DNA of 64,000 bases from positions 540-64,539 of IMG/VR virus record IMGVR_UViG_3300022178_002326. The stretch is one strand, 5' to 3'. Both the position numbers and the translations under genes were made by a program. How positions within the stretch are numbered: the first letter of the stretch is position 1; each line of letters starts with the position of its first letter. Positions 1-64,000 of this stretch are shown here, piece after piece. This DNA is from a virus. Its lineage: Duplodnaviria; Caudoviricetes. The notes under the pieces were generated by a model. That model did not search any database, had not been told where the DNA came from, and was given only the letters and a program-made list of their open reading frames with translations.

Positions 1-1
1 T

Positions 2-928
2 TCATGGTGGCAAGCTACTAACTTTTTTAATTACACTCAAGCTACTGATCGAGGTGTGCATCCTTTGTATATGATTGAGTTGTGTAATCAGACATGTAAG
101 AACATGTGGATCTGTGTGCCTCATATGGCTGACGATCTGTATGTTACTTACTTAGCATATCTTTGTAAGATTGCGCTTGATCCTTCTTTAACAGTGTACT
201 TGGAATATAGTAATGAGGTTTGGAACGGTCAATTTCAACAGACTCAATATGCACAGGCTGAGGGTTTAGCATTAGGTTTAAATCCTACTTCTTGGCACGC
301 TGGATGGCTATACTATTCTCAGAGATCGGTTGAGGTATTTGAAATATTTTCTAATGTCTACAGTCAGCCTAGAGATAGAAACTTAGTTAGAGTGTTAGCA
401 GGACAGAGTGTGAATCCTTGGGTGAACATTCAAATCATGGATTGGCAAGACGCTTACAAGCACGCGGATGCTTTTGCAGTCGCTCCATACTTTGGAGGGT
501 ATTTAGGTAATCTTAACATTTCTCCAAACACCGCTACTTTTTCAATTCCTCAGATATTAGCTGCTTGTGATACTGATAGTGCTAACAATCATTCACAGCA
601 TACACTGGCTAATTCAAACAATGCAAACTTTCGTGGTTTAGATCTTTTTGCTTACGAAGGAGGTCAACATCTGGTTGGAGTTGGAGTGGCTCAAAACGAT
701 CAAACGCTTACTAACTTATTCGTAGCCGCCAATAGAGATCCTTCAATGCGTACATTGTATTTCAATGATCTCACCAGATGGGAAGCTAATGGAGGGGGTT
801 TGTTTATGAACTACACTCTTACCAGCAGCCAGTCAAAATACGGATCCTGGGGTTTATTAGAGTGGCAAAACCAACCAAGGACAATGGCTCCAAAGTGGAT
901 GGGAGTTATGGACTACATAGGATACTAA
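2..928 (+). CDS. 5'-truncated clan GH-A (TIM-barrel) glycoside-hydrolase-like protein, EYSNEVWN family (often annotated cellulose-binding domain protein)
   Basis: Frame is open from base 2 (SWWQATNFFNYTQATDRGVHP...), so the gene starts upstream of the window. Motifs EYSNEVWN (acid/base-like NE) and AYEGGQH (nucleophile-like E), plus SKYGSWGLLE. Confidence 0.7.
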   Translation, partial: SWWQATNFFNYTQATDRGVHPLYMIELCNQTCKNMWICVPHMADDLYVTYLAYLCKIALDPSLTVYLEYSNEVWNGQFQQTQYAQAEGLALGLNPTSWHAGWLYYSQRSVEVFEIFSNVYSQPRDRNLVRVLAGQSVNPWVNIQIMDWQDAYKHADAFAVAPYFGGYLGNLNISPNTATFSIPQILAACDTDSANNHSQHTLANSNNANFRGLDLFAYEGGQHLVGVGVAQNDQTLTNLFVAANRDPSMRTLYFNDLTRWEANGGGLFMNYTLTSSQSKYGSWGLLEWQNQPRTMAPKWMGVMDYIGY

Positions 929-982
929 TTAGTCCGATAACCATTTCACTACTATGGCTGCCACCAAGAGCCTAGCAGTGTA

Positions 983-1696
983 TTATTTTACTTTTTTCCC
1001 GAGAGCAGTTTGTATGAGAAGTTCCAAGGCTTCGGCCTCATCAGAAGCAGCAATACCCATAGCAAGGATCGCAGTTTCTCGAATCTCCTGGTTGTTTGAT
1101 TCCAATCGTGGTTTGAACACATCTCTTAATTTAAAGTCTGGGTGAATGTCGCCAATCTTTGCCATCGCAATCATGCAACTTGAAACAATATCTCTTTGCT
1201 CAGTAGAGTCGATAGCCTTCTTTAAAGAAGCCAGGACACCAATCTTATCTTCCCTTGTAGGAAGAATTGAATCCTTTGCACCCTTTCGAGTGCTGCCTAA
1301 GTAGAACTCATCGGATCCTGTTTGAGGACCACCATTATAAAGTGCATCCTTCAACTTAATGAAAGGATCCTTATTGAACTCCCACCAGAATGCCCACTGA
1401 GTAAGATCATCTCCAAGGCGCATACCTCTTCCTCCCGTCTGAGGACCTCTTCCAGGGCCGGTAGGACCAGTAGGACCTCCGGTTGCAGGACCTTGAGGAG
1501 AGCCAGTGGCGGGTCCAGAGGGGCGGCCAGTTGAGGGTCCAGCAGGACCACCTGTAGTGGGACCAGAAGGTCTTCCAGTGCTACCACCTCCAGGACCAGG
1601 GGGAACTACATCTCCAGGCCCTCTATACTGACCTCCATGGGCCAGCAGAGTTGCTGTAAGAAATAAAACGCTTATAAGTGTCTTCATAATAATCAT
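983..1696 (-). CDS. Secreted Gly/Pro-rich HEAT-repeat protein fragment, Planctomycetota-like
   Basis: Signal peptide MKTLISVLFLTATLLA, then HGGQYRGPGDVVPPG, a G/P/T/S linker, WAFWWEFNKDPF, and HEAT-like segments (DIVSSCMIAMAKIG; EIRETAILAMGI). Family recognised from memory, not by search. Confidence 0.65.
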   Translation of the reverse strand: MIIMKTLISVLFLTATLLAHGGQYRGPGDVVPPGPGGGSTGRPSGPTTGGPAGPSTGRPSGPATGSPQGPATGGPTGPTGPGRGPQTGGRGMRLGDDLTQWAFWWEFNKDPFIKLKDALYNGGPQTGSDEFYLGSTRKGAKDSILPTREDKIGVLASLKKAIDSTEQRDIVSSCMIAMAKIGDIHPDFKLRDVFKPRLESNNQEIRETAILAMGIAASDEAEALELLIQTALGKKVK

Positions 1697-1742
1697 GCTC
1701 TACTTGTATATACATCTTGGGATTGATGGATTATATGGGCTA

Positions 1743-2000
1743 CTAGTAATTATCATCTAATAGTACATCATCTAGTATAAGAGGGAATGGAAACAATTCA
1801 TTCCCATCCTCCAAATTCCATGCCTCTTTAGTCTTATTGAATAATGGTGGAATAAGCATCTGAGCAGCATTGAACAAAGATATAGCAGTTATCTCGGAAC
1901 TAGCTAAATTTGTTTTTAGAAACTCTGTTTTAGCTGCATGATATGCTTGCTCTCTAATGTAGTCAATTATCTGCAATTTAACTTCTGAAGGGCATTCCAT
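1743..2000 (-). CDS. hypothetical protein
   Basis: 85-aa ORF filling the gap; no recognisable motif. Confidence 0.6.
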   Translation of the reverse strand: MECPSEVKLQIIDYIREQAYHAAKTEFLKTNLASSEITAISLFNAAQMLIPPLFNKTKEAWNLEDGNELFPFPLILDDVLLDDNY

Positions 2001-2077
2001 TGTGTTAGCCTATAATAGGTTAGGTGCTTTTATATTTACTATTTTTATAAAAAAAATCGCGCCTATATAATCATGTT

Positions 2078-2470
2078 ATGGCTCAAATATTGTTTTCCAA
2101 GAATAATAAAAAGATTGCAGATGTATTAGAAAGTGGTACTCCCCCAGGAATTAAGGTAGTTAAGGATTCTTGGGATAGTGCCATTATTTGTCCTGTTTTT
2201 TATTGCTTGGATGTGGACTTAACTAAATTAGAAGTTAAAACCCTTATCAGACAAGAGATGACTTCTTTTTCTGCTCTTGATTCAATTAATACCTATTTTG
2301 GTATTGCAGTGTCGGCACTTCCTTTATCTTCTCAGGATAATCTAAGTGTAAGTGGTAGATGTTATGTTAGCAGTGATGAGCTTCCTAATTTAATTAGGTG
2401 GTCCCCAGGGTATGATGAAGCACTACTGGAGGAAAGACTATTTCCAGATGATGAGGACTCAGGGAAATGA
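2078..2470 (+). CDS. hypothetical protein
   Basis: 130-aa ORF preceded by TATAAT; its stop overlaps the next start (ATGA). Confidence 0.7.
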   Translation: MAQILFSKNNKKIADVLESGTPPGIKVVKDSWDSAIICPVFYCLDVDLTKLEVKTLIRQEMTSFSALDSINTYFGIAVSALPLSSQDNLSVSGRCYVSSDELPNLIRWSPGYDEALLEERLFPDDEDSGK

Positions 2471-3651
2471 CCGTCTACACTGATTATATTGGATCGGGAA
2501 CGAATGCTGATTATGCTACGTTTGCCGAGTGGTATGCAGCTTCAGGAGATGGATCCTATAGCGATGGAGATGAGGTCCAAGTTATCTTTCAATCTAGTGG
2601 TGATGGGCATTATATTCCTCACAGCTTCGGGGGAGATCAAGCTGGGGGGTGGTTGCCGGATAGGGAGTTAACTATAACTTTATCTTCAACAAAGGACCCG
2701 GATGTTGAATTTCATATGGGTGCAAGTTCAACATACCTAACTTTAGACTCCGACCTAAGACTTAAACCTCTGAACAAGGTTAAAACGTACAATTTTAAAA
2801 ACTTAGACATTCACTGTCCAAGTAATAAGATAAGTTTAGGAGATGAGGACTACGCCGATGGGCCGCCTGAAACATCTTCAACTTTAGTTAATTTTGAAAA
2901 TTGTAAAATAGTCACGAATGTCGCGCGATTTATAGATGTCGGAAGGGATTCCGTCAATGCCTCGGGACCTTACACTATAACCTACAATAACTGCGCTGTA
3001 GTTGTAGATTCTTCTAGGCATATTAGAAATGCCGGTACCTCCTACGTAAAATGGAAACTAATAAACTCTACGTTTGTATGCGTCGTAGGTGGAATCATAG
3101 CATTAGAGCCGGATAGATCTAATAACCTAGGAAATGAGGTTCACACAAGCGGAACCATAATTAGGCTGGCTTCTCCTTTCTCTAGATTTGCAGATGGTAG
3201 ACCCAATAATCATTTCGTAAGTGGGATAGCAATAGATACAATTACAAATGAGAGGCCCGTACGATGGATAGGACCCGAAGCAGGAACCGACAATTGGGCT
3301 AGTGCTGGAAACTTCTTAAACCTTCCGGTCGATTGGGGTGATGATGGGACCAATGGGGACATAGTATTTGGTATCACACCTACTGCGGGTCAAGTGGCTT
3401 TTTCTGGGGCACTACCTAATGCTGCTGATACAATACCTTGGACTGATCTTAGACTAGTATCCTCCACTAATAATGTTGCAAGTGGGTTCGTAAGTTATTA
3501 TACGCCTCCATCCCCAGATCTAGCAGGGCATGATAGAGGATCAACACCTTTCGATGCTGGACCTTTTGAAATATCATTCACAACTGGAGGGGGTGGAAGT
3601 AGTGATACTAGACCAACATTTAAAATTGTACGAGTAAACATGTATAATTGA
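2467..3651 (+). CDS. probable beta-helix virion/adhesin-like protein
   Basis: G/S/T/D/N-rich with beta-helix-like alternating segments; C-terminal DLAGHDRGSTPFDAGPFE resembles the D..G..R....D.G.(Y/F)E motif that closes bacterial beta-helix proteins. Confidence 0.5.
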   Translation: MTVYTDYIGSGTNADYATFAEWYAASGDGSYSDGDEVQVIFQSSGDGHYIPHSFGGDQAGGWLPDRELTITLSSTKDPDVEFHMGASSTYLTLDSDLRLKPLNKVKTYNFKNLDIHCPSNKISLGDEDYADGPPETSSTLVNFENCKIVTNVARFIDVGRDSVNASGPYTITYNNCAVVVDSSRHIRNAGTSYVKWKLINSTFVCVVGGIIALEPDRSNNLGNEVHTSGTIIRLASPFSRFADGRPNNHFVSGIAIDTITNERPVRWIGPEAGTDNWASAGNFLNLPVDWGDDGTNGDIVFGITPTAGQVAFSGALPNAADTIPWTDLRLVSSTNNVASGFVSYYTPPSPDLAGHDRGSTPFDAGPFEISFTTGGGGSSDTRPTFKIVRVNMYN

Positions 3652-3652
3652 C

Positions 3653-4072
3653 CTAGTCAATATAGTTTACATTAATCAGACCATCGATGTTACGTCTCAC
3701 ATTCCTAGCTTCTGCCTTGGGTGTGGTATCCTGCTCATAATCGTTTATAAGCACCCTACAACCGCTTGTAAGGCTCATTACAAGCTGGTCATACATGATA
3801 CCCGCGTTATCTAATTGTTTGATTGTACGCTCTCTCATGGATTCTGGTCTGGCTGTAGTTAGAATAATCTTATTGCCCTGACAATGCCATTTACAAATCT
3901 TTTTTGCTGCTTCGGGTAACGAAGGAATATCATCAGTTTTCATGACATCTAGAAAGTCTTCGGGTTGTATAAGAATTGTTCCATCAATATCGATAAAAAA
4001 TGTCTTTGCGTGCATAAATATAAGTGTGTTACTAAAAGTAAAATTTGGACTACGGCCTGTTACGAACTGCAC
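3653..4072 (-). CDS. HAD-superfamily phosphatase (small, capless type)
   Basis: FFIDIDGT motif I, ILTTARP motif II, LINDY acidic motif. True start may be the ATG at 4015. Confidence 0.8.
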   Translation of the reverse strand: MQFVTGRSPNFTFSNTLIFMHAKTFFIDIDGTILIQPEDFLDVMKTDDIPSLPEAAKKICKWHCQGNKIILTTARPESMRERTIKQLDNAGIMYDQLVMSLTSGCRVLINDYEQDTTPKAEARNVRRNIDGLINVNYID

Positions 4073-4091
4073 TGGTGGATGTTGACTACCC

Positions 4092-4403
4092 TCACTTTCC
4101 TTGCATTAATGGAAAAATGTTTAAATACATAATCCAACCGGCACCACTTCCTATACATCCTGCAAAAATTGCACTAAGGATTGGATTTGTGTCGAATTGT
4201 TGAAAAGGATCCCAGTGAAATGTAGACCAGAATACTCCTGCCCAGAATCCTGTACATAGGAAACAGTTTACAAGATTACCTAGAGGTGGCACTACCTTGG
4301 ATATAAGGTTTCTGACAGGAGCCATGATCGTACTGTTTACAACAATCGTTGTTGTTCCAAATACAGCCATTATCCAAACTAACACATCTACTAAATAATT
4401 CAT
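4092..4403 (-). CDS. small multi-pass membrane protein with CxxC (DUF1360-like)
   Basis: Three hydrophobic stretches and NCFLCTGFW motif. Confidence 0.65.
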   Translation of the reverse strand: MNYLVDVLVWIMAVFGTTTIVVNSTIMAPVRNLISKVVPPLGNLVNCFLCTGFWAGVFWSTFHWDPFQQFDTNPILSAIFAGCIGSGAGWIMYLNIFPLMQGK

Positions 4404-5128
4404 TTCGGTAACCCGTTTGTTTTATCTACTGGAAGAGAACAGGGGATGCTACTGTTCCACTCTCTCATAAACTCATCCTTAGCCTTATACCAACCTTCTC
4501 TCATTTGACCGTCAGACTCATGCCGGATCATTATAGGCACAACGTAGTTAGAATAACCTTTGGAATGTGCTAAAAAAGTTAAATGAATGTCGTAAAAATC
4601 CCATTTGCTGGTTAAGTAATGTGGTTGACCTAATCCAACATCTTGTATTGTTTTGATTGTAGCTGCAAGTAGACAACCATCAAGAACAGTAACTTGACCC
4701 GGTTGACCGAAATAATTAGGTTTCATAGTTACATCTTCTTTGCCTTGCCATACAAAGCCTCTTGTTTCTCCTGATTGCCTTGAAGTCCACCATACACCAT
4801 TCTTAGTAAAACTTGTAGCTCCAGCCACTCCTACAAACCCTACTCCTGGTTTTCTGGCAACTTCAATATACTCTCTAAATTTAGCTGGGGTAGAGAGTAT
4901 TTCTACATCGTCATGTATGAACACAACAACATCATCTTCCTCAGGTTGTTCAATCCTATTTAAATTACTTAAATGGCCTGCGTAGATTGAAGAAGCATTA
5001 TCTTCAATAAGCGTATGGATGTCTATAGTTGGATTTTCACCAAATGCATTTTTACTATAATCAATAAGTGATTGAAGAGTATTGCTTATATTCTCTTTAT
5101 CTCTGGTACATATACTTAAGTAAATCAT
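4400..5128 (-). CDS. GT-A fold glycosyltransferase (GT2-like / StrF-like family)
   Basis: VFIHDDVEI (DxD-like), VLDGCLLA, WDFYDIHL, IRHES motifs. Confidence 0.8.
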   Translation of the reverse strand: MIYLSICTRDKENISNTLQSLIDYSKNAFGENPTIDIHTLIEDNASSIYAGHLSNLNRIEQPEEDDVVVFIHDDVEILSTPAKFREYIEVARKPGVGFVGVAGATSFTKNGVWWTSRQSGETRGFVWQGKEDVTMKPNYFGQPGQVTVLDGCLLAATIKTIQDVGLGQPHYLTSKWDFYDIHLTFLAHSKGYSNYVVPIMIRHESDGQMREGWYKAKDEFMREWNSSIPCSLPVDKTNGLPK

Positions 5129-5135
5129 TTTTAAT

Positions 5136-6701
5136 ATGGAATATAATAGCCAAGACGTTCTGAAGATCCAAGAGGAATTTAAAAAATGCTCTCAAGACTG
5201 TGAGTATTTCACCAAGAACTACATCAAAGTTGTCCACCCTATTAGAGGTTTGGTTAATTTTGATCTGTATCCGTTTCAATCTAGGATTTTAAATGAGTTT
5301 CAAGATCATCGACTTACTATTCTCCGTAAGTTTAGGCAGGCTGGATGTACGACCCTAATGGCTGCTTATGCATTACATTTTTGTATATTTAACACAAACA
5401 AGAAAGTAGCGGTATTGTCTAAGGGTGATGCGGAGGCTAAAGAGCTTATATCCAGAGTAAAGATAATGTTTGACGAGCTTCCTTTTTGGATGAAGCCTAA
5501 AACTAAAAAGAATAATGATCATACTTTAGAGTTTGAAAATGGGTCATCGATCCAGTCTAAAGCATCAGGTAAGCAATCAGGTCGTTCTATATCTGCTTCT
5601 CTTTTAATACTAGATGAAGCTGCTTTTATTGAGTATATTGATACTATTTGGGCTGCTGTTGGTCCTACGACTTCTACAGGCGGTAGAGTGGTGTGCCTTT
5701 CTACGGTAAACGGAACAGGTAATTGGTTCCACAAAATGTATACTCAAGCGTTAGAGGATTCAAATGGATTTCATCATATTGACATTAAATGGCAAGAGAA
5801 TCCTGAATACAAAAGACACGAAGGTTATGAAAGCCTTTACGCTGAGTTAGAATCTTATGACCCTCCTATCCTAGTTGATAAGTGGGAAGATATTACTAGA
5901 AAAAAGCATAGCTTTAAGGAATGGGAACAGGAGTATGAGGGTAGTTTCCTAGGTACAGGTGATACTTACATTGAAGGTGAGATCCTAAGAAACTTAAAAG
6001 AAAACTGCAATAAAGATTACTGGATAAAATATAACAACAAAATGCGTGTGTGGGAGGACCCTAAACCCAACCATGAATATGTCTTAGCTGCTGACCCTTC
6101 CATAGGTAGAGATCGAGATTACTCAGCATTCCACATCATTGACATCTATAATGGTAAGCAAGTTGCAGAGTTTTACAGTAATCGAACGCCGATTAACGAA
6201 TTTGCAAAAATCATAGCTGACGAAGCAAGATTGTACAATACTGCATTTGTATGTCCTGAGAGGAACGGAATTGGCAACAATTTAATCTACTTCTTACAGC
6301 AGGAGCTAGAGTATGAGAATCTGGTAATGGATGATAAGCGTGAGATCGGGATAATGATTACCCAGAAGAATAAAGAGAAGCTTTTAGCAGATATGGAGCA
6401 TAATATTAGATCTAGCAGGGTTTTAATAAACTCAGAGAGATTGGTCGATGAGCTTCTTACTTTTGTTATTGACCCTGATTCTGGCAAGATTAAGCCTGAT
6501 ACTAACTGTCATGATGATTTAATTATGTCTTTTGCCACCGCTATCTCTACTTTTAATGAGTTAAGAGGGAATGCATACATAGAAAAGTCAGAAGATGAAA
6601 CTTATATCCCTCCTGCGGTGCAGAACGCTTATACATATAAAGTAACGACCTCAACCGGAGAGTTGACCGAAGAGAATATTAAATGGCTGATAGGAAAATA
6701 A
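5136..6701 (+). CDS. gp17: terminase large subunit (T4 gp17-like)
   Basis: KFRQAGCTT Walker A-like, LILDEAAF Walker B, STVNG motif III, nuclease acidic residues (AADPSIG, HDDLIMS). Confidence 0.97.
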   Translation: MEYNSQDVLKIQEEFKKCSQDCEYFTKNYIKVVHPIRGLVNFDLYPFQSRILNEFQDHRLTILRKFRQAGCTTLMAAYALHFCIFNTNKKVAVLSKGDAEAKELISRVKIMFDELPFWMKPKTKKNNDHTLEFENGSSIQSKASGKQSGRSISASLLILDEAAFIEYIDTIWAAVGPTTSTGGRVVCLSTVNGTGNWFHKMYTQALEDSNGFHHIDIKWQENPEYKRHEGYESLYAELESYDPPILVDKWEDITRKKHSFKEWEQEYEGSFLGTGDTYIEGEILRNLKENCNKDYWIKYNNKMRVWEDPKPNHEYVLAADPSIGRDRDYSAFHIIDIYNGKQVAEFYSNRTPINEFAKIIADEARLYNTAFVCPERNGIGNNLIYFLQQELEYENLVMDDKREIGIMITQKNKEKLLADMEHNIRSSRVLINSERLVDELLTFVIDPDSGKIKPDTNCHDDLIMSFATAISTFNELRGNAYIEKSEDETYIPPAVQNAYTYKVTTSTGELTEENIKWLIGK

Positions 6702-8488
6702 GAGAGGGTGCGGAAGGGTTTACTCAGTTTGCGGATCCACAGGCTCCGTATAATAAGCCTTACGGATTAATTGGTAGATTCTTCAAGAAGTTTTTTGCCC
6801 GAGAAATAGAGGATGTAAAGGATGATCAGTATGTAGATCCTTTAACTAAAAGGAACGTGGCATCACCTAAACCTCTTCAAGGGGATACGGTCCAGTCTAA
6901 TCAAGTAATCACTATCGCTTCTGAGTTTGGGCACGAGAAAACTTTTTATCCTGTTCTCCCTCAGATCGAACATGATCGTAAGAAGAGATACAAAGAGTAT
7001 GAGGATATGGATGGTTACCCAGAGATATCTTCCGCATTCGATATTTACTCTGATGATTGTACCCAAGAGAATATAGATGGAACTCCTTGGAATGTCGTTA
7101 CAGATGATGAGCTTGTTAAGAGAGAAGTTGAGAACATGTTTGAGCAAACTAACATGGCTCGATACCTGTGGGATATAGGAAGGAATACTGTAAAGTATGG
7201 GGATATATTCCTTGAAACTATTATCGATCTTGATAACGCAAAAAGAGGGATTCAAAGAATTAAGATACTGAATCCCAATTTTATATTTAGAGTTGAAGAT
7301 GAGTTTGGATATCTAAGACAATTTCTTCAAGAAATCCCAAAGAAGAATGATTGGACATCATACGGAAGTATCGGACCAGCCCTTGACGATTCAAAGATGA
7401 TTAGTCTCGACCCAGGTCAGATTATTCACTTTAGACTTCACACTTCAGATCCTACCCATTACCCTTATGGCAAGTCGGTTGCTGCTGCGGCTAGAGTCAC
7501 CTATAAGAGTCTAAAGATGATGGAGGATGCAATGCTTATCTATCGTCTAGTTAGAGCACCAGAGAGACGTATATTCTACATAGACACGGGTTCACTACCT
7601 GCTTCAAAGGCTGAAATGCATATTAAGAAGCAGATGGACAAGTTCAAGAAACGTAAAAGTTATAACTCTCAGACTGGCAACATTGAAGAGAATTTTAACG
7701 CACTAGCTGCTGATGAAGATTTTTACATTGCCGTGAATGGTAAGGGTTCGGGAACCAAGATTGATACTCTTCAAGGGGCTGACAACTTAGGTGAAGTTGA
7801 TGATGTTAAATACTTTAGGGATAAGCTTTTAGCTGCTCTTAAGATTCCTAAGGATTACATTGTAGAGAAGGATCAATCTCCTGAGAGAAAAGCAAACCTA
7901 TCCCAGCTTGACGTTAAGTTTGCTAGGGTTATTACTAGAATTCAAAAGTCTTTAGAAATTGGATTGGAAACCTTAGCAAAGCGTCACTTGATGCTTAGAG
8001 GATTCCCTAAAATTTTAATATCTAAACTAAAAGTTAAATTACCTGCCCCTTCAGATATGGCTCTTAAACGTCAGTTAGATACTGATGAGCAGAAGGCTAG
8101 AGTTGTGCAAGCTGTTAAGGGACTTAACATCTTCCCGTTAGAGAAAATCTACAAAGACTATTATCAAATGTCAGATTCTGAAATCGATGAAGTTAAGGAT
8201 GGTCTCGAATCTGATCAGAAAGATCCCGCATTCACCGCTGCTTTAGGGGGAATGGATGCAGGAATGGGAGCACCGATGGGTGGTGAAATGCCAATGGGAG
8301 AGCCTCCTGGTGAACCTATGGAATCAGCAGAGAACAGCCCTCCCCCAGCTATGGAATCTGTAGATATTGAAGCTATGAAGTCTTTAGCAATTGAGGCTAA
8401 TTGTGACAGTGAGTTGATAGAACTCTTGGAAGAAATGGGACAACAAGAACATTTTAAATCCCAAGAGGCTGAGAGCCGGTCTAAATAA
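6683..8488 (+). CDS. gp20: portal protein (T4 gp20-like)
   Basis: LKMMEDAMLIYRLVRAPERRIFYID, EDFYI, DDVKYFRDKLLAALKIPK; acidic Pro/Gly/Met C-tail. Confidence 0.97.
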   Translation: MADRKIREGAEGFTQFADPQAPYNKPYGLIGRFFKKFFAREIEDVKDDQYVDPLTKRNVASPKPLQGDTVQSNQVITIASEFGHEKTFYPVLPQIEHDRKKRYKEYEDMDGYPEISSAFDIYSDDCTQENIDGTPWNVVTDDELVKREVENMFEQTNMARYLWDIGRNTVKYGDIFLETIIDLDNAKRGIQRIKILNPNFIFRVEDEFGYLRQFLQEIPKKNDWTSYGSIGPALDDSKMISLDPGQIIHFRLHTSDPTHYPYGKSVAAAARVTYKSLKMMEDAMLIYRLVRAPERRIFYIDTGSLPASKAEMHIKKQMDKFKKRKSYNSQTGNIEENFNALAADEDFYIAVNGKGSGTKIDTLQGADNLGEVDDVKYFRDKLLAALKIPKDYIVEKDQSPERKANLSQLDVKFARVITRIQKSLEIGLETLAKRHLMLRGFPKILISKLKVKLPAPSDMALKRQLDTDEQKARVVQAVKGLNIFPLEKIYKDYYQMSDSEIDEVKDGLESDQKDPAFTAALGGMDAGMGAPMGGEMPMGEPPGEPMESAENSPPPAMESVDIEAMKSLAIEANCDSELIELLEEMGQQEHFKSQEAESRSK

Positions 8489-8509
8489 TTTTGATGAATT
8501 TTGTAAGTC

Positions 8510-10357
8510 ATGCTAACTAACCTTATTGAAAATCGCGGAAAAGAGTTCAGTAACCTAATTAAACTTGGGGATTACCTCGCTAGAACTCTGAGAGAAAATG
8601 TAGAACTATTTAACGTGGAGGATGGTGTCGCAACCTACCTTACTGAGAGTGGATCTGTTATTAGTGGAAAATACGCATTCACCCCTACCTTAAACTTATC
8701 TAAGATTATCGTAGAGGATGCTTCCGTTCTTGAAGATGTAAAATCTTTTGAATCCGCTACAGATAAGAAAGTAATGAAATTACTATCTAATCTTCTTGAG
8801 GATGATTATCAATCTGCTGATAATTCTTTTGATAAGATATTATCTATGTTTGAAACTAAGATGTCTTATGACAGGATCAAAACAAGACTTCAAGAGAAGG
8901 TTGAAAGGTTTGGAGAGCAAACCAAGATCATATCTTCACCGGAGTTCCAACGTGTTAACGAGATTAAGGATAAGATTGTTGAGTTCTTAAAGGAAAATAA
9001 GAATGTCATCCAGTCTTCGGGTATTAAGAATGGCATGAAACTAGCAGCACTAGTCTCAACATCTTTTGACCTTCCTCGCATGACGGTCAATCAAATTCAA
9101 GAAAGCAAGAAGTTTGAAGTTAAAACGATTGGCAAGACTAGCATTTATGAGCACCTATGCAGAAAGGAGTTAATTCAAAAAGAACTTCTAGAAGCTAAGG
9201 AAGGCTTTGAAAACATTTGGGTTACGAACGACAGCGTTCAAGAGTTGGCTTCGATGATCTTCGAGTCTGATGAAGGCACCGTAAGGCATCAAGTGGCTCA
9301 GGTAGTTTCAGAAGCTCCCTATCTTGCGCTATCTACTAAGAAGCAAATTTCAAATCTGATCCGTAACTCACTTTCAGTGAATGAGATCAAGGCTAAAGAT
9401 CGAGAGATAAACTCGTTTGCTAGTAAGATTTTTGAAATGAAGGGTCCTGTTAAGAAGCACGTTATTAACATTCTTAATGAAAAGTATGGTATTGACGTAC
9501 GCAAGTTAAGCGAAGTTCCTACATTTAAAACCTTAGTAATGACTGAGGCTGAGATACTTACTCATATCGCAGGATTTGCTCCTTCCAAGTCGATTGTAAA
9601 GAAGTCTCTTCTAGAGCTTGCTAGATCCCTTAAGCTAAAGAACGGTTCGGAGGCTATCGACTTATCTGATTTCTTAAATGAGATATTTGCGGAAGCTGAG
9701 TATGCCGGAGTATTGAATGAGACTAGTTTGATGGATTACATGGATTTCTCTAGAGTCGCTGATGACTTAGGGAAGATTGGTCAAGTTCTGAAGATGCTGG
9801 GTCCTGCTGTTGATAAGGTAGCAGACCAAGTAGAGGATCACGGAGAGGACATGGCCGATGATAAGCCTATGGAAATGGGACAAGAAAAGCCAGAAGATCC
9901 TTTAGGATCCCCCGACCCTATGGATAGTGAATCAGAAACTCCTATGGATATGAAGCCTGAAGGACCGGATGCTGATGAGGTTGCTGATGAGGTTAAGGGC
10001 GAAGTCGAAGATGAAGAGGCAGCAGCGTTCCCTGAAGAAGAAATGCCTGAAGAAGATGGCGAAGAGGAGATGCCTGAATTAGACGGTGAAGAAGAGATGG
10101 AAGATGGTGAGGAAGAGATGGAAGATGGTGAGGAAGAGATGGAAGGCGAAGATGAAGGAGAAGATGTAAAGGAAATGCCTGAAGATGATCTGACTGGAAT
10201 CCTATCTAAGCTTGAAGACCTTCTAGGAGATTTAAAGGGTGATGATGAGGGTGAAGAAGAATTCGAAGATGATGAGGAAGAAGAAGAATTCGAAGATGAA
10301 GAAGAAGAGGATGACGACGAAGATGATGAGTTGGATCCTGAGCAATACAAGAGTTAG
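8510..10357 (+). CDS. helical protein with very long acidic C-terminal tail; probable prohead core/internal protein
   Basis: Directly follows portal; roughly the last 190 aa are dominated by D/E and include EEEMEDG repeats; LxE motifs (NLIE, VLNE). Function inferred. Confidence 0.5.
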   Translation: MLTNLIENRGKEFSNLIKLGDYLARTLRENVELFNVEDGVATYLTESGSVISGKYAFTPTLNLSKIIVEDASVLEDVKSFESATDKKVMKLLSNLLEDDYQSADNSFDKILSMFETKMSYDRIKTRLQEKVERFGEQTKIISSPEFQRVNEIKDKIVEFLKENKNVIQSSGIKNGMKLAALVSTSFDLPRMTVNQIQESKKFEVKTIGKTSIYEHLCRKELIQKELLEAKEGFENIWVTNDSVQELASMIFESDEGTVRHQVAQVVSEAPYLALSTKKQISNLIRNSLSVNEIKAKDREINSFASKIFEMKGPVKKHVINILNEKYGIDVRKLSEVPTFKTLVMTEAEILTHIAGFAPSKSIVKKSLLELARSLKLKNGSEAIDLSDFLNEIFAEAEYAGVLNETSLMDYMDFSRVADDLGKIGQVLKMLGPAVDKVADQVEDHGEDMADDKPMEMGQEKPEDPLGSPDPMDSESETPMDMKPEGPDADEVADEVKGEVEDEEAAAFPEEEMPEEDGEEEMPELDGEEEMEDGEEEMEDGEEEMEGEDEGEDVKEMPEDDLTGILSKLEDLLGDLKGDDEGEEEFEDDEEEEEFEDEEEEDDDEDDELDPEQYKS

Positions 10358-10370
10358 TAAGGTTTAACGA

Positions 10371-11639
10371 ATGACTAATAATAAGATTCCTTTAGCTTTA
10401 GGATATGACCCCTCTACGGGAAATGCATCCGGGCTAGAGGAATTTACTCTTGATCTAAGTAATGTAGGAGGTGTTTGTGATACACCTCCTACTCCTAATC
10501 AATCATTAGTTTTCGATGGGTCCAATTGGTGCCCTTCAACCATTGTAACCGGCGGTGGTGGTGGTGGTGGTTCTGTTAATTTAGGATACAATGCCGCAAC
10601 CACCTCCGGGGAGGTAACTAACTCTGGCGGTACTAACGCTACTATTCCAGCCGCTGACGGAACTAACGCGGGGCTTATTTTAGCTTCTGAAAAAACTAAG
10701 TTAGGTAATATTGAGGATGATGCCACGAGAGATCAATCAGCATCAGAGATAAGAACTTTGGTGGAGTCCGCTACGGACTCTAATGTATTTACAGATGATG
10801 ATCATAGTAAATTAAATGGAATAACCGCTGGTGCAACTCCTACAAACACAACCAATGTAACAAACGCAGGTGCTTTGATGATATCTGGTGGTACAATAAC
10901 TGGCAATCTGGCTATTGAGGGAACTCTAAAGTCTTTAGATGTAGATAAGAACTCTCTTGTAATTACTAATAGTGCTTCGGCGGTATCAAGCCTTTCAGGT
11001 GCTTCAGGATCTATAGTTTACTTTGAAGGTACAACCCCTCTTGCACCGTCGCTCAAGACTTTTGCACAGATTCTATCTAATGAGAATTATAATATAAGTC
11101 CTGGAGCTACCTATGCCGCTAGTCCAACACTGCAACATATAACAGGAAACCCTATAGCTAGCACCGCCTCAACTAGCAAAACTGCATTAAATACAGTGTC
11201 GCTACCTGCTGATACTTTAGCTTCTGCAACAACGGTAAGAATTACCTATAATGGGACTGTTAATGGCAACGGGGGTGCTGTTTATTTTTATGTTGATAGA
11301 GAACCCGGTGGTGATGGAGAAGTACTTTTACTTGAATCTAATAGTACCTTTGATGACGCAGCCACTGATCAAGCCTTTACAATGATTGTTGAAATTATTG
11401 GAGTCACGACTGATAGACAAAGAATAACTCAAAACTTTAAATCCAGTACACCAACCGCCGCAGCCGCAGGCGTAGGAGGTATCGGCTCAGTTGGAAAGAG
11501 TGGATTTGCTTACGTTGGCACAACCTTAGACGATAGTTCAGCACACTCAATAACACTAAGCTCTAAACTTGCATCCTCTTCGAACGGACTCGTCAGTATA
11601 GATGAGGTCCTAGTAGAGAAAATAGGACCCTTAGCCTAA
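10371..11639 (+). CDS. fibre-like virion protein
   Basis: Typical phage fibre repeats AGLILASEKTKLGNIE..AT.DQ and SNVFTDDDHSKLNGI, poly-Gly linker, beta-rich C-terminal domain. Confidence 0.7.
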   Translation: MTNNKIPLALGYDPSTGNASGLEEFTLDLSNVGGVCDTPPTPNQSLVFDGSNWCPSTIVTGGGGGGGSVNLGYNAATTSGEVTNSGGTNATIPAADGTNAGLILASEKTKLGNIEDDATRDQSASEIRTLVESATDSNVFTDDDHSKLNGITAGATPTNTTNVTNAGALMISGGTITGNLAIEGTLKSLDVDKNSLVITNSASAVSSLSGASGSIVYFEGTTPLAPSLKTFAQILSNENYNISPGATYAASPTLQHITGNPIASTASTSKTALNTVSLPADTLASATTVRITYNGTVNGNGGAVYFYVDREPGGDGEVLLLESNSTFDDAATDQAFTMIVEIIGVTTDRQRITQNFKSSTPTAAAAGVGGIGSVGKSGFAYVGTTLDDSSAHSITLSSKLASSSNGLVSIDEVLVEKIGPLA

Positions 11640-11876
11640 AAGCATATCACCACGTTTAAGTGAGTTGAATAGTCGGATATAGAAAAGCTCTCTGAGGGAA
11701 TCTAATTCTCTCATAACACTTGTAAGATTTCTCAATGTAGTTTCATTAATATTCTTACTAGTTTTTATTTCTTTTAGTATTTCCATACAAGAGTTTAGTG
11801 TATCCTCTTGTTCTTTCGTCAGAGTGTTAATAGCGTCTACCTGAGCTTCTCTGGATATTATATTAGAATTTGACAT
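11631..11876 (-). CDS. hypothetical helical protein
   Basis: 81-aa ORF overlapping the helicase stop, likely co-transcribed. Confidence 0.6.
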   Translation of the reverse strand: MSNSNIISREAQVDAINTLTKEQEDTLNSCMEILKEIKTSKNINETTLRNLTSVMRELDSLRELFYIRLFNSLKRGDMLLG

Positions 11877-13257
11877 GATTTACTTCGAATTTTAATTTAT
11901 TGTAGTGTTTTATTCTTTGCTTAGAATGTTGCTCTAGATAAGGGATTCTATCCATAAAGTCATAGAAGTACATCTTATCCTTTCCTTTTGCTTTTCTTAT
12001 TCCTCGCCCTAGACCCTGCAATGTAGGAACCTCTCCTGACAACCCTCTAGCATTGACCATGTGGCTAATCTCGTCAATGCTGATACCTGTTTGCATAACA
12101 TTAGTTCCAATAATGGTTGCAGGATTAGAATCTTCTACAAACTTATTTATTACACTGTATCTACTCTCGATGTCATCCTTGCCTTCGATAGTGTAGCAGT
12201 TGGGTATGCTATCTTTAAGATTAGCTATATGTTGCAAGTTTTTTACAAGTATAAGTATCTTTGCATTTGGGTTTGATTTGTAGATCTTAGAAACAATAGT
12301 ATTAATTTTATTGTTACGCACGTCAGAGTTTACTATGTACGTTTCGTATATTTCTTGGTAGGTCATGCCGTCATCCACAGATGACACAGGAGTGTTATCT
12401 ACAATTTGTATTATCGGCTTTGCTAGGCTACCATCTTTAATAAGATCTTCTGCTGTTCTTGTAGTATGAATATCTCCAAACGCACCTTCTAGAACCATCC
12501 TAGCGTTGATATCTTTTGAACCCTCACCAGGAGGCGTTGCAGTGAAAGCAAGCCTATAGGTAGCGTTAGGGAAGCTCTCAATGGCTGCTATGGTAGTTTC
12601 TCCCTTACAGAATTGATGGGCTTCATCGATCATCAACAGGTTGGATGTTTCTAGGTGACTATCTATAACCTTTTCAATGCTCTGTACGGTAGACAACATA
12701 ATCTTACCTTGAAGAAATCCTTCTCCTGAGTTACATCCTAAATTCTTTATTCCACACTTTTGAAAGAATTCGTAGGTTTGTTTTAAGATACCTTTCTCTC
12801 TAAACAACACGATGGCGTTGAGATCTTCATTCTCATGTTGTAATGCCGCAATACATCCTGCCATAATTAGAGTCTTGCCTGACCCTGTAGGACTATCAAT
12901 GATTGCCCTCTTCTTTTTAAGACCTTCGTATATTGCTTTCTCTTGGTATTCACGGTATTCAAAGTTTTCAACCTTTGGGATAAAGAGTTCAACAGGCTTA
13001 GGTTTACTGGCCCATTCAATATCTGAATCTTCAACTCCTATTGATTTTAAGTCTTTTATTACTCTGTTTAGTAACCCTGTCTTAAACCTTCCTCGTGCGT
13101 CGAAATACTTCTTTTTACCGTCCCATCTTCGTGCTCTGTAGGCTGGAGAGTATTGATACCCTGGCACAGGAAATGCATACCTTTTCTTGAGAGCTTCTAT
13201 AATCTTTGGATTATCAGTCTCTAAAGTGGTCGTTAAGTTGTCCACTACGAATCTCAT
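11863..13257 (-). CDS. uvsW: SF2 DNA helicase, UvsW-like
   Basis: SPTGSGKT Walker A, DEAH, TAT motif III, TGISI motif V, QGLGRGIR motif VI; N-terminal WDGK motif. Confidence 0.9.
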   Translation of the reverse strand: MRFVVDNLTTTLETDNPKIIEALKKRYAFPVPGYQYSPAYRARRWDGKKKYFDARGRFKTGLLNRVIKDLKSIGVEDSDIEWASKPKPVELFIPKVENFEYREYQEKAIYEGLKKKRAIIDSPTGSGKTLIMAGCIAALQHENEDLNAIVLFREKGILKQTYEFFQKCGIKNLGCNSGEGFLQGKIMLSTVQSIEKVIDSHLETSNLLMIDEAHQFCKGETTIAAIESFPNATYRLAFTATPPGEGSKDINARMVLEGAFGDIHTTRTAEDLIKDGSLAKPIIQIVDNTPVSSVDDGMTYQEIYETYIVNSDVRNNKINTIVSKIYKSNPNAKILILVKNLQHIANLKDSIPNCYTIEGKDDIESRYSVINKFVEDSNPATIIGTNVMQTGISIDEISHMVNARGLSGEVPTLQGLGRGIRKAKGKDKMYFYDFMDRIPYLEQHSKQRIKHYNKLKFEVNHVKF

Positions 13258-13259
13258 AG

Positions 13260-13273
13260 ACTATTATAATAGT
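13260..13273. promoter_or_regulatory. palindromic bidirectional -10 element between helicase and gp26-like gene
   Basis: ACTATTATAATAGT is a perfect 14-bp palindrome containing TATAAT on both strands. Confidence 0.7.
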
Positions 13274-13294
13274 AGCATAGAAGTAGTTAAATTT

Positions 13295-14050
13295 ATGAGT
13301 GAAAATAAAAGAATTTTAGGACAGAGTTCAGACCCTAGAGAAGCAGCGTTAGAATCACTGTTCTCAAATTACGACTCTGATAGTATTACGGTAATCGATT
13401 TACCTTCGAAGGGTAAGTTTTACAAAGACTTCAAAGGTGTCGAAATTGAAGCATTAACTTACCTAGATGAGCAGAATATCCTTGCAAGCAAAGATTCAAA
13501 TATAGACATCGTAGCCAGACTTTTAGAAAAGTCTACTAAGGGTGTTCCTGTAGATGAATTACTTTCTATGGACAAAGTGTTCTTGTTGATGAAGGTTAGG
13601 GAGCTTTCTTACGGAGACTCTTATGAGTTTAAGGTGACTTGTCCTAAATGCACCACAGATGTAACAACTGACCTTATACTTTCTAAGCACTTAAACAAGA
13701 CTGATATTCCAGATGATCTGGAAGAACCTAGGACTATCAAATTACCTAAACTAGGGGTTGATGCTGAGGTAAGATTCCCAAGAAGTCGAGAGGAGATATT
13801 TTTAAAAGACACTGAATCCATTTATCGAAATATCTACAAATTCGTAGTATCTCTAAACGGTACTCAAGATCCCATCTTCATCTCTAAAGCACTTAAGAGA
13901 CTTCATATTATGGATATGAAGAAGCTAATAACAGAAGTAGTAAACAGTGATTATGGAGTGGATCCTAGGTTTATATTTGAGTGTCCTGAATGCTCATTTA
14001 CTGAAACCTTATCCATACCTTTGGATGCCAATTTTTTTTCAGTGAGCTAA
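13295..14050 (+). CDS. gp26: baseplate hub assembly / tail assembly chaperone (T4 gp26-like)
   Basis: LPSKGKFY, CPKC and CPEC Zn-type pairs, C-terminal ANFF. Start placed at MSENK (13295). Confidence 0.8.
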   Translation: MSENKRILGQSSDPREAALESLFSNYDSDSITVIDLPSKGKFYKDFKGVEIEALTYLDEQNILASKDSNIDIVARLLEKSTKGVPVDELLSMDKVFLLMKVRELSYGDSYEFKVTCPKCTTDVTTDLILSKHLNKTDIPDDLEEPRTIKLPKLGVDAEVRFPRSREEIFLKDTESIYRNIYKFVVSLNGTQDPIFISKALKRLHIMDMKKLITEVVNSDYGVDPRFIFECPECSFTETLSIPLDANFFSVS

Positions 14051-14217
14051 CTGACGCTTTATCATCGGAAGATCTCCTTTATCAAGCCTACATATTAATA
14101 AATAAGGTGGGCTTTACCTATTCCGATGTTAAAGCCATGAATAAAAAAGAGCGGTTAGCTTTCTTGCAGTTTTATACTGAAGAGATGAAAAAATTAGATA
14201 ATTCAAATGGAAATTAA
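14032..14217 (+). CDS. start-less -1 frame extension of the gp26-like gene (gp51-like / GT-type chaperone tail)
   Basis: T8 run at 14032-14039. The -1 frame reads FFFSELTDALSSEDLLYQAYILINKVGFTYSDVKAMNKKERLAFLQFYTEEMKKLDNSNGN*, with TGA stops shortly upstream and no ATG until codon ~36. Confidence 0.7.
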   Translation, partial: FFFSELTDALSSEDLLYQAYILINKVGFTYSDVKAMNKKERLAFLQFYTEEMKKLDNSNGN

Positions 14218-15145
14218 TAACAATCCGGTAACCACTAGGCATGAGAGACCTACCGTCCTTGGACCTACGGCTCTTATAGTATACTTTCTTAATGATGGTC
14301 AGTATGCGGATCCTTACCAAATAAGTGCTGTATCGGTATTTAAAGATTCGAGTAACCAATATCCTGATTATGTAATTGGATCAGATGGTGAGATCACGGC
14401 ATCCAGCTTAGTTCTTATGAACTATTCTAACTCGGCATCTGAGACATCTGACTCTGCTTTTGATGCTAGCAACTACAACCCAGGACCTACGGCTTCAGGA
14501 ATTTATAAGCTAGATGCTGGTAAGTATGCTGTGATTCTTAATCAGCCTTCTATACTTCCTTCTGGAGTATTCAACCTTTCAGGCGATACCGTAATTGATA
14601 ATCTGGTGGAGCAGACAGGGGATTACATAGATGTCTGGACGGTAAGGAGAGTAGCGGGATCAGATCTAGATACAATAATAAATGAGTTCACTCTAACAGA
14701 CGATAGATTTATTAGCGTTACAGAGCCTTTATTATTCAAGTGCTCTACTAGACTTGAAAATAATCAATTAGTTCTAGGATCCAAGACTGACCTAAAGTTC
14801 ATAAATGAATTTACTTTAGAAAATGCAAACATCGACAGAAGTATCCTAAACCTGTTTAAGCAGTCTTTGGTAACTCAGCCAATGGTTGAAATCATTAAGA
14901 AGAATACAGATCGAAATCTTGGTTCAAGAATTGAGGTGTCTGGTTACTCGGCTACTTCTGGTGTTGTAGATGTTACTTCTGAAAACACCGTAATATTCAC
15001 TTTAGATACGGAAGCTCTGAAAACTCACCCTGAATTATTAAACGGTAACTTAGGGTCTATGACAGGAACCTATGTCGCTAGGCTTAAGTTTAATGCATTA
15101 AATCAGACAATAGTGTCAAATGATTTATCATTTATCATACGCTAG
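14207..15145 (+). CDS. hypothetical, probably virion structural (beta-rich) protein
   Basis: 312-aa S/N/D/T-rich ORF whose start overlaps the frameshift extension. Confidence 0.55.
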   Translation: MEINNNPVTTRHERPTVLGPTALIVYFLNDGQYADPYQISAVSVFKDSSNQYPDYVIGSDGEITASSLVLMNYSNSASETSDSAFDASNYNPGPTASGIYKLDAGKYAVILNQPSILPSGVFNLSGDTVIDNLVEQTGDYIDVWTVRRVAGSDLDTIINEFTLTDDRFISVTEPLLFKCSTRLENNQLVLGSKTDLKFINEFTLENANIDRSILNLFKQSLVTQPMVEIIKKNTDRNLGSRIEVSGYSATSGVVDVTSENTVIFTLDTEALKTHPELLNGNLGSMTGTYVARLKFNALNQTIVSNDLSFIIR

Positions 15146-16078
15146 TAACGCTAGGCTAAGGTAGTTTAACTCTGTAAGGTTCTTGGTGCTTTCTAAGAGA
15201 GCATCAGGACCATCCTTGATTAGGATCTCATTCCAATCCTTTCTGTTATTAGGTGGAATAACTGTTTTGATATTATCCTTCTTAGCCCAGTATGCTAGCT
15301 TTAGAAACTTCTCCCTACCTTCCATTCCGGCTCCGTCACTGTCGAATGCACATACGAGTGGTCCTTGATACTGAGCAAGCTGAAGCATCTGCTCACGGCT
15401 TGTAAAGCAGCTTAGAGTCGTTGTTGAGTTTAACCCTACTGCCTGTAGGCTTAGACAATCAAAGACCCCCTCAGTGATGTACAGAGGCTCATACGAGCCG
15501 TAATCAAAGGGGTATAGGACTTGTGAGCTTTTAAGGTTCTTGCAGTTCAAATACTTAGGCATCTCATCTCCTGTAGCTCTAGCTTGGAAGTAAAACATCT
15601 TATTATTCCTGTTGATAAAAGGAATAATTAACCTGCCTTCATACTTTCCCTTTGTAGCTAAAAAGAACTTGAACCCTGATAGCATTCTGCTAGCAACTAA
15701 AGGATGATCTTCACAAAGTTCAAAATCTTCAACTTCGTCTAGATTGGATTCAATAGTATTCGGATTAAACTCGGATAAGTTTTTAGGAGGACTAAAGGAT
15801 CCTCTAGCCATAAAGTCTTCAAATACAAACTTCTCATATGCTTCCCTGTAGGAGCATTTCTCTAGCATGGAGTATAGCTTTACGAAGTTTCCGGTTTCGC
15901 CTGACTTGAAACATCTCCATAATCCTGTCTCAAGGTTGATAGACATGTGACGCTTGTAGTCATCTTCAATAAATAAAGAAGGAACTACCAGTTCGGTATC
16001 ATCACTAGAAAGCCTATAATTAGATAGGAACCTACCTAAACAGTATTTTCTAATGTAGGAATCAGTTGCAATGTTCAT
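15128..16078 (-). CDS. DNA primase-like Toprim protein
   Basis: WRCFKSG (Zn-binding-domain-like), GRLIIPF, YFQAR, PKYLN, ITEGVFD, FDSDGAG, KDWNE. Start placed at MNIATD. Confidence 0.85.
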   Translation of the reverse strand: MNIATDSYIRKYCLGRFLSNYRLSSDDTELVVPSLFIEDDYKRHMSINLETGLWRCFKSGETGNFVKLYSMLEKCSYREAYEKFVFEDFMARGSFSPPKNLSEFNPNTIESNLDEVEDFELCEDHPLVASRMLSGFKFFLATKGKYEGRLIIPFINRNNKMFYFQARATGDEMPKYLNCKNLKSSQVLYPFDYGSYEPLYITEGVFDCLSLQAVGLNSTTTLSCFTSREQMLQLAQYQGPLVCAFDSDGAGMEGREKFLKLAYWAKKDNIKTVIPPNNRKDWNEILIKDGPDALLESTKNLTELNYLSLALLAYDK

Positions 16079-16871
16079 AAATAATATTAGTGCCTCTCGT
16101 AGTGACATCATAGATCAGTGCCTATGGAAATACAAACTGAGATATATAGAAAGATTACCAGGATTTGGAACCAAGAATGAGGATGCCTTGAATTTCGGAT
16201 CCTTCATTCATAAGATATTTGAAGTAGGGTATAAAGAGAATGATATTAAATCTCTTTTAAAGATAGCCGAACAAGAGAGACCTACTTACAAAGTTCCATT
16301 CGTGGAAAACGATAGAATGAAGGCTTGCTTAGAGAATTTCATAATATGGAACAGCAAGTTAGGAGAAACAGTTTCAACTGAGCAGGCCATAAGAGTTCCT
16401 CTGGACAAGAAAAACGATATCGACTTTATTGGAATTATCGACAGGGTTGTTAAGGGAACAGACGGTGGATATTTAATTATCGATTATAAGACTTCCAAGC
16501 GTGAGAAAAAGAAGAAGACGTTAATGGACGATAATCAGCTTAAGGGGTATGCATGGGCTATCCATGAGACTTACGATGTTCCTTACAACCAAATATTCTG
16601 CGCTCACTATTATCCTGTGACTGGAAACTTTGTATCAGTCAAGTTCTCTAAATTCCAAATTGATATGTGGAAAAAGAAGCAGCTAGATAAAGTCTGGATG
16701 ATTCGAAAGAAGAAGAAGGATGAGTTCTGGGCTTCTCAGAATATGTTCTGTGACTGGTGTGAGTATAAGGATGCTTGTCCAAAATTCAATTCAGAAGACA
16801 CGGTATGTAAGCGTCTAGATGAACAGAAGGAACTTAAGGACAAGCTGAGTAAAGAAAAGAAGTCATTATGA
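16071..16871 (+). CDS. Cas4/RecB-like PD-(D/E)XK nuclease with Fe-S cysteines
   Basis: SASR..QCLWKY, GIIDRV, IIDYKTS, QLKGY, C-terminal FCDWCEYKDACP. Confidence 0.9.
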   Translation: MFINNISASRSDIIDQCLWKYKLRYIERLPGFGTKNEDALNFGSFIHKIFEVGYKENDIKSLLKIAEQERPTYKVPFVENDRMKACLENFIIWNSKLGETVSTEQAIRVPLDKKNDIDFIGIIDRVVKGTDGGYLIIDYKTSKREKKKKTLMDDNQLKGYAWAIHETYDVPYNQIFCAHYYPVTGNFVSVKFSKFQIDMWKKKQLDKVWMIRKKKKDEFWASQNMFCDWCEYKDACPKFNSEDTVCKRLDEQKELKDKLSKEKKSL

Positions 16872-17027
16872 CATCCATCCTAAGATAGCCATAATAACAA
16901 GGATTAATCCTACAGTGCTGGAGAATCCGTCAGACTCTCCATACTCAGCGGAGCTAGGAACTACATCATTTTTAATTCGGTAATTGGCTCTCCATACTGC
17001 ATCCGTAAGGTCTTCTTTATTAGTCAT
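16866..17027 (-). CDS. 53-aa protein with C-terminal membrane anchor (not in the ORF track)
   Basis: MTNKEDLTDAVWRANYRIKNDVVPSSAEYGESDGFSSTVGLILVIMAILGWMS*; start overlaps the upstream stop, and it fills the gap exactly. Confidence 0.6.
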   Translation of the reverse strand: MTNKEDLTDAVWRANYRIKNDVVPSSAEYGESDGFSSTVGLILVIMAILGWMS

Positions 17028-17322
17028 AGTATTTACTCTCTTTTAAGGTTCCTGATATTATAGGTGAATATATCTCGTAGTCAATATCTGTTAGGAAGCT
17101 TTCTACAACTTCTTGGCTAAATCCAGAATCAACCACTAGAAACTTGTACAGTATGTTCAGTTTCAAAGGCTTTCTTGAATCCAGGCATTTTAATAGCCTC
17201 ATCTGTAGTAGACTTGGAAGTCTTTTACCGTATTTAAATCCCCATTTATCTGTAAAATCACTAGAGAAAGTGAAGCTCAGTAAATCTATTGTTTCAACTA
17301 AATCTTCTTCAAGGTTACTCAT
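17020..17322 (-). CDS. hypothetical protein
   Basis: 100-aa ORF; no motif recognised. Confidence 0.6.
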   Translation of the reverse strand: MSNLEEDLVETIDLLSFTFSSDFTDKWGFKYGKRLPSLLQMRLLKCLDSRKPLKLNILYKFLVVDSGFSQEVVESFLTDIDYEIYSPIISGTLKESKYYD

Positions 17323-17395
17323 AATATATAAATATGTAATAGATGTCCTTCGGTTGGTTTAAGGATAAATTCTGGATAAATACTAAATTGTTACA

Positions 17396-17797
17396 ATGAA
17401 CAGAAGTCTTACTGCACCTCTTGCTGCTAATTTGGAACCCTACCAGTATATGCTTAAAGAGACCTCCTACTTAGGATTAAAGCCCGGAGACCTAATCCAG
17501 ATAAATTATGAAGGGTGGTTTAGATACGGTCTTGTTGTATCGTCTAGAGGCACTGCTAATGGCATGTTTGTATCTAGTAGGTACAATGCTCTACTTAATG
17601 TAGTTGATGTTCAGTCGTTAAGTGAGGGGATGTTCCCTTTAATGGTAAATAACTTATACAAGAATAGAAGTGCCTGTAATTATCATTCCCCGGCTATTAT
17701 TGGAACTTTCCTAGGGAAAAATAATTTTAGAACCTTTAACACATCTAAGATGACTGACTTGATAAGTATTGAAATCACTAAGGATATAGATGAGTAA
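17396..17797 (+). CDS. hypothetical protein, weak resemblance to DNA end-protector (gp2-like) proteins
   Basis: PGDLIQINY near the N-terminus and NFRTFNTSKM..LISI at the C-terminus loosely match distant gp2-like proteins; uncertain. Confidence 0.3.
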   Translation: MNRSLTAPLAANLEPYQYMLKETSYLGLKPGDLIQINYEGWFRYGLVVSSRGTANGMFVSSRYNALLNVVDVQSLSEGMFPLMVNNLYKNRSACNYHSPAIIGTFLGKNNFRTFNTSKMTDLISIEITKDIDE

Positions 17798-19454
17798 TAC
17801 CAATCTACCCCCATCCATAGGACCTATCCTTAGAAGATTGGCTGATCAGATAGACTCAATCTCCAATAACCTACCAGTAACTCAAAGGCTAAGTAAAAAC
17901 AATACTCAAGCGTTGAAGGGGGTAGGAGACTCCCTAGTTCAGTTTGCTACTCCTATGGTTCGGTTAAGAGATTCCATTAACAGAATGGATGAGACTAACC
18001 GTAAGATAACCCAAATGGGAACAACTTATTCTAAGTTGCAAGCCTCCTTAGAAAAGAACTCAAATGTATTAGATCAAGGAATAATAAGCAATCGCGCTTT
18101 GATGACGGAGATATCCAAAAACTTTGAGCAAGGCATTAGGGTTAATAACGGTGCTGTAATAGACTTGACCAAAGAGATGGTTGCTACTGGTCAAAATATT
18201 GAAGGCCAGAGGAAAATGAATTCTGCATTGTTATTGCAGACAGGCCATAACACTGAGACTGTCCAAAGTCTTAATAAGACTAATATAGAAGTAAGCGATA
18301 GGTATGGAGTTAGCAATGACAGGCTAATACAATCTTTAAACAGTTTAAAGTCCGTAATGGATAAAGCTTCATTCTTTGGTCCACAAGCGGTTGATAGTTT
18401 TGGTACTATCGCTATGGAACTTAAGGGTAGATCAGGAGGAAATAACATTGAAGCGGGTCTGCAAGCTTTATTTGGAATAATATCTCCTGGAAGTGAAAAC
18501 ATAGCTGCAAGTCGTATTTTAGGAGCAGGAGGATCTAGGCAGAAAGTAATATCTGGTCAGGCTTTAAGTTTGCAGGATATGCAGCCTATCTTTGCAAACT
18601 TGGAAAGAATAATAAATTCTTCTGGCGGAGAGTTTGGATTAGAGATTGCTTCAGCTAGAGCACAACTAGGACCTCAGCAGGTTATCGCTTTAAAACAGCT
18701 AATTGAGATTAATAAGAAAAATTTTGAGCTAGACGATGAAGCAAAAGCTACAATGGCAGAAAAATCTGCTAACCTTAAAAACTTAGAAGATAAGGCTAAA
18801 AACTTTTACGACAACACCGCTACGGCAATACTTAGTACACTAGGTGGAATAGATACTGGGTTGCTAAATTTGGGTACATCACTGTTTATGTTAGCAGGAG
18901 GTCTAGGAACTGGAGCCGGACTTTTTGCACCTATGACTGGATTAAATAAAAATGCGTCGAGGTTTGAACGCATAAAGTATGCAAACAAACGAAGAGGTAG
19001 AAACAGGTTTTCAGGAATGATGCCGAAGGGAATGATGAAGATTGGAGCAGCGGGTATAGGTGCTGGACTTGCTGCTGGAGCCATTGAGGATTCTACGGGA
19101 CACGACATGTCCTTTACACAAATGGGTTCTACCATTGGCATGGCTGGAGGTCTTCCTGGAGTGGCTATAGGAACGACAGTCGGGTTGCTAATCGATATTG
19201 CTAAAAACACACTTGGATCTTCGGAGGCCGATAAAGAGTCTTTGAAGATGGAGAAGGAAAAAGAAAATAGAAAGAGAGCGGAAGAGGCTTCTAAGCAATT
19301 GAATACCCTAACCATCTTAACTAATTATACAAGATCAAGAGGTTTAATGTCAGGTGCTATTAGTGAGGATGAGGTAATGGAGATGCGTAGAGAGCAAAAT
19401 GTTCTTCTTCGCAAGATGGCTGAAAACAAGAAAACGGTAAATCCAAGCCAGTAA
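17790..19454 (+). CDS. probable tape measure protein
   Basis: Long helical protein with Gly/Ala-rich hydrophobic C-terminal region, immediately upstream of tube-initiator, LysM, hub and spike genes. Confidence 0.7.
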   Translation: MSNTNLPPSIGPILRRLADQIDSISNNLPVTQRLSKNNTQALKGVGDSLVQFATPMVRLRDSINRMDETNRKITQMGTTYSKLQASLEKNSNVLDQGIISNRALMTEISKNFEQGIRVNNGAVIDLTKEMVATGQNIEGQRKMNSALLLQTGHNTETVQSLNKTNIEVSDRYGVSNDRLIQSLNSLKSVMDKASFFGPQAVDSFGTIAMELKGRSGGNNIEAGLQALFGIISPGSENIAASRILGAGGSRQKVISGQALSLQDMQPIFANLERIINSSGGEFGLEIASARAQLGPQQVIALKQLIEINKKNFELDDEAKATMAEKSANLKNLEDKAKNFYDNTATAILSTLGGIDTGLLNLGTSLFMLAGGLGTGAGLFAPMTGLNKNASRFERIKYANKRRGRNRFSGMMPKGMMKIGAAGIGAGLAAGAIEDSTGHDMSFTQMGSTIGMAGGLPGVAIGTTVGLLIDIAKNTLGSSEADKESLKMEKEKENRKRAEEASKQLNTLTILTNYTRSRGLMSGAISEDEVMEMRREQNVLLRKMAENKKTVNPSQ

Positions 19455-19460
19455 AATAAT

Positions 19461-20561
19461 ATGTCAATTTTAGGATACAATTCTTTATCTGATGTCGCTA
19501 AGGGATACACGAACGGCGCACTTAAAAAGCATAAGAGAGGTCTTTCTGATAGGTCTCATCTGACCATTGAATTTCCTCAGAGTAAGGACAGGGTTATAAG
19601 AACATTTGTACCATTCTTGGAGAATCCTAGTATTTCTGAAAGAGGAAGAGCAAACCTTAATTCTTATAATCTAGTTGGAAGAGCAGGACAGTTGTTCTCT
19701 TATGGTGGAGCAGAATCACGGAAGTTAAGTGTAAACTTTAGCATATCTCTTTTACATGTGATGGAAGAAGAGCCAGAAATGGATAACATGTTTAAACCTA
19801 ATTTAAAAGTATTCTTTTCAGATAACGCAAATTCTATAGCGGCTTTTAAATTGTCCGAGGTTTCAGATGAAGATGTAGAAAAAGTAGAAGAACAACTTCA
19901 AGCGTTCGGAGGAGGTCCGTCAATACTAACGCCCTTATCTCGTGAGATTGCTCAAGCTGTAAACGAACTTAAAGCCAGTGAAAAGATAGGAGATTCAGAC
20001 GTAGAAAGGAGTGTAGGAAGAAATCACGCAGCACTACAAAGAGCTTATTATGACGAGCATGTAAGGAAAATATCTGGTTTAGGTAGAAATGAATTTCTAG
20101 ACAACCTTCTTAATTCTGTTAAAAGAGAGTTTGGTCAACCTGAGTTTAATGCTGCGGCTAACGTAGCAAAGTTAGATTCTACCATAAACTTAGTTTATTT
20201 CTGGTTAAACCTCATTAGAGGTTCTGTTTTGAACAGGTCAGACAATACTACCTTTGGTCCTCCTATTGTTAGATTGACTCACGGAGCAATGTATAATAAT
20301 GTTCCATGTCTATTACAAGATTACTCAATCAATATTAATGAACAAGCGGGTCATGATGTCGCTACGCTAACCCCTAAAAAGATAGATATAACTCTTAACC
20401 TAGTTGAATCCCGAACTGGAAATTTTGGAGATTTTCAATCTGGTGAAGTTGAGTTTGGGGATAACATAACTGGTTGGGAGTCGGTCATAGAGGAAAATAA
20501 CATGGACCCTTGTAATGGGGTTATTGGTCAGCCCAACCAATTTGGATCAGGTATAAAATGA
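19461..20561 (+). CDS. tail tube initiator / baseplate-tube junction protein (gp48/gp54-like)
   Basis: PPIVRLTHG...VPCLLQDYSINI...PKKIDITLNLVE pattern; position after tape measure. Confidence 0.7.
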   Translation: MSILGYNSLSDVAKGYTNGALKKHKRGLSDRSHLTIEFPQSKDRVIRTFVPFLENPSISERGRANLNSYNLVGRAGQLFSYGGAESRKLSVNFSISLLHVMEEEPEMDNMFKPNLKVFFSDNANSIAAFKLSEVSDEDVEKVEEQLQAFGGGPSILTPLSREIAQAVNELKASEKIGDSDVERSVGRNHAALQRAYYDEHVRKISGLGRNEFLDNLLNSVKREFGQPEFNAAANVAKLDSTINLVYFWLNLIRGSVLNRSDNTTFGPPIVRLTHGAMYNNVPCLLQDYSININEQAGHDVATLTPKKIDITLNLVESRTGNFGDFQSGEVEFGDNITGWESVIEENNMDPCNGVIGQPNQFGSGIK

Positions 20562-20848
20562 ACTACACTAATCATTTAAAGTTAGGCTATAATGAATTGA
20601 TACATAAAGGAAAAGCAGTAGTTACTTCTTTAAACTCTGTGGAATTTAGGAAGTCTATGAAAGATATTCAAAACCTTCCGGCTAAGGTAGGAACAATACC
20701 TCCTGGATTCGAGCATCGTGCTGACAAGATATCAAATTTATTTTATAATACTCCCGATCTTGATTGGTTGATATGTTGGACTAACAATATATCAGACCCT
20801 TTTCAGCAATTGAATGTTGGTGACCGAATAAGAATAGTGAGCATCTAG
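20558..20848 (+). CDS. LysM-type baseplate wedge protein (gp53/gpX-like)
   Basis: RADKISNLFYNTPDLDWLICWTNNISDPFQQLNVGDRIRI. Confidence 0.85.
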   Translation: MNYTNHLKLGYNELIHKGKAVVTSLNSVEFRKSMKDIQNLPAKVGTIPPGFEHRADKISNLFYNTPDLDWLICWTNNISDPFQQLNVGDRIRIVSI

Positions 20849-20849
20849 A

Positions 20850-23699
20850 GTGTCTAAATCCTATCCATATAATGTAATCCTTACTAAGGATCCTACAGTT
20901 ATAGACCGTTTATTTTTCGATAAGATAACGGGGGTGACTAGCTTTAGTAGTAAGCTATCTTCCTTAACTTCCGAAGAGAGAGAAGAATCTTTTATAGTAT
21001 CTCCTTTATCTAACCGTAATTTTTTAAGCCTTGATGTTAATTTCCCCCAAGGGGATCCAAAGTCAAAGTTTGTGGTCTTGAAGTTATTAGAAACTTCTGA
21101 ATTACTAGAGTACTTTAGTATCACCACAGAATCTTTTCAAGAAGCCTTAAACTGTAAAGCAAAAGTAAATCTAGCTCTTAGAGGGGGTGCTGATGAATTA
21201 CTGGTTGACAATATTCTGAAGGGAGCAAGGCCGAGATTTTATCTATCTTACGGCATTGGCGATGATACTTCGGAATGGGCTGGTCCTTTCACTTTAGAAC
21301 TAATAGACGCTAACATATCAATAACTTCCGATGGAATTAGGGAGTTAGAGCTAATGTTTAGTCCTACTTTAAATACTCTTGAAGTGTTTACGAATAAATC
21401 CTTCAACGACTATCAGTATGCTCAATCCGACTCTATTTTTGACACTAGGTTTAATGATGAAGTTGTAATCGCAACTAAGAAAAAATATAAATTATCAGAA
21501 AACAAGGAGGCTAATGAGCCTGCTGAAAATTTTGATAGTATAGTAAGAGATCTAATATCTTCCTACATAAGCGACAGGTTTACCACGGTTCCTAGAGGAA
21601 ATGTTTTAGTACTTATTCCTGACGGTATAAAAAGCATCATGGATACTATTGGGAAAATATCAACCGTTTCAAGATTCTCTAAACCTCTTATAAATAGTAG
21701 ATATGGACATTGCTTAGGAAAATTAGGGATAGACATCAACGTATCTTGGCCTAAATTATATCCCCCTGAAAAAACTAAAAAGGAACTCACTCAGATAACA
21801 GAAAAAATAATAGAGAATAAGTCTTCTGAAATAAAAAATCTTAATAATAAAATAAAAGAATTAAAAGAGGATTACAAGGTACAACAAAAAAAGTTTTTTG
21901 ATGCTACTACCTCCGAAAGAGAAAATTTTTATGAAAAAAGAGCTAACAGTTTGCTCAGACGGATTTCTAAGTTAGAGGAGTCTGTTAAAGACCGAAAAGG
22001 TCAGATAAAAGTCGCTGGATTACCTCCCCCCAAACCTGTTCCCTTAGATATTGGATTAGGACCCTTTGAAACGAAAAGCCTCACAGAACTTGCTGAGAAG
22101 GAAAGAGATAGATTATCACAGGGTTATTCCTCTAATCCTGAAGAACTTCAAACATCATTTTATGATATTTCTGAATTGACTCACTTTGTATTGTCCATGG
22201 GAGGTGTAATTGATGAGACTAATAAAAATGATTCTAAAAATGTGTTAAACTCTTTAAAGCCATTATATACTTTTGCTAAATGTTTGTCTGATTTCGGCGA
22301 TCTACCTAATGACTTTACTATATTCGAGGAGAATGACATGCGTGTCGTAAAGCTGTTAAAAGAAAGCAAACTGATTAAGGATGAAACCTCTCCTGTGGTA
22401 ATCTTTGGGAGATCAGCATTTATAAAACATTCAATTTATCCTTCTCCCAGTGAGAAAAGCGTTTTTGGTGTAGAAAGATATGGGGTTAAACCTTCTGATA
22501 ATCCTCTTGTAAACAGAAATTCTAAGACACTTTACAATTCAGAATTTCCTAACAAAGATTATGACCCCGACTATGGGGAAAAGTTACTAAAAAGAAATGA
22601 GGTAATAGGAGTGTATGGAACAGAGGGTGGTGTTAACAGAATGGAATTGGCTGATCAAAGGCAAAAACTTCAAAACTATATTAAAACATTTCAGGAGGCT
22701 TTCAAAGTAAAGTATTCTATTCGAACATCTTCGTTTAATGAAGGTATGGGACCATACTCTTCTCCTATTAAAGAACTTACGAAAGATAAAGATGACCCTG
22801 TAGTTTTTACTCACAATGTTACCAACTCTAATGTTTTGTCTTTAAGTTTTGATAGCAGTCCTTATAAAGGTCAACTTCTAAGTTATCAAGCGGAAAGTTC
22901 TTATAGACTTTTAGATGAGGTATTCGGAAATTCCGGTCAAATTTTGGGTAGTCAAAGTTTAAATACCGGCCCGATGGCAGACTACATTAATTACATATCT
23001 ACTACTTTAGCTTCTAGCCGTTTATCTTCTTCTAATAACTACGGAAAAACTGTCCTTTCTACCATAAAAAAAGCTATGTCTACGGAAGTGGCTGGAAGAC
23101 TTTATTTAAAGATTCCCGAAGAATCCAGAGGGATATCTGATAAGACTTTTCTAGATTTGGTTATTATAAAAGCTTCTACTAAATCTTCCAAGAAGTTAAA
23201 AAGTATTTCTGGGGGCAGGCTTAAGAGTGAAGCTGAGATTCTTAAGAACATTAACAAGTATATTATTAATGTTGACATAAAAACTTTACCCTTTTTTAAT
23301 ATCCCTTGTCATCTTGGACGGCAATGCGTTTTGTTTGGTAAGCCTAATACTATAATAGGTTCTAATGATCTTAGAGAAAAAGTTTCAGTAGTAGATGCTT
23401 TTTATACAAATTCTTACAAGATAGTGTCGTATTCTCACAAAATATCTCCTTCTGAATCCTCGTCTAGTTTTAAGCTCATGAGAGATGGGACTAACTCAGA
23501 AGCAGAGATTAGTTCTAATGCTTTTGAATTATTCTCTAAGCAGTTACAGGAATCTATGGATGAGGTGTTCTCCACAGACTTCGTTAAAAACGAAAAAGAT
23601 AGAACGGTTCTAAATTTGCTTTCCATTAACCCTGCTGGTCCTCCAACTAATGAAAACCAAGAAAGACTCATACGTGAAAAACGGAACGGATTAAATTAG
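20850..23699 (+). CDS. large baseplate hub protein (gp27/gpD-like) with insertions
   Basis: Lies between LysM and spike genes; C-terminal IKTLPFF...YKIVSYSHKIS...SSFKL pattern; internal coiled coil. Confidence 0.6.
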   Translation: MSKSYPYNVILTKDPTVIDRLFFDKITGVTSFSSKLSSLTSEEREESFIVSPLSNRNFLSLDVNFPQGDPKSKFVVLKLLETSELLEYFSITTESFQEALNCKAKVNLALRGGADELLVDNILKGARPRFYLSYGIGDDTSEWAGPFTLELIDANISITSDGIRELELMFSPTLNTLEVFTNKSFNDYQYAQSDSIFDTRFNDEVVIATKKKYKLSENKEANEPAENFDSIVRDLISSYISDRFTTVPRGNVLVLIPDGIKSIMDTIGKISTVSRFSKPLINSRYGHCLGKLGIDINVSWPKLYPPEKTKKELTQITEKIIENKSSEIKNLNNKIKELKEDYKVQQKKFFDATTSERENFYEKRANSLLRRISKLEESVKDRKGQIKVAGLPPPKPVPLDIGLGPFETKSLTELAEKERDRLSQGYSSNPEELQTSFYDISELTHFVLSMGGVIDETNKNDSKNVLNSLKPLYTFAKCLSDFGDLPNDFTIFEENDMRVVKLLKESKLIKDETSPVVIFGRSAFIKHSIYPSPSEKSVFGVERYGVKPSDNPLVNRNSKTLYNSEFPNKDYDPDYGEKLLKRNEVIGVYGTEGGVNRMELADQRQKLQNYIKTFQEAFKVKYSIRTSSFNEGMGPYSSPIKELTKDKDDPVVFTHNVTNSNVLSLSFDSSPYKGQLLSYQAESSYRLLDEVFGNSGQILGSQSLNTGPMADYINYISTTLASSRLSSSNNYGKTVLSTIKKAMSTEVAGRLYLKIPEESRGISDKTFLDLVIIKASTKSSKKLKSISGGRLKSEAEILKNINKYIINVDIKTLPFFNIPCHLGRQCVLFGKPNTIIGSNDLREKVSVVDAFYTNSYKIVSYSHKISPSESSSSFKLMRDGTNSEAEISSNAFELFSKQLQESMDEVFSTDFVKNEKDRTVLNLLSINPAGPPTNENQERLIREKRNGLN

Positions 23700-23708
23700 G
23701 TAACCATA

Positions 23709-24860
23709 ATGAATGTTGTAGTAGGAAAAGTAGAGAATAATAAAGACACTACCGAGACGGGAGTACTTCAGGTCATCATCCCTAAAGAATCGGACCCTGA
23801 TCAAGAATACATAACAGAGGTAACCTACACCTCCCCTTACTATAGAATGAATACGGGGGGGATAGTGGCAATCCCGGAGGTCGGCGCGGAGATACTTGTG
23901 CTTCATAATAAAAATCCGAGACGTGGAGAGAGTAACTACTACTACCTATCGTGCGTAATATCAGCAAAGGCTAGAGGAGGTTCGGATGAATTCTTGACAA
24001 ACCCTTCTTCAGGAAAGCAATCTCGCATTAGGATAAATCCAAACTTTACTCCGTTTAATAATAACGATACTAAAGCTAAGATTTATGGAAAAAATCAAAA
24101 GCCTGTAACTCAAGCATTCACTAACACTGCGGGAGCAGGATTATACATTCACAGGGATTTCGAAAAAGTACCGATAGCTAATGATGTCACTTTAAAGTCG
24201 GAAGGAGGAAACGAAGTAAACGTAGGTAGTTTAGGAGTTCAGATATCAAATGAGGAAGGGGACTCCGTAGTTCTAACAGGTGCTACAAAGAATGACATGT
24301 ATGCAAAGAGGGGACTATACATCGAGACTACTGGTCCTCAAGAATACAAATGTGTTAACTCAGATATTAACATGAGAATTCTTGAGGGTGGCGACGTAAA
24401 TATTGAAAACAATTCTGCTGGTCTTCGATCTTTGGGCAAATGGTTTGGAAATATTAGATTAAAAAGTAGGTTTCGTAATATAGACTTAGTAGCAGGTTCT
24501 CCCACTAGTAATGTAAATATAATTACACCTGGAGCTAACATACAGGTTGACGGACTAGGTAATATAAAAATACTATCTACAGGTGGATTAAATTTTAATA
24601 CTATTGGATCTATGAATTTTACATCTAACACAGGGGATATCAACTTAACATCATTGGCGGGATCCGTAAATTCTTACGCCGGTATGGCTATATCTACGCA
24701 GGCTACAAATTACTTTAAGAACACTAGTGATGACAATTTCGCTGGTGCTACTGTAGATACGAATAGTGCAATTGCTCCTTTCCCAGTTCCACCTCCTCTT
24801 GCAGCATCACCTCCTGATATTACAGCTAATGATTACGGAGATCCTTTAGGAGCAATTTAA
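23709..24860 (+). CDS. baseplate central spike (gp5/gpV-like OB fold + beta-helix)
   Basis: GGIVAIPEVGAEILV OB-fold motif, then beta-strand repeats; no lysozyme domain seen. Confidence 0.8.
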   Translation: MNVVVGKVENNKDTTETGVLQVIIPKESDPDQEYITEVTYTSPYYRMNTGGIVAIPEVGAEILVLHNKNPRRGESNYYYLSCVISAKARGGSDEFLTNPSSGKQSRIRINPNFTPFNNNDTKAKIYGKNQKPVTQAFTNTAGAGLYIHRDFEKVPIANDVTLKSEGGNEVNVGSLGVQISNEEGDSVVLTGATKNDMYAKRGLYIETTGPQEYKCVNSDINMRILEGGDVNIENNSAGLRSLGKWFGNIRLKSRFRNIDLVAGSPTSNVNIITPGANIQVDGLGNIKILSTGGLNFNTIGSMNFTSNTGDINLTSLAGSVNSYAGMAISTQATNYFKNTSDDNFAGATVDTNSAIAPFPVPPPLAASPPDITANDYGDPLGAI

Positions 24861-27481
24861 TGGCTTTTGACGCAAAAACATTTTTAGAATCAGATCCTAG
24901 TAATAGTTTAGGAGGTTTAGGGGCTAGCTTTGGATTGCCTAGCTGTATGTTAGGTCTAGCAGCCGATGTATTAGGTCTTATACCTGCTCCTATCCTCTTG
25001 GCGATGAGGCAAGCTATTGAGTTTGCTCAAGCATTAGCAGACGCTGTTATTAAAAGAATTAATTCATACATTAGGGATTTATTAGGTATTTCATTATTCC
25101 CTGACAGAGATGGGTTTAAAGGATACTTCTCTGAGTTCTCCAGATTTAAGATGGATGTTCTTTCTGGAATCGTAGGTGCCATAGCTGGATTTGCTGCTTT
25201 CGCGCAGGCAATACAGCAAGCCGCTGAAGAATTAATGGGGAGATATCAGCAAGCTGTTGATTGCCTCGCTGCCTTTAAAAAGTCTTTAGATTTTCAGAAT
25301 GGAAATGCAGGAGAGAGAAGAGCGGAGTTAGCTGCCCTTGAACCTACTGGATACGATAATATGATAAACTCCCAGTTTGGAGTTTACTTTCAGCAATCTC
25401 AGCAAGCTCAACAATTTAGCGATGAATGTCAGGATCAACTAGATGTTATTGATGGAATCTTATTAGAAAGAACTTTAAACCCTTCTTTAGAGCCTGGAGA
25501 TTTGCCTGATGAAGTTGTAGAGTCAGTATTCCGTTTGGAAGCTGGACCTCCTAAGTCTACCCTTGGTAAGTTTGTTCTCTCTGTTGATGGTCTGTATTAT
25601 GACTCCAAGACAGATGGGATTACTCCGGCGTTGCTTGAGTTAGATAATAGAAAGAAGGATCTAGATCTTCTTGATGAGGGAGGGTTTGATAATCCTGACC
25701 TTTGGAAACTAGAATATGATCCTAGCTTGGGTGGTAGGGGTGCTCCGACAACTTCAGATGAGCTACAGTATTACTTCAATAGTATCCTAGATCCTAAGTT
25801 ATTAGATAATTCTCAAGCATTATTAAACTTCTATAATGCGGATGAGCTTTTATTGTCTTTGGAAGGGCAGAAGGATAGAAAGGTATTTGATGTTTCATCT
25901 GAGATTCAAGAGCTAATAGATGACGGGGAGTCACAGGCGGTGATATCTAATCTTCGTCAAGTTATGCTGTCTGAGACCTCTCATTTCCAGGATAAGATAA
26001 ATAAACGTAAGAAGCAAATTGAGCTTGCTGTTAAGGTTCCTAATTTCTTAGGTAATGGACCTCAATTCACTCCTGGCAATGTTCCTGTAAATGATTTCTC
26101 TTACTTAGCTGGGTCAAACTTTTTACTAGATATTGAAAATCAAAGAAGCATTACTATAGATCAAGCAGATGTTACAGGCGTTGTCTTGCCTTTAGAGATT
26201 AAGTATACTGACAAGATTGAGACTAATGATCCTGTAGTGTTGGATCATATTCTATTGAGTAATGTGGCTAAGGGAGAAATAATTAGTAATCCTTCTAGTC
26301 CTGCTGCTCCTACTCTCCATATTAATGATCGTATATCGGAAGATGGGTTAATTGGTTTGTACAACTATCTGACTGTGCAATCAAGTTTACCTTCGGGAAC
26401 TGACTTTGGAGTTCATAATAGCAGTAGATTAGGAGGAGGTTACGCTTCTCAAATAATTGGGTCGGTATCTAGCGTCTTTAATAAGGGTCTAGGTATACCT
26501 TTCTTAAGCGGGGTAGCGTTGCCTAGTAAGGATGATAACTCAGTGATTGCAAGTATGGGATCTTATGTTAAGCTTCCTTCTAAGAATGAGTTTAAAGACT
26601 TCTTGTATAACAGCGAGGGTGCAAGCCTTGAGAACTGGATATATGTTCCTAGCTTAGATAACGCCAATGCAGGCTGGAACGTCAATGACAATAGTACGAT
26701 GGGATTGTATCGCCTCATATTAGCTAACGAGAATGTAGGAATAGCGCAAGGCAAGGAACCTCAGCCAGACATAGATAATTTAAATTTAGATTCTGGAACG
26801 GATGTTGTAAGAGGTTTAGTATACGGTTTCACAAGAGATAGAAGATTCACACAAGGGTTAGAGCCTAGTAATAGTGATTCAGACAATAGCGTTGAAAACA
26901 GCGTTTTAGTTTTAGCACCAACTCAATCCTATGATTCTTCTAGCGCAGGATTTATTGCTAATAGAACAGCAAACTGCAATAAGGATTCCTACTACGGGAT
27001 GACGATTCCTGTGTGGCAAATAATAAACAACAAGTCATTATCTAGTTGCGGAGAATCGTTTTGCCAGTTATCGGTATCCTTAGATCCTGTTGAGGATAAG
27101 ATTAGCGTTTATCTTGATGGTACTTTGCTATCCACGTCTAGCTACCAAGGAGTATTTGGAACAACCAAGGTTAATTCAACGTTCAAGGCTCCTTCCGTAT
27201 ACCAAGATAATTCCTTTGAATACTCGGCAGGACCTTATCTAGATTCTTACTTTACTCCTTGGATTATAGGAGGCGGTTATACGGACGGGTTCTCAGCAGG
27301 AAACTTCATGGGAGGAGAGTATGGAGGAAAGGTTAGTGGCCTGAAGGGTTACGTAGGTTGTAGTAGATTTTATTCAAAGCCACTTAGTGATGGTGAGGTA
27401 CTAAATAACTATAACGCTACTAAGAATTTCTTCAAGAATATATCTCTAAAAGAGGATTGGGAATCTGTCATAAGTGAGTAA
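24860..27481 (+). CDS. baseplate-associated protein with helical N-terminus and C-terminal LamG/ConA-like domain
   Basis: ISVYLDG, PWIIGGG and GLKGYVGCSRFYSKPLSDGEVLNNY are LamG-like signatures. Confidence 0.6.
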   Translation: MAFDAKTFLESDPSNSLGGLGASFGLPSCMLGLAADVLGLIPAPILLAMRQAIEFAQALADAVIKRINSYIRDLLGISLFPDRDGFKGYFSEFSRFKMDVLSGIVGAIAGFAAFAQAIQQAAEELMGRYQQAVDCLAAFKKSLDFQNGNAGERRAELAALEPTGYDNMINSQFGVYFQQSQQAQQFSDECQDQLDVIDGILLERTLNPSLEPGDLPDEVVESVFRLEAGPPKSTLGKFVLSVDGLYYDSKTDGITPALLELDNRKKDLDLLDEGGFDNPDLWKLEYDPSLGGRGAPTTSDELQYYFNSILDPKLLDNSQALLNFYNADELLLSLEGQKDRKVFDVSSEIQELIDDGESQAVISNLRQVMLSETSHFQDKINKRKKQIELAVKVPNFLGNGPQFTPGNVPVNDFSYLAGSNFLLDIENQRSITIDQADVTGVVLPLEIKYTDKIETNDPVVLDHILLSNVAKGEIISNPSSPAAPTLHINDRISEDGLIGLYNYLTVQSSLPSGTDFGVHNSSRLGGGYASQIIGSVSSVFNKGLGIPFLSGVALPSKDDNSVIASMGSYVKLPSKNEFKDFLYNSEGASLENWIYVPSLDNANAGWNVNDNSTMGLYRLILANENVGIAQGKEPQPDIDNLNLDSGTDVVRGLVYGFTRDRRFTQGLEPSNSDSDNSVENSVLVLAPTQSYDSSSAGFIANRTANCNKDSYYGMTIPVWQIINNKSLSSCGESFCQLSVSLDPVEDKISVYLDGTLLSTSSYQGVFGTTKVNSTFKAPSVYQDNSFEYSAGPYLDSYFTPWIIGGGYTDGFSAGNFMGGEYGGKVSGLKGYVGCSRFYSKPLSDGEVLNNYNATKNFFKNISLKEDWESVISE

Positions 27482-27483
27482 GG

Positions 27484-29565
27484 ATGGTAGATAAGTATTT
27501 TGTAAACTGTAGAGGGGCAACTTTCAATAAAGTCCATACTGATGAGTGGGATAAGTCAGGAGGTCTTCCTAGGATGAGCACTCCTTTTCAACCAGTCACA
27601 GTTGATTACGATAAGGATTACATGACCTTTGCAGGGTCTACTAAAACTTCTAATTGGCTTCATTGGAATGATGACGAAGCTAACAGTCAACTAGATTATT
27701 TATCTAAAATAGGGGTAAATCTAATAAGGGTATACGCAGACCTGTTTACCTGGGATGCTTTAGGTAGTAGATATTTGCAATCGGTAGAGTCTCTAGCAAA
27801 ACTATGCAACTCCAAAAAAATGTATATTCAATGGGTATTATTTGATGGATATACTCAAGACGATACTCCTTCTACCAATCATTCATTAGGGTATCTAGAT
27901 CCCTCTACTATCCCTGAGGCGATGTCTTGGGGAATTCGTAGATGGCAGAGGTGCCCTACTATTAACGAGAATAGCATTAGCGGAACCAGAGATTACTTTA
28001 AGTTAGTGGAGGACATTCCTAGTAGATCAGGTTCCTCATTATCTCCTAAAGTAGAATCTTACATATCTGATATGTTGTCAACCGCTGGAAAGTACAGATC
28101 GGCATTGTCGTGGGAAGTAATGCACGATGTCAACATTCTTGATACTGAGACTAATGCATATTCTTTTTTAATTGCTGCCATAAACAAGGTGAATTCGTTA
28201 AAGACTGCAAATCAAAAAACTACAATTTCGTCAAAATACTTAAATGCGTATAGTACTAAGGGGTCTAATGGTACACCCGATGTATACGATAGCACCTTAA
28301 TAGAGCAAGTAATTCCTTTACTTGACTACGCTTGCGAGCTAACAATTAATTTTACAATTTTAGGCTTTATAAATTCTTACAGGAGATTACTTGATTTTTC
28401 TTCTAAAACTAAAAAGCCTTTTATGCTGATAGATTCTTTTAATGAGTCTTTATTGACTCCTTCTGAATTCTTTACTTTTGCAAAAGATTTCAATGTTGGA
28501 GTTATTTGTGAAGGCATGGTTGATCGAGCCATGAGTAGAAAGCCTAACAATGATACGAAAGGTATTTTGTATGATGACGGGTCTTGCAGAAGAAGTGTTG
28601 ACGCTAGTGCTGTAAAATCTAAGGCATCTAATGACGGCATAGGGTTCACTAAATTAAGTTTACCTTCCGAGAAAACTGATTTCAACAATCTGTATAGTAA
28701 AGTAGCTTCTAGCTTTGAGAGGTTTGAAGCTCATGGTGACTTTGGTTATTGGACCTTTTCTTCGATTCATGAGGCTCATGAGGGGTACCCTGAGTTTTCG
28801 GGAACGCCTATAGGTTATCTGCCCATGGCATCTTCAGTATCGTCTACCAAGAACGGATGGGGAGTCGTAGGAGATGGGTTAGGCTACGGTTATGAGAGTA
28901 ATTATTTATTTTCAAGTCTTAAACTTTGGGACCAGTATGGGAACCAGAACTTCGCAAGCTGGAAACTATTCCAACATATATCCGATCCTGTAGAAAGGGA
29001 TAAGCAGGGATCTAAAATGCTGGCAAAGCTTATAAGGCTAACCCAAGACTTGGACATGACATTCGGACATAATTTTCACAATAGCGAAGGGTATTCTATA
29101 CCAAGTTTAGTGTCTTTTGCTACTCAAAATAATGTGCAGACTTATGCTTCGGGGTATTTGCCAACGTCCCTTACTAAAACTAGTAAGTACAATAAGAGTC
29201 CTTTAGTGGGGAGTCCTAAACTTCTTTCAAACTTATCTCCTTCTGATGGAGGGTACAGGCAATCAGTTACCGAATTAGATAAACCTCTTTGTTATTGGAA
29301 TAGGCCCTCGGGGGCAGAATTCGCCAGCGGATGCTGTGACTACAGTGCAGCTATTACTGTAGGGACCATGGATACGGAATATACTGATATCTTAAATACA
29401 AAAATTGATTGGTCCTCTTACGACACTGATTTCTTCTATTGGTCGGCATATTTGTATAATGCTTACGTTGAAGCTAATAATAGCTTAAAAAGTTATCTAG
29501 AAGCATTAGGAGATCCTAGGGTATCGAGCTACTTAGTTACCCAAACCCCAGTGGTAATAAGCTAG
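27484..29565 (+). CDS. GH5-like TIM-barrel virion protein, catalytic sites apparently degenerate
   Basis: QLDYLSKIGVNLIRVY, WVLFD, LSWEVMHDV (cf. WE..NEP), KKPFMLIDSF (cf. KP....E), GILYDDGS. Confidence 0.6.
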   Translation: MVDKYFVNCRGATFNKVHTDEWDKSGGLPRMSTPFQPVTVDYDKDYMTFAGSTKTSNWLHWNDDEANSQLDYLSKIGVNLIRVYADLFTWDALGSRYLQSVESLAKLCNSKKMYIQWVLFDGYTQDDTPSTNHSLGYLDPSTIPEAMSWGIRRWQRCPTINENSISGTRDYFKLVEDIPSRSGSSLSPKVESYISDMLSTAGKYRSALSWEVMHDVNILDTETNAYSFLIAAINKVNSLKTANQKTTISSKYLNAYSTKGSNGTPDVYDSTLIEQVIPLLDYACELTINFTILGFINSYRRLLDFSSKTKKPFMLIDSFNESLLTPSEFFTFAKDFNVGVICEGMVDRAMSRKPNNDTKGILYDDGSCRRSVDASAVKSKASNDGIGFTKLSLPSEKTDFNNLYSKVASSFERFEAHGDFGYWTFSSIHEAHEGYPEFSGTPIGYLPMASSVSSTKNGWGVVGDGLGYGYESNYLFSSLKLWDQYGNQNFASWKLFQHISDPVERDKQGSKMLAKLIRLTQDLDMTFGHNFHNSEGYSIPSLVSFATQNNVQTYASGYLPTSLTKTSKYNKSPLVGSPKLLSNLSPSDGGYRQSVTELDKPLCYWNRPSGAEFASGCCDYSAAITVGTMDTEYTDILNTKIDWSSYDTDFFYWSAYLYNAYVEANNSLKSYLEALGDPRVSSYLVTQTPVVIS

Positions 29566-31943
29566 TATACCCTTCCCCCTTTAGCAATATGATTATGTTT
29601 AATCATTGCTGCTGGCAATACTTCTTCCGCATTTAAAGACTCTTCATAGGTGTAATTGCTTAAGTAGTTTTCTAACTTATTAATTACGTCATCTGCTGAG
29701 GTTCCTACAATCACTAAATTTTGATAGACAGTCCATCCTTGAGGGACAAAAGGAGTACTGTTTATTCCTGCATATATACTTCCGTATTGCATACCCATGT
29801 ACATCTTTTGGCCGTAAGGGTCGTTATCCCATAAACCTCTACTAAATTTAGTAGCCCTAGCATCCCCATTGTTTGCCGTGCCATCATCAGTTATGGTACC
29901 ACTTACAGCATAATTAGTAATATCACTGATAATATCTGTAGGGTACATCCAATTACTTGCGACATTTGAAGGACTATTTCCTTTATTAGGAGACATTACG
30001 TAGTATTTTCCTACTGCTACAGAAGATAGATCTCCAGGAGCATCATCATTTCTTTCTTGTATTACCATAACCTTTCTACTTCCTAGCCAGTGCTCAGAAG
30101 GAGAAACTCCATATATAGATGTAGAGTCTGTATATCCTTCAAATTTAGAAGTAAACTTAACATATCCGTCCGCACCGCTTGTTACTACTTGTGCAAGACT
30201 CATAAAGTTTCCAGAAGCATCTGCTCCTTGAGTATTATCTCCTTTGTAGTTGTAAATAACTTTTAACGCTTGCCGAAACTGACTTGATGCCTGAAGAGGA
30301 GGGAAAGCACTAAAAGTTACTCCTAATTCAAGAGCTTCCTGCCCAGAGACGCTGGTTCCGTTTGAGAAAGTAATCTTATGAACAGGCAGTCCCGACAACT
30401 TTATTTTTCTTTTATTTTCAGGAGAATAAACATACATTTCATTCATTCTTCCGTCTATAGTTCCTCCTAAAAGGGAGTTATAAGTCCCCCCTGTTCCCGC
30501 AAAATCAGCTTGCGACTCATGCCAATACTTCATAGTATCAAATACTTTGTTTTTAATTTTATCTGATAGTTTTACATCATTAGATTTTAAATAAACATCT
30601 GAATTTCTGTAATTATCAATACTAAACTTGGAAGATAAGTATACCCCATATAACTCTCTGTGTACTCCTTCTACTCCATTATGATTCACATCTTTTTGGA
30701 GGTATAGTCTTTGACCTCCGTTAAATATTTGATTTGTATCCACTGCTCCTCTTTCTGTAGCATTAATTGGTGTATCTAAAAATCCTTTTCCTACACCCTT
30801 CGAATCCCAATAATCACTTACGGAACTATTGGAGTAAGTGAACGGATATAAATAATAGGGGAACGCAGTAGGATCCCCTGAAGTTGCACCACCTCCCTTC
30901 AGTTCTCCTCCGAAATCCACAGGATACATGCCAGCTTTTATACTTCCTGAGTCTCCATCAATATCTACTTTAGAGTAGCATCCTACGGCGTTTGACTGCT
31001 GAAAAAAACCATGTATCTTTTCTGGAGTAAATGACCTAGCTTGAGTAATGCCTTTAACTTGTCTATACATTAACTGGCCCATTGCTGATCCTGGAATAGG
31101 GTTGTAGTATGTTAGGGGAAGGGGAGGGTCAAAGTATAGATCCTTTAGAGCGTAATCCTCCTCACTAGTACCAGTTGAGATTGCGTAAGACGCAAGGAAA
31201 TCATAAAAGGCTCTAAAGGAGTCTTGTACTTGATAATCGCCATAGGATTGCGCCCCGTATCCGAAAAGTCCATCTGGTTGCGTAATGATTGCCCCATCGG
31301 CATTCTCACACTCTGCCGATGGTTTGCTTATCCAAACGTCAACCATCCGACCACTATTCTCATCTACCAATAAAGTGTTATTACCAATAGTGATTACGTT
31401 ATCTCCCGCGTACTTAGACTGAGTTCCTTCTTTGTAGGGCTTATACCAGTCAAAATACCAAGATAAAACTCTGTCATAATCAAATCCCCACCTGTTAGTA
31501 CCGTATCCGTGCCTAATAGCTTCTCCCCCAAATCCTTGGTCAGTGTCATTAAAGTCTAAAAGGGCTGAAACCTCATCAGAAGCTAGAGTTCCTGATCCGA
31601 AATATTTTACATCATCCCAAGCTGATGCTTGAAATCTTCCTGTTACAAAATGGTATTCGTCTTCAAAAAACGCTCTCCTAGTGTTATTAATGCTTAAACT
31701 AGAAGTATCTACTTTTGGACGTGATTGCAGATTAGTAAGTGATTTTTGATTTGTTCTAGTAAGTTGAGGTCCGTAATCGGCAGAAGCGTTAATAGACTCT
31801 CCGCCAAGTGGAAACTCTTCTGAGTTAATGTATCCGTAATTAGGAGTTCTTGGGACAAAATCGTCGTGATGCTCTCTTGATATTCTAGCCATGGTATATT
31901 GAGGTAATTTGTATACTGCCTCTAAATATCTATACAGATACAT
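29562..31943 (-). CDS. large hypothetical G/S/Y-rich protein, probably virion-associated
   Basis: 793-aa ORF inverted inside the baseplate cluster; alternative start MARISR at 31892. Confidence 0.6.
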   Translation of the reverse strand: MYLYRYLEAVYKLPQYTMARISREHHDDFVPRTPNYGYINSEEFPLGGESINASADYGPQLTRTNQKSLTNLQSRPKVDTSSLSINNTRRAFFEDEYHFVTGRFQASAWDDVKYFGSGTLASDEVSALLDFNDTDQGFGGEAIRHGYGTNRWGFDYDRVLSWYFDWYKPYKEGTQSKYAGDNVITIGNNTLLVDENSGRMVDVWISKPSAECENADGAIITQPDGLFGYGAQSYGDYQVQDSFRAFYDFLASYAISTGTSEEDYALKDLYFDPPLPLTYYNPIPGSAMGQLMYRQVKGITQARSFTPEKIHGFFQQSNAVGCYSKVDIDGDSGSIKAGMYPVDFGGELKGGGATSGDPTAFPYYLYPFTYSNSSVSDYWDSKGVGKGFLDTPINATERGAVDTNQIFNGGQRLYLQKDVNHNGVEGVHRELYGVYLSSKFSIDNYRNSDVYLKSNDVKLSDKIKNKVFDTMKYWHESQADFAGTGGTYNSLLGGTIDGRMNEMYVYSPENKRKIKLSGLPVHKITFSNGTSVSGQEALELGVTFSAFPPLQASSQFRQALKVIYNYKGDNTQGADASGNFMSLAQVVTSGADGYVKFTSKFEGYTDSTSIYGVSPSEHWLGSRKVMVIQERNDDAPGDLSSVAVGKYYVMSPNKGNSPSNVASNWMYPTDIISDITNYAVSGTITDDGTANNGDARATKFSRGLWDNDPYGQKMYMGMQYGSIYAGINSTPFVPQGWTVYQNLVIVGTSADDVINKLENYLSNYTYEESLNAEEVLPAAMIKHNHIAKGGRVY

Positions 31944-31961
31944 TTTTCTGAATATTTTAAA

Positions 31962-32405
31962 ATGGCAATTTCAAGCAACACAACAACTTTTGGAAATTTA
32001 GTTCCGGGGCCTATGCAGAGACCCGTTACAGGTCAGGATCCTAGATTAGTAGGTTTAGAGTACCCTGTACCTGTTGACCCTAAAAACGGATACTTCAGCA
32101 AGATGTCGGGACTATCATTAGTTAAGTCTAATTTAAGGTCTATTTTAAAGACGGAAAGAGGCGAGCGTTTTATGAGACCTGATTACGGGTGCAATTTGCG
32201 TAAGTTTCTAATGGAGCCTTTAGATGCTGTGACCTTTTCACTGATAAAAGAAGAGATTGTCATTGCCATACGTAGATACCTTAGCACAGTTTCTTTAGGA
32301 AAGGTTCAAGTGTTTGAAACTGTAGATTCTAACTTAAAAGTAAATCTCTTTTGCAACTATAGAAATTTAACTTCGACTTCATTTAATGTCGGTGTAAGGA
32401 TATAA
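31962..32405 (+). CDS. gp25: baseplate wedge / sheath initiator (gp25/gpW-like)
   Basis: VKSNLRSILKTERGERFMRPDYGCNL motif. Confidence 0.92.
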   Translation: MAISSNTTTFGNLVPGPMQRPVTGQDPRLVGLEYPVPVDPKNGYFSKMSGLSLVKSNLRSILKTERGERFMRPDYGCNLRKFLMEPLDAVTFSLIKEEIVIAIRRYLSTVSLGKVQVFETVDSNLKVNLFCNYRNLTSTSFNVGVRI

Positions 32406-34009
32406 TGGTAGTATTTTCAGGAACGGTTCAATCAGATTTTTTAAAGAAACTTCCTTCTGAACTGGACAATAAGCAGGGACTCATAAATTTCGCTTCGTCG
32501 GACTTTAATTCTTTACGATCTAATCTGTTATCGTATGTAAAAGCTAATTTTCCTTTAGATTATAATAACTTTGAAAGCTCTGACTTTGGAATGTTATTAC
32601 TTGAGATGATGGCAGCGGTAGGGCACATTCAATCGAATAAGTCTGATTACCTTGCTAACGAAAACTACATTGGAACGGCACGTAGTAGGGATAGTGTAAA
32701 GAGATTGATGGAGCTTATAGGGGTTCGGATGAAGGGTCCTATTGCTGCTGCTGCTAACGCATCCGTTACATACACTACGAACGCTGTTGCTGCTCCTTCT
32801 TCAATGACAGTAGCGGCTGTTGATAGAGTTAAATCAATTACGTCTCCTGAGGATGGAGCTACGTTAAGTTATACGTTATACAAAGTAAACTCAAACGGAA
32901 CTGTAGACTTAACCACTCCTTCAGTTGATTTAGAATTTGAAGTTTCTTCTTCAGGCGGCACAGTCTTGGTTACGGATGCGGTATTGTTGGAAGGAGCTTT
33001 GGTAAGAGAGAGGGGGACCTTTACGTCTCCTGAATCTATCCAATCAATCAATCTAGGTCAAGCCCCTTACATTGAGAAAAGTGCTCAGGTGTACCTAGAA
33101 GGAAATCCTCTAACCGAGGGAATTTATAAGGAAGAAGAAAATATCTATTTCGCCTCCGGCGGCACAGATAAGGTTTTTCAGGTAACTACTGATGAAACTT
33201 TTAGGGCTTCTCTTTTGTTCGGGGATAACAGTATTGGTCAAAGCCCTTCTATAGGAGATCAATATACTGTCACTTATCGAGTTGGAGGAGGAACTAGAGG
33301 TAATATCGCAAATGGATCTTTAAACATTCCTATAACCATTACTTCCACGCTTGGCGCAGCTACGGAGCAGATTCAAGGAACCTTGGAAAATACTAGTGTA
33401 GGAACTGGAGGAAGAGGTGCCGAGTCTATAGCTCAAGCTAAAAGATATGCGCCACTAGTGTTTAGAAGTCAGGACCGGCTTGTAACTCTTTCTGATTATA
33501 AGGGGTTTGCTAATTTGTTTGCCTCTAACTACGGAAGCACTGGGAAGGTCACAGCCACCGTTAGACGAGCTTATTCTTCCGCTAATATGATAGACTTGTT
33601 TGTATTAGAACGAGCCTCAGACAGGCAACTGAGGCGTGCTACGAAGGAGTATAAGAGACAGCTTCTGGCTGAGATACAAGACAAGAAGATGCTTACGGAT
33701 GAGGTTGTCATCGTTGACGGATTAATCAGAACTTTAGATTTGATAGTAACTTTAACTGTAGATTCTAAATTCAGAAGAAATGAAGCTCCTTTAATTCAGA
33801 GTGCAAGAGCGTCCATTGAAAACTACATGAACATTGATAATACTGACTTTGCGGAGCCTTTCGTTCCTCAGGATCTTATTAGAACTGTTCTAGAGGATGA
33901 AACTAATATTAGATACGCAACGGTTGACAATGTGGAATCTGCAATTACAGTAGGCTTTAATGAAATCATACAGCTTAATAACTTAACTGTCAAGGTAAAT
34001 TACATCTAA
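32405..34009 (+). CDS. gp6: baseplate wedge protein (gp6/gpJ-like)
   Basis: DFNSLRSNL..Y, LFGDNSIGQSP, YRVGGGTRGN, GGRGAESI, QDRLVTLSDY. Confidence 0.92.
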   Translation: MVVFSGTVQSDFLKKLPSELDNKQGLINFASSDFNSLRSNLLSYVKANFPLDYNNFESSDFGMLLLEMMAAVGHIQSNKSDYLANENYIGTARSRDSVKRLMELIGVRMKGPIAAAANASVTYTTNAVAAPSSMTVAAVDRVKSITSPEDGATLSYTLYKVNSNGTVDLTTPSVDLEFEVSSSGGTVLVTDAVLLEGALVRERGTFTSPESIQSINLGQAPYIEKSAQVYLEGNPLTEGIYKEEENIYFASGGTDKVFQVTTDETFRASLLFGDNSIGQSPSIGDQYTVTYRVGGGTRGNIANGSLNIPITITSTLGAATEQIQGTLENTSVGTGGRGAESIAQAKRYAPLVFRSQDRLVTLSDYKGFANLFASNYGSTGKVTATVRRAYSSANMIDLFVLERASDRQLRRATKEYKRQLLAEIQDKKMLTDEVVIVDGLIRTLDLIVTLTVDSKFRRNEAPLIQSARASIENYMNIDNTDFAEPFVPQDLIRTVLEDETNIRYATVDNVESAITVGFNEIIQLNNLTVKVNYI

Positions 34010-37000
34010 TGTCGGGTAAGACTTATTTAAGAAATCAAACATACTTTAAGCCAAATTACTTTAAAGCATTAAAGTACATTCTTCCTGAGTATCTCTATGA
34101 AGATGATATCGAGGGAACCGCTAAGGACGTTGATGTAGTTGACACTTTAATCAACTCTCATTTAGATATCGCTAATAACATATCTTCTGTGTTACATGTT
34201 AGTGCTGTTTCGCAGGGCTTGTACAGTTCCATAGATTCCTTTAAGGGCATAGCTCCATTTTTTGTAAAGCAAAATCAACTAACCAACATTACTACTCAAG
34301 AGTTCGAAGATGATGTTCTTACTTATTTTGACAGGACGTTTGCTAGTTTTGAGAACTTAAATGAGTTTGACCAGTTCCTAGAGGATACTTTACTTCCAGC
34401 TATAAACTTAAACAATCCTGACTCTACTTACTTTGGAAGTATAGGATCCACCTCCGCTATACACAATTATTTAATAAATAAATTATCTTGGATGTATTTT
34501 TTAAATACTTCAGGAGATTCTTTTGATCCCTCTTCTTATGTCAAGGGTTTAATAACAAGTAGTTTATTTGTAGGCAATCCTGTAAGCATTAGTGACGGTA
34601 TCAAGGGATTGACGGAGTTTGTATGGAGAAACGAAATGGGGGACTACTATCCTTCAAGTTTGTTTGCCCCTGGATCATCTGCTTCTTTGAGTGGGACACA
34701 GCAATTAGATAAGTTAAAGACCTGGGTTGATGTAGCTTACTCCCCTCTTTATGCTGACAAATCCGACTTTACTGTTAGAGATAGATTTAAAACCTTTTCT
34801 GAAAACAGTATAAAGTATACTGATAAGGTTGAAAGTGGTCCGTTCGCCAGATTGATTAGGTCTTTATCTTTCCTAGCTTTTGACATCAACAATCAAACTG
34901 AGGAGATTGCTTCTCTATACGATATAGATGATTGTCCTGATGATTACCTTCCTCTTGTAGCTCAATTAATTGGTTGGGATTTATATGGGGATGATGCGAA
35001 TAAATGGAGGTTACAACTAAGAAACGCTGTTTCAATTTATAAAACTATTGGAACTAAAAAAGCAATTCAACGTACTGTAAATACTGTTTTTCCTAAAGAT
35101 AAATTTCCCATTGAAAGTAGGATTACTGAGATGTGGGAGTCTTATGTTCCTTATCTAATTTACTACGCTTTAGCTACGGAGTCCGATAAGTTTAAAGACT
35201 TCCAGACATGGAATCGTGACGAAGCTGAAAACATGGATGTTGAAGGTTACTCAACCAACAGCATGGATGAAAACATTAGGATGGCTGTCGATAGGATTCT
35301 ACTAGAAACAGTCCAGCAGTTCCCTGATAGTTTCTCCCTAACTTATTGGATTGAACAATCAAGTTTATCGTTTAATTACAGAGGAAGAGTATATCCTATT
35401 CCTCCGTTTGAAGAGTATCCATACTATGTTAACGTAGAGCTAAACCAAGATATGATCAGCTTTATAGCTGATAGATTAGCTTGCTTTGGAGTTAGACAGG
35501 AGTTTGCTTTAGATGTTAGCTCCTACATATCTTCTAATGCATTGAACGTCGATGATGAACCTCGTGCAGGGTCATGGCTATTATTTACGTCAGGTTATAA
35601 TTCTCCTCCAAATCTTGATAACCTTTTATTGAACCTTAACGATAACAGGTTTGATTACGCTAGCTTGTGGTCAGGTAAATCTTCTCACTTTAAACTTGTT
35701 TTAGATGCTTCTGAATTTGATTTTACTAAGAAAGGATTGACTGGCGTTGACTCCGGGGATGCTATTGGACTTTTATCTCAGTCTGTGCTTAGGAGTGCTC
35801 CTGCTCACTCCATACCTTTAATATCCTTAGAAGTTTCAGGAGAACCTGACTTAGTGTCCTTGGAGGGTAGTTCCCTTCCTTTAATATACTACGACGATAC
35901 AGAGATAGATGTTGGTGCTGGAAATAATTACTTCACTAAGGGATTCTCTTTTAACAGTTATAAGAGAGGAGTTAATCCTGGGGGAAACGAAATTCAAAGA
36001 TCTGCTACCGAAAGCTTGGTATCTCCTGAGTTTCTAACAGAATCAGTAGTAGGTGCAATACCTAGAAATACTTCTAGAAGAAGATCCTATGAGAAAGTAA
36101 TGCCATTTAATGGGTATTACGATAGGACCGGATTTAATATGCCTGTTGGATTTAGCATGGCATCAGGTTTAAGCGGTATTCCTTTAGGGTTAGTCCCTAG
36201 TTCTTTGGGATACACTCCTGTTACTAGCCATGTTAATCTTCCTGCTATCTGGGCGCAATGCGAAGGATTGAATTCTACTAATTCTTATTACGAGTATGAT
36301 GTTAGTAATACTCAAAACGTAAGAGGCATAGCGTCCACGTTCCAAAGTAATTCAGACTATACTACTGATCGAGGGCAGCTTCCAGGAATATATGCTTCAA
36401 TGCATAGAATAAGTGAGAATGAAAAGTATTTAAGATCTTATCTTGTTAGCGGTCCTATTGCACTTAAAAATCAAATAGCTATTACTACTGATGAAACTGA
36501 GTTAAATACCCTACGAGATTTGCTAACAAATCAAACTAGAGGTATACTTCAGTCGTATGCTAACGGGTTTAGCAACTCTTCTGTAGTAGGATACGCATTC
36601 CCTGAATCCACTAGTGATTATTATAACTTTGAGTTTGGAAGAGATTTACACAGGCTTTACCATCAGTATAAAGACAACTTCAAGTGGCACAGGTTAAGTC
36701 CTGAGGTACAAGAGTTAGATGGTGCAAACTTATTCTCTCATGTTTTTGGACCTTTAGTATACAATCATAATTTTGAAAAATTAGGAAACGTAACGGAATT
36801 AGTATCAACCTCTTTTGCTTCTCCTGCTAAGATAAGTGTTACTAGCACTCCCTTTACAGGAGCAGGATCCTTCGCTGCTTCGTCGCCAGAGAGTATGTAT
36901 TTGGATACTCCTGAAAGGGTATCTTCTGGCATAATAGATGGAGTTGAGCTTGTACTAGCTTCAGCTACAAGCGAGAATAATTCTTTTTCTATAATTAAAG

Positions 37001-37980
37001 TTCCTGGTAGTTCGAAGAAATCGTATGAGGAAACTTTCCTCTTTGATAAAACTTTGCTATTAATGAGGTCAGGATTTGGTGCTCTTACAAGGATTAGATT
37101 TGATATTTCTAAGTATGAAGAACCTTACAATCATCCTATCTCTAAGAACTTCTTAACTCCTGATCACGACTTTAAAATTGATTTAAACAGTATTATTAGC
37201 AATGATGCGGGAACTTTCTTGGGAGGGCGAAGAGTAGGGGTTTGGATCCACACTAAGCCTGAGTCGGGAAAAATGTGGACTTACGATAAGTATGGTAAGT
37301 GGATCCATCATGATCAACGGGTTAGCAGATCACACTTAATGTCCAGATACGGTCATATCAAGTCTTTAGCTTATAAGCCAAATGATCCTGAATCTACTAA
37401 TACTCCTGGTCTAGAGTGTATCGATAATACGGGGACCTCTAGGACTTCTCCAGTGATTGGATTAGGTGAAGATGATTTTGAGAACTTTGAGATTCACTTT
37501 GATACTAGGAACAGAGAGTTAATAGTTCCGAAAGATTACCAAAGCTCTTATGGACAGATTCACAGGTTAACTCAAGAGTATGTAGTTGAAGTATTTATGG
37601 CTCCAGGATCCCAACCCGATGAATTTATGTTGATTGACAAGGTTAGTATTCAAGACTTAACATTAAAAACTTTGTCAGAAGTATTTGCAGCAGGAACTCT
37701 ATCTGATCCTCTATGCAGCTTAAGTGAATTTAAATACGGTTGTGAGGAGTATAGGGTGGAGCTTTCTAAGAAAGATTTGTTTGATGTTTTAAAGCATTTT
37801 AATAACTTGTCAGGAAAGAATGCTGCGATCCCTTATGCTAGCAGAGACAAAGATAAGACTGAGACTATAATGGGACCTCGGGGAGGTTCAAAAGTTAACT
37901 ATGTGTTTACGGATGAGTTTGTCGGAGGGAGACATTTACTTAATCCTATACTACATTTAGAGATTATATTCTATTCATAA
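34009..37980 (+). CDS. large baseplate wedge protein (gp7/gpI-like)
   Basis: YLPLVAQLIGWDL...WRLQLRNAVSIYKTIGTKKAI is a P2 gpI-like motif; follows gp6. Confidence 0.8.
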   Translation: MSGKTYLRNQTYFKPNYFKALKYILPEYLYEDDIEGTAKDVDVVDTLINSHLDIANNISSVLHVSAVSQGLYSSIDSFKGIAPFFVKQNQLTNITTQEFEDDVLTYFDRTFASFENLNEFDQFLEDTLLPAINLNNPDSTYFGSIGSTSAIHNYLINKLSWMYFLNTSGDSFDPSSYVKGLITSSLFVGNPVSISDGIKGLTEFVWRNEMGDYYPSSLFAPGSSASLSGTQQLDKLKTWVDVAYSPLYADKSDFTVRDRFKTFSENSIKYTDKVESGPFARLIRSLSFLAFDINNQTEEIASLYDIDDCPDDYLPLVAQLIGWDLYGDDANKWRLQLRNAVSIYKTIGTKKAIQRTVNTVFPKDKFPIESRITEMWESYVPYLIYYALATESDKFKDFQTWNRDEAENMDVEGYSTNSMDENIRMAVDRILLETVQQFPDSFSLTYWIEQSSLSFNYRGRVYPIPPFEEYPYYVNVELNQDMISFIADRLACFGVRQEFALDVSSYISSNALNVDDEPRAGSWLLFTSGYNSPPNLDNLLLNLNDNRFDYASLWSGKSSHFKLVLDASEFDFTKKGLTGVDSGDAIGLLSQSVLRSAPAHSIPLISLEVSGEPDLVSLEGSSLPLIYYDDTEIDVGAGNNYFTKGFSFNSYKRGVNPGGNEIQRSATESLVSPEFLTESVVGAIPRNTSRRRSYEKVMPFNGYYDRTGFNMPVGFSMASGLSGIPLGLVPSSLGYTPVTSHVNLPAIWAQCEGLNSTNSYYEYDVSNTQNVRGIASTFQSNSDYTTDRGQLPGIYASMHRISENEKYLRSYLVSGPIALKNQIAITTDETELNTLRDLLTNQTRGILQSYANGFSNSSVVGYAFPESTSDYYNFEFGRDLHRLYHQYKDNFKWHRLSPEVQELDGANLFSHVFGPLVYNHNFEKLGNVTELVSTSFASPAKISVTSTPFTGAGSFAASSPESMYLDTPERVSSGIIDGVELVLASATSENNSFSIIKVPGSSKKSYEETFLFDKTLLLMRSGFGALTRIRFDISKYEEPYNHPISKNFLTPDHDFKIDLNSIISNDAGTFLGGRRVGVWIHTKPESGKMWTYDKYGKWIHHDQRVSRSHLMSRYGHIKSLAYKPNDPESTNTPGLECIDNTGTSRTSPVIGLGEDDFENFEIHFDTRNRELIVPKDYQSSYGQIHRLTQEYVVEVFMAPGSQPDEFMLIDKVSIQDLTLKTLSEVFAAGTLSDPLCSLSEFKYGCEEYRVELSKKDLFDVLKHFNNLSGKNAAIPYASRDKDKTETIMGPRGGSKVNYVFTDEFVGGRHLLNPILHLEIIFYS

Positions 37981-39092
37981 TGATTACTCAAGGATTTGGA
38001 GAAGTATTAACTGATGCTCTTACGGTGAACCCTGCACTTGCTGACCTTCCTTCAGCAAGTGCAATACTGGACACCTCTAACTACACTTTCCAAGCTATAA
38101 CCTATGGAAAAGATGCAGACGGGTTTAGAGGTTTTCATTCACACGCAATTATAAACAATGCTGCAACAGGGTGGGTTAATGGTGCTATTTCAAACGGAGC
38201 GTCCTCTTACGACGGCCAGCTTTTTGGTGTTATAAACTACGCTTATCCTGCAACCGGAATTGCTGGTACTGTAAGTTCTTATGTTACTTCAGCTACTTAT
38301 GTTGAATTTTCCTCGACGTATAACTCAGTACCTAATTATCCAAGTATATCAGATACTCGATTAGAAAGAGGCTCTACCTTAAACACTCCTGTATCTTCAT
38401 TCTATATCCCCAGTGCATTACCAGACTTAGGCCACTATCCTAATGCTGCTGTAGATCCTCAACTAAGTAGTATTTGGAATAAAGTAGGAGGATATCCCGT
38501 CTCTGGAAACACTAAGTATGACTTTTATTACGGAGGCGGAGGAGGTTTAATTCCGTTATTTAGTGGTACTCTTAGTAGCTATTATAATGCTAATTCCCTG
38601 TTAGATAAAGACGGATACTTAACCATGAATCCTTCAGGATTAGGTCCTTCCGGGCCTGCTTCTAGGTATGATAACGGACCTATTTTAGTTAGTGCTGCTA
38701 CCGAAGGGTTTAATGAGTTAATAGGGGTTCCTGTACACCCTTCTGGGGGTCTTATAAAGTTGTGTTCCACCATTAGAAATGGTGACGCAGTGAGCCTAGC
38801 TGCTTTCGGAGGAGTTAAACACATAGGGGTTTATTGCATGGATGTTAAGAAGATGCTATCAGAAGGATTATTACCGCCTTATAAATGGGATGCCCTAAAT
38901 AATATTAGAAAATATAAACTCGTGGCAAAAGTAACCACTATACATGATCCTTTGATGCATAGAGACTGTGTTATATTGTCGGGTTTGCAAGATTTACTTA
39001 ATGTAGGAACATCGGTAAGTTTTGGTACAACAATATATCATTATCTCGACCAAGCAGGACCTCTCGTTTCTATAATATTTGATTTTAAATAA
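37980..39092 (+). CDS. baseplate-associated structural protein
   Basis: G/S/Y/A-rich ORF translationally coupled within the baseplate operon. Confidence 0.55.
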   Translation: MITQGFGEVLTDALTVNPALADLPSASAILDTSNYTFQAITYGKDADGFRGFHSHAIINNAATGWVNGAISNGASSYDGQLFGVINYAYPATGIAGTVSSYVTSATYVEFSSTYNSVPNYPSISDTRLERGSTLNTPVSSFYIPSALPDLGHYPNAAVDPQLSSIWNKVGGYPVSGNTKYDFYYGGGGGLIPLFSGTLSSYYNANSLLDKDGYLTMNPSGLGPSGPASRYDNGPILVSAATEGFNELIGVPVHPSGGLIKLCSTIRNGDAVSLAAFGGVKHIGVYCMDVKKMLSEGLLPPYKWDALNNIRKYKLVAKVTTIHDPLMHRDCVILSGLQDLLNVGTSVSFGTTIYHYLDQAGPLVSIIFDFK

Positions 39093-39093
39093 T

Positions 39094-39711
39094 ATGAATA
39101 AATCACTATCAAGTCAATTGGGTATTAAAGGTCATCTCACTATCCACAAGGTAAAGGATGATCAGGAAGAGCTACTTTATGACGAAGATAATGTCATTGT
39201 ATCGGGCTTCGGATGGGCGTTAGCTCATCTTTACGGTAGAGTGGGATCAGACACCATTACTGATTACCAAATCGACAGGTTCAAGTTAGGTGTTAGCGGA
39301 TCTGAAGCACTTCAGGTAAGCTCCACCTCCGATCTTTCTGGATCCCTATCTTCTGCTGCGGAATACACCTCTACTGGTGATAGCAACCTAGCTGCCGTAT
39401 CAGGGTATCAATGGCAAAACAATGACGCTCCGGCCACTGCAAGATGGTATGCTAAGATACCTTACAGCAAGGTTACAAAGGTAGATGACAGGACTGTAAG
39501 GTATACTATATTCATTGATGAGGATTCTTGTAATAACCTTTCTAGACCAGGAGTCTCTGAGGCTAGTTTAAATGAAATTGGGTTGTTTGTAAAGAATCCA
39601 AAAGCAAGTTCACCTGAGACTTCTATTTTAGCAGCTTACAGGTACTTTAGCAATATTAGAAAAACATCAGATTTCGGTCTAGTGTTTAGATGGACAATAT
39701 CATTCGGATAA
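39094..39711 (+). CDS. baseplate/tail-fibre attachment (collar-like) protein
   Basis: EDNVIV..., LNEIGLF, ILAAYRYFSNIRKTSDFGLVFRWTISF pattern typical of gpH-N-like proteins. Confidence 0.75.
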   Translation: MNKSLSSQLGIKGHLTIHKVKDDQEELLYDEDNVIVSGFGWALAHLYGRVGSDTITDYQIDRFKLGVSGSEALQVSSTSDLSGSLSSAAEYTSTGDSNLAAVSGYQWQNNDAPATARWYAKIPYSKVTKVDDRTVRYTIFIDEDSCNNLSRPGVSEASLNEIGLFVKNPKASSPETSILAAYRYFSNIRKTSDFGLVFRWTISFG

Positions 39712-39712
39712 A

Positions 39713-42700
39713 ATGTTAAACCCAAGTGACGTGTATGTTGAAGGTGGCTCAGATAAGCTATTAGTCTGTTGGACTGATAAGGTTACGAAGTATGACGCTA
39801 GCTCCTTTTATAACTGGGAGCAAGACAACCTGCCTTTATATGATTTAGATGAGCGTACTCATTTAGCTTGGGAGAAGTTTGGTCACCCTACCTCAGCATT
39901 GACAGGCATGTCATTTATTGTATCCGCAGACGCTACAGACTCTTGCAACCCTTTGTACTTCACTACTCTTAGTGCTTGTGTGGCTGCGTTACCAGAGGTT
40001 ATTAATTATCCTATTCTTGTAGAAGTTGCAAGCTTTGGCAACCTAGGAGGTTTAGAGTTATCTAATAAGTCTTTTGGTCCTAGAGGTTCTATTGAAATTG
40101 TAAATAGAAACAGTTCTTTTGGATCGCCTACTACCGCTAGTGGTGCGGGTAGCAATAAGATGTCTTATGCTACTTTTGATTCGGATTATACAGATTACTC
40201 TTTAGTTTCTTCAATTAGCAATGGCAATACCGCTTCTATAGCTGCTGCTCTGACAGCGGGATCTGCATGTCCTCTGCTAGCTAACGATGCTCAGAATGCT
40301 AGACTTCTTACTAAGGGTAGTAATGGGGAAGAAATATTTATTTCTTCGGGTGTTTCACCTAGTTCGTATGCGGATGCTAGATTTGTAAATCCTTATGTAT
40401 TCTGTAAGAAAACCGATTTTAATGCCCCTTCTTTAGGTAGATTAACGGCTGCTCTTGCAAGCACTGAAGCCCCTTGGGATGTTGCGGCTACGAGTGTTAC
40501 TGTTGCTTCTAAATTTAAGTTTACTCCTTTTGATAAGGGTAGAACTGCTGAGAAAGATACTTATGACGTGAGCACCGTAAACCACTTATCTGGCGATGAG
40601 ATAAAATGGGGTGGCTTAAGTAACAACAGTCCTATGACTGCTTTTGCTTACTTTAATAGCCTAGATTATATTAAGGTTAACAATTGCAATGGTCCTGTCT
40701 ATATTAGAAATTTCAATGTGGATAGTCAACATGCGAAGGACAGGGGAATTGAAGTAAAAAACTCTAAGGTTAATTTAGAAAGATGTTCAGTCTCTAGAGC
40801 TAACAAGGCAGGATTACATGTAGATAGCTCTGAAGTTAATTTATTAAGAGGGTTTGTTTCATTTAGAAACTACGAATTAATTAACCTAGTGAGGACAGGT
40901 GTGCCTTTTGCAGACAAGAGAGAAAGCTACGCTAGTCAAGACTCTTACGGTGCAGGAATTTACGCAATTAATTCTATTGTAAATATACAGTCTACTTATT
41001 CTAGAGATATTGAAAAGTCTTCTCAAGCTTCGGCTGCTCCTTACTATGCTAATTGGGCAGCGGCAGCAGGAGCATCAGGCATTCCTCTTCCTTCCTTAGA
41101 AGCTATTTACTGCTTGTCTAGAAACGACATAGGCATCCATGCTGTCAACTCTACCTTAACAGGCGGAAGAACTGAGCTAAACGGAATTTCTCCTACCTCC
41201 TGGAATGACGCTATTGCATTAACTTCTGAGCTTAATACTGAAGCCGGTATACGATTAGAAAATAGTGTTGTAGATTATAGTGGTAGATTACTACTGGATG
41301 GAAATTATTTTGGTCTTGATTCTGCTAACTCAAAGGTTTTCGTCGATTCGGTAGCAGCTAGGTATAATCAAGCAACAGGATATAAGTTTGTAAATTCTGA
41401 GTTCGTATACAATAAAGATTTGTATGCCGGATATCTTATGGGAGTATCTCAGGAAGTAGGGATTGAGACACATTTACTTTCGCAAGTTTTAGGTGCTTCA
41501 AATAACAAGGATATAGAATGTTATAACTCAACCATATCTCCCTTGTATGCGAGTTCTATGCCTAGCCTTTATCAAGCGGTTTACACTGCTTCCTCTTTTG
41601 GCAAGTCTGATAAGACAGTAGGCAGCGATGGCACTGTCTTGCTTCCTTCTATTGAAGCTACTAATAACTCTAAATTAGATTTGATCGGTGCTCATATTGA
41701 TAGGTCCGAAATAGAAGATGATTTAACAGGAAATTCAGAAGCTTGCTACGGAGCAATGATTAAGGCAACCGACAATTCAACAGTTGTTTGTAGGGGAACT
41801 AAGCGATATGCTAACGTCATGTTGGGTCCTGATAGTAGGGCGAAGTCACATCCTTTAGCCGCCGTGTATGCTGGGAACAATTCTAAGGTAGCATTTCAAG
41901 GCCCTACTGTCATAGCTATGGTGGGTGTTGATGCTTTGGCTGAGGGGAACTCGATTATTGATTTCGGACCTCACAGAAATACTGAAAATGAATTACTAGT
42001 ATCCTCTTTTGATTTATCTTCTGACTCGTCAAACCATAGTAGAGTTGAACTGCACTCTGTAAGAGCATGTCTAGTCGCTAATCAACAATCTAAAATCAGT
42101 ATGACTGATTTAGGTAGTTATACTACTTTATATGAAAATAGTCCTAGCGTTAGTGGCCGAGATGATACTTACACTTATCTACTTAGCGATCAAAAAGAAC
42201 TTTGCGTAAGTGGTGGATGGATGCAGTTATATCCTAATGCAAACTTAAGCAGAAGCCCGACTCAAATTCCTTACAAGCCAGCAAACCTTCCCGCTAAAAC
42301 TGTAAGTGCAAGATATGCTTTTGCATCGGAAGCGAGTATTCTAGGGTACAGGTATCTAAACGCTTACGCCAGTCTTGACGCTACTCCTTCTGCTGTTACA
42401 ACAGGTGGAATGTCTGTAAGGGCGGTTGGAGATAGTTTAGTAGAGGCTACTAATGTTCACTTCCCTTGTGGATGGCCTAACTGCTCTGGTGTAGTATACG
42501 ACTTCGATGGTACGGCTCCTCTTCTGGGTCCTGTATGTAGCAGGTTGCACATTTGGAATATTGCCGATACTTCTTTACTGAAGGCTTCCTACTTATCTAT
42601 ATCGGGAGTTCATCCAGTTGATGCTCCTTATCACGGTCCTTCGGGAACTTGGAGTGATCACTATGGTGCCCCTAGTACAACTCCTGATACTAGCGGACTA

Positions 42701-43234
42701 TCTATTTTAGATTACTATGGAGTGAATACGGCTAATCCTTTCTTAGGCAGACCCTCTGTTCAAAATCTTGGAGCTTTCCGATTGTACTTCTCTGTTGACC
42801 CAGTTGCTAAATTCCTTGATGCTGCTGGAGGATCTTTGTCAGGAGTTATTCCTCAGGTATTCTCACAAGGCTATAGTTTTTCCGGTGCTGTATCAGCCAC
42901 TGATAACCCTTTCTACGGAGCTAGCGCAAACTACACCTCTCTACTTAGAAAGAAACTTGTCAATGGTGTTGAAACTAATACTTGGGTGGCTTCTGGATTT
43001 TACTATCCTTCTGAAATGGTATCAAATCCAGATACAACCTTGGTAATCGTAGATGATTCTGGGGCTAACGCATTTGCAAACGCGAAACATAATTCAGTTG
43101 ACAAATCCTTAATAGGAAAGCGTGTTAATATCTTCTACCCTACTAAGGGATTTGGAGGCGACTCTGATACTGTTTCACAATACGGACAAGGACTATTATC
43201 AGTTAATAACTTCGATCTTAAGAAGGATGACTAA
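39713..43234 (+). CDS. tail spike/fibre with parallel beta-helix (pectin-lyase-like) repeats
   Basis: Repeats such as GIEVKNSKVNLERCSVS, GLHVDSSEVNL, GIYAINSIV, GIRLENSVV. Confidence 0.75.
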   Translation: MLNPSDVYVEGGSDKLLVCWTDKVTKYDASSFYNWEQDNLPLYDLDERTHLAWEKFGHPTSALTGMSFIVSADATDSCNPLYFTTLSACVAALPEVINYPILVEVASFGNLGGLELSNKSFGPRGSIEIVNRNSSFGSPTTASGAGSNKMSYATFDSDYTDYSLVSSISNGNTASIAAALTAGSACPLLANDAQNARLLTKGSNGEEIFISSGVSPSSYADARFVNPYVFCKKTDFNAPSLGRLTAALASTEAPWDVAATSVTVASKFKFTPFDKGRTAEKDTYDVSTVNHLSGDEIKWGGLSNNSPMTAFAYFNSLDYIKVNNCNGPVYIRNFNVDSQHAKDRGIEVKNSKVNLERCSVSRANKAGLHVDSSEVNLLRGFVSFRNYELINLVRTGVPFADKRESYASQDSYGAGIYAINSIVNIQSTYSRDIEKSSQASAAPYYANWAAAAGASGIPLPSLEAIYCLSRNDIGIHAVNSTLTGGRTELNGISPTSWNDAIALTSELNTEAGIRLENSVVDYSGRLLLDGNYFGLDSANSKVFVDSVAARYNQATGYKFVNSEFVYNKDLYAGYLMGVSQEVGIETHLLSQVLGASNNKDIECYNSTISPLYASSMPSLYQAVYTASSFGKSDKTVGSDGTVLLPSIEATNNSKLDLIGAHIDRSEIEDDLTGNSEACYGAMIKATDNSTVVCRGTKRYANVMLGPDSRAKSHPLAAVYAGNNSKVAFQGPTVIAMVGVDALAEGNSIIDFGPHRNTENELLVSSFDLSSDSSNHSRVELHSVRACLVANQQSKISMTDLGSYTTLYENSPSVSGRDDTYTYLLSDQKELCVSGGWMQLYPNANLSRSPTQIPYKPANLPAKTVSARYAFASEASILGYRYLNAYASLDATPSAVTTGGMSVRAVGDSLVEATNVHFPCGWPNCSGVVYDFDGTAPLLGPVCSRLHIWNIADTSLLKASYLSISGVHPVDAPYHGPSGTWSDHYGAPSTTPDTSGLSILDYYGVNTANPFLGRPSVQNLGAFRLYFSVDPVAKFLDAAGGSLSGVIPQVFSQGYSFSGAVSATDNPFYGASANYTSLLRKKLVNGVETNTWVASGFYYPSEMVSNPDTTLVIVDDSGANAFANAKHNSVDKSLIGKRVNIFYPTKGFGGDSDTVSQYGQGLLSVNNFDLKKDD

Positions 43235-45804
43235 TGGCTACTAAATACTACGACACTAATTACACTTTTATCAACCCTGTTAGATACTTTAAGGCTAACG
43301 ATCCCTATTACTTTGAAGTTGACAACATTCCAATTAAGCAATTAGAAGAGAGTAACAATTTTTTAAAGGATCAGGTAGATGGTCTTCTAGATGAAGTTAA
43401 CAAGACTGAAGAAACCGCTGAGATTGATAGAAGTGGATTTAGCGAACTTAAACCTTACGTTGTAGGTAATGACAGGGTAGTAAGGGTAAAGCCTGGACGT
43501 TACACTTCTCGTATAAATAACGCTTACTCCTTAACACCCTTGCAAGTTGTCGATCAAGTGTTCGGGTTAGGTAATGCTGTAAGTGGAGAATCTAACACTT
43601 GGCAAACTGAGACCAATAGAGGTTCCTATGTATCAGGAATACTAAACGAGTTTACCAGAGGAAGAGAAGGTATTGCTTTAAATATGAATGGTCTTTTTGA
43701 AAGATCTTTTGTATGGCCTATTGACACTGAGGATGGAGAAAGCCTCACAACTCCTAATCTACTTAACGTAACCAATAATTTAGATTACGGGGGCAATTTA
43801 GCAAGGGATGATAAGCCTTTATACCCTAACGTCATTGGAGCGTTAATAAAGAGTATGACGGAGGATTTAACTAGAAATCTAACTCTTGTTAAGAATTTAT
43901 ATGCTCCTACTACCCCTCGTTTTGGAGGGCAACAAGGTAGAACTGAGTCTGAGTTTATAAAGAGATGGAGAGGAGCTATTAGAACTTCTGTTGTAGATGT
44001 TCCTGATGAGCTTCAAATAGAGATTCCTCCGTTTGTTGGTGATGACTTCTTTTACACTAATGAGGCAGGAGATAAAACTAATGTAGATTCTAATGTAAGA
44101 ATTGATTTAGTATTTATATATTCAAAAGCTGTCGATGAAGTGGATACTACCATCGCAAAGTTCGACTCTCTTGGAAATGTAGAGCCTCCTAAGACCACGC
44201 CGGTTCTGGGAGTTCTTAAAGGTGCTGGCCTAGGAGTATCTAAGAAAACTTCAATTAACAATCTGGGTACCGAAGACACAGTTGATTTAACTAGTTTAGA
44301 CGGTATGCCTTTAATGCTGGCTAACCCTGGTGATCAAACTGGAGATCACATAGGATTTACAACTTCTGCCATGGGAGTTATCAGAGGTTCATTCCCCTCC
44401 CCTGATGACTTACTTAACCTAGCTCCTGTTCTTTCTGAAAATTTAGAAACAGATTCTTATGCTTTGATAGGACAAACTATCCTGCCCGTAGCTTATATTT
44501 TAGTTGAAAAGGGTAGTGAGCTTGTGTCAAATGAATTTATTACCAAAGACCATGTTCTAGACATTAGACCCTTCTTTAGAACAACAGAGCTTGCATATAA
44601 CGAAAGAGCAGGACTTGCAGCGGCAACTCCTCAAATTTCTATAGCTAACCCTGTCGTGACGGAAGCTCATTTGGAGATGGCTAAATCAGAAATTTATAAT
44701 GATTTAAGGAGAGAGGTTGTAAATAATAACACTCCTCCTGGTGGTGATCCTGACCCAGATATTGAAACAGGTATCATAGCTGCGGGAGTAATTACTGGCG
44801 GGTTTGATTATGGTCCTGAGGGGGCTTTAATGCGTCAAAGAGCACGGCAAAACGCTACTCTTGAAGAAATGAAAACTAGTGTCATAGAAGAGTTCGGATA
44901 TTATCCTAACTCAGTAGAAGACAGGGCCATGTGGGATCATGCAAGGTGGTATTTAGACAACCAGGGAACTTTTGGATCGGAAGCAGCTACGGACTTTATT
45001 AATGTAGGAGATACTACATTTGTACGCCACGGGAACCCAATCGCTGAACAGATGCCTCCCTGGAATGGTACGAAGAAGAATGGTTTCTCGTCTAATCCTA
45101 ATTTTAACGGTAATCTAGGTAACATGGGATGGGGTAAAGCGTTTAGATACCATAATCATAGGGGCGGTGGTCAAGACCTTAATTCAAGATTCAAACATAA
45201 TGAAGTATTCTTTGTTTCAAAAAGAATTAATATGCCTGCTAATCCTGCATCTAACTACCATGTTAATGTTAACTTTTTAAACTGTGTACCTCTAACAGAT
45301 TTAGGATCAAGAATGGGTGAGAATCAAACTCATCAACAACCAGCAGGAATATGGGTTGTAAAGCATCCTAAGTATTTTATAATAAATGTTGCTTGGCCTA
45401 ATGATGGGCTGTTTTCTAGGTTATATAACGGTGACGAGTATGACCCCACAGACGCAGGCAAGCCCTGGAAGAGCAGAGATTCTGCTAGGCAGTATAGCGG
45501 GTTTATGCTTCCTTCTTTTGATTCGTCTCTCAATAACCTAGACGATTCTTACGACTATTATCTTTCTGTACTTCAGGATGATGTAATAAGTAACCAGACA
45601 GCAGACTATGAGGGGATGTTTAAACAGTCTAATATCGACACTAGCGACATTGAAAAGTACAACGCCATAACTCCTATTCTATACCCATCGGTTACTTGGG
45701 AAGTTATAGCATTGTCTAATAGCATGTACGCAAGAGGAATGGGGCCATCCGAAGAAGTTTCTACTTTAAGTATCAGAAACGGAAACTCTTACATTAATTT
45801 CTAA
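43234..45804 (+). CDS. tail fibre/receptor-binding-like structural protein
   Basis: N-terminal DNIPIKQLEE..NFLK fibre-attachment-like motif; coupled to the previous gene. Confidence 0.55.
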   Translation: MATKYYDTNYTFINPVRYFKANDPYYFEVDNIPIKQLEESNNFLKDQVDGLLDEVNKTEETAEIDRSGFSELKPYVVGNDRVVRVKPGRYTSRINNAYSLTPLQVVDQVFGLGNAVSGESNTWQTETNRGSYVSGILNEFTRGREGIALNMNGLFERSFVWPIDTEDGESLTTPNLLNVTNNLDYGGNLARDDKPLYPNVIGALIKSMTEDLTRNLTLVKNLYAPTTPRFGGQQGRTESEFIKRWRGAIRTSVVDVPDELQIEIPPFVGDDFFYTNEAGDKTNVDSNVRIDLVFIYSKAVDEVDTTIAKFDSLGNVEPPKTTPVLGVLKGAGLGVSKKTSINNLGTEDTVDLTSLDGMPLMLANPGDQTGDHIGFTTSAMGVIRGSFPSPDDLLNLAPVLSENLETDSYALIGQTILPVAYILVEKGSELVSNEFITKDHVLDIRPFFRTTELAYNERAGLAAATPQISIANPVVTEAHLEMAKSEIYNDLRREVVNNNTPPGGDPDPDIETGIIAAGVITGGFDYGPEGALMRQRARQNATLEEMKTSVIEEFGYYPNSVEDRAMWDHARWYLDNQGTFGSEAATDFINVGDTTFVRHGNPIAEQMPPWNGTKKNGFSSNPNFNGNLGNMGWGKAFRYHNHRGGGQDLNSRFKHNEVFFVSKRINMPANPASNYHVNVNFLNCVPLTDLGSRMGENQTHQQPAGIWVVKHPKYFIINVAWPNDGLFSRLYNGDEYDPTDAGKPWKSRDSARQYSGFMLPSFDSSLNNLDDSYDYYLSVLQDDVISNQTADYEGMFKQSNIDTSDIEKYNAITPILYPSVTWEVIALSNSMYARGMGPSEEVSTLSIRNGNSYINF

Positions 45805-45814
45805 GCAGGATTAA

Positions 45815-48418
45815 GTGACGGGATTTAATTATTTAATATATAATGGATGTCGAACGGCAATCCTTCCCGGCTTTCAAAACCCTGTAGGGCCTTCTCAGCC
45901 GGGATCTAGCCCAGTCATTCTGGTGCCTTCAGAACCTAAGCCTGCATTCCCTGTTTTTATTCCCAACGGAGATCCTCCCGGCCCAGGAACTGGAGGTCCA
46001 ACCACTCCAAACCCTCAGTTCCCAGGACCTGGAGGACCGTCAACAGGAGGTCCAACCACAACAGGTCCAACGGGTCCGTCAACAGGAGGTCCCGCAGGTC
46101 CAACCACAACAGGTCCAACGGGTCCGTCAACAGGAGGTCCCGCAGGTCCAACCACAACAGGTCCAACGGGTCCGTCAACAGGAGGTCCTGCGAAAATGTA
46201 TCGATGCCAAGAGATTAGATTCATTTGTCCAGAAGATTTAGAGAGACCGTTAAGTCAACAAAGGGTAAGGTCAATTCTTCGTAATTGCGTCGAAGAGTTT
46301 CCTGGCCTAGGCCCAGGAGTTATTGCGTCAGGGATGCAAGGTAACGAAGGATATGTCATTGTCCTTGGAGGTCTTAAAACTCAACAGCAGTGTGCTCAGT
46401 CTTGTGTGCCTCCTCAATCGGTATTTTCTGTAACTTGTGGACCCTTAGGAGGCGGCGGCGGTGGAGGAGGAGGTTCTGAGCCTCCTCAGAATTATGTTAG
46501 ACAAACTTTATCCGAGATAGAGATTAATCAACAAAATCAAAACACTAGCAATGGAAACGAAATAAGTGTTGACAAATCTCTACTTCCCAGGTTCCAAGCA
46601 AACTTGTATAGTAATGTTTATACTCCTTCTCTTTATGATCCTCAGAAAAATTTCTTCAAGGTAGCTGTTACCACTGAAATAGAAAGCTCAGTCAATAACT
46701 CTTATAGAAATGTGTTTAGGCAGTCTGTGGCTAAGGAAGTTAATAGCTTACTTCGTTATCAAAGCACTATTAATAGAGAGTGGGAAGAGACCGCTATTCA
46801 AAATCTAACTGATGAAAAATTAATATTTAGCTTAAACTCTAACCTAGTAGAAGCTTTCAATAATCTTAGAGACATAACGGGTAAAGTTATTGGACTATCT
46901 TCTTTCTTAGAGGTTGTTAGAAAACATATTGTAACAGGAACTCTGAATGAGTTTAATCCTGAATATTACCTAAGAAGTTACCAGCTACAGAAGTCTAATA
47001 AATTTGTTAGCTTTGCTAAGTCTGAGAGTAAGAGTTCTAATGAATTATTCTCTCTACTGTATTTAAAAGATTCAGAATTCAACTTATCAAACACTCCTAG
47101 GCAAGGACAAAAGTTAATTGAAATGGGAAGGTTTAGATTTTTAAACGAAGATTTGAATGTTTCTCTGGGTATAACAAAAGAAGATGGTTCCAAGGTTGAC
47201 TTGTCTGTTCCAAACGAGGGGATACCCATAAACTTCTTGGCTAGTAAAAGTGCTTCAACTCCTCCTAGCGTTGGGTCTCCAGAATTACTAAACATAGGAG
47301 ACGGGGGCGGTTACTATTTTGCGTCAAGAGTTCTTGATGATAATCAAATCCCGGTAGCTACCTCAAACTCTTCTAAAACATCTTACTACGCTCCTGCTTC
47401 AGTGAGATCGGCCCTACTAGAGGTTGTTGATTCTAGCTTTGAATACACGATAAAAGCAAAGTCTTTAGTTAGTAAGAATGAATTTGTTAGCGGCGACACA
47501 GGAACAAGTGTTTTGGAGCCTTTGTACTTTGGAGCAAATTTAGCTTCTGTCTCTAGCTTTTCGTTTAACAACGGAACAGTAGAGTCTTATTCCTCCACCT
47601 ATTCTAGAATTACGGAACCGTCTAGTATTCAGCAGCATATAAATAACAACGCTCTTAGCATTCCTGAGGTGTACTTGGATTACAGAGACCCTCTATACAG
47701 ATACATTCTAGATGCTTCTTCTTTTGACATGGAGTCTAAAGATTTAAGTAATAAAGGATTTGAGTCTAACCCTGTTGTTTTAGGGGAAGATAACTTCGTA
47801 AAGAATATTCCATTTGCTTTTATAATTATTCCTAGTAGGGGTTCTAACTTCAATCCTTTCAATGGTAGGTCCACAGTGACTGAGATGTCGGATACTGTAA
47901 CTAGGGAGATTACTCTTAGACCCCCCATCAATACCTCAATTTCTAAGGAAAAAAGCAACAACTTTGAATTCTATAATCTTTATAATGATGACGGGTCTAA
48001 AAGAATAGGCTTCAATGAAGAAGAGGATTTCCATAACTTTGGGTATCGATATGTCCCTAGCAACTATTATAATTCATTTTATTCTGATGGATCGGTATCA
48101 ACCAGTTCTTCCCCTGTATCTTCTTATGGCTCCTCATATCTGGTGAAGGACGTATTGGATTTTATAAAAGACGAGCATAATCCATCCTCTATAGTATGGT
48201 TTGATGTGTTTAGCAGGATGCCCTTATCTAAGGTTGGTGAGCTAATGTATGACATGCCAGAGGGGTTTATGGACCTAATAGCAAACGGGTATAGGCACGG
48301 GATACATGTTAAAAATGCTCAAAGGTCATCGAATAACCCTGTATCTCTATTACCTAGCGATTCAAAGACTATAGTTAACAGTTCTAATAGAAAAGACTTA
48401 AGGTCAGTGGATCGTTAA
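45815..48418 (+). CDS. probable structural protein with N-terminal Gly/Pro/Thr tandem repeat
   Basis: GTG start with AGGA upstream; GPTTTGPTGPSTGGPA x3; Cys-rich segment; poly-Gly linker. Confidence 0.6.
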   Translation: MTGFNYLIYNGCRTAILPGFQNPVGPSQPGSSPVILVPSEPKPAFPVFIPNGDPPGPGTGGPTTPNPQFPGPGGPSTGGPTTTGPTGPSTGGPAGPTTTGPTGPSTGGPAGPTTTGPTGPSTGGPAKMYRCQEIRFICPEDLERPLSQQRVRSILRNCVEEFPGLGPGVIASGMQGNEGYVIVLGGLKTQQQCAQSCVPPQSVFSVTCGPLGGGGGGGGGSEPPQNYVRQTLSEIEINQQNQNTSNGNEISVDKSLLPRFQANLYSNVYTPSLYDPQKNFFKVAVTTEIESSVNNSYRNVFRQSVAKEVNSLLRYQSTINREWEETAIQNLTDEKLIFSLNSNLVEAFNNLRDITGKVIGLSSFLEVVRKHIVTGTLNEFNPEYYLRSYQLQKSNKFVSFAKSESKSSNELFSLLYLKDSEFNLSNTPRQGQKLIEMGRFRFLNEDLNVSLGITKEDGSKVDLSVPNEGIPINFLASKSASTPPSVGSPELLNIGDGGGYYFASRVLDDNQIPVATSNSSKTSYYAPASVRSALLEVVDSSFEYTIKAKSLVSKNEFVSGDTGTSVLEPLYFGANLASVSSFSFNNGTVESYSSTYSRITEPSSIQQHINNNALSIPEVYLDYRDPLYRYILDASSFDMESKDLSNKGFESNPVVLGEDNFVKNIPFAFIIIPSRGSNFNPFNGRSTVTEMSDTVTREITLRPPINTSISKEKSNNFEFYNLYNDDGSKRIGFNEEEDFHNFGYRYVPSNYYNSFYSDGSVSTSSSPVSSYGSSYLVKDVLDFIKDEHNPSSIVWFDVFSRMPLSKVGELMYDMPEGFMDLIANGYRHGIHVKNAQRSSNNPVSLLPSDSKTIVNSSNRKDLRSVDR
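46049..46192 (+). repeat. 3 x 48-bp in-frame tandem repeat
   Basis: Unit ggtccaaccacaacaggtccaacgggtccgtcaacaggaggtcccgca at 46049, 46097 and 46145; the third copy differs only in its last two codons. Confidence 0.95.
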
Positions 48419-48472
48419 TTTTATTACGCATATTTACGTGGAAACAATACATATATTTAACGGAGCTTTATT

Positions 48473-48802
48473 ATGAAATATCTAACTGTAGACGACGATT
48501 ACGTCGCAAATATTCTTTCGGCCAACAAGTTAGCCGAGTCAACGACTCTTGAGGAGTCTTCGGAAGTTGTGGAAATTGAAGAAACGATTTCCGAGCATGT
48601 ATGCCCTTTATGTGAATCTTCACTTGATGAGGCTATTTCTGACGAGTCTTGGTCCGCTTGTGTTGACAAGATCCTAGAAGCTATTAACGAGTCTAGTGCT
48701 GAAGTCGGAGAAGACCTTAGCGAAAAGAGTAGCTGTGATGACGAGGACTATGATGAAGAATTAGACGATGACGAAGAAGAGGAAAAAAAGCCTAAGAAGT
48801 AA
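48473..48802 (+). CDS. small acidic head-region protein with CxxC
   Basis: HVCPLCES plus acidic tail; GGAG Shine-Dalgarno. Confidence 0.65.
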   Translation: MKYLTVDDDYVANILSANKLAESTTLEESSEVVEIEETISEHVCPLCESSLDEAISDESWSACVDKILEAINESSAEVGEDLSEKSSCDDEDYDEELDDDEEEEKKPKK

Positions 48803-48814
48803 TCGTAATTTATT

Positions 48815-49246
48815 ATGGATACCAAAAGCCTATTAGCTATTTCAGAAAATATCATGTCGCAACCTCCGGTTACGGAAGTTGCTTCTCCTAAGTCGGAACT
48901 TGTAGATGATGGTCTAAAAGCTGTTGTTGTTCCCGACTCATATATTGATACTATTCTTGGGTTTGCAGGAAAGATGAATGAATCTTCTGCCCCTAAAACT
49001 TTAGAAACTCCGAAAGCTGAATCTATTGATGAAGCTAAAGTTTTAAAAGAGAAGCTGGGTTCACTTGTGGGTAGGCTTAAGAGCTTGCTAGGAGAAGCTA
49101 GAGAAGTTATGCAAGAATTAACTTCCGCTGGTTGCCTTGGTGCCGCTCAGGAAACTAGTATGGGAATGAAGAGAAGAGACGATTCTTATCCTCCTAGTCT
49201 AACTTCTCCTAAAAAGAAAAAGAAGAAAAAGTATGGATCTCGTTAA
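48815..49246 (+). CDS. head-region hypothetical protein
   Basis: 143-aa ORF with coiled-coil-like segment and Lys-rich end. Confidence 0.6.
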   Translation: MDTKSLLAISENIMSQPPVTEVASPKSELVDDGLKAVVVPDSYIDTILGFAGKMNESSAPKTLETPKAESIDEAKVLKEKLGSLVGRLKSLLGEAREVMQELTSAGCLGAAQETSMGMKRRDDSYPPSLTSPKKKKKKKYGSR

Positions 49247-49637
49247 CTTAATTAAAGAGGCTAAAGCCGAGAGTGGCGAAGGTTCTGCCGAAGGAAGGGC
49301 TAAAGGATTGGGGTCTGGTAAGAAATCACACTCTAAATCCTCTAAGTCTCGTGTGAAAGTATACGACTCAATTACTGATGCTTTACGCAACGGTTATGTT
49401 GGTCAAATGTTTTCCACTAAAAACTCAGATAGACTTTACGTAATTACTAAAAGAAAATGGGGAAGCGATGATGAGCAGGAGGTTGGAGGCAGAGTCGCAA
49501 AGGGATTCTCTTCTGGAACAATACCATCTAAGTTTTCTGATGTCAAGAAGTATGCTGTGAGAACTTTATTGCGTCACGGCAAACAAAATACTGATAAATT
49601 CAAAAGCAATAAGTATTGGTCTCGGGACCAGAAATAG
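49233..49637 (+). CDS. basic head-region hypothetical protein
   Basis: 134-aa K/S/G-rich ORF overlapping both neighbours. Confidence 0.6.
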   Translation: MDLVNLIKEAKAESGEGSAEGRAKGLGSGKKSHSKSSKSRVKVYDSITDALRNGYVGQMFSTKNSDRLYVITKRKWGSDDEQEVGGRVAKGFSSGTIPSKFSDVKKYAVRTLLRHGKQNTDKFKSNKYWSRDQK

Positions 49638-49645
49638 GAATCATA

Positions 49646-50887
49646 ATGTTATTAGTAGAGTACAGCGTCTTAGATAAGGTCAAAGTTATTAATGAAAGTA
49701 AGAATGGAATTACCAAGCTTAAGTTGCTTGGCAAGTTCCAAAAGTGCGATGAACAAAATAACAACGGCAGAGTATACCCTAGAAAGGTTCTTGAAAACCA
49801 AGTAAAGACTATTCAAGAAAAGATCGGAGATCGCTCTCTCGTAGGTGCTCTTGACCACCCTGCTAATGATGCTATTCACTTGTCTCAAGCTTCTCACTTA
49901 ATCACCAAGTTATGGGTAGAGAAGAATGGGGATGTTATGGGTGAGTGTGAAATCCTATCCACTCCTAACGGTAAGATTGTCGAAGCTCTTATTAATGACG
50001 GTGTTAAGATCGGTATCTCAAGCAGAGGTTTAGGCAGTGTATCGGAAGGCTCTGAAGGTAAGATTGTTAACGAAGACTTTAAGCTTGTGACGTTTGACCT
50101 TGTATCTGATCCTTCGACTAAAGGAGCTTTTCCTGGGCTATGTGAATCCATGAGAGAGAACAGTGAGCGTGCTCAAAGGATTGTTTCAAAGCATAAGAAG
50201 GATAGAGTTCTTCTCACGATGCTTGAAAGCAAGATTAACGAAGCCCTTAAGGGCAACCAGAAGGAGCTTGACAAGGATGGAAATAAAAAGATCAATAAGA
50301 AGGATTTTAAAATGATGAGAGGCGATTCAGATACAGATGAAGGTTCGGAAGGTGAAGGTTCGGTGGGTGAGAAGAGTGAGTTCCCTGATCTGAACCGCGA
50401 TGATAAGACTACATTTGCTGACATTCTCGTGGGTAAGCTGAAAGGTAAGAAAGGTAAGAAGAAGACCAGAGAGGGGTATGATTTAACCGGAGAGGCAAGA
50501 CAGGACAGAGAAAACGCTAGACTTGTGGCTGCTAAGAAGAAGAGGGAAGAAAAAGCTAGACTTAATGCTGCTAATGCCAAACCCAAACCCTTACCTAATG
50601 CCAAACCCTTACCAAGAGAGGATTCTTCTATGTCATTCAATGAGAGAGTTATCAGCAAGATTAAACATAAGTTTGAAGAGGCAAGAACAAACTATGACGG
50701 CATGTCAGGAGAGGACATAATTAATACACCTTTATATCCTAAAAAGAAACAAACACCGGACAAGACTACGGCGGAAACGGAGTTAGCTAAGGCGCGAATA
50801 GATAAGAAAACAGGACAGATTCGAGGTCCCAAGAATGGTCCCGTTACTATGCAACCTAAAAGACCTAATTCAAATGTTACAAGATAG
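49646..50887 (+). CDS. gp21: prohead protease (T4 gp21-like) with long C-terminal extension
   Basis: NNNGRVYP, GALDHP, STPNGK, GISSRGLGS, DLVSDPST; start MLLVE with AGGA upstream. Confidence 0.93.
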   Translation: MLLVEYSVLDKVKVINESKNGITKLKLLGKFQKCDEQNNNGRVYPRKVLENQVKTIQEKIGDRSLVGALDHPANDAIHLSQASHLITKLWVEKNGDVMGECEILSTPNGKIVEALINDGVKIGISSRGLGSVSEGSEGKIVNEDFKLVTFDLVSDPSTKGAFPGLCESMRENSERAQRIVSKHKKDRVLLTMLESKINEALKGNQKELDKDGNKKINKKDFKMMRGDSDTDEGSEGEGSVGEKSEFPDLNRDDKTTFADILVGKLKGKKGKKKTREGYDLTGEARQDRENARLVAAKKKREEKARLNAANAKPKPLPNAKPLPREDSSMSFNERVISKIKHKFEEARTNYDGMSGEDIINTPLYPKKKQTPDKTTAETELAKARIDKKTGQIRGPKNGPVTMQPKRPNSNVTR

Positions 50888-50900
50888 AGGAAAATAACTT

Positions 50901-51329
50901 ATGGCAGTAAAAAAGTCTAACGAATCTGAAGGTTCTCCTACGGTTATCATTCGTGATACAAAGTCAGAAATAGATATGAAACGAGAAGAAGCTAAAAATG
51001 AGCGTGCTAAATATAACGCAACCGTAGAGCATCAAAAACAGATTGCAAAGTTAGAGATTTCTAAGTTAAAGCTACAACAATCGGCTAGGAGCAAGGCCCA
51101 ATCCCACATTGCAGTGGTGGGGCCACTCTACCTCTGTATCCTGGTGGGTGGTTTTGTTACCGCCTTGGCCTGCGGTGCTATTCCTGAATCACAAATTTCA
51201 GTGGCTTCCGCCTTACTGACTTTATTGGTAACTTCCTTCATGGCGAACTTAAGGACTATAATCTCTGAGTCTCCCGAAACTGATGAGTTAGGTAAAAAGA
51301 AAGGAAAGCCACCGTCTGAAAATAATTAG
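50901..51329 (+). CDS. two-TM membrane protein within the head gene cluster
   Basis: Hydrophobic IAVVGPLYLCILVGGFVTALA and VASALLTLLVTSFMA segments after a coiled coil. Confidence 0.65.
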   Translation: MAVKKSNESEGSPTVIIRDTKSEIDMKREEAKNERAKYNATVEHQKQIAKLEISKLKLQQSARSKAQSHIAVVGPLYLCILVGGFVTALACGAIPESQISVASALLTLLVTSFMANLRTIISESPETDELGKKKGKPPSENN

Positions 51330-51350
51330 CAGTAAATTAGTTACAAACAA

Positions 51351-51357
51351 CTAAATA
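51351..51357 (+). promoter_or_regulatory. late-promoter-like CTAAATA (T4 TATAAATA-like) upstream of scaffold/capsid
   Basis: The (C/G)TAAATA motif also occurs at 8481, 31922, 53796, 56952 and 57488, and TATAAATA at 17327, each shortly upstream of a virion gene or operon. Confidence 0.65.
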
Positions 51358-51375
51358 GCTATATAGAGGTTAAAC

Positions 51376-52023
51376 ATGTCACAGAGTAAAGAAGTTTTAG
51401 ATTCCGTTGCCGAGTATCTTCCCGAAGATCTCGATGAAGCTACCCTTGAGAAGATAGCTACATTAGTTGCTGTAACTATTAATGAGAAAGTTCAAGAAAG
51501 AACTGAGGATCTAACCACGAAAGTACAATCATTCATTCGTGGTAACATTGATAAGTTAAAGGAGCAAGCACTTAAGGAGCTTGAATTACAGAACGAGACG
51601 TTCCGTAATGCTCAAATGTTTGAAACCGTTCGATCCATGTTTGCATTAGAGAATACCACGAATGATGAAATGAATGGTATGCAAGCCCTTGCAACTCTAG
51701 GTGAGCAACAGGAAGAGAAGAACGAGGCCCTCCTACGTCAAGTCAACAAGCTCCTAAAGGAGAACGTCAGCTTGAAGCGTAGTAGCAAGGTTGCCCAAGA
51801 TAAGAATCAAAAGCTAGAAGAAACTTTACAAGAGGTTAAGACTCAGGTCGAAAGCCTTAAGGAATCTGATAGCGCAGAGAGAAACCTCTCTGGTAAGGCA
51901 CTCGTCATTAGTGAAGATAACTTCAAAGTGAAGGAAGCTAGTGAAAAGTTAAATGAAAACCACGCTGTCCCCGGTAACGAATGGATAAATCAAGGCGTGT
52001 TAGACAAGCTCAATAATAAGTAA
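51376..52023 (+). CDS. prohead scaffolding protein (gp22-like)
   Basis: Coiled-coil protein directly upstream of the major capsid gene. Confidence 0.75.
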   Translation: MSQSKEVLDSVAEYLPEDLDEATLEKIATLVAVTINEKVQERTEDLTTKVQSFIRGNIDKLKEQALKELELQNETFRNAQMFETVRSMFALENTTNDEMNGMQALATLGEQQEEKNEALLRQVNKLLKENVSLKRSSKVAQDKNQKLEETLQEVKTQVESLKESDSAERNLSGKALVISEDNFKVKEASEKLNENHAVPGNEWINQGVLDKLNNK

Positions 52024-52043
52024 TAATTGAGGAAACAAGTATT

Positions 52044-53729
52044 ATGACTGCAATAGACAGAGATCAATTACTGAAGCGTTGGGAACCACTCCTTGAAGGG
52101 ATCGGAGATGATCACATCGCATATCAAACCGCTAGATTGATGGAAAACCAAGCTAAGGCTTTCCAAACTAACAACCTTAATGAGGAAGTTATCGGCGTTG
52201 GTGGCACGACTACGGGTAAGATTGGAACTTTCCAAAAGTTCGCATTCCCGATGATTCGTCGTATGTACCCTGAGTTGGTTTTCAATAAGATTGGTGCCAC
52301 CCAGACCATGGACGGCCCGGTTTCGCAAATCTTCTACATGGGTAACTCGCGTGCTCACGCGAATGTGGGTCAAACAATGTACTCCAAGTTCCGAATCACT
52401 CCTCGCAACCTAGTTGCAGAGAAGATTGGATCCCAGAGTGGCGTTGCTGGTTACCCTCCGGTTGCTTTCGACCCTATTGACGGAACGAGTGCGTTAACTT
52501 ACGCTGGTGCAAAAGACGGGTTTGATACCTCCAATGTTCTTGGTTTATTTGATGGTCCGACTGCTGGTGCAGGGCATCCTTCGGGCACCATGGGTGGCAA
52601 GCTTGCTTCTTATCCTAACGAGAAGTCGATCCTTGGTTACTCTGTTTCCGCAGGCGAGCGATTAGCTACTACTGGCATTCCTGAAGTTAACCTTCACATC
52701 CAGAAGCAAACCGTTCAAGCTCGTGAGCGTAAGATGAGAGCACTTTGGACTCTTGAGGCTGCTCAAGACCTTAAGGCATATCACAACCTTGACATGGAAT
52801 CAGAATTAACTGACCTCTTGTCAAAGGAAATGAACCTTGAAATCGACCGTGAACTCATTGAAGACATTCGAATGATCGCTTACGGCCCTGGTGCTATTGG
52901 ATCTGGTGAGGGTTGGAGAATCGAAAGTCTTTACCAAGGTGGAGCAGATTCATTCACTGGCTTAGGCGGCGATGTAACGGCTACTAATCCTGACGAAGCT
53001 TTAAACGGTGGAACTTTTGTGGCTGGTTCTTACGAGTATGACTTTAGTGCCGATATGAAGCTTGAAGAGTCCTTGACAGGTGCTGATGCGGTTAACGGTA
53101 TTCATAACCGTTACTCGAACATCTACGTGATGGATCTTAAGAGATTCACGGGTGAGCAAGGTACCTCGAATTTTGCTCCGCAAACTCTGGGTCACATTTA
53201 CTCGAATGTCCTGGCACTGATTAACTTTGCTAGCACGGATATCTACCGTACGACCCTGCGTGGTCCGGGTAATGTCCTTATCACGTCTCCTGTCATCGCA
53301 TCGATGCTTGAGTCAGCTGCGAAGCTTGAAGGTGGTCTTCCTGAGAAGGATGGTCCTACTAACATGACTGGCAACCAAATCCAATACGTTGGTAAGTTTG
53401 CTGGTAAGTACGATCTGGTTGTCGATCCTATGTTCCCTGAAGATGAGATCATCGTCGGTTACAAGGGTTCGAACGCAATGGATGCAGGCTTCTTCTACTG
53501 CCCTTACGTTCCTATGATGCCATTGGATACGGTTACGGATCCTGAGACCTTCCAACCGAGAAAGGGTATCCTGACTCGTTACGGTAAGGCAGCAGTTATG
53601 CCTGCTTCAAGATTCTACCGTGTGATTCGATTGATTGGTACGGGTGTTGATTACCTCACGCCGGAGATCATGAGAAACACCGCGTTCCATGGTAATTCGT
53701 TTGATAACGGTCAGTACTCTAGAAAGTAA
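52044..53729 (+). CDS. gp23: major capsid protein (T4 gp23 family)
   Basis: RKMRALWTLEAAQDLKAYH, EIDRELI, GFFYCPYVP, TFQPRKGILTRYG. Confidence 0.98.
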   Translation: MTAIDRDQLLKRWEPLLEGIGDDHIAYQTARLMENQAKAFQTNNLNEEVIGVGGTTTGKIGTFQKFAFPMIRRMYPELVFNKIGATQTMDGPVSQIFYMGNSRAHANVGQTMYSKFRITPRNLVAEKIGSQSGVAGYPPVAFDPIDGTSALTYAGAKDGFDTSNVLGLFDGPTAGAGHPSGTMGGKLASYPNEKSILGYSVSAGERLATTGIPEVNLHIQKQTVQARERKMRALWTLEAAQDLKAYHNLDMESELTDLLSKEMNLEIDRELIEDIRMIAYGPGAIGSGEGWRIESLYQGGADSFTGLGGDVTATNPDEALNGGTFVAGSYEYDFSADMKLEESLTGADAVNGIHNRYSNIYVMDLKRFTGEQGTSNFAPQTLGHIYSNVLALINFASTDIYRTTLRGPGNVLITSPVIASMLESAAKLEGGLPEKDGPTNMTGNQIQYVGKFAGKYDLVVDPMFPEDEIIVGYKGSNAMDAGFFYCPYVPMMPLDTVTDPETFQPRKGILTRYGKAAVMPASRFYRVIRLIGTGVDYLTPEIMRNTAFHGNSFDNGQYSRK

Positions 53730-53752
53730 TTAAACTTTAGAGGTTAAAATTG

Positions 53753-53783
53753 AAAAGGGTTCAGATTATATCTGAACCCTTTT
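53753..53783. terminator. intrinsic (probably bidirectional) terminator after the major capsid gene
   Basis: aaaagggttcagat-tat-atctgaaccctttt perfect inverted repeat. Confidence 0.9.
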
Positions 53784-53810
53784 TCTATTCCATGGGTAAA
53801 TATATTTGAT

Positions 53811-54674
53811 ATGGGTGATAAAATAGGAATACCGATTGTTACATCTTACGGATCATCTTACGGAACTTACGGTGGAAGTAGATTAAAAGATTATAAAAGC
53901 CCTAAGGACACTAGTCTTAACAATAAAGATGCTAAGGGTGTAAATGAGTTTAACGACTTCAACAGCACTATTAGAGATTACGTATTGGCTAAGTTAGGTC
54001 ATCCCGTAATTGACGTTGAACTAGATGACTTTCAAATACAAATTTGTTTAGACGAAGCTAAGTCTAAATTAGAGTATCATGCCCCTGATTGGATGACTCA
54101 ATATGCAACTTTCTCTGCATCTGCTGGTGTAAACGTATACGAGCTTCCTCAAGAAGTAGCGGACAATTTAAATGATGTTTGGTATAAGAGAGACTTTTTT
54201 AAATTCGGAGCTTCACCAGGATCATTGGAATATGATTTTTCTATCATGTTCTTTACGAATACTGGTTTATTTAATAACTATAATGTTAGTCAGTATCTTC
54301 TAATGCAACAATACCTTAAGCAGGTAAAAAATGTATTAGGTCAGATGGCTACGTGGCAGTTGGTTAACAATAAATATCTGCACCTTTGGCCTAAGCCAGA
54401 ATCAAACGGAGAGGAGGTTCTGTTAGAGTTTAGAGCTTTTGATCCGACCACTCTACATCACGCTTATAAAAGTTGGTTGCAGAGATATACCCTAGCATTG
54501 TCCAAAGAGATATTAGCAGGGATCAGAGGTAAGTATCAGACTCTACCTGGGCCAGGAGGAGGTACGAGATTAAATGGAAATGAATTAGCCTACCAAGCTA
54601 AAGATGAGAAAGAGATGTTAATAGAAGAGTTATTATCTTCCATTGAAGCTCCTCCTTTGTTTGATATATTCTAA
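53811..54674 (+). CDS. gp13: neck / head-tail adaptor (gp13-like)
   Basis: DYVLAKLGHPVIDVELDDFQIQICLDEA, WLQRYTLALSKEIL, RGKY..LPGPGG...LNG. Confidence 0.9.
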   Translation: MGDKIGIPIVTSYGSSYGTYGGSRLKDYKSPKDTSLNNKDAKGVNEFNDFNSTIRDYVLAKLGHPVIDVELDDFQIQICLDEAKSKLEYHAPDWMTQYATFSASAGVNVYELPQEVADNLNDVWYKRDFFKFGASPGSLEYDFSIMFFTNTGLFNNYNVSQYLLMQQYLKQVKNVLGQMATWQLVNNKYLHLWPKPESNGEEVLLEFRAFDPTTLHHAYKSWLQRYTLALSKEILAGIRGKYQTLPGPGGGTRLNGNELAYQAKDEKEMLIEELLSSIEAPPLFDIF

Positions 54675-55219
54675 TGACTAGATTCAAGGTTAACACTCCT
54701 CCTACCAACTTCCCTAAAGACAGGGATACTCGTTTATCTTTATTCAATAAGAAGAACGATAAGAATCTATTTAATTTAATAGATTCTGAAAATATAAAAT
54801 TATCAGGATCTAGAGTTCAGGTGTTTGAGTATATTCCTTCTAACGATATTGATGATGTCTATCAAGAGTCTCGTCAAAAGACAATAGCTTCGGAGCCTGT
54901 CACTTTGTGGGCACACTATGACCCTCGACCTGTGGAAGAGAACCTATCTCAGTTTGGCGTAGAGATGCAGATAGATCAAGTCTTTATATTTAACAAGTCA
55001 TACATTGAGAATACCTTGGGAAGGGCTATTTCCATTGGAGATATCATACGTCCTGATTTTCAAGAAATGAAATTTGAAGTATACGAAGTTCAAGAAGATA
55101 GTTTTGAAGCATATGGTGTTTACCATTTAATGGTTCATGCTAAACTTCTTAGAGATACTGAGGATATACATAATCAAGACTCCTTTGATCGTCCCGACCA
55201 GATTGGAGGGAGATACTAA
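54674..55219 (+). CDS. gp14: head closure / neck protein (gp14-like)
   Basis: LSQFGVE, GDII...FEVYEVQE pattern; synteny after gp13. Confidence 0.8.
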   Translation: MTRFKVNTPPTNFPKDRDTRLSLFNKKNDKNLFNLIDSENIKLSGSRVQVFEYIPSNDIDDVYQESRQKTIASEPVTLWAHYDPRPVEENLSQFGVEMQIDQVFIFNKSYIENTLGRAISIGDIIRPDFQEMKFEVYEVQEDSFEAYGVYHLMVHAKLLRDTEDIHNQDSFDRPDQIGGRY

Positions 55220-55872
55220 TGAGAGATAAAGACAGCTTATACATTAGGAATCAGATTGTCGATCTCACGACCACTAAGATTTTACCAGTAATTGATAACG
55301 TCTATAAAGAAAGCCTGAGGAGTATGTTACATACTTTCGGTAACATGTACTACCTTGATGGCAACAGTAATCGTATTAAGGTTAATTGTTCTCATGGAAA
55401 TCCAGAAAGAATAGCAGGCCGTATCAAGTCAGACAATACTCTAGTTCTTCCTATGCTTACTATTGTTGAAACACAGACAGTAAGCGATCCTGAGAGAATG
55501 CGGTATCAAAGTATTGTCAGTGAAACTGAATGGGACGCTGATAAAAGGAGGGCTACCAGAGTCCTAAGCCTACCTCCTAGACCTATTAATATTACTTATG
55601 AGATCAACGTATGGGCCAAATACAAGGCTGATATGGACATGCTCAGATCCAGCATATTCTCTATGTTTAGTCCTGATCTAAATGTAGAAACTCAATTCTC
55701 AGTTCATAACAAAGCTTTCATCAATAGTGAGAGGGAAGTAGGAACAGTAACTGCCGCAGATACCAGTGATAGAGTACTTCAAAAAGCTATTAGTGTGACG
55801 CTAGAAACGTACATACCTAGTCCTAAATTCTTCTTTACCAATACTGGGGAGATTAAAGAGTTTGGTGTTTAA
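55219..55872 (+). CDS. tail terminator / sheath stabiliser (gp15-like)
   Basis: PRPINITYEINVWAKY..DMD...SIFSMFSP pattern; synteny. Confidence 0.75.
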   Translation: MRDKDSLYIRNQIVDLTTTKILPVIDNVYKESLRSMLHTFGNMYYLDGNSNRIKVNCSHGNPERIAGRIKSDNTLVLPMLTIVETQTVSDPERMRYQSIVSETEWDADKRRATRVLSLPPRPINITYEINVWAKYKADMDMLRSSIFSMFSPDLNVETQFSVHNKAFINSEREVGTVTAADTSDRVLQKAISVTLETYIPSPKFFFTNTGEIKEFGV

Positions 55873-55880
55873 TAAGATCG

Positions 55881-56915
55881 ATGTCGATTAATATTAACAT
55901 TGACGATCCTCGTGCTCGTCCCAATGCTAGACCAGCAAGGCCCACTTCCAATCGAGGGACTCTTACCTTCATAGCTGAAATAGAAGAGCGTGGGAGACCA
56001 GACGTATTTAGAAACCTTACCAGAGGTGTAGATGAAATTGTAGAACCATCGCCTTCTGATCCTGTACAAAAGCCTGTAACACTATCTCTTGATCCGGCGT
56101 TACTAACTCTTAGCATTTTAAACCTAGGCTTAAGAGGTTTAAACACTCCTCTGAATCTAGGTTCTGTATCGTCTACTTTGTCCGCTAGCGCAGAGTTTAC
56201 TACTAGCAATAATGCTGTTAGAAAAGATCTTGGGAATGTGTCTACTACCCTTACTGTTGATTCTAATTTCCTGTCTACAAGTAATCTACGAAAAGATCTT
56301 GGAAACCTATCCAGCACTCTAACGGTCGATGGTAGTTTCTTAGCTATAGCAAATGTTAGAAAGGATTTAGGTAGCGTAGATGTTTCTCTTGAAGCAAGCT
56401 CAATGTCTGTTGGAATCGATACTAACCTCGGAAATGTATTCACTACGTTGTCGGCAAGTAGTATCTCCTTGGCTGAACAGTTAAACCTTGGGACTGTTTC
56501 AAGTACTCTCACAGTTGATGCAGAGTTCGAGGGTGTGGAGAATCAAAGGAAGGATTTAGGTAGCGTAGATGTTTCTCTTGAAGCAAGCTCAATGTCTGTC
56601 AGGGCTGACGTTAACCTAGGAAATGTGTTCACCGTCTTAACAGCTAGCAGTATCTCCTTGGCCGACCGAATAGTTCTTGGAAATGTTTCAAGTACCCTCA
56701 CTGTTACCGCAGACTTCTTGGCAACAGATAATCAAAGGAAAGCTTTAGGTCTTGTTGAGACAAACCTTGAAGCTAGTGGTCTATCACTCGCCACTGATAT
56801 TGGAAATCTTGCAACGGTTGAAACTGATCTTGAGGCTAATGTCCTATCCTTGAACACCGACCTTATATTCTCGCTTCCTGATGACATGGTGACTCCTCCA
56901 GATATCGATCCTTAG
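55881..56915 (+). CDS. beta-strand repeat virion protein
   Basis: About 12 copies of (RKD)LG.V.(T/S).L.(V/A)... Confidence 0.65.
   Translation: MSININIDDPRARPNARPARPTSNRGTLTFIAEIEERGRPDVFRNLTRGVDEIVEPSPSDPVQKPVTLSLDPALLTLSILNLGLRGLNTPLNLGSVSSTLSASAEFTTSNNAVRKDLGNVSTTLTVDSNFLSTSNLRKDLGNLSSTLTVDGSFLAIANVRKDLGSVDVSLEASSMSVGIDTNLGNVFTTLSASSISLAEQLNLGTVSSTLTVDAEFEGVENQRKDLGSVDVSLEASSMSVRADVNLGNVFTVLTASSISLADRIVLGNVSSTLTVTADFLATDNQRKALGLVETNLEASGLSLATDIGNLATVETDLEANVLSLNTDLIFSLPDDMVTPPDIDP
56361..56599 (+). repeat. internal duplication with 189-bp period
   Basis: Identical 50-mer aaggatttaggtagc...caatgtctgt at 56361-56410 and 56550-56599. Confidence 0.9.
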
Positions 56916-56976
56916 GTAATAATTTAAGAGCGTTTTAATTAACCTTAATAGCTAAATAAAGTAGGAGTTATATATT

Positions 56977-57465
56977 ATGTGGACTAATAGAGGTAAGCAA
57001 AGAATGTTCGAAGAGTTTTTCGAAGCTAGTAGCGTGGCTACTGATTTTAGGCTGCAACTAGCCTCAGCCACTGTTCCAGATGGCAATTCTCAGTGGGGTG
57101 CAAACGTCAGTAGCACTTCTCAAGTAGTTTTAGTATCCGCATTGGAAGTTGGAACCTCAGGTTTACTTGTTCCTAGATCAACTAATGACTCTTCAGGATT
57201 TGATGTTTCTAGTTGGCTGCAAATAACGCCTGCTGCAAGTGCGGCTAGAGCAGTCCTACAAACTGCGGGGGATGTGTATCAATACTCGGGAACTATCACG
57301 GGTGCTAAATATGTTCTGTTGACAGAGTTTGCAAATACTCCTGCTGGAACATTCGACGCATCTGGAGCAGAGATATATGCTTGGTGGGATATTGGACCTG
57401 AGGAAACAAATATAACCGCAGGTAACACATTAACAATTACTAATTTATCTTTGCAAGCAAATTAA
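56977..57465 (+). CDS. small beta-sandwich virion protein
   Basis: MWTNRGK...ITAGNTLTI pattern seen in phage fibre-associated proteins; late promoter and AGGAG upstream. Confidence 0.55.
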   Translation: MWTNRGKQRMFEEFFEASSVATDFRLQLASATVPDGNSQWGANVSSTSQVVLVSALEVGTSGLLVPRSTNDSSGFDVSSWLQITPAASAARAVLQTAGDVYQYSGTITGAKYVLLTEFANTPAGTFDASGAEIYAWWDIGPEETNITAGNTLTITNLSLQAN

Positions 57466-57510
57466 CCATTTTTATAAATATCTATTAGTAAATACAGTAG
57501 GAGAAACAAT

Positions 57511-57768
57511 ATGAACACCATAACCAACACAAGTATGCAAGGTATTAGTATACCTTTTAAAACTCCTCAAGGAGTTAAATACTTGTTTCTAGCCCCTAAT
57601 CAGAACGTCCAAGTTCCTGATAATTGGGATAGTAAAATTGTTAAAAATTTAGTACGTAGAAGGATGGTAAGAATGGTTTATTCTCCTGACGTGACTCCTG
57701 TTCCTACTGTTGTTCCTGCTCTTCCATTACCGAGCAAGAAACCTCTCACAAAATTTAAGAGTAATTAA
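57511..57768 (+). CDS. hypothetical protein preceding tail sheath
   Basis: 85-aa ORF with AGGAG Shine-Dalgarno and GTAAATA promoter. Confidence 0.7.
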   Translation: MNTITNTSMQGISIPFKTPQGVKYLFLAPNQNVQVPDNWDSKIVKNLVRRRMVRMVYSPDVTPVPTVVPALPLPSKKPLTKFKSN

Positions 57769-57770
57769 TC

Positions 57771-59747
57771 ATGGCAATACCAACCAGTCCATCCGTTGTA
57801 GTTATTGAAAACGATATTTCAATATACACTCCGAATATCAATTCAAGTGTTGTAGGTTTAGTAGGGTTCGCTAATAAGGGTCCTGTTAATGAGCCTACGC
57901 TTATTACAAGCCAAGAAAACCTTTTAAGACTTTTTGGAAAGCCAGACACCGCTCTCGAAGGCCAGGGTCTTGAGGGTGCTTTAGAGATTCTAGAAGCTAC
58001 CAACCAACTTTACTTTGTAAGAGGTATTGATCCTAATAAGGTGCTAGCATACGCTTCTGCTAATGTAGCTGTGGGAGCTTCTCCTGCTCTCGTAGTCAGC
58101 GGATACAATCCTACTCATGCGTCTTCAATATACTATTCAATTACTGATAATGCTACCAACACTGCTGTAACGGCTACGGTTGAAATTGCAAGCTCTACAG
58201 ACTTCACAACCTCCTCTGCTATAATTCAAAACGCTTTTAACCCTTCTATTACATCGGATCAAAACGTGTTTGCTTATGTTGAAGGTGACAATGTTTTCTT
58301 AGCTTCTAAGTTTGCCGGATCGGGTGCAACTCTACAACTGTCTGCCGCTGCTGGTATGGGCTTTAGACCTGTTAATATCTTAGGTGCTGTCAGTGCCACG
58401 GGTGAAGCTAATAACATTACTCGTAACGGATACACTTCTTCTAGCGTAGACTTGGTTGTAAACTCAATTTATCCAGGAACTGCTTACAATGTAACAGCCC
58501 TTAGAGATGGTAGTACCCAAGGTGTGTCAGTTGAGGTAGCCAACCTATCCACTAAAGATAGAATTATTGTAAACAGTGATGGTGCTCAAGCTGAGTCCTT
58601 CTCTCCAATTGAGTTATCTCCTTCTGGGATTGAATCTGTTGAGTTTATATTAAATTCAGAACTATTAAATAATCAATCCGAGTATGTGTTTGCAGAACTT
58701 TTGAGCGGTGCTGACGCTTACGTTACTCCTGATCAGTTCGGAGTGACTGCAACAGCGGCTGGGTTTGCAAACGCTACCGAGAATTCTCCTGTTGGAACTC
58801 CAAGATTTGTAAAGCCTATTCAAGGAACCTACAATCTTGCTAATGGAGAAAGTGGAGCTTCGGCTGCTACTAATCTAATTGGATCAAAGACTACTAAGAC
58901 GGGTATTTATGCTTTAGACGATGATGGTTTAAATATCTCTATCGGGCTGATCCCTGGCATCACGGATGATTCCGTTCAGAATGCTTTTGTATCTTTGGCT
59001 GAAACTTCTAAGAACTTCATGGCAATTGTATCCCCTCCATACGCATTGAATGAAGTTCAAGATGCGGTAAAATGGATTAACGGTCAAGATCCAACTACTA
59101 GAACGGCTGCTTTAAACTCTTCGTATGCTGCGGTTTACTGGCCTTGGGTTCAAGTGTTTAATCCTTTTGCTTCAGCAGAACAATGGTATGATCCTGCAAT
59201 CTTTGCTGCTAGACAGTGTGTCTTCACAGATGCTGTGTCAGAGCCGTGGTTCGCTCCTGCTGGCTTTAGAAGAGGTCGCCTATCCAAGCCTACTGCCACA
59301 GAGATCGTCGTTAATCAAGGCGACAGGGATGCTCTATACTCAAACTCAGTAAACCCTATTTCGAATGATCCTACTACAGGCATTACGATCTTTGGTCAAA
59401 GAACTACTCAGAGAGCACCAACGGCACTTGATAGAGTTAATGTTCGTAGACTAATGATCTACATCCGAAAGGTATTACTTGAGCTTGGCAAGCCATTCCA
59501 GTTTGAGCCTAATGATCAACTCACTTGGGAGTTAATTGAAGATGCGATTAACCCTTTCCTTGATGATCTTCTAGCTAGAAGAGCAATCCTTGAAGGTGCT
59601 GTAAAGTGTGACTCAACTATTAACACTCCTGCAAGAGTTGACAGAAATGAACTTTGGTGTTCGGTAACAATTAAGCCTACTAAGGCTGCTGAAACAATTG
59701 TATTCGAAGTTAACCTTACGAGTCAATCAGCAACAATTAATGGATAA
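57771..59747 (+). CDS. gp18: contractile tail sheath protein (gp18-like)
   Basis: SPSVVVIEND, GFANKGPVN, PWFAPAGFRRG, FGQRT, DRVNVRRL, FEPND. Confidence 0.97.
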   Translation: MAIPTSPSVVVIENDISIYTPNINSSVVGLVGFANKGPVNEPTLITSQENLLRLFGKPDTALEGQGLEGALEILEATNQLYFVRGIDPNKVLAYASANVAVGASPALVVSGYNPTHASSIYYSITDNATNTAVTATVEIASSTDFTTSSAIIQNAFNPSITSDQNVFAYVEGDNVFLASKFAGSGATLQLSAAAGMGFRPVNILGAVSATGEANNITRNGYTSSSVDLVVNSIYPGTAYNVTALRDGSTQGVSVEVANLSTKDRIIVNSDGAQAESFSPIELSPSGIESVEFILNSELLNNQSEYVFAELLSGADAYVTPDQFGVTATAAGFANATENSPVGTPRFVKPIQGTYNLANGESGASAATNLIGSKTTKTGIYALDDDGLNISIGLIPGITDDSVQNAFVSLAETSKNFMAIVSPPYALNEVQDAVKWINGQDPTTRTAALNSSYAAVYWPWVQVFNPFASAEQWYDPAIFAARQCVFTDAVSEPWFAPAGFRRGRLSKPTATEIVVNQGDRDALYSNSVNPISNDPTTGITIFGQRTTQRAPTALDRVNVRRLMIYIRKVLLELGKPFQFEPNDQLTWELIEDAINPFLDDLLARRAILEGAVKCDSTINTPARVDRNELWCSVTIKPTKAAETIVFEVNLTSQSATING

Positions 59748-59752
59748 TAATT

Positions 59753-60340
59753 ATGGTAGATAGTTTTTTAAAGAATGATTTCAGAGCAAACTTTGAGCCT
59801 GGGAAGACTCTTCCTAAGGTTTCCACCAAGTTGGATGCTATTAGAGCCTACCAGTTTGAAGTTAAGTTTTTCGGATTACCGGCAGAGTTTAGATTGCAGC
59901 AACAAGAATTAACTTCTGCTGCTAAGAGAGTTAGTCCTATTGGAGGTGCTGTAGAAGATATTGTAGTAGATCGTTTAAATGATAAAGTTTACTACCCTGG
60001 CAAGTTTACTCCACAGCCTCTTACGATAACTTTTGATAACCAATTGTTGTCTCGTAATACTCCTGCACTTTGGAACTGGTTTAAGTCTATCTACGATCCT
60101 ATGACAGGGGACCTAACTCAACTGGCTGCTCCTGGTGGTCCTGGCAACAAGTCTTTCAAGGCTGCTAAGATGACTATCCTAGAGTTGGACAACACTAACG
60201 AACCTCACTCTTATGTAGAAGTTTACGGTGTTTATCCTACAGGGGTTACCTTCTCGGAAAAGAACTACGCTACAAACGATTTCTCAACGATTGAAGTAAG
60301 TTTCCGATACGACTTCATTGACTACGACCGACTTAACTAA
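59753..60340 (+). CDS. gp19: tail tube protein (gp19-like)
   Basis: RAYQFEV, YYPGK, ITFDN, WNWF, YPT, SFRYD. Confidence 0.9.
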   Translation: MVDSFLKNDFRANFEPGKTLPKVSTKLDAIRAYQFEVKFFGLPAEFRLQQQELTSAAKRVSPIGGAVEDIVVDRLNDKVYYPGKFTPQPLTITFDNQLLSRNTPALWNWFKSIYDPMTGDLTQLAAPGGPGNKSFKAAKMTILELDNTNEPHSYVEVYGVYPTGVTFSEKNYATNDFSTIEVSFRYDFIDYDRLN

Positions 60341-60362
60341 CGGTCTAATACTCTTACTACGG

Positions 60363-60394
60363 TAGCCTTCTCCTCTAAATAAGAGGGAAGGCTA
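60363..60394 (+). terminator. stem-loop after tail tube gene (probable terminator)
   Basis: tagccttc(t)cctct-aaata-agagggaaggcta followed by tttgt. Confidence 0.7.
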
Positions 60395-60411
60395 TTTGTC
60401 TATAATAAAGT

Positions 60412-62883
60412 ATGGATTTCTATAAAGAATTACTGGAGAGTTTCAGTCGAATTACAGGTCGAAGGCTTAGTTTACTGGAGCAAGAAGAAGACCCTAGAGT
60501 ACCTAAAGCTTTAGATATTTTAAAGAATTCTCAATGGAATCCTGAAGGTCCTAAGGGACAAGTAGCTACAGTTAATGGCAAGCAAGCTCGATGGTATGCA
60601 GGCACTCAATCAAAATCATTAATAATTTCTAATGGAACTGGAGTATACGATCCAAAAAATAGTATTCTTGCTCCTTCTAAAGGAAACAACCAAAAATTTA
60701 AAGCATTATTAACAGCTATTGTAGGTGAGGAAGAAGGTGTAACCAAATTTGAAACTAAAAGATCAAAGAGTCCTGGGGAATGGGCCATCGAAAGAATGAC
60801 TCAGACATTGAGTGGTCTTACGAAAGAAATTGCAAACTCAATACTTAAATCTTTTAAAACAGTGTCAGACAATTGTGTGAACAGGACATGGTTTGTGAAG
60901 TTAGCTAAGTCTGTCGGAATGACACCTCAAGGTGCTCTTAGCTGGTTTACAGGTGGAGGACAGCAATCTTTAGAATCTCGATTAACTAACCTATCTTTTA
61001 AACTCATATATAAAGATGGAAAACTTATAAAAGTAGACTCTAAGCCCGACGCAGAATTAAGATCTAAGATTGCAGATAAGTTAGCCAATTTAACAGAGTT
61101 GGCTAACGGAAATAAAAAAACCACCAACGAAGGTTATTGTAAAAAACTTAGAAATGAATTTGCAATGACGGGTTCAGAGGGCAATAGATCTTTAATTGTA
61201 GCAGCAGATAATAATGTTTTAGATAATGACTCTATTGTAGTGTCGGATCAAACGGGATTATATGAAGGGGTTCTTAAAAAAGCGTTTACTCAATGTAATA
61301 AAAGAGTTTCTCCTGATGAAGTTGATTTATACACGGACAAGGCGGGAGGAGCGAACGCAAACCGAGGATTTACCTTTGAAGAATTGCCTCAAGTTTTAAA
61401 TCTTTTTAATCTCATTCAAGAAGCAAAAGCTAATGAAGACGAAGCAATGGTCGATTGTTTAGGTAATCAATTAACAAAACTGGTCACTGACATAAAAAGA
61501 AAAGTTGATAAGCTGACCGAACAAACTGAAACATGGACTGAAAGTGAGAAGCAAACTGGCTTAGACCTTGAAGACGCTGCTACCGTTGCTATGGCTCAAG
61601 AATTAGTTACACAAGTAGGGTCTAAAGAAGGAAGCTTTACAACTAAATTAGTTAAATCAATGATTCCTTATGGAAAAGAAATAGCCAAGAGAGGGTCAGT
61701 CATGGCTTTACCAGCCGGTACAGACACGGGAGGGGGAAAGAGACAAGATGTTATAGAGGTATTCGACAACTGTGATGACGCAAAAGATGCAGCCAGTAAG
61801 CTTGGTGTTGATCCCGTACTAACCCCAATTTCAGATCTATCGGATGATCACCAAGAATCTTTAAAGTGCTTAAAAGGATCTGACAAGTTGAAAGGCTTGT
61901 CCGAGGATTCTCCCGAAGAAGAAAAAACAGTGTGCATTATTAACACAAGTCTTAAAAATTATATTGGACTTTCTAAAGGGATTACTGCCGGGTCACAAAC
62001 AGGAGGATCTCAAGCTAGGACTGTTGAAATTGTAGATAAGATACTTAGGGGAGAAAAATTAACTGACGCGGAGAATGACATTGTAAACTCTGAAGAAGCA
62101 TACAAAGACTTCATAGGTTTAGATAAAAAATCTTACCGAGAAGCAGCAAAAATATTAAAAGAGGGATCTGATTTAAATGGATTCTTAATTAATAATGAAA
62201 AAGTTAGCGTTCAAGTAAACGGAGAACAAGTCACTTCTAACGTATTTGATACCGCCGGTAATATTGTAGTAGATTCTCTAATTGATGCGGTAGGGTATCT
62301 CCCTGAGTCACCAGAAGCAAACAATTTAAGGCAGATTATTGAAGAGTATAAAGGCGACCCTCCAGACAAGATAAAGAGAAAGGTTGCACTATACGTTGAA
62401 AAGCAATCGTTAATGTCTAAAATAAATAGTGGAGATCAAAATGCAGTTAATGCTCTTAAATTAAAAATGATGAGAGTAGGTGGGGATAGCACCAGGGATT
62501 TAGGATTAGAAATTAGAGATATTAAGAACAATGAAATATTTGGATTTAAGCATAATCAACCGTTAGAAGATGCGTTTGCGAATCTAGGGAAACCTGGGTC
62601 TAAGTGGAAGATAAACGAAGGTAAACCGGGTTCAACTACCATAACTTTAGAGGACGATAACGGTAACACAATCTCCCTGGAAGCAGTAGTATCTAGAAAG
62701 TCTAACGGAACGTATTCAAATAGCTACTCAGTACACTACGGAAAGAAAACAATAAGTAACTACAACAAGTACTCTAACAATTCTAAAAGCCCTAAGGAAG
62801 AGTCTACGGTTATTAAAGCCTTAAGTTTAATAGAAAGTATTTTAGTATCTTTAAAAAAGAAAGTAGCTATTAGCGATGCTTAG
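60412..62883 (+). CDS. large hypothetical protein, possible PD-(D/E)XK-like nuclease domain
   Basis: Candidate motifs NRGFTFEE, KRQDVI and TSLKNY; N-terminal LLE motifs. Assignment tentative. Confidence 0.4.
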   Translation: MDFYKELLESFSRITGRRLSLLEQEEDPRVPKALDILKNSQWNPEGPKGQVATVNGKQARWYAGTQSKSLIISNGTGVYDPKNSILAPSKGNNQKFKALLTAIVGEEEGVTKFETKRSKSPGEWAIERMTQTLSGLTKEIANSILKSFKTVSDNCVNRTWFVKLAKSVGMTPQGALSWFTGGGQQSLESRLTNLSFKLIYKDGKLIKVDSKPDAELRSKIADKLANLTELANGNKKTTNEGYCKKLRNEFAMTGSEGNRSLIVAADNNVLDNDSIVVSDQTGLYEGVLKKAFTQCNKRVSPDEVDLYTDKAGGANANRGFTFEELPQVLNLFNLIQEAKANEDEAMVDCLGNQLTKLVTDIKRKVDKLTEQTETWTESEKQTGLDLEDAATVAMAQELVTQVGSKEGSFTTKLVKSMIPYGKEIAKRGSVMALPAGTDTGGGKRQDVIEVFDNCDDAKDAASKLGVDPVLTPISDLSDDHQESLKCLKGSDKLKGLSEDSPEEEKTVCIINTSLKNYIGLSKGITAGSQTGGSQARTVEIVDKILRGEKLTDAENDIVNSEEAYKDFIGLDKKSYREAAKILKEGSDLNGFLINNEKVSVQVNGEQVTSNVFDTAGNIVVDSLIDAVGYLPESPEANNLRQIIEEYKGDPPDKIKRKVALYVEKQSLMSKINSGDQNAVNALKLKMMRVGGDSTRDLGLEIRDIKNNEIFGFKHNQPLEDAFANLGKPGSKWKINEGKPGSTTITLEDDNGNTISLEAVVSRKSNGTYSNSYSVHYGKKTISNYNKYSNNSKSPKEESTVIKALSLIESILVSLKKKVAISDA

Positions 62884-63363
62884 TAGATCTGCTAACTTAA
62901 ACATCTCTACTTGAACGTCATTAAATACCCCAGAAACCTTAGATCCCCTTACTGGAAGGTTTAATTCATTAGTAATAGCCATTGGATCTCTACGATCCTG
63001 ACCAATAATTAAAATAAACTTTCTAGAAGATTTTTTAGAATCTCTGTGAGCTTGTCCTATCATATTAAATATTTGAGATTTAGGATTAAGTAGATCACTT
63101 ACTCTTTCGTCATTGTATCCTTTCTTTATTTCAATGACGTATTTAAACTTCTCGGGAGTTATAAGGTCTCCATATATTTTTAAATATGAAGGTAAGTTAT
63201 GAGTAGTAGCGAATGCTCCAGAACCAGGGCTTCTACAGAATTCATTAGTTTCAAATCTTTCATTAAGCATCTTGGCTATTTTATTCTCGAATCTATTTCC
63301 TTTCGCTCTAGAGTTAAGTTTCTTCTTCCTTGTTAAAGGACTAATGTCAAAATCATCTTTCAT
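62851..63363 (-). CDS. Holliday junction resolvase-like PD-(D/E)XK nuclease
   Basis: NSRAKGNRFE, RSPGSGA, GDLI, IEIKK. Confidence 0.85.
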   Translation of the reverse strand: MKDDFDISPLTRKKKLNSRAKGNRFENKIAKMLNERFETNEFCRSPGSGAFATTHNLPSYLKIYGDLITPEKFKYVIEIKKGYNDERVSDLLNPKSQIFNMIGQAHRDSKKSSRKFILIIGQDRRDPMAITNELNLPVRGSKVSGVFNDVQVEMFKLADLLSIANSYFLF

Positions 63364-63391
63364 ATTTTAGTTCCATGACTATAATAGGCTC

Positions 63392-63703
63392 ATGGATAAA
63401 GTATCGTTTAAGTTGAAGGATGCTAAAGTTAAATTAACCGAAAGGAGTAGAGGTCGTATGAAGATTCAGATTAAGTTAAGTAAGGAAGAAGCGGAAGGCT
63501 TTAAGAACTTCTGCAAGCTCAAGCCACCAGAGTTAGGTGATGAGGATTTTTATAAGCAGGTTTTCTTTGCCGGGTGTAATACAATGACAGAGCAGATTAG
63601 GACTCTCGTGGAGCAACACCAGCAATCTAAGGCAGAGGGATCACCCGAAGCTGTAACCGAAGAGCCACAAGTAGAAGTCGCAGATGAGCAAAGTAAAGAA
63701 TAA
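63392..63703 (+). CDS. hypothetical protein
   Basis: 103-aa ORF preceded by TATAAT. Confidence 0.7.
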   Translation: MDKVSFKLKDAKVKLTERSRGRMKIQIKLSKEEAEGFKNFCKLKPPELGDEDFYKQVFFAGCNTMTEQIRTLVEQHQQSKAEGSPEAVTEEPQVEVADEQSKE

Positions 63704-64000
63704 TTTCAGTGTTGTTAACCTTAAGACTTCTAAGCAATTAGAGTCTACTGTGGTTAGCAATATAGAAGATAGGAATTACGCATATTATCTCATTGTAAAT
63801 AAGTGGGATGACGTGTGTAACTACTTTAATGATCAATTGCCTTCTGACGGTACTACGGATTTAAATGTCATTGACATTTTTGATGTTCGTAATCCTTTGG
63901 GAGTAATTAGGTCTGCGATTAAATCTCACAGAGAAACCATTTCCACTGCGTGCTTGCAGTCTTATGATCAGCTACCAATGATGGTTGTTATTCATAAGTC
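63684..64000 (+). CDS. 3'-truncated protein, possibly thioredoxin-like fold
   Basis: Open frame MSKVKNNFSVVNLKTSKQLE...IVNKWDDVC...YDQLPMMVVIHK runs off the window end; W...C and cis-Pro-like LPMMV positions, but no CxxC. Confidence 0.5.
   Translation, partial: MSKVKNNFSVVNLKTSKQLESTVVSNIEDRNYAYYLIVNKWDDVCNYFNDQLPSDGTTDLNVIDIFDVRNPLGVIRSAIKSHRETISTACLQSYDQLPMMVVIHK

What the first reader, a model, noticed from the sequence alone, without database searches (positions are those of the whole stretch)
983..1696. Truncated Planctomycetota-type secreted HEAT-repeat gene: host clue and possible decoy
Seen: signal peptide, HGGQYRGPGDVVPPG, a G/P/T linker, WAFWWEFNK, about two HEAT-like repeats, then an abrupt stop at 237 aa. 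From memory, this N-terminal architecture is characteristic of much longer HEAT/PBS-repeat proteins of Planctomycetota. Codons are phage-like (A/T-ending), suggesting long residence rather than contamination. Inference: the phage infects a planctomycete (few such phages are characterised) and exports a shortened version of a host envelope protein, perhaps as a dominant-negative, receptor blocker or superinfection-exclusion factor.
Basis: partly seen in the sequence, partly recalled or inferred. Interest (0 to 1): 0.72.

Follow-up and report, generated by a model that had tools for sequence, protein, structure and literature searches.

The report
Phage copy of planctomycete HEAT gene, shortened
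A marine T4-like phage carries a well-conserved, exported, one-third-length copy of a helical-repeat protein otherwise found only in uncultured Planctomycetota, which points to a rarely documented phage host group; what the protein does is still unknown.

Summary
Window 983-1696 (-) encodes 237 aa: a signal peptide, HGGQYRGPGDVVPPG, a Gly/Pro/Thr linker, WAFWWEFNK, then five HEAT-type helices.

- **Origin.** Its relatives are about 690-aa exported HEAT proteins of Planctomycetota MAGs (up to 72% identity). They occur as 2-9 paralogues per genome, in 26 of 26 sampled genomes of one GTDB family.
- **Not decay.** 50 of 53 short forms make one clade nested among the host proteins. Every locus held has low GC, many carry terminase neighbours, and the stop position is fixed. 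Median dN/dS is 0.125, GC3 is phage-like (0.34 against 0.66-0.80), and no C-terminal remnant is left. A subclade is 17 aa shorter.
- **New here.** More distant relatives of this phage carry full-length, selected copies from a separate capture (AU p = 0.001). Host copies sit behind sigma-54-type promoters; the phage copy does not.
- **Host and function.** The host inference is indirect. No spacer-like match was found, and the GC gap is large. The decoy function is untested, and the full-length phage copies count against truncation being the essential design.

The scan has already noted the host family in other genomes. The phage form appears new: there was no match in 50,697 GenBank phages. Interest is moderate to high.

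The parts
983..1696 (-). Whole CDS, 237 aa plus stop (stop codon 983-985): phage-borne short form (type S1) of the Planctomycetota exported HEAT-A family.
1640..1696 (-). aa 1-19: Sec-type signal peptide (inferred). It is shorter than in host proteins: median 18 residues before HGG against 24. The residue at -1 is always Ala.
   Evidence: alignment
1595..1639 (-). aa 20-34, HGGQYRGPGDVVPPG: family-specific motif, invariant in phage and host copies, and the predicted mature N-terminus.
   Evidence: In five host genomes the motif occurs only in HEAT paralogues.
1418..1594 (-). aa 35-93: Gly/Pro/Thr-rich linker predicted to be disordered. The HGG-to-FWW spacing has a median of 83 residues in both phage and host forms.
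1340..1417 (-). aa 94-119: Trp-rich helix (DLTQWAFWWEFNKDPF...), invariant. It is confidently helical in the host full-length model (pLDDT 83-92) but low-confidence in the phage model.
1004..1255 (-). aa 148-231: five helices, about 2.5 HEAT repeats, pLDDT 85-90. They correspond to the first helices of the host's continuous solenoid (residues 153-662).
983..1003 (-). aa 232-237 plus stop: phage-specific C-terminal tail (..LGKKVK). The stop lies inside what is a continuous solenoid in the host, not at a domain boundary.
1743..2000 (-). Upstream 85-aa ORF on the same strand, with no family hit. A TATAAT-like box lies between it and the HEAT gene's start. No sigma-54-type site is present.
3653..5128 (-). 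HAD phosphatase, small membrane protein and glycosyltransferase. In related phages the glycosyltransferase, the membrane protein and then the HEAT gene lie head-to-tail next to the terminase.
5136..6701 (+). T4-type large terminase. It marks the contig as a phage and anchors the synteny.
2..928 (+). Convergent neighbour: the C-terminal 308 aa of a 497-aa protein with cellular homologues at 42-47% identity. It was seen beside the short HEAT gene in two other loci (L003, L102), and on a contig of the same length as the one carrying the shorter form P0039.

Best explanation
**Shown**
- This is a host-derived gene fixed in a clade of uncultured marine T4-like phages.
- It was captured from the first paralogue ('HEAT-A') of a tandem, exported, roughly 690-aa HEAT-solenoid family of Planctomycetota.
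- It was cut to the N-terminal third. It has since been fully ameliorated and kept under purifying selection, with a fixed stop position.
- It keeps every invariant N-terminal element of the host protein: the signal peptide, the His-Gly-Gly motif at the predicted mature N-terminus, the 83-residue spacing, the Trp-rich helix and the first 2.5 repeats.
- It has lost the remaining roughly 450-aa solenoid, the GILDIL C-terminus and the host's sigma-54-type promoter.

**Inferred mechanism**
- During infection the phage exports this fragment from its own promoter.
- The fragment then occupies whatever envelope or periplasmic partner the host HEAT-A N-terminal module binds, without supplying the rest of the scaffold. 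It acts as a competitive mimic that changes the envelope to the phage's advantage, for example by excluding other phages.

**Likelihood of each step**
- Origin and selection: about 0.9.
- Planctomycete host: about 0.65.
- Mimic or occupancy mechanism: about 0.35.
For: **Homology and truncation.** 441 longer homologues were found, mostly 685-695 aa, at 50-69% identity over 90-95% of the query. Identity reaches 72% in genomes. Alignment A1 shows colinearity and the stop point.

**Phage-borne, not bacterial.**
- Every short-form locus for which DNA is held has GC 0.41-0.48 and 118-137 residues from the motif to the stop.
- Every long-form locus in a MAG has GC 0.56-0.74 and about 580 residues after the motif.
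- Glycosyltransferase, membrane protein and terminase lie in synteny in more than 15 contigs.

**One clade.** 50 of 53 short forms group together in the full tree (SH-aLRT 98). In the careful tree the 18 sampled short forms form one clade (98/93), sister (95/86) to a four-member host clade.

**Selection.** Median dN/dS is 0.125 over 77 unsaturated pairs, with a maximum of 0.39. No C-terminal remnant exists in the window or in any short-form locus.

**Amelioration.** GC3 is 0.34 against 0.66-0.80.

**Retained module.** The invariant columns are shared by phage and host. The spacing is 83 residues in both. The HGG motif is exclusive to this family.

**Structure.** The host protein is one continuous solenoid, so the phage stop lies inside it.

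**Regulation.** A sigma-54-type site lies upstream of 92 of 119 host genes, against 0.03 expected per window. Only 3 of 34 phage copies have one, and the window copy has none.
Against: - The function of the host family is unknown. There is no PDB relative for the N-terminal third, only generic solenoid fold matches, and no literature.
- Related phages keep full-length copies, with dN/dS about 0.10 in both halves. Truncation is therefore not required for a phage to profit from this family.
- The binding partner is hypothetical.
- The phage model is low-confidence outside the five helices (mean pLDDT 57).
- No direct host link was found.
- Signal-peptide cleavage and export are inferred, not shown.
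Confidence: 0.45

Rival explanations
1. Partial-function auxiliary gene. The N-terminal module is itself the active part of HEAT-A. The phage supplies it to keep up or boost a host envelope function that is normally gated by sigma-54, much as cyanophages supply PstS or PsbA. On this reading it helps the function rather than blocking it.
For: - Full-length phage copies are under selection along their whole length. This fits supplying a normal function.
- Host copies are conditionally expressed from sigma-54-type promoters, which the phage copies lack.
- All invariant N-terminal residues are retained.
Against: - The stop falls inside a continuous solenoid. Two-thirds of a conserved protein is lost, including the invariant C-terminal motifs.
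- A subclade has removed another helix.
- No activity is known for any part of the family.
Confidence: 0.25
2. A phage-specific new role unrelated to the host partner. Examples are an envelope-spanning lysis or entry accessory that uses the long Pro/Gly spacer, or a substrate or partner of the adjacent glycosyltransferase and membrane-protein module.
For: - The glycosyltransferase, the membrane protein and the HEAT gene lie head-to-tail in most related contigs.
- The branch leading to the phage clade is long (0.16-0.23).
- The C-terminal tail is phage-specific.
Against: - Conservation of exactly the host-invariant residues argues for the same molecular contacts as in the host.
- In the 196-kb contig the gene sits in a different neighbourhood, without the glycosyltransferase.
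Confidence: 0.12
3. A non-functional remnant, an assembly chimera, or a naturally short bacterial family.
For: - Pfam support for HEAT is below threshold.
- A few short proteins carry Planctomycetota MAG names marked 'partial'.
Against: - dN/dS is 0.125.
- The stop is identical in dozens of sequences.
- GC3 is phage-like.
- Synteny holds across independent contigs.
- Of the three short-length sequences placed among host long forms, one is identical to a long form over the compared region (so it is a fragment). One is a source-labelled 'partial' protein. One comes from a high-GC contig where the gene stops early.
Confidence: 0.03

Closest known systems
Planctomycetota exported tandem HEAT-repeat paralogues (HGGQYRGPG ... 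FWWEF ... GILDIL; Pfam HEAT_2 PF13646 plus HEAT_PBS PF03130; function unknown)
   Same: - Colinear over the whole phage protein at up to 72% identity.
- Same signal-peptide plan, invariant HGG motif, 83-residue spacing, Trp-rich helix and first five helices.
- The phage clade nests inside the HEAT-A subfamily.
   Different: - Lacks about 450 aa of solenoid and the conserved C-terminus.
- Lacks the sigma-54-type promoter.
- Has AT-rich codons and a shorter signal peptide.
- Is phage-borne.
Host-derived auxiliary genes of marine T4-like cyanophages (psbA, pstS and others; from established knowledge, not tested here)
   Same: - A T4-like marine phage carries an ameliorated copy of a host-specific gene under purifying selection.
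- Exchange with hosts is repeated: at least two captures here.
- Like PstS, the product has an export signal.
- Low-GC phages infecting high-GC hosts have a precedent in that group.
   Different: - The function is unknown and not evidently metabolic.
- The copy in this phage is a one-third fragment, not a complete protein.
Periplasmic or envelope superinfection-exclusion proteins of phages (T4 Sp and Imm, T5 Llp; from established knowledge)
   Same: A small exported phage protein with no virion role evident. This is a plausible analogy for how an exported fragment could benefit the phage.
   Different: - No sequence relationship: no PHROG hit and no match in 50,697 GenBank phages.
- Those proteins are not truncated host genes.
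- The exclusion role here is pure inference.
Artificial alphaRep and natural PBS-type HEAT solenoids, beta-catenin, PP2A-A (structural neighbours)
   Same: A generic alpha-solenoid fold in the host full-length model. The sequence match to alphaRep is confined to host residues 534-653.
   Different: The matches lie in the part the phage protein lacks. The N-terminal third has no solved relative.

Membership tests
Planctomycetota exported HEAT-A/B family | Signal peptide followed by the invariant A|HGGxYxGP motif | tested here: met
   aa 19-27 of the phage protein. The motif is invariant in A1 and A2 and exclusive to the family in five genomes.
Planctomycetota exported HEAT-A/B family | Gly/Pro-rich linker and FWWEFNK Trp-rich helix at a fixed spacing | tested here: met
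   The spacing is 83 residues, equal to the host median. The W motif is invariant.
Planctomycetota exported HEAT-A/B family | Continuous solenoid of about 510 aa ending in ...GILDIL | tested here: not met
   Only five helices are present. The stop comes 135 aa after the motif, against about 580. No remnant lies downstream.
Planctomycetota exported HEAT-A/B family | Sigma-54-type -24/-12 promoter upstream | tested here: not met
   92 of 119 host genes have one. The window copy has none, and only 3 of 34 phage copies do.
Planctomycetota exported HEAT-A/B family | Phylogenetic placement within the family | tested here: met
   The short clade is nested in host HEAT-A and sister to P0098/P0100/P0102/P0104 (95/86).
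Pfam HEAT_2 (PF13646) | Score at or above the gathering threshold | tested here: not met
   16.4 bits against a cut-off of 27.7, E 0.011. The fold of aa 148-231 is nevertheless HEAT-like.
Host-derived auxiliary phage gene | Cellular homologues, presence in several independent phage genomes, and purifying selection | tested here: met
Host-derived auxiliary phage gene | Demonstrated contribution to host physiology during infection | not testable with these tools
   No host culture and no expression data.
Superinfection-exclusion or decoy protein | Blocks a receptor or an incoming phage function | not testable with these tools
   No homology to known exclusion proteins. The partner is unknown.

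The most novel reading that the evidence does not exclude
A cosmopolitan clade of marine T4-like phages infects uncultured Planctomycetota of the family that includes the CL500-15 / OM190-type lineage. These phages have repeatedly captured a sigma-54-controlled exported HEAT scaffold gene. One lineage evolved a minimal exported N-terminal mimic that hijacks or blocks the host's envelope partner. If so, this would be both a marker gene for phages of that uncultured group, for which I found no described phage, and a bacterial-virus analogue of truncated decoy proteins.
Probability: 0.3. Interest if true: 0.78.

Novelty: new variant of a known kind. Interest (0 to 1): 0.62.

Why it matters
**A host clue for a poorly known group.** Phages of Planctomycetota are almost undescribed. 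A 2025 review of the phylum mentions phage once (PMC12673574). The one characterised example I found is a 21-kb chronic phage (PMC10945688). This gene ties a widespread group of Tara and JGI marine viral contigs to one planctomycete family. That family includes a MAG labelled CL500-15, a lineage placed in the uncultured OM190 class (PMC5607371). The gene could serve as a marker for host assignment.

**A handle on an uncharacterised protein family.** The host family is a large, multi-copy, sigma-54-controlled family of unknown function. The phage has in effect carried out a natural deletion experiment. It shows that the N-terminal third is a selectable unit by itself, which tells experimenters where to look for the binding partner.

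Tried and rejected
The contexts of the 196-kb, 121-kb, 86-kb and 72-kb contigs could only be sampled through the search for related loci.
- **Spacer-like or other DNA matches** of window 1-60 kb in the 91 genomes of the donor family: nothing but the HEAT gene itself and a GAA-rich low-complexity stretch. Only three candidates per genome were scored, so sensitivity is limited. Window 60-64 kb was not searched.
- **tRNAs for host matching:** none in the window.
- **GTDB names** for the donor family are withheld by the tool.
- **NCBIfam, PHROGs and GenBank phages:** no hit for the protein.
- **PDB sequence and Foldseek searches:** only generic solenoids, and only in the part the phage lacks.
- **Literature searches** for the motifs and for HEAT proteins in planctomycete phages: nothing relevant.
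- **Host gene neighbourhood.** PfkB, LPG_synthase_TM, DUF366 and a 460-aa protein lie on one side of HEAT-A and HEAT-B. A spermine-synthase-like protein, a 448-aa protein and a TPR protein lie on the other. The arrangement is strongly conserved but gave no functional clue.
- **Amino-acid composition** did not separate phage-borne from host-borne long forms, so P0216 and P0220 remain unassigned.
- **The neighbouring 497-aa gene** has homologues in several phyla and so does not sharpen the host call.
- **Rejected readings:** a chimeric contig, a recent pseudogene and a natural short bacterial family (see the rival explanations).

Full report
**1. The observation**

Window 983..1696 (-) is an intact 237-aa ORF. 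It reads, in order:
- a hydrophobic N-terminus ending in Ala19;
- HGGQYRGPGDVVPPG (aa 20-34);
- a Gly/Pro/Thr linker (aa 35-93);
- DLTQWAFWWEFNKDPF (W101-K109);
- a helical part.

Pfam sees only a sub-threshold HEAT_2 match at aa 186-230. NCBIfam and PHROGs see nothing. AlphaFold2 with a 37-sequence alignment gives five helices at aa 148-231 (pLDDT 85-90) and low confidence elsewhere.

The contig is a phage. A T4-type large terminase starts at 5136. The record is an IMG/VR virus of 64.5 kb with an estimated completeness of 55%. Its terminase is at most 34% identical to any GenBank phage; the nearest are T4-like myoviruses of Flavobacterium, Synechococcus, Vibrio and Rhodothermus.

**2. What it is related to**

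- The near-length search found about 60 proteins of 210-255 aa at 54-97% identity.
- The longer-length search found 441 proteins, nearly all 685-695 aa with HEAT_2 and HEAT_PBS domains. Where named, they come from Planctomycetota MAGs. They match 90-95% of the query at 50-69% identity.
- An exhaustive phmmer search of 1.84 billion representatives gave the same picture, as did the ESM Atlas.
- In GTDB species genomes, 320 stretches encode a relative. All but a handful of the best 80 carry Planctomycetota or planctomycete-lineage titles. The exceptions are four 'uncultured bacterium' records, two plain 'bacterium' records, and one GC-0.70 contig binned as Luminiphilus.
- Host genomes carry 2-9 paralogues, often two or three in tandem.
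- All 26 sampled genomes of the donor's GTDB family have the gene, against 16 of 151 sampled across the phylum at E <= 1e-25.
- That family includes a MAG its depositors labelled CL500-15 (L035 = G026). CL500-15 is placed in the uncultured OM190 class by Okazaki et al. (PMC5607371). This is a lead that rests on a depositor's label, not a tested classification.

**3. Phage form against host form**

Every locus for which I hold DNA falls into one of two classes.
- Low-GC loci (0.41-0.48) have a gene that stops 118-137 residues after FWWEFNK. Where the contig is long enough, they also carry homologues of this window's glycosyltransferase, small membrane protein, terminase and portal.
- MAG loci at GC 0.56-0.74 have a gene that runs about 580 residues past the motif.

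The exceptions:
- three low-GC viral contigs that carry full-length genes (section 5);
- two high-GC contigs where the gene stops early (L052 = L115, and L113).

Among the short forms, about 36 end ...LALGKEVK, 134-137 residues after the motif. About 14 end 17 residues earlier at ...GIAALGK.

In a 117-row tree, 50 of 53 short forms make one clade (SH-aLRT 98) inside the host clade, and the shorter type forms a supported subclade within it. Of the three outliers, one is identical to a long form over the compared region (a fragment). One is a source-labelled 'partial' protein. One comes from the high-GC contig L052, where the gene stops early.

A careful PMSF tree of 54 rows gives 98/93 support for the short clade. 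It places that clade as sister (95/86) to four host proteins.

**4. Is it functional?**

- Sixteen distinct phage coding sequences give a median dN/dS of 0.125 over 77 pairs with 0.05 < dS < 2, and a maximum of 0.39.
- GC3 is 0.34, like other genes of this phage (0.26-0.37). Host orthologues have 0.66-0.80.
- tblastn with the host C-terminal 440 aa finds nothing in the 64-kb window or in any short-form locus. The truncation is therefore old and clean.
- The residues invariant across host proteins in the N-terminal third are also invariant in the phage clade.
- The HGG-to-FWW spacing has a median of 83 residues in both.
- In five host genomes the A-HGG-x-Y-x-GP motif occurs only at HEAT paralogues, with zero control hits. 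It is a family hallmark, not a general sorting tag.

**5. Two findings that change the picture**

(a) Viral contigs L136, L138 and L140 carry full-length genes of 682-686 aa.
- They have low GC, terminase 53-59% identical to the window's, and glycosyltransferase and membrane-protein homologues nearby.
- Their HEAT genes have phage-like GC3 (0.30-0.36) and the complete C-terminus ...GILDIL.
- For L136 against L140, dN/dS is 0.096 in the part this phage retains and 0.103 in the part it lacks.
- In the tree these copies sit in a different supported clade (95/95), beside other host proteins.
- An AU test rejects a single phage clade (delta lnL 50, p = 0.001). One caveat applies: the grouping was named after the first tree had been seen.
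- This phage group has therefore taken the gene from Planctomycetota at least twice. That strengthens the host inference. It also shows that truncation is a derived, lineage-specific state.

(b) Following a lead from an earlier report of this scan (e1-2316317), I tested for sigma-54-type -24/-12 elements.
- All nine strict matches (TGGCAY-N5-TTGCW) in 968 kb of host loci lie just upstream of HEAT genes.
- With a 9-of-11 criterion, 92 of 119 host genes have one within 300 nt, against 0.03 expected per window.
- Only 3 of 34 phage copies have one, and the window copy has none.
- The phage copy is therefore uncoupled from the host's conditional control.

**6. Structure**

The host protein P0096 (80-sequence alignment, mean pLDDT 83) is modelled as:
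- a signal helix;
- a disordered stretch, residues 18-100;
- a confident Trp-rich helix, residues 106-126;
- a short disordered stretch;
- one uninterrupted solenoid, residues 153-662.

The phage stop corresponds to the end of the fifth solenoid helix, not to a domain boundary. Foldseek returns only generic solenoids: alphaRep, beta-catenin, PP2A-A and Rpn1. PDB sequence matches are confined to residues 534-653.

The host neighbourhood is conserved in 36-39 of 44 loci but is uninformative about function.

**7. Mechanism**

Shown:
- capture from Planctomycetota;
- truncation;
- fixation and purifying selection;
- retention of the whole N-terminal module;
- loss of the solenoid body, the C-terminal motif and the sigma-54 promoter.

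Inferred:
- export through Sec and cleavage before His20;
- occupation of the partner of the host's N-terminal module.

I favour a competitive-mimic reading (about 0.35) over a partial-function auxiliary reading (about 0.25) for two reasons. The cut removes two-thirds of a continuous conserved scaffold. A sublineage has then trimmed one more helix while keeping the N-terminal elements intact. The full-length phage copies keep the auxiliary reading alive. Nothing here tests receptor blocking or superinfection exclusion.

**8. Host**

In favour:
- the family was found only in this phylum;
- the phage clade nests within one host subclade;
- related phages made a second capture.

Against, or missing:
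- no spacer-like match in 91 family genomes for window 1-60 kb, in a search of limited sensitivity;
- no tRNA;
- a GC gap of 0.39 against 0.56-0.74.

From general knowledge, T4-like cyanophages of about 40% GC infect Synechococcus of about 60% GC, so the gap is not disqualifying. The neighbouring 497-aa gene also has cellular homologues, but in several phyla.

**9. Novelty**

The host family has been noted several times by this scan in other genomes. The phage-borne short form has no match among 50,697 GenBank phages, and I found no paper on it. It is a new variant of a known kind: host-derived phage genes and viral mimicry by truncated host proteins.

Noticed in passing
L136:8001-10049, L138:7512-9572, L140:8001-10061 (viral contigs): Full-length (682-686 aa) phage-borne copies of the same HEAT family. 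They have phage-like GC3, lie near terminase, glycosyltransferase and membrane-protein homologues, are under purifying selection in both halves, and come from a separate capture.
   Followed up: yes
Host loci L012-L089, within 300 nt upstream of each AHGG codon: Sigma-54-type -24/-12 elements lie upstream of 92 of 119 host HEAT genes. All nine strict-consensus sites in 968 kb lie there.
   Followed up: yes
window 2-928 (+); full gene L010:1-1443: A 497-aa protein convergent on the HEAT gene has close homologues (55-92% identity, most about 497 aa), at least one labelled as viral, and cellular homologues at 42-47% in several phyla. Some cellular ones carry T9SS sorting domains and some are named Gemmatales or Planctomycetes. 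It has an NEVWN motif typical of clan GH-A glycosidases (my reading; there is no Pfam hit).
   Followed up: partly
window 10100-10357 (+): The 615-aa protein ends in an extremely acidic Glu/Asp low-complexity tail. Its GAA-rich DNA gave spurious 75-84% matches in many planctomycete genomes.
   Followed up: yes
window 46022-46189 (+), inside the 867-aa ORF at 45815-48418: A Gly/Pro/Thr repeat resembles the HEAT linker (71% over 58 aa, E 1e-4). It is low-complexity, so homology is doubtful.
   Followed up: partly
L104 (196,655-bp Tara contig, GC 0.42), gene at 6001-6711: The short form also sits in a very large viral-like contig among DprA-like, phosphohydrolase, ATPase and phosphoesterase genes. 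No neighbour of the gene there matches any gene of this window. The gene has either moved between phage lineages or lies in a variable region of a much larger genome.
   Followed up: partly
L134:8001-8624 (viral contig, shorter type): One phage copy keeps a 10-of-11 sigma-54-type site about 100 nt upstream, and no gene of its locus matches any gene of this window.
   Followed up: no
L052 = L115 (GC 0.72, Planctomycetota MAG contig); G148:C9:627713-628150: Two high-GC copies look broken. One stops 122 aa after the motif; the other has an in-frame TGA. They may be host pseudogenes or sequencing errors.
   Followed up: no
L015 (3.9-kb contig binned as Luminiphilus sp., GC 0.70): It carries a full-length HEAT-A gene 66% identical to the query. 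This is probably a mis-binned planctomycete contig.
   Followed up: no
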